Shown one piece after another: positions 1 to 12,450 of a stretch of DNA of 12,450 bases. The DNA is from an uncultured Aquificales bacterium (GTDB lineage Bacteria; Thermosulfidibacterota; Thermosulfidibacteria; Thermosulfidibacterales; Thermosulfidibacteraceae): the NCBI GenBank assembly GCA_964453345.1, contig CAYVOC010000040.1, positions 1 to 12,450 of the forward strand, written 5' to 3'. The notes under the pieces are model-generated. The model did not search any database. It saw nothing but the letters and a program-made list of their open reading frames with translations, and was not told the DNA's origin. The translations under genes and the position numbers were made by a program. Numbering within the stretch: position 1 is the stretch's first letter; the number at the start of each line of letters is the position of its first letter.

Positions 1-7
1 CAGGCCC

Positions 8-38
8 TTGACAAAGGAGGTTAATCAAGCGATTGATT
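8..38 (+). promoter_or_regulatory. Putative sigma70-type promoter of the tetR-efflux operon (perfect -35 TTGACA at 8-13; weak -10 region at about 31-38)
   Basis: TTGACA is present at 8-13. A 17-19 bp spacer places the -10 in GATTGATT (31-38), a poor match to TATAAT that overlaps the inverted repeat. Confidence 0.45.
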
Positions 39-39
39 A
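22..39. promoter_or_regulatory. Likely TetR-family operator (palindrome TAATCAA-gcga-TTGATTA)
   Basis: Perfect 7-bp inverted repeat with a 4-bp spacer, ending 4 bp before the ATG of a TetR-family gene and overlapping the putative -10. This is the typical autoregulatory arrangement of TetR repressors. Confidence 0.75.
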
Positions 40-43
40 GTGC

Positions 44-604
44 ATGGGCCAAGGGGTTAAAGAGAGGATACTGGAGGCTGCAGAAAAGCTCTTCTTTGAA
101 AGGGGATATGAGGCAACTGGCATAAGGGATATAGCTGCGGCAGCCGGCGTCAACAGCGCCATGATTCACTACTACTTTGGGGGCAAGCGCAATCTTTATA
201 AGGAGCTGCTCTCCTCTCACCTTGATGTTCTTGCCTCCCAGATCTCCCGTATAGAGGCGGAGGATGAGAGGGAGTTCATAAAAAGATTTATGAGGCTTCA
301 CATAGAGATCCTCAGAAAAAGGGGACCCCGTCTTGCTGTTATTATGATGAGGGAGCTGAGCGCCAAGACCGAGGTCGGCAAGGAACTCTTTGACGGTTTT
401 ATGGCGGATCTTGGTGAGGTGCTTGGAAGGGTTATCTCGTCGGGCAAGGAGAAGGGGTTTTTTAGAAGGGATCTGCCGGATAGGCTGATTCTGGTTTTTT
501 TGATTCATGTTGATGCGCTTCTCGCCATAAGGTTTCCGGAAGTTGACTTGGATGAAGCGGTGGAGCTTGCATACACCCTCTTTATGAACGGGGTGGGAGA
601 ATAA
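44..604 (+). CDS. TetR/AcrR family transcriptional regulator
   Basis: 186 aa with an N-terminal TetR HTH signature (ILEAAEKLFFERGYEATGIRDIAAAAGVNSAMIHYYFGGKRNLY). First gene of an efflux operon. Confidence 0.95.
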   Translation: MGQGVKERILEAAEKLFFERGYEATGIRDIAAAAGVNSAMIHYYFGGKRNLYKELLSSHLDVLASQISRIEAEDEREFIKRFMRLHIEILRKRGPRLAVIMMRELSAKTEVGKELFDGFMADLGEVLGRVISSGKEKGFFRRDLPDRLILVFLIHVDALLAIRFPEVDLDEAVELAYTLFMNGVGE

Positions 605-606
605 CC

Positions 607-1860
607 ATGCTTGCGGTGCTGTTCGCGCTTATCTTTTGCTCTGTCTCCTTTTCACAGCAGCTTGGACTCAGGGAATCGGTTATGTATGCGCTGAAGAACA
701 ACCCTGAGATAAGGGCCTATATGGCTCAGGTGAGGATGCAGGCGGGCAGCGCTAAGCTCGTCTCTTCGGAGTTTTTCCCCACCCTTTCGTGGGAGTTTGA
801 TTATACCAGAAGCGGTGGTTCCGGTATTTCCCCTTGGGATCTCTATTCCTACTCCTTTGTGGCCGAGTGGGAGGTCTTTTCCGGCTTTGAGACGCTGAAT
901 CGGTGGAGGGCGGAGAGGATTCTGATTGAGGCCGCAAAGGGCAATCTCAGGAGGGTTATGCTTGATGTCGCCCTTGATGTGGTCAGGTTCTATTCGGAGG
1001 CCCTTGCCGCCCGATACAGGGTCGTTGCCGCCGAGCATTACGTTAAGAGTGCCGAGTATAGCTACCGGCTTGCCCTCGCCAGATACAGGGCCGGTTTGGC
1101 CCCGTGGGCCGATGTTCTTTATGCGAGGTCCAAGTTGAAGGAGGCGCGCTACAAGCTCGTGGACAGCAAGAGGGATTACGGTGTGGCCAAGGGGAATCTG
1201 GCTTCCGTTATGGGGATGGATCCGGGGAAGGTGGAGCAGGTGGAGTTGAGGGAGGTTTCCCCCGTTCTTGCTGATTTTTCCTTCAGATCCCTTGAGGAGA
1301 AAGCCGTTGAGCTTTCCCCCGAGATCAGGGCTGAAAAGAAAAGAATAGATGCTCAGAAAAAAAAGATTGCATCCGTTAAGGGAGAATATATGCCAAAGGT
1401 TTCCCTTTACGGTCAGTGGAAGAGAGAGGACGAGTCCTTGTTTCCGGATGATCGCTCGCTCTGGAGTTTGGGGGTCAGGGTAAAGCTTCCCATCTTCACG
1501 GGTTTTTCCACCCTTAGAAAGATCAGGGTTGAGAGGGCGAGGCTGCTCTCCTTCACCAGTGATCTAAGGAAGGCGGAGCTTGAGGTGAAAAGGAGGCTCT
1601 GGGAAGCGTATCAGGATTATCTGAAGGCCAAGGAGAGGCTTGTGGCCTCCAAGGAATACTGGGAGGCTTCCAAGGAGAGCTACAGGATTATGGAGAAGAA
1701 ATACCGGGTGGGGCTTGCCTCTATTGTGGATCTGGCTTCGGCGCAGGCCGATGTGTATGATGCGGAAAGCTCCTATTATAAATCGCTCACCGATGTGGTC
1801 TTTCATTATTACAGACTTGTGAGGGCTGTGGGAAGGATTCCCGTTGTTGAGGGGTTGTAG
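607..1860 (+). CDS. TolC family outer membrane efflux protein
   Basis: 417 aa with a Sec signal peptide (MLAVLFALIFCSVSFS). Two OEP-like repeats (ALKNNPEI...FPTLS...; AVELSPEI...YMPKVSL...LPIFTGF) and ARYRAGLA / KKYRVGLASIVDL motifs. Confidence 0.93.
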   Translation: MLAVLFALIFCSVSFSQQLGLRESVMYALKNNPEIRAYMAQVRMQAGSAKLVSSEFFPTLSWEFDYTRSGGSGISPWDLYSYSFVAEWEVFSGFETLNRWRAERILIEAAKGNLRRVMLDVALDVVRFYSEALAARYRVVAAEHYVKSAEYSYRLALARYRAGLAPWADVLYARSKLKEARYKLVDSKRDYGVAKGNLASVMGMDPGKVEQVELREVSPVLADFSFRSLEEKAVELSPEIRAEKKRIDAQKKKIASVKGEYMPKVSLYGQWKREDESLFPDDRSLWSLGVRVKLPIFTGFSTLRKIRVERARLLSFTSDLRKAELEVKRRLWEAYQDYLKAKERLVASKEYWEASKESYRIMEKKYRVGLASIVDLASAQADVYDAESSYYKSLTDVVFHYYRLVRAVGRIPVVEGL

Positions 1861-1861
1861 G

Positions 1862-3037
1862 ATGGTGCTGAGGCTTCTTTTGATACTTTTTTTGGTTGCG
1901 GGTTGTTCTAAGGGAAGCAGGGAGCAGTTCAAACCTAAGGGTGAGGCCAGGGTGAAGAGGGGAAGCATCACCCTTGAGGTGACGGCTACCGGTGCGGTGA
2001 AGCCGCAGGTGGGTGCGAGGATAAAGGTGGGGGCAAGGATATCCGGTAAGGTTGAGAGGCTCTTCGTTCAGTCCGGGGATCAGGTTAAGAAGGGACAGCT
2101 CATAGCGATTATAGAGCACAAGGATCTTGAGGCCAGCATGCTCAACAGAAAGCACCGGCTTGAAGCTGCAAGGCAGAAGCTTGAGAAGATAAAGGAGACC
2201 TATCCCCTCAAGATAGAGTATCAGAAAGAGAGCGTTGATAGGGCGAGATCCGAGTATGAGCTTGCGGTGAAGGATTACGAGAGAATCAAGGCTCTGTATG
2301 AGGAGGGGCTTGTTTCCCAGAAGGATATGGATGATGCCCGAAGGGATCTTGAGGTAAAGAGAGCCGCATACTTTGCCGAGAGGGCGAGGCTAAGAGAGTT
2401 GAAGAGGGAGTATGAAAGGCTTCTTAAGGAGGCCAGGGCCGAGTGTGAGGCTGCCCTTCAGGCCTATGAGGAGGCCAGGGTCAGATACAGCTACGCCTTT
2501 ATATACTCGCCCATATCGGGGGTTGTCTCTTCTGTATCCACCCAGCAGGGGGAGACGGTGGTTGCAGGGCTAAACGCTCCCACCTTCATAACCGTGGTGG
2601 ATTTGAACAGGCTGCAGGTGGATGCCTATGTGGATGAGACGGATATAGGGAAGGTGAAGCCGGGCCAGAGGGCCACCTTTGTGGTTGACGCCTACCCGGA
2701 CAAGGTCTTTGAGGGGGTGGTGGATACCATATACCCGGGGGCTATTATCAGGAACAATGTGGTCTTTTACGATGTTAAGATAGATATAAAGACCCCCTAC
2801 TACGGGCTGTTGAAGCCTGAGATGACGGCGGATGTCACTATTGAGGCCGGCAAAAGGGAGAATGTGCTTGTGGTGCCCGCCTCGGCGGTTAAGGTTGGGC
2901 TTGACGGCAGATCCTATGTGATGGTGAAGGAGAAGGGCAGGTGGGTGAAGAGACGGGTAAAGACCGGATGGGAGAGTTCGGGCAAGGTTGAGATTGTTTC
3001 GGGACTGAAGGAAGGGGAGGTGGTTGCCCTTTGGTGA
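1862..3037 (+). CDS. MacA-like periplasmic adaptor (membrane fusion protein), predicted lipoprotein
   Basis: Barrel-sandwich/lipoyl halves (VGARISGKVERLFVQSGDQVKKGQLIA; IYSPISGVVSSVSTQQGETV), long coiled coil, VDETDIGKVKPGQ, LKPEMTADV and VEIVSGLKEGEVV. Start moved from 1844 to ATG 1862 (GAGGGG RBS at 1849-1854), which gives the lipobox LVAG|C. Confidence 0.93.
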   Translation: MVLRLLLILFLVAGCSKGSREQFKPKGEARVKRGSITLEVTATGAVKPQVGARIKVGARISGKVERLFVQSGDQVKKGQLIAIIEHKDLEASMLNRKHRLEAARQKLEKIKETYPLKIEYQKESVDRARSEYELAVKDYERIKALYEEGLVSQKDMDDARRDLEVKRAAYFAERARLRELKREYERLLKEARAECEAALQAYEEARVRYSYAFIYSPISGVVSSVSTQQGETVVAGLNAPTFITVVDLNRLQVDAYVDETDIGKVKPGQRATFVVDAYPDKVFEGVVDTIYPGAIIRNNVVFYDVKIDIKTPYYGLLKPEMTADVTIEAGKRENVLVVPASAVKVGLDGRSYVMVKEKGRWVKRRVKTGWESSGKVEIVSGLKEGEVVALW

Positions 3038-3699
3038 TAGTGAGGATGAGGGGGATCAGGAAGGTTTACAGCATGGGCTCTGAGAGCTTGGAGGTGCTAA
3101 AGGGGATCGATTTTGAGGTGAAAAAGGGGGATTTTATCGCCATAATGGGGCCTTCAGGTGAGGGAAAAAGCACCCTCATGAACATTCTTGGGTGTTTGGA
3201 TAGACCCACTTCAGGCGAGTATCTCTTTGAAGGGGTGAATGTGCTCTCCCTTTCGGACAGGGAGCTTTCCAGGCTGAGAAACCGCAGGATAGGGTTCGTC
3301 TTTCAGCAGTTTCACCTTATCCCCTGGGCGACGGCCCTTGAGAATGTGCTTTTGCCCCTTGTGTATAGGGATGGGATCACGGAAGAGGGCGTGAAGAGAG
3401 CCAAGAGTCTTCTTGAGAGGCTGGGACTCGGGCACAGGATGGATTTTAAGCCGTCCCAGCTTTCTGGTGGGCAGCAGCAGAGGGTTGCCATAGCCCGCGC
3501 CCTTGTGGGGGAACCCTCCTTGATACTTGCCGATGAGCCCACGGGCAATCTCGATGCTGCATCCAGCAAAGAGGTCATGGATATATTTTCGGAACTTAAC
3601 AGGGAGGGAACCACCATAGTGATGACCACCCATGACCCCGAGACCGCAGGCTACGCTAAGACTGTCAAGCAGTTGAGAAATGGCAGGTTCGTTGAATAG
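3031..3699 (+). CDS. ABC transporter ATP-binding protein (MacB/LolD-type, stand-alone NBD)
   Basis: Walker [11 protein letters not shown]-loop FVFQQF, signature [15 protein letters not shown], Walker B/D-loop [11 protein letters not shown] and H-loop TTHD. Start is TTG 3031 or GTG 3034 (GTGA overlap with the upstream stop). Confidence 0.95.
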
Positions 3700-4897
3700 G
3701 GTAAGGAGTGTCTTCAGGGAGGCTACCTCGGAGCTTTTCTCTTCAAAGTTGAGCCTTTTTTTTATGTCCTTCGGGCTTGTGGTGGGGATATGTGCAATAA
3801 CCGCCATATATTCTGTGGGGAATGGAGCCAAGATCACCGTCTATCGCATCCTTGAAAATCTCAACTTCGGGTCCAATGCCTTTTTGATTCTGGCGGGGGG
3901 AGGCAAGTTCTTCGGCCCTTCCGCCACCAGAATGGACAGATTCAAAATGAGGGATGTTCGGGATATTAAGAAGTTTGACTTTGTTGTGGATGTTTCCCCC
4001 GTTCAGCTCGGTATGATGGAGGTGTCTTCCGCCAAGGAGGCCGGGATAACCAGGGTGTTGGGGGTGTTTCCGGTTTACGCAACTGTGAACAACTGGACGG
4101 TGGCCAAGGGGAGGTTCATAAGCGATGCGGATATAAGGCTGAAGAGGAAGGTATGCGTTCTCGGGTATGAGACTGCGGAGCGGCTTTTCGGTAAGCCGGT
4201 TCTCGGCAAGAAGATAAGGGTCAACGGGGTTGCCCTTGAGGTGGTGGGAATCCTTGAGAGAAAGGGAGTGATAGGCAGTTACCATCTTGATGAGAGGGTG
4301 CTGATTCCCTTCACCACGGCAAAGGATAGAATCTTCAACAAGGACTGGATCGATGCGGCAAAGGTTCTTTTGAAGAAGGATGTTGATTTTGTGAAGGCCA
4401 AGCGGCTCATAAGGGAGCTGCTCAGAAGGAACCACAAACTTTTGCCCAACGAGGTGGACGATTTCAGGATTATAACCCCGGATCAGATAATGCGTTTTCT
4501 GACCAAAGCCACCACCACGCTTACCGCACTGCTTGTGGCCATATCCCTCATCACCCTCGTTGTGGCAGGCGTCATCATAATGAACATCATGTATGCGGTT
4601 GTGGAGGAGAAGAAAAAGATAATAGCCCTGAGGAAGGCCTACGGTGCCACCAACGGGGACATTGTTATGCACTATCTTTTCATCACGGGAATGGTGGCGC
4701 TTGTGGGCTTTGTTGCCGGGTATGGGTTGGGGAACGCCGTAACCCTTCTTGTTGCAAGCCTAAGTCCCATAGATGGCTACTACAGCCTCAGTGTGGGTGC
4801 TGTGGGGTTGCTGCTGTCTTTTGTCACCTCCGTGGGCTTCGGTATTGTGCCGGCCAGATCCGCTGCGAAGCTTCCACCTGCGGAGATCCTTAAATGA
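3680..4897 (+). CDS. ABC transporter permease (MacB/FtsX family), paralogue 1
   Basis: 405 aa with an N-terminal TM helix and a large periplasmic domain (GRFISDAD...VCVLG...IPFTTA). Three C-terminal TM helices with IMNIMYAVVEEKKKIIALRKAYGA and PARSAAKLPPAEIL. Confidence 0.92.
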   Translation: MAGSLNRVRSVFREATSELFSSKLSLFFMSFGLVVGICAITAIYSVGNGAKITVYRILENLNFGSNAFLILAGGGKFFGPSATRMDRFKMRDVRDIKKFDFVVDVSPVQLGMMEVSSAKEAGITRVLGVFPVYATVNNWTVAKGRFISDADIRLKRKVCVLGYETAERLFGKPVLGKKIRVNGVALEVVGILERKGVIGSYHLDERVLIPFTTAKDRIFNKDWIDAAKVLLKKDVDFVKAKRLIRELLRRNHKLLPNEVDDFRIITPDQIMRFLTKATTTLTALLVAISLITLVVAGVIIMNIMYAVVEEKKKIIALRKAYGATNGDIVMHYLFITGMVALVGFVAGYGLGNAVTLLVASLSPIDGYYSLSVGAVGLLLSFVTSVGFGIVPARSAAKLPPAEILK

Positions 4898-6108
4898 AAG
4901 GTTACGCCTTCAGGCTGAGATACGGGGCTCTCTTTTACAAAAAGAGGAGGCTTTTTCTTTCCATTCTGGGCGTGGTTATCGGGGTTGCGGCCATAGTGGT
5001 GATGGTTTCCGTGTCCGAGGGATCAAAGGCGAAGCTGATGAGGGAGTTTGAGACCTTCTCCCCGGATACCCTGACGGTTGTTGCCGGAAGAGTCCGCCTC
5101 AGGGGAGGGCGCCCCATAACCACCGAAAAATACACTACATTGAAACTGGAGGATGCGTGGTCCCTCGAGGGCATATTCGGGGTGGTCAGGGTGGCGCCTG
5201 TGTATGAGGGCAGTGTGGTTGCCGAGTATGGCGAGAACAGCATGAGGGTGACCGTTGTGGGAAGCACCCCTCAAATTTTCGCCATAAGAAGGTATAAAAT
5301 GGCCTACGGCAGGATCTTCACCTATGCAGAGGCCATGAAGAACGGGAAGGTGGCGGTTATAGGGTATAAGGTCTGTCAGGAGCTGTTTGGCTGCAGGGAT
5401 CCCGTAGGGAAGAGGATCAGAATAAGGAAGCTGCCCTTTCTCGTTGTGGGGGTCATGGAGAAGATGGGAACCGATGCGAGCGGCAGGGATCTGGACAGCC
5501 AGATCATAATACCTATAAGTTCTGCCACCAACAGGGTTTTCAATGTTGATCACATATCCTCCATCTTTGTTCAGGTGGCCTCTGAACTCTTTCTGCAGGA
5601 TGTCTCCGATAATGTGGCCAGAATACTTAGAAAGAGGCACGGGATAAGAAAGGGCTTCCCTGATGATTTTTCTGTGCTCAAGGCCGAGGAGATTTTGAAA
5701 AACAAAGAGCGATCGGCCATGATCTTTTCCATCTTCACAATAAGCATAGCTTTTATCTCAATAATTGTTGGGTCCTTCGGGGTTATGGCGGTTATGATCC
5801 TTTCTGTCAGGGAGAGAACGGTGGAGGTGGGCCTGAGGAAGGCCCTGGGAGCCACGGAATTTGATATAGTTAAACAGTTCCTCCAGGAGTCAGCTGTTAT
5901 AACTCTGTTTGGTGGAATTGCAGGATCGGTGCTGGGGATAATGATGAGTTTTGTTGCATCAAAATTATTTAAGTATCCCTTTGTGCTGTCTCCCATCTAT
6001 CTTTTGCTTTCCCTTCTTATTGTTGTTGCCCTTGGAATTGTTGCGGGAATATACCCCGCCAGGAAGGCTTCAAAGGTTGATCCCGTGGTCAGCTTGCGGG
6101 GAAGTTGA
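4894..6108 (+). CDS. ABC transporter permease (MacB/FtsX family), paralogue 2
   Basis: 404 aa. LSILGVVIGVAAIVVMVSV, SVRERTVEVGLRKALGA and GIYPARKASKVDPVVSLR are canonical MacB motifs. ATGA overlap with the previous gene. Confidence 0.94.
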   Translation: MKGYAFRLRYGALFYKKRRLFLSILGVVIGVAAIVVMVSVSEGSKAKLMREFETFSPDTLTVVAGRVRLRGGRPITTEKYTTLKLEDAWSLEGIFGVVRVAPVYEGSVVAEYGENSMRVTVVGSTPQIFAIRRYKMAYGRIFTYAEAMKNGKVAVIGYKVCQELFGCRDPVGKRIRIRKLPFLVVGVMEKMGTDASGRDLDSQIIIPISSATNRVFNVDHISSIFVQVASELFLQDVSDNVARILRKRHGIRKGFPDDFSVLKAEEILKNKERSAMIFSIFTISIAFISIIVGSFGVMAVMILSVRERTVEVGLRKALGATEFDIVKQFLQESAVITLFGGIAGSVLGIMMSFVASKLFKYPFVLSPIYLLLSLLIVVALGIVAGIYPARKASKVDPVVSLRGS

Positions 6109-6133
6109 AAAATTTTCCCATCTCCTTTATAGG
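6105..6133 (+). promoter_or_regulatory. Possible internal sigma70-type promoter for the lactate permease gene (TTGAAA-N17-TATAGG)
   Basis: TTGAAA at 6105-6110 and TATAGG at 6128-6133 are separated by exactly 17 bp, in the AT-rich gap upstream of the permease. Confidence 0.4.
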
Positions 6134-6166
6134 GTTATCCAAAATTTTGTGGAGGGGAGGAGATGG
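6118..6166 (+). promoter_or_regulatory. Potential anti-RBS RNA stem sequestering the Shine-Dalgarno and start codon of the permease
   Basis: CCATCTCCT (6118-6126) is the exact reverse complement of AGGAGATGG (6158-6166, which includes ATG 6163). The stem extends by two G-U pairs. Confidence 0.45.
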
Positions 6167-7746
6167 ATTTCGTTCTGGCAATTTTACCCATACTCATTGT
6201 CCTTATTGGTATGCTTATCTTTTCCCGTTCAGGGACCTTTATGGCTGTTGTGGGCTGGGTGTTGTCTGTGATCGTTGCGGTGACCTATTTTAAAACACCG
6301 CTTAATGTCGCCTTAGGTGCCAGTGCCATGGGAATCATAAAGGCACTGGGGATAACCTTGGCCGTTATTTTCACCATGTTCTTGATCTTTTTGATGAAGG
6401 AGACGGGTGCTCTGGCCAGGATAATCCAGTATGTCCAGGGAATCGCCAGAACCAAGGAGGAGCAGGCCCTTTTCGTTGGCATGGGCTTTGGTTCTCTGGC
6501 GACGGCCCTTGGAATGGTCACCCCGGCCATGTTTCCCCCCATATTTTTGATGCTCGGCTTTTCTCCCATAGCCGCAATCGGTATCTCGGTTCTGTGCTAC
6601 GATCCGCTGACCTCCTTCGCCCTCTTCTCCATCCCGGTTACCCTGCCGGCCAAGGTTGCATGGGGTCCCTTTGGGATAAGGCCTCCCGGTATATCCAACC
6701 TGAATGAGTTTATCTGGGTCTTCACCCATAAGATAACCGTCTTTCTCCCGCCGATCTCCGTTTGCTTCGCCCTGCTTATGCTATACACCATAGAGGGAAA
6801 GGAGTCTGTTAAGAGGCACTGGAAGGCTGCGGTTATATCGGGTCTGGTTCTTTCCCTTACCGCCTATGTGATTGCGGCCTTCAGGATACTGCCGGTCGAG
6901 GTTATTGGTATAGTGTCCGGTCTGGTCACCATGCTTGTGGTCTATCTTATGTTTTCCAGGAACGGCAAAAAGGAGGAGGTTCCGGGTTCAGGCTGGGATG
7001 AGGAGCTGATCGTTGCCATGTCTCCCCTGATTCTGTTGGTGGTCTTCTCGCTTATAGTGAACATCCCCGGCATAAAGAAGTATCTTGCGGGTGTGCTGGG
7101 GCAGGCGGAGGTTATCAGGGTTATTGCCAACAAGAAGGCGGATCTCAACGTCTTCGCCAATGTCTGGTTCTGGATTCTGGTTACATCCCTCATCTCCATA
7201 GTCATTCTCAGGCCCACCTCCGAGCAGCTCAGCAACACCTTTAAGGTCTGGTTCCAGAGGATATGGGGACCCTTCATAGCCTACTCCCTCTTTTTCGCAG
7301 TTGCCTTTGTTATGGCCTGGTCCGCCATGGAGGTGGTGAACGGCAAGCTCGTTCCCGGTCCCCACTTTGCCGATTACAACATGGACAGGATCATCGGCGT
7401 CACCCTTGCAAAGGTTTTCGGCAAATTCTACGCTTTCCTGGCTCCCTTCTTGGGGCTTTTCGGTGCCTTTGTGGGAGGAAGCGAGACCGCCTCAAATGTG
7501 CTCTTTGCCAAGATACAGTTTGAGGCCACCAAGATGACCTTGGGGCCTCAGGCCTTCATGTGGATATTTGCGGCCCATGCCGTGGGTGGAGGTATAGCGA
7601 GCGCCATAACCCCCTCTAAGATCACCAACGCTGCAGCCACCATAGGCGTGAAGGGCTCTGAGGAGGCGAAGCTGCTAAAGGTAGTCTTGTTGCCGGTTCT
7701 GCTCATGTGCGTTATAGTAGGTGCGCTGGTGCTGGTTTTCGTTTAA
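6163..7746 (+). CDS. lctP: L-lactate permease (LctP/LldP family), divergent
   Basis: 527 aa and very hydrophobic. N-terminal LAILPILIVLIGM and C-terminal family motifs (APFLGLFGAFVGGSETASNVLFAKIQ; AAHAVGGGIASAITPSKITNAAATIGVKGSE). Strong GGAGG RBS. Substrate not certain. Confidence 0.8.
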   Translation: MDFVLAILPILIVLIGMLIFSRSGTFMAVVGWVLSVIVAVTYFKTPLNVALGASAMGIIKALGITLAVIFTMFLIFLMKETGALARIIQYVQGIARTKEEQALFVGMGFGSLATALGMVTPAMFPPIFLMLGFSPIAAIGISVLCYDPLTSFALFSIPVTLPAKVAWGPFGIRPPGISNLNEFIWVFTHKITVFLPPISVCFALLMLYTIEGKESVKRHWKAAVISGLVLSLTAYVIAAFRILPVEVIGIVSGLVTMLVVYLMFSRNGKKEEVPGSGWDEELIVAMSPLILLVVFSLIVNIPGIKKYLAGVLGQAEVIRVIANKKADLNVFANVWFWILVTSLISIVILRPTSEQLSNTFKVWFQRIWGPFIAYSLFFAVAFVMAWSAMEVVNGKLVPGPHFADYNMDRIIGVTLAKVFGKFYAFLAPFLGLFGAFVGGSETASNVLFAKIQFEATKMTLGPQAFMWIFAAHAVGGGIASAITPSKITNAAATIGVKGSEEAKLLKVVLLPVLLMCVIVGALVLVFV

Positions 7747-7770
7747 GTGCAGGCTGTTTTCTCCCGATTG
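7744..7770 (+). promoter_or_regulatory. Possible sigma28 (FliA)-like promoter upstream of pseB
   Basis: TAAG-N15-CCCGATTG compared with the consensus TAAA-N15-GCCGATAA. Spacing is exact and the core CCGAT is retained, but there are several mismatches. Confidence 0.3.
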
Positions 7771-7787
7771 TTTACTGAGGGGGTTTG

Positions 7788-8780
7788 ATGTTTGATGGAA
7801 AGGTTGTTCTGGTTACGGGAGGGACGGGTTCCTTTGGCAGGAAGTTCATAAGGTATGTGCTTGAGAACTATGAGCCTGAAAAGGTCATAGTATACTCCAG
7901 AGACGAATACAAACAGTATATAATGCAGCAGGAGCTTGGGGACTTCGCCCCCAGGCTCCGTTTTTTTATAGGTGATGTTCGGGATAAGGAGCGCCTCTAC
8001 AGGGCCTTTGTTGGAGTTGACATAGTTATTCACGCTGCCGCTTTGAAGCATGTGCCCTTGATGGAATACAATCCCATAGAGGCCATCAAGACCAACATCC
8101 ACGGTGCCATAAATGTGATTGACGCTGCCTTGGACAGGGGGGTTGAGAAGGTGATCGCCCTTTCAACGGATAAGGCGGTCAATCCGGTGAACCTCTACGG
8201 TGCCACAAAGCTTGTCTCCGATAAGCTTTTCGTTTCCGCAAACGCCTATGCAGGCAAGGGGCGCACCCGCTTCGCCGTTGTCAGATACGGGAACGTTGCG
8301 GGAAGCAGGGGATCGGTTATCCCCTTTTTCATGAGGCTTGTGAAGAATGGAGCCAGGGAGCTTCCCATAACCGATTTCAGAATGACCCGCTTCTGGATAA
8401 CCCTCGATGAGGGGGTGAGGCTCGTTGAGAGGGCTGTCAGAGAAGCCAAGGGCGGTGAGATATATGTGGCGAAGATCCCCTCTTTCAGGGTGGTTGATCT
8501 TGCAAGGGCCATATGCCCTGACTGTCGGTTGAAGGAGGTGGGGATAAGGGAGGGGGAGAAGCTTCACGAGGTTATGATAGCCGAGGAGGACGCAAGAACA
8601 ACCTACGAGTATGAGGATCACTTTATCATCTACCCCCAGCATCGCTGGTGGAACTGGGATGTGAAGCCCGGGGGCAGAAAGGTTCCCGAGGGTTTCAGAT
8701 ACTCCTCGGACAAGAACGACAGATGGCTTGGGGTGGAGGAGCTGAGGGAGCTGCTCGGCAAGATAGATGTGGTGATGTAG
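7788..8780 (+). CDS. pseB: UDP-N-acetylglucosamine 4,6-dehydratase (inverting), PseB
   Basis: GGTGSFG Rossmann motif, SRDEYKQ, HAAALKHVP, LSTDKA, YGATK catalytic motif, RYGNVAGSRGSVIPFF, MTRFWITL and GIREGEKLHE. ATG 7788 follows a GAGGGGG RBS (TTG 7785 is an alternative start). Confidence 0.93.
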   Translation: MFDGKVVLVTGGTGSFGRKFIRYVLENYEPEKVIVYSRDEYKQYIMQQELGDFAPRLRFFIGDVRDKERLYRAFVGVDIVIHAAALKHVPLMEYNPIEAIKTNIHGAINVIDAALDRGVEKVIALSTDKAVNPVNLYGATKLVSDKLFVSANAYAGKGRTRFAVVRYGNVAGSRGSVIPFFMRLVKNGARELPITDFRMTRFWITLDEGVRLVERAVREAKGGEIYVAKIPSFRVVDLARAICPDCRLKEVGIREGEKLHEVMIAEEDARTTYEYEDHFIIYPQHRWWNWDVKPGGRKVPEGFRYSSDKNDRWLGVEELRELLGKIDVVM

Positions 8781-9923
8781 ATGAGGTTTATCCCCTACGG
8801 CTGGCATTACATAGATGATGAGGACATTGATGCGGTCGTTGAGGTGCTGCGATCCGGCTACCTGACCCAGGGGCCAAAGCTTTCCGAGTTTGAGCGTGCC
8901 CTCGCCCAATACTGCGGTGCGAGGTTCGCCGTCTGCTTTTCAAGCGGAACAGCCGCTCTGCATGCGGCCTACTTCGCCCTCGGACTTGGAGAAGGAGATA
9001 AATTTATAACCACCCCCATTACCTTTGCCGCCACCGCCAATGCCGGGCTGTATCTGGGGGCAAGACCGATCTTTGTGGATGTTGAGCCGGATACGGGAAA
9101 CATACATCCCGATCTTATAGAGGGCGCCTTGACCGATGATTGCCGCCTGATAAGCGTTGTGCACTATGCCGGGCATCCCGTTGATATGGAGAGGATCTGG
9201 AGCATCGCCCGGAGGTATAATCTGAAGGTGGTTGAGGATGCCTGCCATGCCCTTGGCGCCCGCTATAGGGGTGAGCCTGTGGGATGCTGCCGGTATTCCG
9301 ATGCTGCTGTATTCAGCTTCCACCCGGTGAAGCACATCACCACCGCCGAGGGAGGGGCAGTTCTCACCAACGACGAAGAGGTTTATGAGAAACTGCTGCT
9401 TTTCAGAAACCACGGGATAACCAGAAATACAAAAAGATTCCTCTATCCCAGCCACGGCCCCTGGTATTACGAGATGCAGTTTTTAGGCTACAACTACAGG
9501 ATGAATGAGCTTTCCGCGGCCCTTGGAATCAGCCAGCTGAGGAAGCTGGATCTCTTTGTGAGAAGAAGAAGGGAAATAGCCTCCTATTACAGCGAAGCCC
9601 TTTCCGATTTGAAGGGGGTTATGCTTCCCGTGGAAAGGGACTACGCGAAGTCTTCCTATCACCTCTACGTCTTGAGGCTGAAGGGTGATTTTGCGCACAG
9701 AAAAGGGGAGATCTTCTCCAGGCTCAGGGAGATGGGGCTTGGTGTCCAGGTGCACTACATCCCCGTTTATTTGCATCCCCACTATCGCAGACTCGGGTAT
9801 ACACCCGGTCTGTGCCCTGCTGCTGAGGACTTTTACAGAAGGGTCCTTTCCATTCCCATATACCCTGCCATGAGTGATGATGATCTTTTTTACGTGGTGG
9901 ATTGCTTGAGAAAGGTATTATAA
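8781..9923 (+). CDS. pseC: UDP-4-amino-4,6-dideoxy-N-acetyl-beta-L-altrosamine transaminase, PseC (DegT/DnrJ/EryC1/StrS PLP family)
   Basis: IPYG...IDDEDI, LTQGP, EDACHALGA, SFHPVKHITTAEGG (PLP lysine), FRNHGI, GYNYRM and GVQVHYIPVY. Directly abuts pseB. Confidence 0.92.
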   Translation: MRFIPYGWHYIDDEDIDAVVEVLRSGYLTQGPKLSEFERALAQYCGARFAVCFSSGTAALHAAYFALGLGEGDKFITTPITFAATANAGLYLGARPIFVDVEPDTGNIHPDLIEGALTDDCRLISVVHYAGHPVDMERIWSIARRYNLKVVEDACHALGARYRGEPVGCCRYSDAAVFSFHPVKHITTAEGGAVLTNDEEVYEKLLLFRNHGITRNTKRFLYPSHGPWYYEMQFLGYNYRMNELSAALGISQLRKLDLFVRRRREIASYYSEALSDLKGVMLPVERDYAKSSYHLYVLRLKGDFAHRKGEIFSRLREMGLGVQVHYIPVYLHPHYRRLGYTPGLCPAAEDFYRRVLSIPIYPAMSDDDLFYVVDCLRKVL

Positions 9924-9927
9924 CGAA

Positions 9928-9943
9928 CGGCATCCCTTTTGCT
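9928..9943 (+). promoter_or_regulatory. Sigma54 (RpoN) -24/-12 promoter
   Basis: CGGCATCCCTTTTGCT matches the TGGCAC-N5-TTGCW consensus, with GG (9929-9930) and GC (9941-9942) exactly 10 bp apart. It lies in the 59-bp gap, 39 bp before the next ATG. Confidence 0.7.
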
Positions 9944-9982
9944 AAGGCATATCTGTGAGGAATCCATCTGGAGGTGTGAGGG

Positions 9983-10960
9983 ATGGTGGATCTTGTCCCC
10001 TATAGAAAGGGTGTTTATGCAAGTTTCCCCACCTTCGTGGAGCACAATGGATACGTTTACATCTACTACAGGGAGGGGAGAAAAAGCGTCTATCAGGTGC
10101 ACGGTCTCTTCGGCAAGGTGAAGCGCATAAAGGTTTCTTCTTCCGAGTTTATAAAGATGCTTGAGGGGGAGCCTGCAGGGGAGTTTGATGTCAGGGTGGT
10201 CTTCTCCGACAACGACAACGAGCTCGACGCCATAGTGTCAAAGCTTGATGACAATCTTTACTCCCTCTGCACCAGGGTCTCTCTCGTGGGCAAGAGAAAC
10301 GACTGCTATGTCTCCTTCAACAGCGAGCCCGAGTTTAAAGAGAGGCAGCTGGTAAGAATAAGGGGCTTGAGGATAGATGCCTTTTACGGCAAGGCCTTCA
10401 GGTCCCCCCATGGCTATATCTTTCCTGCATACGGATGGTTTGAAAGAGACGGTGAGCAGAGGCCCCTGCTTCTTGTGACGGACACCGAAAAATGGGATGT
10501 GCTCTCATACCTTCCCACCCGCATCAACGGCAACAGACTGAATGAGAGCAGCGTGGTCTATCATCAGGGCGTATGGCACATATTCATGAGGGAGGATGAT
10601 CCGCCCTACGGAATATGGTGGTCCCATTCGGCGGATCTGGTGCACTGGAGCAGTCCCCAGAAGCTCTTTTCAAAGGCCCACGCTCCCATGGCCTGTGTGG
10701 TGAACAACGAGATCCTTCTGGCCTTCAGATATCTGCTCGGCAGAAACAGGCAGGCCGTTGCCTACACCTATCCCTTCTCGTCAAGGATCATACAGATAGC
10801 CGACACCTACTTGGGAGACATGTTCGACGGCGGGTATGCGGATATCGGGGTGGTCAACGGAAGGCTCATCGTGGTATACTACTGGGGCAACACAAGCGGA
10901 AGCCCAACGATCAGATGCAGGATCATAGGCGCCGTGGAGGAGATGGAAAAGGTTGCTTAG
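9983..10960 (+). CDS. Sialidase-like (BNR/Asp-box) beta-propeller protein, no signal peptide; function unknown
   Basis: 325 aa, beta-strand rich, with a GGAGGTG RBS at 9970-9976. Motifs: YASFPTF...YYREG...H; NESSVV...HIFMRE; degenerate Asp-box SHSADLVHWS; C-terminal DGGYADIGVVNGRLIVVYY. This resembles the layout of sialidase/BNR_2-type propellers. Confidence 0.7.
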   Translation: MVDLVPYRKGVYASFPTFVEHNGYVYIYYREGRKSVYQVHGLFGKVKRIKVSSSEFIKMLEGEPAGEFDVRVVFSDNDNELDAIVSKLDDNLYSLCTRVSLVGKRNDCYVSFNSEPEFKERQLVRIRGLRIDAFYGKAFRSPHGYIFPAYGWFERDGEQRPLLLVTDTEKWDVLSYLPTRINGNRLNESSVVYHQGVWHIFMREDDPPYGIWWSHSADLVHWSSPQKLFSKAHAPMACVVNNEILLAFRYLLGRNRQAVAYTYPFSSRIIQIADTYLGDMFDGGYADIGVVNGRLIVVYYWGNTSGSPTIRCRIIGAVEEMEKVA

Positions 10961-10981
10961 AAAGCTTGTCGGGGGATGAGA

Positions 10982-12450
10982 ATGAGGGCTGTGGCCTTTG
11001 TCCCTGTGAGACTCACATCAACCCGGCTTCCCGAAAAGCACCTGAAGTTTATAGGAGATAGAACCCTCTTTTCCTGGGTCATTTCGAGGCTCAAGGCCTG
11101 CAGAAACCTTGATGAAATAGTCGTGTGCGTTCCCGATGAGCCGGAAAGCGAAAAGCTGAAGCCTTTGTGTGATAAAGAGGGAGTTGAGCTTTTCATCTAC
11201 GAGGGCGATGTGAACGATGTTGTGGGAAGGCTCACCACGGCGGCGAAAAGATACAATGCGGACATATGCGTTCTTGCAAGCGGCGACTGTCCCCTGTTAA
11301 GCCCCTCAACCATAGATATGCTTGTAGGCTTCCTGAAGGAGCATCCGGATGTGGATATCGCCTACATCGAACCCCTTGACGGAAAGCCGCCCATACACGA
11401 GGGGATATCCGTTGCAAGAAGGCATGTCTGGGAGCTTGCGGATAGATACTCGGATACCCCGGAGCTGCGGGAGCATCAGTTCCCCGTTCTGGGGGTTTAC
11501 CCTGAAAAATTCGCGCACCTTAAGCGGGCGGGACTCAGAGACAAGGAGATCTTCTACAGGCTGAAGCACAGGATCTCGGTGGACACGCCGAGGGATCTTG
11601 AGTTCATGAACGAGTGCTACAGAAGGCTCAAAGAGAAGGGAAAAGAGTTCACCCTTGAGAATGTGATAGAGCTTTTGCAGGAGAACCCCGATCTTATGAA
11701 GATAAACGCCCATGTTCATCAGAAGGGGCTTCACGAAAAGAGCTATAAGGTCCTTTTTGTGGTGAGCGCCGTTGGGGACTACGGATACGGCAACCTTGTG
11801 AGAAGCCTTGAGATCGCGGACAGGTTGGTGAGCATGGGGGTGGGCGTAAGATTTTTTGTCTTTGACCATGAGGCAAAGAGAATGTGTGAGGAGAGGGCCT
11901 TTCATGCAGAGATCATAGGGGAGCTTTCGGAACTCGCTTCAAAGGCGGCCAGCTACCACATGGTGATCTTTGATCTAAACAGAGACATAGCCCTTGAGGA
12001 AGGGCTGGTTGAGCGCGTCAAAGAGTATGGCAAGGTTGTGGTTATAGACAACACCAGCCCCGGTGCTCTGAAGGCGGATCTGGTGATAATTCCCACTGCC
12101 CACTATACGGGAGAGGATCGCAATAATCTGATCTGGGGGCCGGAGTATGTGGTTGTATCGTCCGATGTGATGAAGGCCAAGAATAAAAATGTTCCCAAGC
12201 GGGACGTGGTTCTTGCAAGGGTTGATGAAGAATACCAGGATTGCGTGGAGCTTTTGTGGAAGAAGGTTGAGTTTGTCCGGGGTTTTGGCAGGGATTTTGC
12301 CGAAAGAATCAAGGGGGCAAGACTTTGCGTTTTCCATTTAGGACTTTCCTGCTATGAAGCCCTCTATCTTGGCACGCCCGTAGAGATTATCCCGAGAACC
12401 CCTGAAGAGCTGCCCGAAATAGAGGCCTTCTACAGGTTCGCCCATTCAGG
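10982..12450 (+). CDS. Fusion of SpsF/PseF-type cytidylyltransferase and PseG/SpsG-like GT-B domain (3'-partial; not in ORF track)
   Basis: My translation is open from ATG 10976/10982 to the window end. The N-terminal ~250 aa read MRAVAFVPVRLTSTRLPEKHLK...GDVNDVVGR...SGDCPLL...REHQFP...RISVDTPRDLEF...ENPDLMKINAHVHQK (SpsF-like). From ~11740: KVLFVVSAVGDYGYGNLVRSLEIA...VIFD...VVVID...DLVIIP...GPEYVVV...GLSCYEALYLGTP (PseG/SpsG-like). Confidence 0.88.
   Translation, partial: MRAVAFVPVRLTSTRLPEKHLKFIGDRTLFSWVISRLKACRNLDEIVVCVPDEPESEKLKPLCDKEGVELFIYEGDVNDVVGRLTTAAKRYNADICVLASGDCPLLSPSTIDMLVGFLKEHPDVDIAYIEPLDGKPPIHEGISVARRHVWELADRYSDTPELREHQFPVLGVYPEKFAHLKRAGLRDKEIFYRLKHRISVDTPRDLEFMNECYRRLKEKGKEFTLENVIELLQENPDLMKINAHVHQKGLHEKSYKVLFVVSAVGDYGYGNLVRSLEIADRLVSMGVGVRFFVFDHEAKRMCEERAFHAEIIGELSELASKAASYHMVIFDLNRDIALEEGLVERVKEYGKVVVIDNTSPGALKADLVIIPTAHYTGEDRNNLIWGPEYVVVSSDVMKAKNKNVPKRDVVLARVDEEYQDCVELLWKKVEFVRGFGRDFAERIKGARLCVFHLGLSCYEALYLGTPVEIIPRTPEELPEIEAFYRFAHS

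What the first reader, a model, noticed from the sequence alone, without database searches (positions are those of the whole stretch)
9928..12450. Candidate variant nonulosonic-acid module: sigma54-driven propeller hydrolase plus cytidylyltransferase fused to degenerate PseG
Seen in sequence: a separate promoter motif precedes two closely spaced genes (15-21 bp apart). One is an unexplained hydrolase-fold protein and the other carries an apparently crippled version of the pathway's normal hydrolase. Inference: the propeller could be a non-orthologous replacement for the PseG step. Alternatively the pair could form a salvage unit (release the sugar, then re-activate it with CMP) regulated separately from pseBC. 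Either would be a departure from the described Pse pathway. PseH and PseI are not in the window, so the full pathway cannot be judged here.
Basis: inference. Interest (0 to 1): 0.7.

Follow-up and report, generated by a model that had tools for sequence, protein, structure and literature searches.

The report
Sialidase-like enzyme paired with sugar-activating enzyme
A flagellum-linked promoter drives a small sialidase-like enzyme and a sugar-activating enzyme that sit together in many bacteria, most likely to free and re-activate the flagellar sugar pseudaminic acid rather than to replace a missing step in making it.

Summary
At 9929-9943 a GG-N10-GC sigma-54-type motif lies between pseC and a 325-aa gene. 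The same motif stands at the same place in 2 of 2 genus relatives that have this region. The 325-aa protein matches no Pfam or NCBIfam family. Its model (pLDDT 94.5) is a six-bladed sialidase propeller (Z about 30). By profile bridging, its invariant residues fall on the GH33 arginine triad and Glu/Tyr pair. A His occupies the acid/base Asp position, as in the Pseudomonas aeruginosa pseudaminidase. The next gene, 15-21 nt on, fuses an SpsF-type cytidylyltransferase to a PseG-like GT-B domain. In that domain the catalytic His is Asn in 12 of 12 aligned relatives, yet the domain is well conserved, so it is not decayed.

The "PseG replacement" reading is mostly refuted. The propeller coexists with His-bearing PseG in at least 12 genomes, in some inside the same cluster. 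Only within the window's own order do the two exclude each other, and there PseH is missing as well. The constant partner is the cytidylyltransferase: it is the next gene downstream in 8 loci from at least four lineages. The best reading is a cytoplasmic pseudaminic-acid glycosidase plus CMP re-activation, for salvage or editing, within a sigma-54 flagellar glycosylation set. The function is inferred, not shown.

The parts
7785..8780 (+). pseB, UDP-GlcNAc 4,6-dehydratase (inverting). Upstream context of the module.
   Evidence: TIGR03589 scores 528.9 bits against a cut-off of 407.75. PF02719 matches at 1.1e-103.
8781..9923 (+). pseC, aminotransferase. Upstream context of the module.
   Evidence: TIGR03588 scores 517.6 bits against a cut-off of 423.5.
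9929..9943 (+). Sigma-54-type -24/-12 motif GGCATcccttTTGCT, 39 nt before the ATG.
   Evidence: Read directly in the sequence. Conserved at the same place in G002 and G003. rpoN is present. The genome's 5 strict sites precede FlgD, two rod genes, Maf and one unknown gene. The loose pattern is not enriched genome-wide. No terminator-like site lies between pseC and this gene.
9983..10960 (+). 325-aa cytoplasmic six-bladed sialidase-superfamily propeller, a pseudaminidase-like family that matches no Pfam model.
   Evidence: AF2 pLDDT is 94.5. VIA gives Z 32.7 to 5hx0, 30.2 to NanH 8um0 and 29.4 to 2w38. Invariant residues are Y12, R30, H40, D82, R98, R121, E188, R203, R249, Y285. These were mapped onto GH33/PaNA catalytic positions. 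There is no room for a signal peptide, because the conserved core starts at residue 12.
10976..11725 (+). SpsF-type cytidylyltransferase domain of the fused protein. The start is at 10976 or 10982.
   Evidence: PF02348 scores 62.3 bits. PDB 6oew matches at E 1.2e-24 and Z 26.6. PseF TIGR03584 gives no match at 1e-10 in G000.
11726..12448 (+). PseG-like GT-B domain with Asn in place of the catalytic His. It is cut by the contig end, with 22 residues missing.
   Evidence: TIGR03590 scores 26.3 bits against a cut-off of 153.55. VIA gives Z 19.4 to C. jejuni PseG 3hbn over model residues 255-488. The motif YGYGNLxR is invariant in 12 of 12. The Asn aligns to GTGH/GFGH of His-type PseG. The full-length twin P0039 has 513 aa.

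Best explanation
The segment is the downstream half of a flagellin pseudaminic-acid-type glycosylation island.

A sigma-54-type promoter sits after pseB and pseC. It is conserved within the genus and resembles the sites in front of this genome's hook, rod and Maf genes. It precedes a two-gene unit.

Gene 1 is a cytoplasmic protein made of the propeller alone. It belongs to the sialidase (GH33-like) superfamily. It keeps the arginine triad (R30, R203, R249) and the Glu188/Tyr285 nucleophile pair, which bind and cleave 2-keto-3-deoxy acid sugars. It has His40 where sialidases have the acid/base Asp, as in the Pseudomonas aeruginosa pseudaminidase PA2794. Inferred mechanism: it is a retaining glycosidase for pseudaminic acid or a close derivative. 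It releases the free sugar from a Pse glycoside inside the cell, such as a flagellin glycan, a turnover product or a damaged activated sugar.

Gene 2 then re-activates free Pse with CTP through its SpsF-type cytidylyltransferase domain. Together the two genes would form a salvage or editing loop that feeds Maf.

The PseG-like domain of gene 2 has Asn at the catalytic His. It is probably still the UDP-sugar-processing step of a variant pathway that lacks PseH, not a dead relic.

What is shown: the fold, the residue pattern, the gene order, the distribution and the conservation of the motif. What is inferred: the substrate, the direction of flux and the promoter's activity.
For: Fold. The AF2 model has pLDDT 94.5 and pTM 0.92. 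VIA-align over residues 1-322 gives Z 32.7 (rmsd 2.8, 304 aligned) to 5hx0, Z 30.2 to C. perfringens NanH, and Z 29.4 (rmsd 3.4, 292 aligned) to pseudaminidase 2w38.

Homology chain. The family profile A3 aligns to the Dfer_1899-like tier A4 by hhalign with Prob 100 and E 9.6e-50. Of the 41 A4 members, 38 match PF13088 BNR_2. The A4 profile hits 5hx0 at 5.6e-65, 2w38 at 1.4e-27 and the P. gingivalis sialidase 8gn6 at 1.9e-26.

Residues. In those printed alignments the family's R, E...R, R and GY columns fall on R, E...R, R and AY(SDM) of 8gn6. The His column falls on residue 219 of 8gn6, and entry 8t26 of the same enzyme is titled 'D219A mutant'. The same column falls on His45 of 2w38, and Y12 falls on its Tyr21. 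All of these residues are invariant in 16 of 16 sequences, including members only 23-26 % identical.

Pairing. The cytidylyltransferase is the next gene downstream on the same strand in 8 loci: the window, L006, L027 (Heliobacterium mobile), L049, L086, L096, L097 and L098. Gaps range from a 31-nt overlap to 22 nt. It lies one to three genes away in L023, L029, L043, L045, L046, L047 and L085.

Flagellar link. The 5 strict sigma-54 sites precede FlgD, two rod genes, Maf and one unknown gene. In G013 the propeller lies beside fliF, fliG, fliH, fliI and a sigma-54 activator. Maf is present in 4 of 5 propeller genomes tested; it is adjacent in the delta MAG and about 6 kb away in H. mobile.

Precedent. 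Passages of PMC4599014 report deglycosylation of flagellin in H. pylori.
Against: No activity was measured, and no ligand-bound structure was modelled.

The residue mapping goes through two profile steps. The family profile itself does not hit any sialidase in the PDB by hmmsearch; its best hits are E 0.036-0.2 to unrelated GH130 propellers.

Family-specific invariant residues R98, R121 and D82 are unexplained. They could point to a phosphorylated substrate such as CMP-Pse.

No Pse glycoside or import route is known in this organism's cytoplasm.

In 6 of the 14 propeller loci found with the propeller as query (the window plus 13 loci), no nonulosonic-acid gene lies within the locus: L024, L025, L026, L031, L032, L033. 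A NeuB gene does exist elsewhere in 5 of 5 such genomes tested, but NeuB is common: it is found in 9 of 14 control genomes.

The promoter motif is a consensus match only. Its loose form is not enriched in the genome. A sigma-70-like 10-of-12 match lies on the opposite strand over the same bases. Outside the genus, 13 of 14 other propeller loci show no such motif upstream.
Confidence: 0.45

Rival explanations
1. The propeller is a non-orthologous replacement for PseG. It would hydrolyse the UDP-linked trideoxy-altrose because the fused PseG-like domain has lost its catalytic His.
For: No PseG above 25 bits was found in this 99.9 %-complete genome. Among 41 relatives, 10 have PseB over the cut-off. 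Of these, the 6 with the propeller (G000, G002, G003, G009, G011, G013) have no TIGR03590 match above 36 bits, and the 4 without it (G004, G006, G007, G036) score 115-312 bits. All Asn-variant fused genes that could be judged lie in a genome or locus that also has a propeller: the window, G002, G003, G009, L023, L043, L045, L046, L047 and L095. Two extra invariant arginines, R98 and R121, could bind a diphosphate.
Against: The propeller coexists with a PseG over the cut-off in 5 of 9 genomes outside the order: G046 290.7, G045 272.9, G047 186.8, G041 155.1 and G042 298.3 bits. In G046 and G045 the PseG lies in the same locus. B. salitolerans has PseC, PseH (116 bits), PseG and PseI (505 bits) together with the propeller. 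In the Desulfurella order, 7 propeller genomes have a standalone GLGH-type PseG-like gene. The local exclusion covers only two genera against three, and PseH is missing from the same 6 genomes, so the whole cluster type differs rather than one gene. A Tyr/Glu nucleophile with an arginine triad is the machinery for sugars that carry a carboxylate at C1, and the PseG substrate has none. The Asn-type domain is itself strongly conserved.
Confidence: 0.12
2. The propeller acts on the activated sugar CMP-Pse made by its neighbour. It could be a hydrolase that limits the pool, a hydratase that repairs the 2,3-dehydro breakdown product, or a retaining transferase (a 'trans-pseudaminidase') that works with Maf.
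For: The pairing with the cytidylyltransferase is tight and conserved. The family-specific invariant R98 and R121 could bind a phosphate. Maf is adjacent in one locus and about 6 kb away in another. Many carriers come from hot habitats going by their record titles: Aquificales MAGs, Desulfurella, Desulfonauticus. My own knowledge, not any call, says CMP-linked sugars are heat-labile.
Against: A hydrolase placed directly upstream of the enzyme that makes its substrate would form a futile cycle. From my own knowledge, known GH33 enzymes do not use CMP-sugars. No call tested binding or chemistry. Carriers also include ordinary Bacillus species.
Confidence: 0.2
3. The propeller is a non-catalytic sugar-binding or scaffold protein, or it serves a process unrelated to nonulosonic acids. 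On this reading the neighbourhood is historical accident.
For: No nonulosonic-acid gene lies within the locus in 6 of 14 propeller-queried loci. Its nearest solved relative, Dfer_1899, has no known function.
Against: The full catalytic constellation is invariant across members only 23-26 % identical. The same gene order recurs in at least four distant lineages.
Confidence: 0.08

Closest known systems
Pseudomonas aeruginosa PA2794 'pseudaminidase' (PDB 2W38, 3H6J)
   Same: Both are six-bladed sialidase propellers (Z 29.4, rmsd 3.4, 292 aligned). In the profile alignment they share the YR...H, NE(T/S)S...R columns, with His45 and Tyr21 aligned to H40 and Y12. PA2794 is described as acting on pseudaminic acid on the basis of crystallography and docking (passages of 10.1101/319418, PMC3658417 and PMC4599014).
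   Different: PA2794 has 438 residues, with a further part after the propeller, whereas this protein is the propeller alone at 325 aa. Identity is about 15 %. This family matches no Pfam BNR/Asp-box model. It lies in a biosynthetic and flagellar cluster and lacks any leader peptide. The primary paper (Xu et al. 2009, J Mol Biol 386:828) is not held. My statement that His45 and Tyr21 are its distinguishing active-site residues is recalled, not read.
GH33 exo-sialidases (e.g. C. perfringens NanH 8UM0, P. gingivalis PG_0352 8GN6/8T26)
   Same: The fold matches over the whole length (Z 29-30). The arginine triad and the Glu/Tyr pair align.
   Different: The acid/base Asp (D219 in PG_0352) is His here. 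The Pfam BNR models do not match. The likely substrate is Pse rather than Neu5Ac.
Dfer_1899 of Dyadobacter fermentans (PDB 5HX0), BNR_2 family, function unknown
   Same: It is the best structural match (Z 32.7). It belongs to the bridging family A4, which matches 5hx0 at E 5.6e-65 and aligns to this family with Prob 100.
   Different: It carries Asp-box repeats and insertions, and its function and genomic context were not examined here.
Campylobacter jejuni PseG, UDP-sugar hydrolase (PDB 3HBM/3HBN; TIGR03590)
   Same: The C-terminal domain has the GT-B fold and PseG is its best domain match (Z 19.4, rmsd 2.7, 222 aligned). The N-terminal strand-loop-helix motif is aligned.
   Different: It scores 26 bits against a cut-off of 153.55. 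The GxGH His is Asn in 12 of 12. It is fused behind a cytidylyltransferase. MurG scores equally by fold (Z 19.0).
SpsF-type cytidylyltransferases (Leptospira borgpetersenii 6OEW; B. subtilis SpsF and Caulobacter FlmC, both recalled)
   Same: The N-terminal 250 residues match 6oew at E 1.2e-24 and Z 26.6. The domain takes the place of PseF in Pse-type clusters.
   Different: It is not the PseF/NeuA type: TIGR03584 gives no hit. Here it is fused to the PseG-like domain.
Flagellin deglycosylation by H. pylori HP0518/Csd6
   Same: The idea is the same: a cell trims Pse from its own flagellin (passages of PMC4599014).
   Different: The fold is unrelated (NTF2-like), and that paper states that pseudaminidase activity remains to be shown.

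Membership tests
GH33-like sialidase superfamily | Six-bladed beta-propeller fold | tested here: met
   VIA gives Z 29-33 over residues 1-322 to many sialidases. The model has pLDDT 94.5.
GH33-like sialidase superfamily | Arginine triad that binds the C1 carboxylate | tested here: met
   R30, R203 and R249 are invariant. They align to the R columns of 8gn6 through A4. The test was by sequence alignment only, not in 3D.
GH33-like sialidase superfamily | Nucleophilic Tyr with its partner Glu | tested here: met
   Y285 (GGYxD) and E188 (LNE) are invariant. They align to AYSDM and DEA of 8gn6.
GH33-like sialidase superfamily | Acid/base Asp after the first Arg | tested here: not met
   The column holds an invariant His40. 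It aligns to residue 219 of 8gn6, the residue named in entry 8t26's title 'D219A mutant'.
GH33-like sialidase superfamily | Asp-box (BNR) repeats or a Pfam BNR model match | tested here: not met
   0 Pfam families at E 0.1. Read by eye, only degenerate remnants such as SADLVHW remain.
PA2794-type pseudaminidase | His at the acid/base position and a Tyr near the N-terminus (His45, Tyr21) | tested here: met
   H40 and Y12 align to H45 and Y21 of 2w38 through A4. That these two residues define the enzyme's specificity is recalled, not read.
PA2794-type pseudaminidase | Additional C-terminal domain after the propeller | tested here: not met
   The protein has 325 aa, all of it propeller. The 2w38 chain has 438 residues, of which 12-335 align.
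PA2794-type pseudaminidase | Cleavage of pseudaminic acid glycosides | not testable with these tools
   Needs an enzyme assay.
PseG (TIGR03590) | Score over the curated cut-off | tested here: not met
   26.3 bits against 153.55. The genome search gave 24.6 bits.
PseG (TIGR03590) | GT-B fold like 3HBM | tested here: met
   Z 19.4 to 3hbn and 18.9 to 3hbm over residues 255-488. MurG is tied at Z 19.0.
PseG (TIGR03590) | Catalytic His in GxGH(x)2R | tested here: not met
   Asn in 12 of 12 sequences of A2. It aligns to the His of a PseG that itself aligns to 3hbm (hhalign Prob 88.9).
PseF (TIGR03584) | Match to the PseF model | tested here: not met
   PseF is not among the 11 NCBIfam hits of the fused protein. 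G000 has no match at 1e-10. The domain is of the SpsF/6oew type.
Sigma-54 promoter | GG and GC ten bases apart within TGGCAC-N5-TTGCW | tested here: met
   The window reads cGGCATcccttTTGCT. The first T and the sixth C of the consensus are not matched.
Sigma-54 promoter | Sigma-54 gene in the genome and conservation of the site | tested here: met
   rpoN scores 305 bits over the cut-off. The site is conserved in G002 and G003.
Sigma-54 promoter | Transcript start about 12 nt downstream, dependent on an activator | not testable with these tools
   No RNA data were examined.

The most novel reading that the evidence does not exclude
The propeller and the SpsF-type cytidylyltransferase form a dedicated intracellular recycling or repair loop for pseudaminic acid. 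A cytoplasmic pseudaminidase-like enzyme frees Pse from flagellin glycans, turnover fragments or heat-damaged activated sugar, and its neighbour immediately re-makes CMP-Pse. The loop is switched on together with hook and rod genes by sigma-54. It would be the first sialidase-family enzyme with a housekeeping role inside the cell that makes the sugar, and the first physiological context for a pseudaminidase.
Probability: 0.3. Interest if true: 0.7.

Novelty: new variant of a known kind. Interest (0 to 1): 0.55.

Why it matters
Pseudaminic acid decorates the flagella, pili and capsules of many bacteria, yet enzymes that remove it are almost unknown. The only structurally studied example has no settled biological role.

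This work identifies a small family of sialidase-type enzymes. It has 52 cluster representatives at E 1e-30 among 1.84 billion proteins, and it matches no Pfam or NCBIfam model. The family is tied to Pse-type gene clusters and flagellar genes, and above all to one type of cytidylyltransferase.

If the family does cleave Pse, it would supply tools for glycan analysis. It would also show that cells edit or recycle this costly nine-carbon sugar.

The Asn-type PseG-like domain, found in genomes without PseH, also points to a variant route to a Pse-like sugar that could be reconstituted in vitro.

Tried and rejected
- Direct profile search of the propeller family against PDB sequences (A1, A3) gave only chance-level hits (E 0.036-2). 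The link to sialidases needed the bridging tier A4.
- A metagenome scan with the window's fused protein found no relative. The second scan, with alignment A2, found 13 loci.
- I tried to find the missing 22 residues of the fused gene and the start of the GH57-like gene on other contigs by tblastn. Nothing was found beyond the window itself, so the join between C40 and C24 stays open.
- I checked whether contig C55 (transketolase halves around a 100-N gap) hides a second copy of the fused gene. It does not.
- My first hand estimate, that about 3 loose sigma-54 patterns would occur by chance, was wrong. Simulation gives 13.4, so I dropped genome-wide enrichment as an argument.
- Earlier notes of this scan held nothing on this protein or topic.
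- Literature: searches for 'pseudaminic acid + sialidase + gene cluster + propeller' (2 papers), 'pseudaminidase' (10 papers), 'nonulosonic acid + biosynthesis + sialidase-like' (3 papers) and 'flagellin glycosylation + transketolase + nonulosonic' (1 paper) turned up no description of such a gene in a Pse cluster.
- The Geobacillus glycosylation-island paper PMC5109656 has no occurrence of sialidase, neuraminidase, BNR, glycoside hydrolase, transketolase or SpsF. PMC13317340 has none of sialidase, BNR, propeller or SpsF.
- Supplementary files were not consulted and may list such genes.
- Xu et al. 2009 is not held.
- No complex prediction was run, because I do not claim that the two proteins bind.


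Full report
SETTING. The window is the whole of contig C40 of a 1.5-Mb, 64-contig genome rated 99.92 % complete. Its left half holds a TetR regulator, an outer-membrane efflux protein, further efflux-like ORFs that I did not scan against families, and an LctP-type permease. Bona fide pseB (7785-8780; TIGR03589 528.9 bits, cut-off 407.75) and pseC (8781-9923; TIGR03588 517.6 bits, cut-off 423.5) follow. Record titles of related contigs name uncultured Aquificales MAGs.

OBSERVATION: THE PROMOTER MOTIF. The 59-nt gap after pseC holds GGCATcccttTTGCT at 9929-9943. A GGAGGTG ribosome-binding site lies at 9970-9976, and the ATG is at 9983.
- The two genus relatives that have this region carry TGGCAGatgatTTGCTA (G002) and TGGCATacaggTTGCTA (G003) in the same gap, while the rest of the gap differs.
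- rpoN is present in the genome.
- The motif alone is weak evidence. The loose pattern occurs 11 times in the genome against 13.4 +/- 3.4 in 30 Markov simulations. The strict form TGGCA[CT]N5TTGCT occurs 5 times against 1.7 +/- 1.4, with a maximum of 6. The window's own site starts CGGCAT and is not among those 5.
- What gives the site weight is where the 5 strict sites lie. Each is 2-37 nt before an ORF: FlgD, an FlgE/F/G-type rod protein, a small rod protein, the Maf glycosyltransferase on C63, and one protein matching no family.
- No terminator-like site separates pseC from the next gene, so read-through from pseBC is also possible. A sigma-70-like 10-of-12 match lies on the opposite strand over the same bases.
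- Outside the genus, 13 of 14 other propeller loci show no such motif upstream, and one (L049) has a weak one.

THE PROPELLER: FAMILY AND FOLD. ORF 9983-10960 (325 aa) matches no Pfam or NCBIfam family.
- It has 38 relatives at E 1e-3 or better in the 5.8-billion-protein set. A few of them carry source names such as 'sialidase family protein' or 'exo-alpha-sialidase'.
- A profile search of 1.84 billion representatives gave 52 proteins at E 1e-30, 98 at 1e-10 and 467 at 0.001.
- The AlphaFold model is confident (pLDDT 94.5, pTM 0.92).
- Foldseek returns the unknown-function protein Dfer_1899 (5hx0), then sialidases, and the P. aeruginosa pseudaminidase 2w38 at TM 0.71.
- VIA-align gives Z 32.7 to 5hx0, 30.2 to C. 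perfringens NanH and 29.4 to 2w38. Each match covers residues 1 to about 320.

THE PROPELLER: ACTIVE-SITE MAPPING. The family profile does not reach sialidases directly in the PDB, but a bridge exists.
- The weaker tier of the representative search (41 proteins, alignment A4) is a BNR_2 family in 38 of 41 members.
- A4 aligns to the propeller family with hhalign Prob 100 and E 9.6e-50.
- A4 hits 5hx0 (5.6e-65), 2w38 (1.4e-27) and the P. gingivalis sialidase 8gn6 (1.9e-26).
- Reading the printed alignments in series gives this mapping:
  - R30 is the first arginine.
  - E188 and R203 are the Glu and the second arginine.
  - R249 is the third arginine.
  - Y285 (GGYxD) is the nucleophilic tyrosine (AYSDM in 8gn6).
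  - H40 falls on residue 219 of 8gn6, the Asp named in entry 8t26's title 'D219A mutant', and on His45 of 2w38.
  - Y12 falls on Tyr21 of 2w38.
- All of these residues are invariant in 16 of 16 sequences, including four metagenomic members only 23-26 % identical.
- R98, R121 and D82 are also invariant in this family and remain unexplained.
- The conserved core begins at residue 12 in all members. That leaves no room for a signal peptide, so the protein is cytoplasmic.
- My recollection that His45 and Tyr21 are the features that set the Pseudomonas enzyme apart from sialidases could not be checked, because the paper is not held. Passages of three other papers say only that the enzyme was re-assigned as a pseudaminidase from its structure and docking.

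THE FUSED GENE. ORF 10976 (or 10982) to 12448 runs off the contig. A 97 %-identical protein, P0039, has 513 aa, so 22 residues are missing.
- Residues 1-250 are an SpsF-type cytidylyltransferase: PF02348 at 62 bits, 6oew at E 1.2e-24 and Z 26.6. The domain is not PseF.
- Residues 255-488 are a GT-B domain. Its best domain match is C. jejuni PseG (3hbn, Z 19.4, rmsd 2.7, 222 aligned), tied with MurG at Z 19.0.
- TIGR03590 scores only 26.3 bits against a cut-off of 153.55.
- A His-type PseG from B. salitolerans aligns to 3hbm with GTGH over GFGH. It aligns to the fused family with that His over Asn (hhalign Prob 88.9, E 2.4e-6).
- The motif (Y/F)G(Y/F)GNLxR is invariant in 12 of 12 sequences, and many other residues are invariant too, for example IDN and PTAH. 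The model is confident (pLDDT 91.7).
- So the domain is remodelled, not decayed.
- In a motif survey, 10 of 11 fused proteins showed Asn; one, L044, did not match the search pattern and was not examined further. All 5 standalone PseG-like proteins showed His. In the Desulfurella order the single full-length fused protein (G058) has Asn, and 8 of 8 standalone ones have His.

REST OF THE PATHWAY IN THIS GENOME.
- Contig C24 opens with a 5'-truncated GH57-like gene followed by a NeuB-type synthase. The synthase scores TIGR03586 at 228-232 bits and TIGR03569 at 275 bits, both under their cut-offs.
- In the genus relative G002 the gene order is ATP-grasp, GH57-like, synthase, pseB, pseC, propeller. 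There the fused gene sits at the end of another contig between the two halves of a split transketolase.
- No PseH was found (best 29 bits against a cut-off of 93). No PseG was found. No PseF was found.
- Maf is on C63 behind a strict sigma-54 site.

TEST OF THE 'PSEG REPLACEMENT' IDEA. Evidence in its favour:
- Among 41 relatives, 10 have PseB over the cut-off.
- The 6 with the propeller have no PseG match above 36 bits.
- The 4 without it score 311.9, 173.1, 150.8 and 115.3 bits.

Evidence against it:
- Those 6 genomes come from two genera and the 4 from three, so there are few independent events.
- The same 6 genomes also lack PseH, which 2 of the 4 others have. The whole cluster type differs, not one gene.
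- Of 9 propeller genomes elsewhere, 5 have a PseG over the cut-off and 2 more have 106.5 and 80.8 bits.
- B. salitolerans has PseC, PseH (116 bits), PseG (290.7 bits) and PseI (505.5 bits) around the propeller.
- In the order of Desulfurella the propeller is found in 19 of 28 genomes; one copy has in-frame stops and some are cut by contig ends. Seven of these genomes also have a GLGH-type PseG-like gene.

The replacement idea therefore survives only as a minority reading. Its best remaining support is that every Asn-type locus that could be judged also has the propeller.

WHAT TRAVELS WITH THE PROPELLER. The constant neighbour is the SpsF-type cytidylyltransferase.
- It is the next gene downstream on the same strand in 8 loci: the window, G003 (L006), H. 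mobile (L027), metagenome L049, and G056, G055, G070 and G069 of the Desulfurella order (L086, L096, L097, L098).
- It lies one to three genes away in seven more loci (L023, L029, L043, L045, L046, L047, L085). In several metagenome contigs the order is pseB, pseC, propeller, synthase, fused gene. Those contigs were found with the fused gene as query, so they do not count as independent evidence of co-occurrence.
- Of the 14 loci found with the propeller as query (the window plus 13 loci), 8 have a nonulosonic-acid gene within the locus and 6 do not. In 5 of 5 genomes tested from the latter kind, a NeuB gene lies elsewhere. This is a weak point, because NeuB is common.
- Flagellar links: the sigma-54 sites described above; the fliF, fliG, fliH, fliI genes and a sigma-54 activator beside the propeller in G013; and Maf in 4 of 5 propeller genomes, adjacent in one and about 6 kb away in another.

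READING. A cytoplasmic enzyme with the machinery for cleaving glycosides of a carboxylated keto-sugar, and with the His variant of the one enzyme said to act on Pse, is always followed by the enzyme that turns free Pse into CMP-Pse. The simplest mechanism is release followed by re-activation: salvage or editing of Pse within the flagellar programme.
- Shown: fold, residues, synteny, distribution and motif conservation.
- Inferred: substrate, direction of flux, promoter activity and the role of the Asn-type domain.
- I put this reading at 0.45, action on CMP-Pse at 0.2, PseG replacement at 0.12, and a non-catalytic or unrelated role at 0.08.

NOVELTY. My literature searches found no description of a sialidase-type gene inside a Pse cluster (with the zero-occurrence checks). 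Supplements were not seen. I rate the finding a new variant of a known kind: a GH33-like, pseudaminidase-like family in a new cellular and genomic setting, next to a new Asn-type variant of PseG.

Noticed in passing
G000:C24:3-1847 (L004); also L012:1604-3580 and L017:2-913: A roughly 660-aa protein with a GH57-type N-terminal domain (PF03065, 76 bits) sits directly before the NeuB-type synthase in this genome and in G002, and before the fused gene in G009. Its role in a nonulosonic-acid cluster is unexplained.
   Followed up: partly
L016:1-800 and 2326-3144; L023:2242-3066 and 4594-5535; L039:5235-6044 and 7572-8123; own genome C55:3041-3826 and 5200-6051: In G002, Desulfonauticus and several metagenome contigs the fused cytidylyltransferase/PseG-like gene lies between the N- and C-terminal halves of a split transketolase. 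This genome has the same pair on contig C55 without the fused gene between them. It may point to a chain-modified sugar.
   Followed up: partly
window 9945..9917, minus strand: A sigma-70-like match, TTAGCA-17-TATAAT (10 of 12), lies on the opposite strand over the same bases as the sigma-54-type motif. It would read antisense into pseC.
   Followed up: no
G000:C63:659-2632 (L058), minus strand: A 657-aa Maf-type flagellin glycosyltransferase (PF01973 143 bits, Maf_flag10_N) lies 37 nt behind a strict sigma-54 site, TGGCACagaatTTGCT, on a 3.6-kb contig.
   Followed up: partly
G000:C10:34015-34869 (L053), minus strand: A 284-aa protein matching no Pfam family lies 2 nt behind a strict sigma-54 site. 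It may be a further member of the flagellar sigma-54 set.
   Followed up: no
L028:15414-17468, minus strand: In a delta-proteobacterial MAG, the SpsF-type cytidylyltransferase is fused to a class-III aminotransferase (684 aa).
   Followed up: no
L026:7848-9983: In Candidatus Magnetocorallium, the gene before the propeller is a 711-aa fusion of an aminoglycoside-3-N-acetyltransferase-like domain with DUF4910, DUF2172 and a winged helix. A methyltransferase follows the propeller.
   Followed up: no
L095 (G058:C11:61500-75000): The single cluster holding pseB, pseC, the Asn-type fused gene and the propeller also holds ATP-grasp-like genes. Three ORFs (386, 409 and 392 aa) match the G002 ATP-grasp by BLAST. 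No PseH-type gene was seen by BLAST there, which hints at a different N-acyl group on the sugar.
   Followed up: no
G072:C39:48335-49272: The propeller gene of this Desulfurella-order genome carries several in-frame stops, so it is probably a pseudogene.
   Followed up: no
window 44-7746: The left part of the window holds a TetR regulator (44-604), an outer-membrane efflux protein (607-1860), four further ORFs that look like efflux components but were not scanned against families (1844-6108), and an LctP-family permease (6163-7746). None appears related to the finding.
   Followed up: partly

Follow-up and report, generated by a model that had tools for sequence, protein, structure and literature searches.

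Many bacteria decorate their flagella, pili, and capsules with pseudaminic acid (Pse) and related nonulosonic acids (NulOs). The six-step Pse pathway is regarded as complete and is under study as an antivirulence target. Sialidase-fold proteins are described from other settings. GH33 exo-sialidases such as NanH and NanJ (PDB 8ub5 and 8url) belong to catabolic nan loci. PA2794 of Pseudomonas aeruginosa (PDB 2w38/3h6j) is a sialidase fold assigned to pseudaminic acid and not to Neu5Ac; its active site is noncanonical as well, and its gene is not known to lie among pse biosynthesis genes. Within biosynthesis, a sialidase-like subunit acts on a 2-keto-3-deoxy acid sugar in KdhAB/KdoH1-KdoH2 of Francisella, Helicobacter, and Legionella, the Kdo hydrolase that PMC3573668 describes as trimming Kdo after its transfer in LPS synthesis. 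Two further proteins are described with other folds: the Maf cofactor GlfM is presented as a four-helix bundle (bioRxiv 10.1101/2023.12.03.569772) and Csd6 of Helicobacter pylori, a proposed pseudaminidase, as an NTF2 fold (PMC4599014), so neither corresponds to the protein described below. A literature search on pseudaminidases and on sialidase-fold proteins in nonulosonate clusters found no paper on this family.

Here, we analyze a 12,450-nt contig of an uncultured Aquificales bacterium (the window), in which a Pse operon carries a gene, termed X, for a predicted cytoplasmic propeller of the GH33 type. X shares with GH33 exo-sialidases the six-bladed propeller, sequence homology, and the block holding the Glu and the second Arg, and it has an invariant Tyr in blade 6 as a candidate nucleophile. 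In contrast to these enzymes, it has Ser or Ala in place of the Arg of the RIP motif, a Tyr (Tyr300) where the clamping Glu would be, and a His (His40) at the expected place of the acid/base Asp, and it lacks canonical Asp-boxes, a signal peptide, and any lectin or other extra domain. It also lies in a biosynthetic operon and not in a catabolic nan locus. The likeness to PA2794 is one of fold (Z 29.5 against 3h6j; TM 0.71; 16% identity) and covers the propeller only, with residues 1 to 322 of X matching residues 12 to 335 of a 438-residue chain; X is devoid of the C-terminal trimerization domain, and HMMER returned no match of X or its family to 2w38/3h6j. In the reading that we tentatively favor, X would act in the cytoplasm as a hydrolase or hydratase specific for pseudaminic acid and give free sugar back to PseF.

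Results

Gene X (positions 9983 to 10960, forward strand) encodes 325 amino acids and lies, as the preliminary description had it, between pseC and the cytidylyltransferase fusion. A Shine-Dalgarno-like GGAGGTG (9970 to 9976, forward strand) stands 6 nt 5′ of the ATG. The start cannot shift further upstream because an in-frame TGA at 9977 to 9979 closes the frame; this codon also rules out the longer start suggested by the 335-aa homologue P0002, whose N terminus differs. Single-sequence searches with X (P0001) gave no match in Pfam or NCBIfam and nothing usable in PDB. X is a real gene and far from a chance reading frame, as attested by 38 homologues (E values down to 1e-139), by the representatives found in an exhaustive library, and by a confident structural model. 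The family is rare, with 55 representatives among the 1.84 billion proteins of that library. The suspected absence of a signal peptide holds for the aligned family members: the N terminus is not hydrophobic (the top 11-residue Kyte-Doolittle window in the first 45 residues of X reaches 0.68), and a short lead-in of 11 to 25 residues precedes the conserved FPT motif in 32 of 32 aligned members.

The surroundings are those of a Pse cluster, in keeping with what had been proposed. The operon starts with pseB, encoding the inverting UDP-GlcNAc 4,6-dehydratase (7785 to 8780, forward strand; TIGR03589 at 528.9 bits, cutoff 407.75; Polysacc_synt_2), followed by the aminotransferase gene pseC (8781 to 9923, forward strand; TIGR03588 at 517.6 bits, cutoff 423.5; DegT_DnrJ_EryC1). 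Downstream of X is a pseF-pseG-like fusion (10976 to 12448, forward strand, 3′ open), whose product joins a cytidylyltransferase (CTP_transf_3, residues 7 to 170) to a divergent GT-B hydrolase-like half that is weakly PseG-like (TIGR03590 PseG at 26.3 bits, residues 258 to 409). This last gene leaves the contig with some 25 to 45 residues missing, judged by the ORFs of full-length relatives (514 and 534 aa), and the 3′ end of the window shares no 20-mer overlap with other contigs. The gene order is PseB-PseC-X-PseF/G, with gaps of 59 nt between PseC and X and 15 nt between X and PseF-G and no small ORF between X and either neighbor. The same genome encodes flagellins, a Maf adjoining FlaG, and a NeuB/PseI. 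When X and the PseF domain were modeled together as a complex, the median score was 0.29 against a mark of 0.32, a value that counts neither way on binding.

The sialidase-like propeller that had been postulated for X is recovered as a prediction. The AlphaFold2 model (pLDDT 94.5, pTM 0.92) places 24 strands in six blades that take up all 325 residues, and VIA-align and Foldseek both match it to the GH33 type, the latter with probability 1.00. The top structural match in VIA-align is Dfer_1899 of Dyadobacter fermentans (5hx0; Z 32.4, rmsd 2.8 over 304 residues), a protein with no assigned function that is 15% identical to X and has an N terminus longer by about 40 residues (the crystal chain begins at residue 44). 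Clostridium perfringens NanH (8ub5) follows at Z 30.0, the trans-sialidase of Trypanosoma rangeli scores Z 28.6, and many GH33 chains lie at Z 26 to 29, whereas no unrelated six-bladed propeller exceeds Z 21. A five-bladed GH43/GH130/GH32 fold is rejected by the model and by both fold searches. That idea had arisen from a profile match to 7fip (E 0.036), weak GH43 matches in 2 of 32 members, and source names such as "Glycosyl hydrolases family 43."

Sequence evidence points the same way, reaching GH33 through profiles only. The 38-sequence family profile matches the GH33 sialidase NanJ (E 2.1e-4), and the distant member P0079 finds the Porphyromonas gingivalis sialidase at E 1.6e-6 and, at E 7e-6, Dfer_1899 (5hx0), with which it shares an NE...R...R...GY pattern. 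BNR_2 (PF13088, gathering threshold 31.4 bits) does not match P0001; it weakly matches 5 of 32 family members (best E 6.2e-4) and is reached at threshold by 5 of the 22 distant representatives scanned (P0071, P0077, P0079, P0082, and P0084), with P0083 at exactly 31.4 bits.

The motifs listed in the preliminary description all sit at the places given for them in the protein, and they fared differently as sialidase landmarks. Ten residues are invariant in the 38 sequences, down to 23% identity: Arg30, His40, Asp82, Arg98, Arg121, Glu188, Arg203, Arg249, Tyr285, and Tyr300. By the DSSP topology of the model, they fall at the starts of A strands or the ends of B strands, except Arg121, which is in the C-D loop of blade 2. 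Judged from this topology together with the GH33 sequence alignment, all but Arg121 would share one face of the propeller. The best-anchored block is the one described as NE...FMR. Asn187-Glu188 (10541 to 10546, forward strand) opens blade 4, and alignment with NanJ LTECQVV makes its Glu188 the equivalent of the Glu paired with the nucleophilic Tyr in GH33 enzymes; in FMR (residues 201 to 203; 10583 to 10591, forward strand), the invariant Arg203 corresponds to the second triad Arg of GH33, by alignment with NanJ FMRN. This stretch, LNES..FMRED in the family and LTECQ..FMRN in NanJ, is significant in itself (i-Evalue 0.0035) and has Glu188 and Arg203 conserved in 38 of 38 sequences, which bears out the landmark.

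The Arg said to be missing from the RIP motif is absent family-wide. YASFP (residues 12 to 16; 10016 to 10030, forward strand) opens blade 1, with Ser14 at the presumptive place of the Arg of GH33 (F/Y)RIP, a correspondence based on motif and topology and not on superposition; the motif reads Y-x-(S/A)-F-P-T, and Ser or Ala fills this position in 37 of 37 sequences that have the N terminus. His40-Gly41 (10100 to 10105, forward strand), in the B-C loop of blade 1, is invariant in both family alignments and makes His40 a candidate general acid/base; it stands 26 residues past Ser14, a spacing that we assume to match the acid/base in GH33 numbering. NELD (residues 79 to 82; 10217 to 10228, forward strand), at the start of blade 2, ends in Asp82, invariant in the family alignments. 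FRY (residues 248 to 250; 10724 to 10732, forward strand) holds the invariant Arg249 at the end of strand B in blade 5, a candidate third Arg if topology is followed; the sole alignment of this region to a sialidase, via P0079, looks one blade out of register. YYW (residues 299 to 301; 10877 to 10885, forward strand) carries the invariant Tyr300 at the end of strand B in blade 6, which, by the topology and by GH33 anatomy, would be where GH33 enzymes have the Glu clamping the first Arg. With both the first triad Arg and its clamping Glu missing, carboxylate binding by X may differ or be weaker.

Two landmarks hold in part. Tyr285 of DGGY (residues 282 to 285; 10826 to 10837, forward strand), earlier equated with the sialidase nucleophile, is an invariant residue that opens blade 6 and a candidate for that role; its alignment with GGYSCL of NanH falls in a nonsignificant stretch (-1.1 bits). 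SHSADLVHWS (residues 214 to 223; 10622 to 10651, forward strand), in the C-D loop of blade 4, is an Asp-box-like hairpin as suggested, with S-x-D-L-x-x-W at residues 216 to 222, but a degenerate one that is one residue short. X has no PF02012 match at E ≤ 0.01 and no canonical Asp-box repeat (S-x-D-x-G-x-T-W).

The loss of the canonical first Arg, the Glu clamp, and apparently the Asp acid/base might indicate that X is a noncatalytic sugar-binding protein, an anomerase, or a scaffold that hands Pse or a Pse-bearing protein to PseF or Maf. Inactive sialidase-fold lectins do exist, and the Foldseek matches include 3pjq, by its title an inactive trans-sialidase isoform with Tyr342His. We consider this reading very unlikely: lectin-like relatives typically lose precisely the Tyr, whereas in X the Tyr-Glu pair and two Arg residues are invariant even among the most divergent members.

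Homologues are tied to nonulosonic acid clusters, as had been surmised. NulO or flagellin-glycosylation genes (NeuB, PseF, DegT, or Maf) adjoin X in 23 of 51 other loci. Genomes contribute 7 of these (from 13 loci) and metagenomes, scanned with alignment A1, the remaining 16 (from 38 loci). The link extends to a distant subfamily at 26 to 32% identity, in which DegT, PseF, NeuB, or Maf is present in 11 of 13 loci. Wherever the pathway near X can be typed, by PseB, PseC, or a PseG-like gene, it is that of Pse. PseF or a PseF-G fusion is the direct neighbor of X in eight loci, and Maf adjoins it in three (L007, L046, and L056) and is at most one gene away in L066. One natural fusion, P0064 (608 aa), joins a cytidylyltransferase to X and keeps the His, the Glu, both Arg residues, and the Tyr; it fits consecutive steps. 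P0064 came from the exhaustive library, and a word-based search yielded no fused or longer form.

In roughly half of the X loci (6 of 13 from genomes and 19 to 22 of 38 from metagenomes, many on short contigs), no NulO gene is seen, so proximity could simply mark general glycan islands, with X acting as a glycosidase or lyase on, for instance, a different acidic sugar, a glycan of the cell envelope, or an intermediate of the UDP-sugar type. Genomes at large commonly encode NeuB (detected in 9 of 14 controls), and single members of the X family weakly match GH43 and GH130 profiles. This explanation is improbable in our view. The fold is clearly six-bladed GH33 and not five-bladed GH43/130, the association persists in the distant subfamily, the cytidylyltransferase fusion exists, and X co-occurs with PseB and is absent together with it within one genus. 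Specifically, X was found in 6 of 61 related genomes, all 6 among the 13 with PseB above the cutoff, although these 6 represent only two genera and are not independent; one congener lacks both genes. Since the other 7 of the 13 PseB-positive relatives have no X, it is dispensable for making Pse, and unlike a core enzyme (PseB, C, H, G, I, or F), it is not present wherever the pathway is.

The fusion and the Maf neighborhoods also bear on a possible transfer reaction. X might be a retaining pseudaminyltransferase with CMP-Pse as its donor, in which Tyr285 would displace CMP and the covalent intermediate would then be attacked, in place of water, by a nonaqueous acceptor such as a Ser/Thr of flagellin, an initial sugar, or a further Pse, in the manner of a trans-sialidase fed by a nucleotide sugar. 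The PseF-X fusion suits a PseF product that is the substrate of X, flagellin accompanies Maf beside X in the three loci named above, trans-sialidases have the same fold, and with a good leaving group the enzyme could do without the canonical Asp acid. A glycoside hydrolase fold working with a nucleotide sugar has a precedent in the GH130-like protein titled "Uhgb_MS mannoside synthase" in PDB. Against this, the same genome already encodes a Maf, and several loci have one next to X, which makes a second transferase unnecessary; moreover, the propeller leaves no room in X for an acceptor-binding extra domain such as TPR. We know of no GH33-fold enzyme that uses a CMP donor, and we regard transferase activity as unlikely. 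As a side observation, the additional invariant basic residues Arg30, Arg98, Arg121, and His40 would suit the phosphate of CMP-Pse equally well, which favors a transferase or a CMP-sugar hydrolase.

The same active-site arguments apply to X as a CMP-Pse hydrolase, releasing CMP and Pse as a homeostatic valve on the activated-sugar pool. Cytoplasmic X would share a compartment with CMP-Pse, and its gene is directly 5′ of PseF. This reaction is nevertheless highly doubtful: simple CMP-Pse hydrolysis is disfavored because the natural fusion would couple a synthetase to the destroyer of its own product, a futile cycle, and CMP-ulosonates are reported to hydrolyze spontaneously anyway (PMC7729866).

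Discussion

Fold, motifs, the missing Arg, and the gene association thus stand as the preliminary description had them; its list of activities ran from a pseudaminidase through a CMP-/UDP-sugar hydrolase to a sugar-binding or anomerase accessory protein. From the set of retained residues and the genomic context, we infer a substrate, a reaction, and a role for each residue of X. A UDP-sugar hydrolase looks least likely, given that X has kept the residues for binding and attacking a 2-keto-acid sugar. In the hydrolase or hydratase that we tentatively prefer, X would be a soluble GH33-superfamily enzyme recruited to pseudaminic-acid-type nonulosonate metabolism. Arg203 and Arg249 would hold the C1 carboxylate of the sugar, assisted by Arg30 and/or Arg98 standing in for the lost RIP Arg. 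Tyr285, activated by Glu188, would attack C2 to form a covalent sugar-enzyme intermediate, with His40 or Asp82 as the putative general acid/base, and water would free pseudaminic acid, to be passed to the adjoining CMP-sugar synthetase PseF.

As substrate, we propose a conjugated or damaged Pse species of cytoplasmic origin, with two candidates: Pse on flagellin that Maf has over- or misglycosylated, and the 2,3-dehydro sugar expected from the decay of labile CMP-Pse. Decay products of CMP-Neu5Ac given in PMC7729866 are CMP, Neu5Ac, and Neu5Ac2en. In the second case, X would be a metabolite-repair hydratase that converts 2,3-dehydro-Pse, formed by spontaneous decay of CMP-Pse, back to Pse. Either way, X would serve flagellin pseudaminylation as an optional accessory for editing or salvage, outside the six core steps.

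The Kdo hydrolase offers the best functional analogy for such an editing role. Compared by description, KdhAB depends on a small partner protein in the inner membrane and has Kdo attached to lipid A as its target, whereas X has no such neighbor gene. Unlike the Kdo hydrolase, X also occurs in Gram-positive bacteria without Kdo (Bacillus and Heliobacteria).

A conserved cytoplasmic sialidase-fold protein in Pse operons, fused once to PseF, would point to an extra, undescribed step of the pathway, whether pre-export trimming of glycosylated flagellin, salvage of decayed nucleotide sugar, or a new type of transfer. The family would broaden the chemistry of the sialidase fold, given the loss of the first Arg and the predicted His at the acid/base position, and X could supply a specific pseudaminidase, a missing tool in glycobiology. 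Were the transferase reading true, X would be the first biosynthetic glycosyltransferase with a sialidase fold, a "trans-pseudaminidase" using a Leloir donor alongside Maf; were it simply a hydrolase serving some minor housekeeping function, its importance would be moderate.

The carriers of X include Aquificales, Nitrospirota, Desulfobacterota-like lineages, Heliobacteria, and Bacillus. Other neighborhoods of the gene comprise YgjP-X-GGDEF in Desulfurella, MMPL-X, and an NTase toxin-antitoxin pair beside X.

Gene organization around X

The window is the whole of a 12,450-base contig from a 1.51-Mb genome (GC 52%, completeness 99.9%), and every gene in it lies on the + strand. Genes for PseB (TIGR03589, 528.9 bits) and PseC (TIGR03588, 517.6 bits) are directly followed by X, the 325-residue product of the ORF at 9983-10960, and by a 3'-open gene (10976-12448) whose N-terminal half is a CTP_transf_3 domain and whose later part is weakly PseG-like (26.3 bits). 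Since gaps of only 59 and 15 bases separate X from PseC and from this PseF-PseG-like fusion, respectively, we read the four genes as one operon. X starts at an ATG six bases 3' of GGAGGTG, with an in-frame TGA two codons upstream. The library homologue P0002 (335 aa), reported as 100% identical, has ten additional N-terminal residues and Leu for Val at X position 2; because the in-frame stop excludes its start, P0002 derives from a different, though near-identical, sequence.

Upstream, positions 44-6108 are occupied by a TetR regulator, the first gene of the window, and then by all the components of a MacAB-TolC-type efflux system, split over mutually overlapping genes: a TolC-like channel (607-1860), an adaptor resembling MacA (1844-3037), a MacB-type ATPase on a gene of its own (3031-3699), and a pair of separate MacB-type permeases (3680-4897 and 4894-6108). 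A lactate-permease-family transporter lies between these permeases and PseB. Bases 1-55 are identical to the final 55 bases of contig C12, a k-mer overlap left by the assembly that places C12 ahead of this contig; at the 3' end, no matching overlap with another contig of the genome was found.

X is a cytoplasmic member of the sialidase superfamily

Searches with the X sequence against Pfam and NCBIfam models (E <= 0.01) and against PDB sequences returned no match. Its AlphaFold2 model, built on an alignment of 32 homologues, is all-beta (pLDDT 94.5, pTM 0.92), with 24 strands arranged in six four-stranded blades. Foldseek against the PDB placed first Dfer_1899 (5hx0, functionally uncharacterised; E 7.5e-11, TM 0.75), followed by GH33 sialidases and then the Pseudomonas aeruginosa pseudaminidase 2w38 (TM 0.71, identity 16%). 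An independent VIA-align search of 48,161 chains ranked 5hx0 (Z 32.4), Clostridium perfringens NanH (Z 30.0), the pseudaminidase 3h6j (Z 29.5), and some twenty more sialidases, trans-sialidases and one KDNase (Z 25-29), with unrelated six-bladed propellers (TolB, PknD, NHL, lactonases) at Z <= 21. The sialidase-type beta-propeller proposed in the preliminary description is thus borne out as a six-bladed, GH33-like fold. At the sequence level, a 38-member family profile that includes distant homologues reached NanJ (E 2.1e-4) and NanH (E 0.18), and the distant member P0079 matched a Porphyromonas gingivalis sialidase (E 1.6e-6) and 5hx0 (E 7e-6), sharing an NE...R...R...GY pattern with Dfer_1899. 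Both the fold and a weak yet significant similarity in sequence place X in the sialidase superfamily. In a language-model atlas it falls among 'hypothetical' and BNR_2 clusters, and some database entries of the family are auto-named 'sialidase family protein' or 'exo-alpha-sialidase'. A five-bladed GH43/GH130 fold, prompted by weak matches and some source names, was rejected on the six-bladed GH33-like model.

The absence of a signal peptide was upheld: the N-terminus is not hydrophobic, a conserved FPT motif is reached 11-25 residues from the start in 32/32 aligned homologues, and in the model the strand that closes the last blade comes from residues 2-5. X is therefore a cytoplasmic protein.

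A divergent candidate active site

The sialidase-like motifs previously read in X (YASFP, NE...FMR, an Asp-box-like stretch, and DGGY) are all present where they had been placed. Across 38 family members, down to 23% identity, R30, H40, G41, G44, D82, R98, R121, E188, R203, A234, P235, R249, G283, Y285, Y300, and P308 are invariant. In the part of the NanJ alignment that reaches significance (i-Evalue 0.0035), the family's 'LNES...FMRED' stands opposite 'LTECQVV...FMRN', whose Glu and Arg we take to be the GH33 residue activating the Tyr nucleophile and the triad's second Arg; 'GGY(x)D(L/I)' stands opposite 'GGYSCL' of NanH in a non-significant stretch only. Model topology (DSSP) puts Tyr285 at the start of blade 6, the nucleophile's place in sialidases, S14-F15-P16, E80/D82, E188, and H233-A234-P235 at the starts of blades 1, 2, 4, and 5, R30, R98, R203, R249, and Y300 at the B-strand ends of blades 1, 2, 4, 5, and 6, and H40 in the blade-1 B-C loop. 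On this model, these residues would share one propeller face, that of the sialidase active site.

The Arg of (F/Y)RIP, already noted as missing from X, is absent family-wide, being replaced by Ser or Ala, and Tyr300 occupies the position expected for the GH33 Glu that clamps this first Arg. An invariant His40 lies 24-26 residues after RIP, presumably the site of the acid/base Asp in sialidases, and the one Asp-box-like hairpin (residues 216-222) is degenerate. The invariant basic residues R30, R98, R121, and H40 could stand in for the lost first Arg or serve to bind a phosphate.

Association with pseudaminic acid genes

The X family is rare, comprising 38 clusters in a 5.8-billion-protein collection; an exhaustive search of 1.84 billion representatives returned 55 at E <= 1e-3, 32 of them at E <= 1e-30. 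The embedding of X among pse genes, the starting point of the preliminary description, recurs at a number of homologous loci. Genes for nonulosonic acid (NulO) synthesis or flagellin glycosylation adjoin X in 7 of 13 genome loci: X followed by PseF-G (L002/L017); GH57, NeuB, PseB, PseC, X (L003); transketolase-N, PseF-G, transketolase-C, X, SDR, sulfotransferase (Desulfonauticus, L004); flagellin, Maf-TPR, X, WbqC, GNAT, radical SAM, cytidylyltransferase-aminotransferase, NeuB (L007); X, PseF, DegT, PseG-like (Heliobacterium, L009); FliD, FlaG, DegT, dehydratase, X, NeuB, PseG (290 bits), PseF, GNAT, LuxC/LuxE (Bacillus salitolerans, L010); and HAD, NeuB, X, flagellin, FlaG (Nitrospirae, L013). 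None were found near X in the other six: two Aquificales loci with X between ahpC and a thiamine-binding gene, one adjoining fliFGHI; one Magnetocorallium locus; and three Desulfurella loci (YgjP-X-GGDEF).

Among 38 metagenome loci, 16 have NeuB, CTP_transf_3, DegT or Maf within 3.5 kb, 3 are ambiguous, and 19, many of them 1.5-5 kb contigs, lack all four. The most consistent set is formed by 13 metagenome loci carrying only a relative 26-32% identical to X (X'), 11 of which show a NulO-type arrangement: DegT, PseF-PseG-like, X', ATP-grasp, NeuB; DegT, X', methyltransferase, B12-radical SAM, cytidylyltransferase; Maf ... X'; or X', cytidylyltransferase, epimerase. Since NulO islands make up well under 1% of a genome, these frequencies do not arise from chance. 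The linked pathways that can be typed, by PseB and PseC equivalogs or by PseG or PseG-like domains, follow the Pse route. A natural fusion, P0064 (608 aa), joins a CTP_transf_3 cytidylyltransferase (5-223) to X (299-599, E 1.6e-40) and keeps the His, the Glu, both Arg, and the Tyr.

X occurs in 6 of 61 genomes (the source genome and 60 relatives), namely 3/4 of the window's genus and 3/3 of one genus in a sister family. PseB exceeds its curated cut-off in 13/61, including all six carriers, and the congener lacking X (95% complete) also lacks PseB. This co-occurrence, drawn from at most two independent genera, is suggestive rather than statistical. X thus accompanies the Pse pathway but is dispensable for it, seven PseB-positive genomes being without X.

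Six enzymes constitute the established Pse pathway, of which X is not a part; its members PseB, PseC, PseG, PseH, and PseI are named by the equivalog models applied in this analysis. In the source genome, a NeuB/PseI gene (contig C24:1844-2803) adjoining a GH57 gene falls below both the NeuB and PseI equivalog cut-offs, no PseH exceeds its cut-off (best 29.2 bits, on C11), and no PseG-like sequence was found besides the weak one in the window. The pathway may differ from the textbook version, or gaps in the assembly may conceal some of its genes. Given four flagellin-family genes (Flagellin_N matches above cut-off), a 657-aa Maf adjoining flaG (contig C63), and NeuB/PseI, the predicted sugar is most probably destined for flagellin.

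Possible roles of X

In sialidases, residues such as those kept in X bind a 2-keto-3-deoxy acid sugar by its carboxylate and attack its anomeric carbon. Their invariance over deep divergence argues for catalysis rather than mere binding, which makes a non-catalytic binder improbable. In the cytoplasm, a leaving group at C2 or a double bond between C2 and C3 is offered only by CMP-Pse, by Pse transferred by Maf onto flagellin before export, and by the 2,3-dehydro sugar that CMP-ulosonates yield on spontaneous decay, a decay documented for CMP-Neu5Ac in PMC7729866. An enzyme for another substrate altogether is unlikely.

Because X is fused to a synthetase in P0064, consecutive steps for X and PseF are favoured, with two compatible options: X supplies PseF with free Pse, or it takes CMP-Pse as its own substrate. 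We tentatively prefer, as the leading reading though short of an even chance, a hydrolase or hydratase serving either to edit the glycosylation of flagellin or to salvage sugar that has decayed; it would release free Pse, from flagellin-bound Pse or from the decayed sugar, for PseF. Use of CMP-Pse by a retaining transferase would also suit the fusion but is unlikely, and a CMP-Pse hydrolase is more doubtful still; the genome already has Maf as a dedicated transferase, which also occurs beside X, and X lacks an acceptor-binding domain, which weighs against a transferase in particular. The hydrolase or hydratase reading also has an established biosynthetic precedent in the Kdo hydrolase KdhAB, a sialidase-like enzyme described in PMC3573668 as trimming a keto-acid sugar after transfer during LPS synthesis. 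Mis-donation of Kdo by Maf enzymes when the proper donor is missing, as described in bioRxiv 10.1101/2023.12.03.569772, would provide a task for such editing.

X has neither the first Arg nor the canonical Asp-boxes that define GH33 exo-sialidases, and possibly also lacks their Asp acid/base. It differs from PA2794-type pseudaminidase in sequence and architecture, and from the Kdo hydrolase in lacking its two-subunit layout. No published study of the family was found in the literature searched. We regard X as a cytoplasmic branch of the sialidase fold that is associated with biosynthesis.

Other features of X-linked loci

The PseG-like half fused to cytidylyltransferase (window, L077, L078, L004) is very divergent, scoring 26-40 bits where the cut-off is 153.55; the fusion recurs beside X or X' in L004, L069, L072, and L073, and the ORFs of full-length relatives are 514 and 534 aa long. 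In Desulfurella-type loci (L011, L012, L014, L048, L052, L059, L060), there is a 4-nt overlap between X and the stop of a YgjP-like metallopeptidase-fold gene, with a convergent response-regulator diguanylate cyclase downstream and no sugar gene nearby; the L012 genome has NeuB elsewhere. In Candidatus Magnetocorallium (L008, 5848-7983), a 711-aa fusion of aminoglycoside-3-N-acetyltransferase-like, DUF4910/DUF2172, and winged-helix parts precedes X, which is followed by a methyltransferase. Small Polbeta/NTP_transf_2 plus NTase_sub_bind pairs, toxin-antitoxin-like, lie beside X or inside sugar clusters (L039, L040, L062, L004, L066, and C55 of the source genome). Five loci (L041, L069, L072, L074, L075) have an ATP-grasp ligase (PylC-like_N / ATPgrasp_Ter) that either stands between NeuB and X or X', or adjoins NeuB, which hints at amino-acyl decoration of the nonulosonate, and a 417-aa ATP-grasp-like gene lies 3' of X in L040. 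In a congener (L077, G002:C26) and in Desulfonauticus (L004), PseF-G is flanked by the two genes of a split transketolase, one N-terminal and one pyrimidine/C-terminal, and the presence of this enzyme among nonulosonate genes suggests an unusual side-chain modification; in the source genome, the same two genes bracket a nucleotidyltransferase and NTase_sub_bind (MNT/HEPN-like) pair (C55:3032-6051), and PseF-G adjoins X instead.
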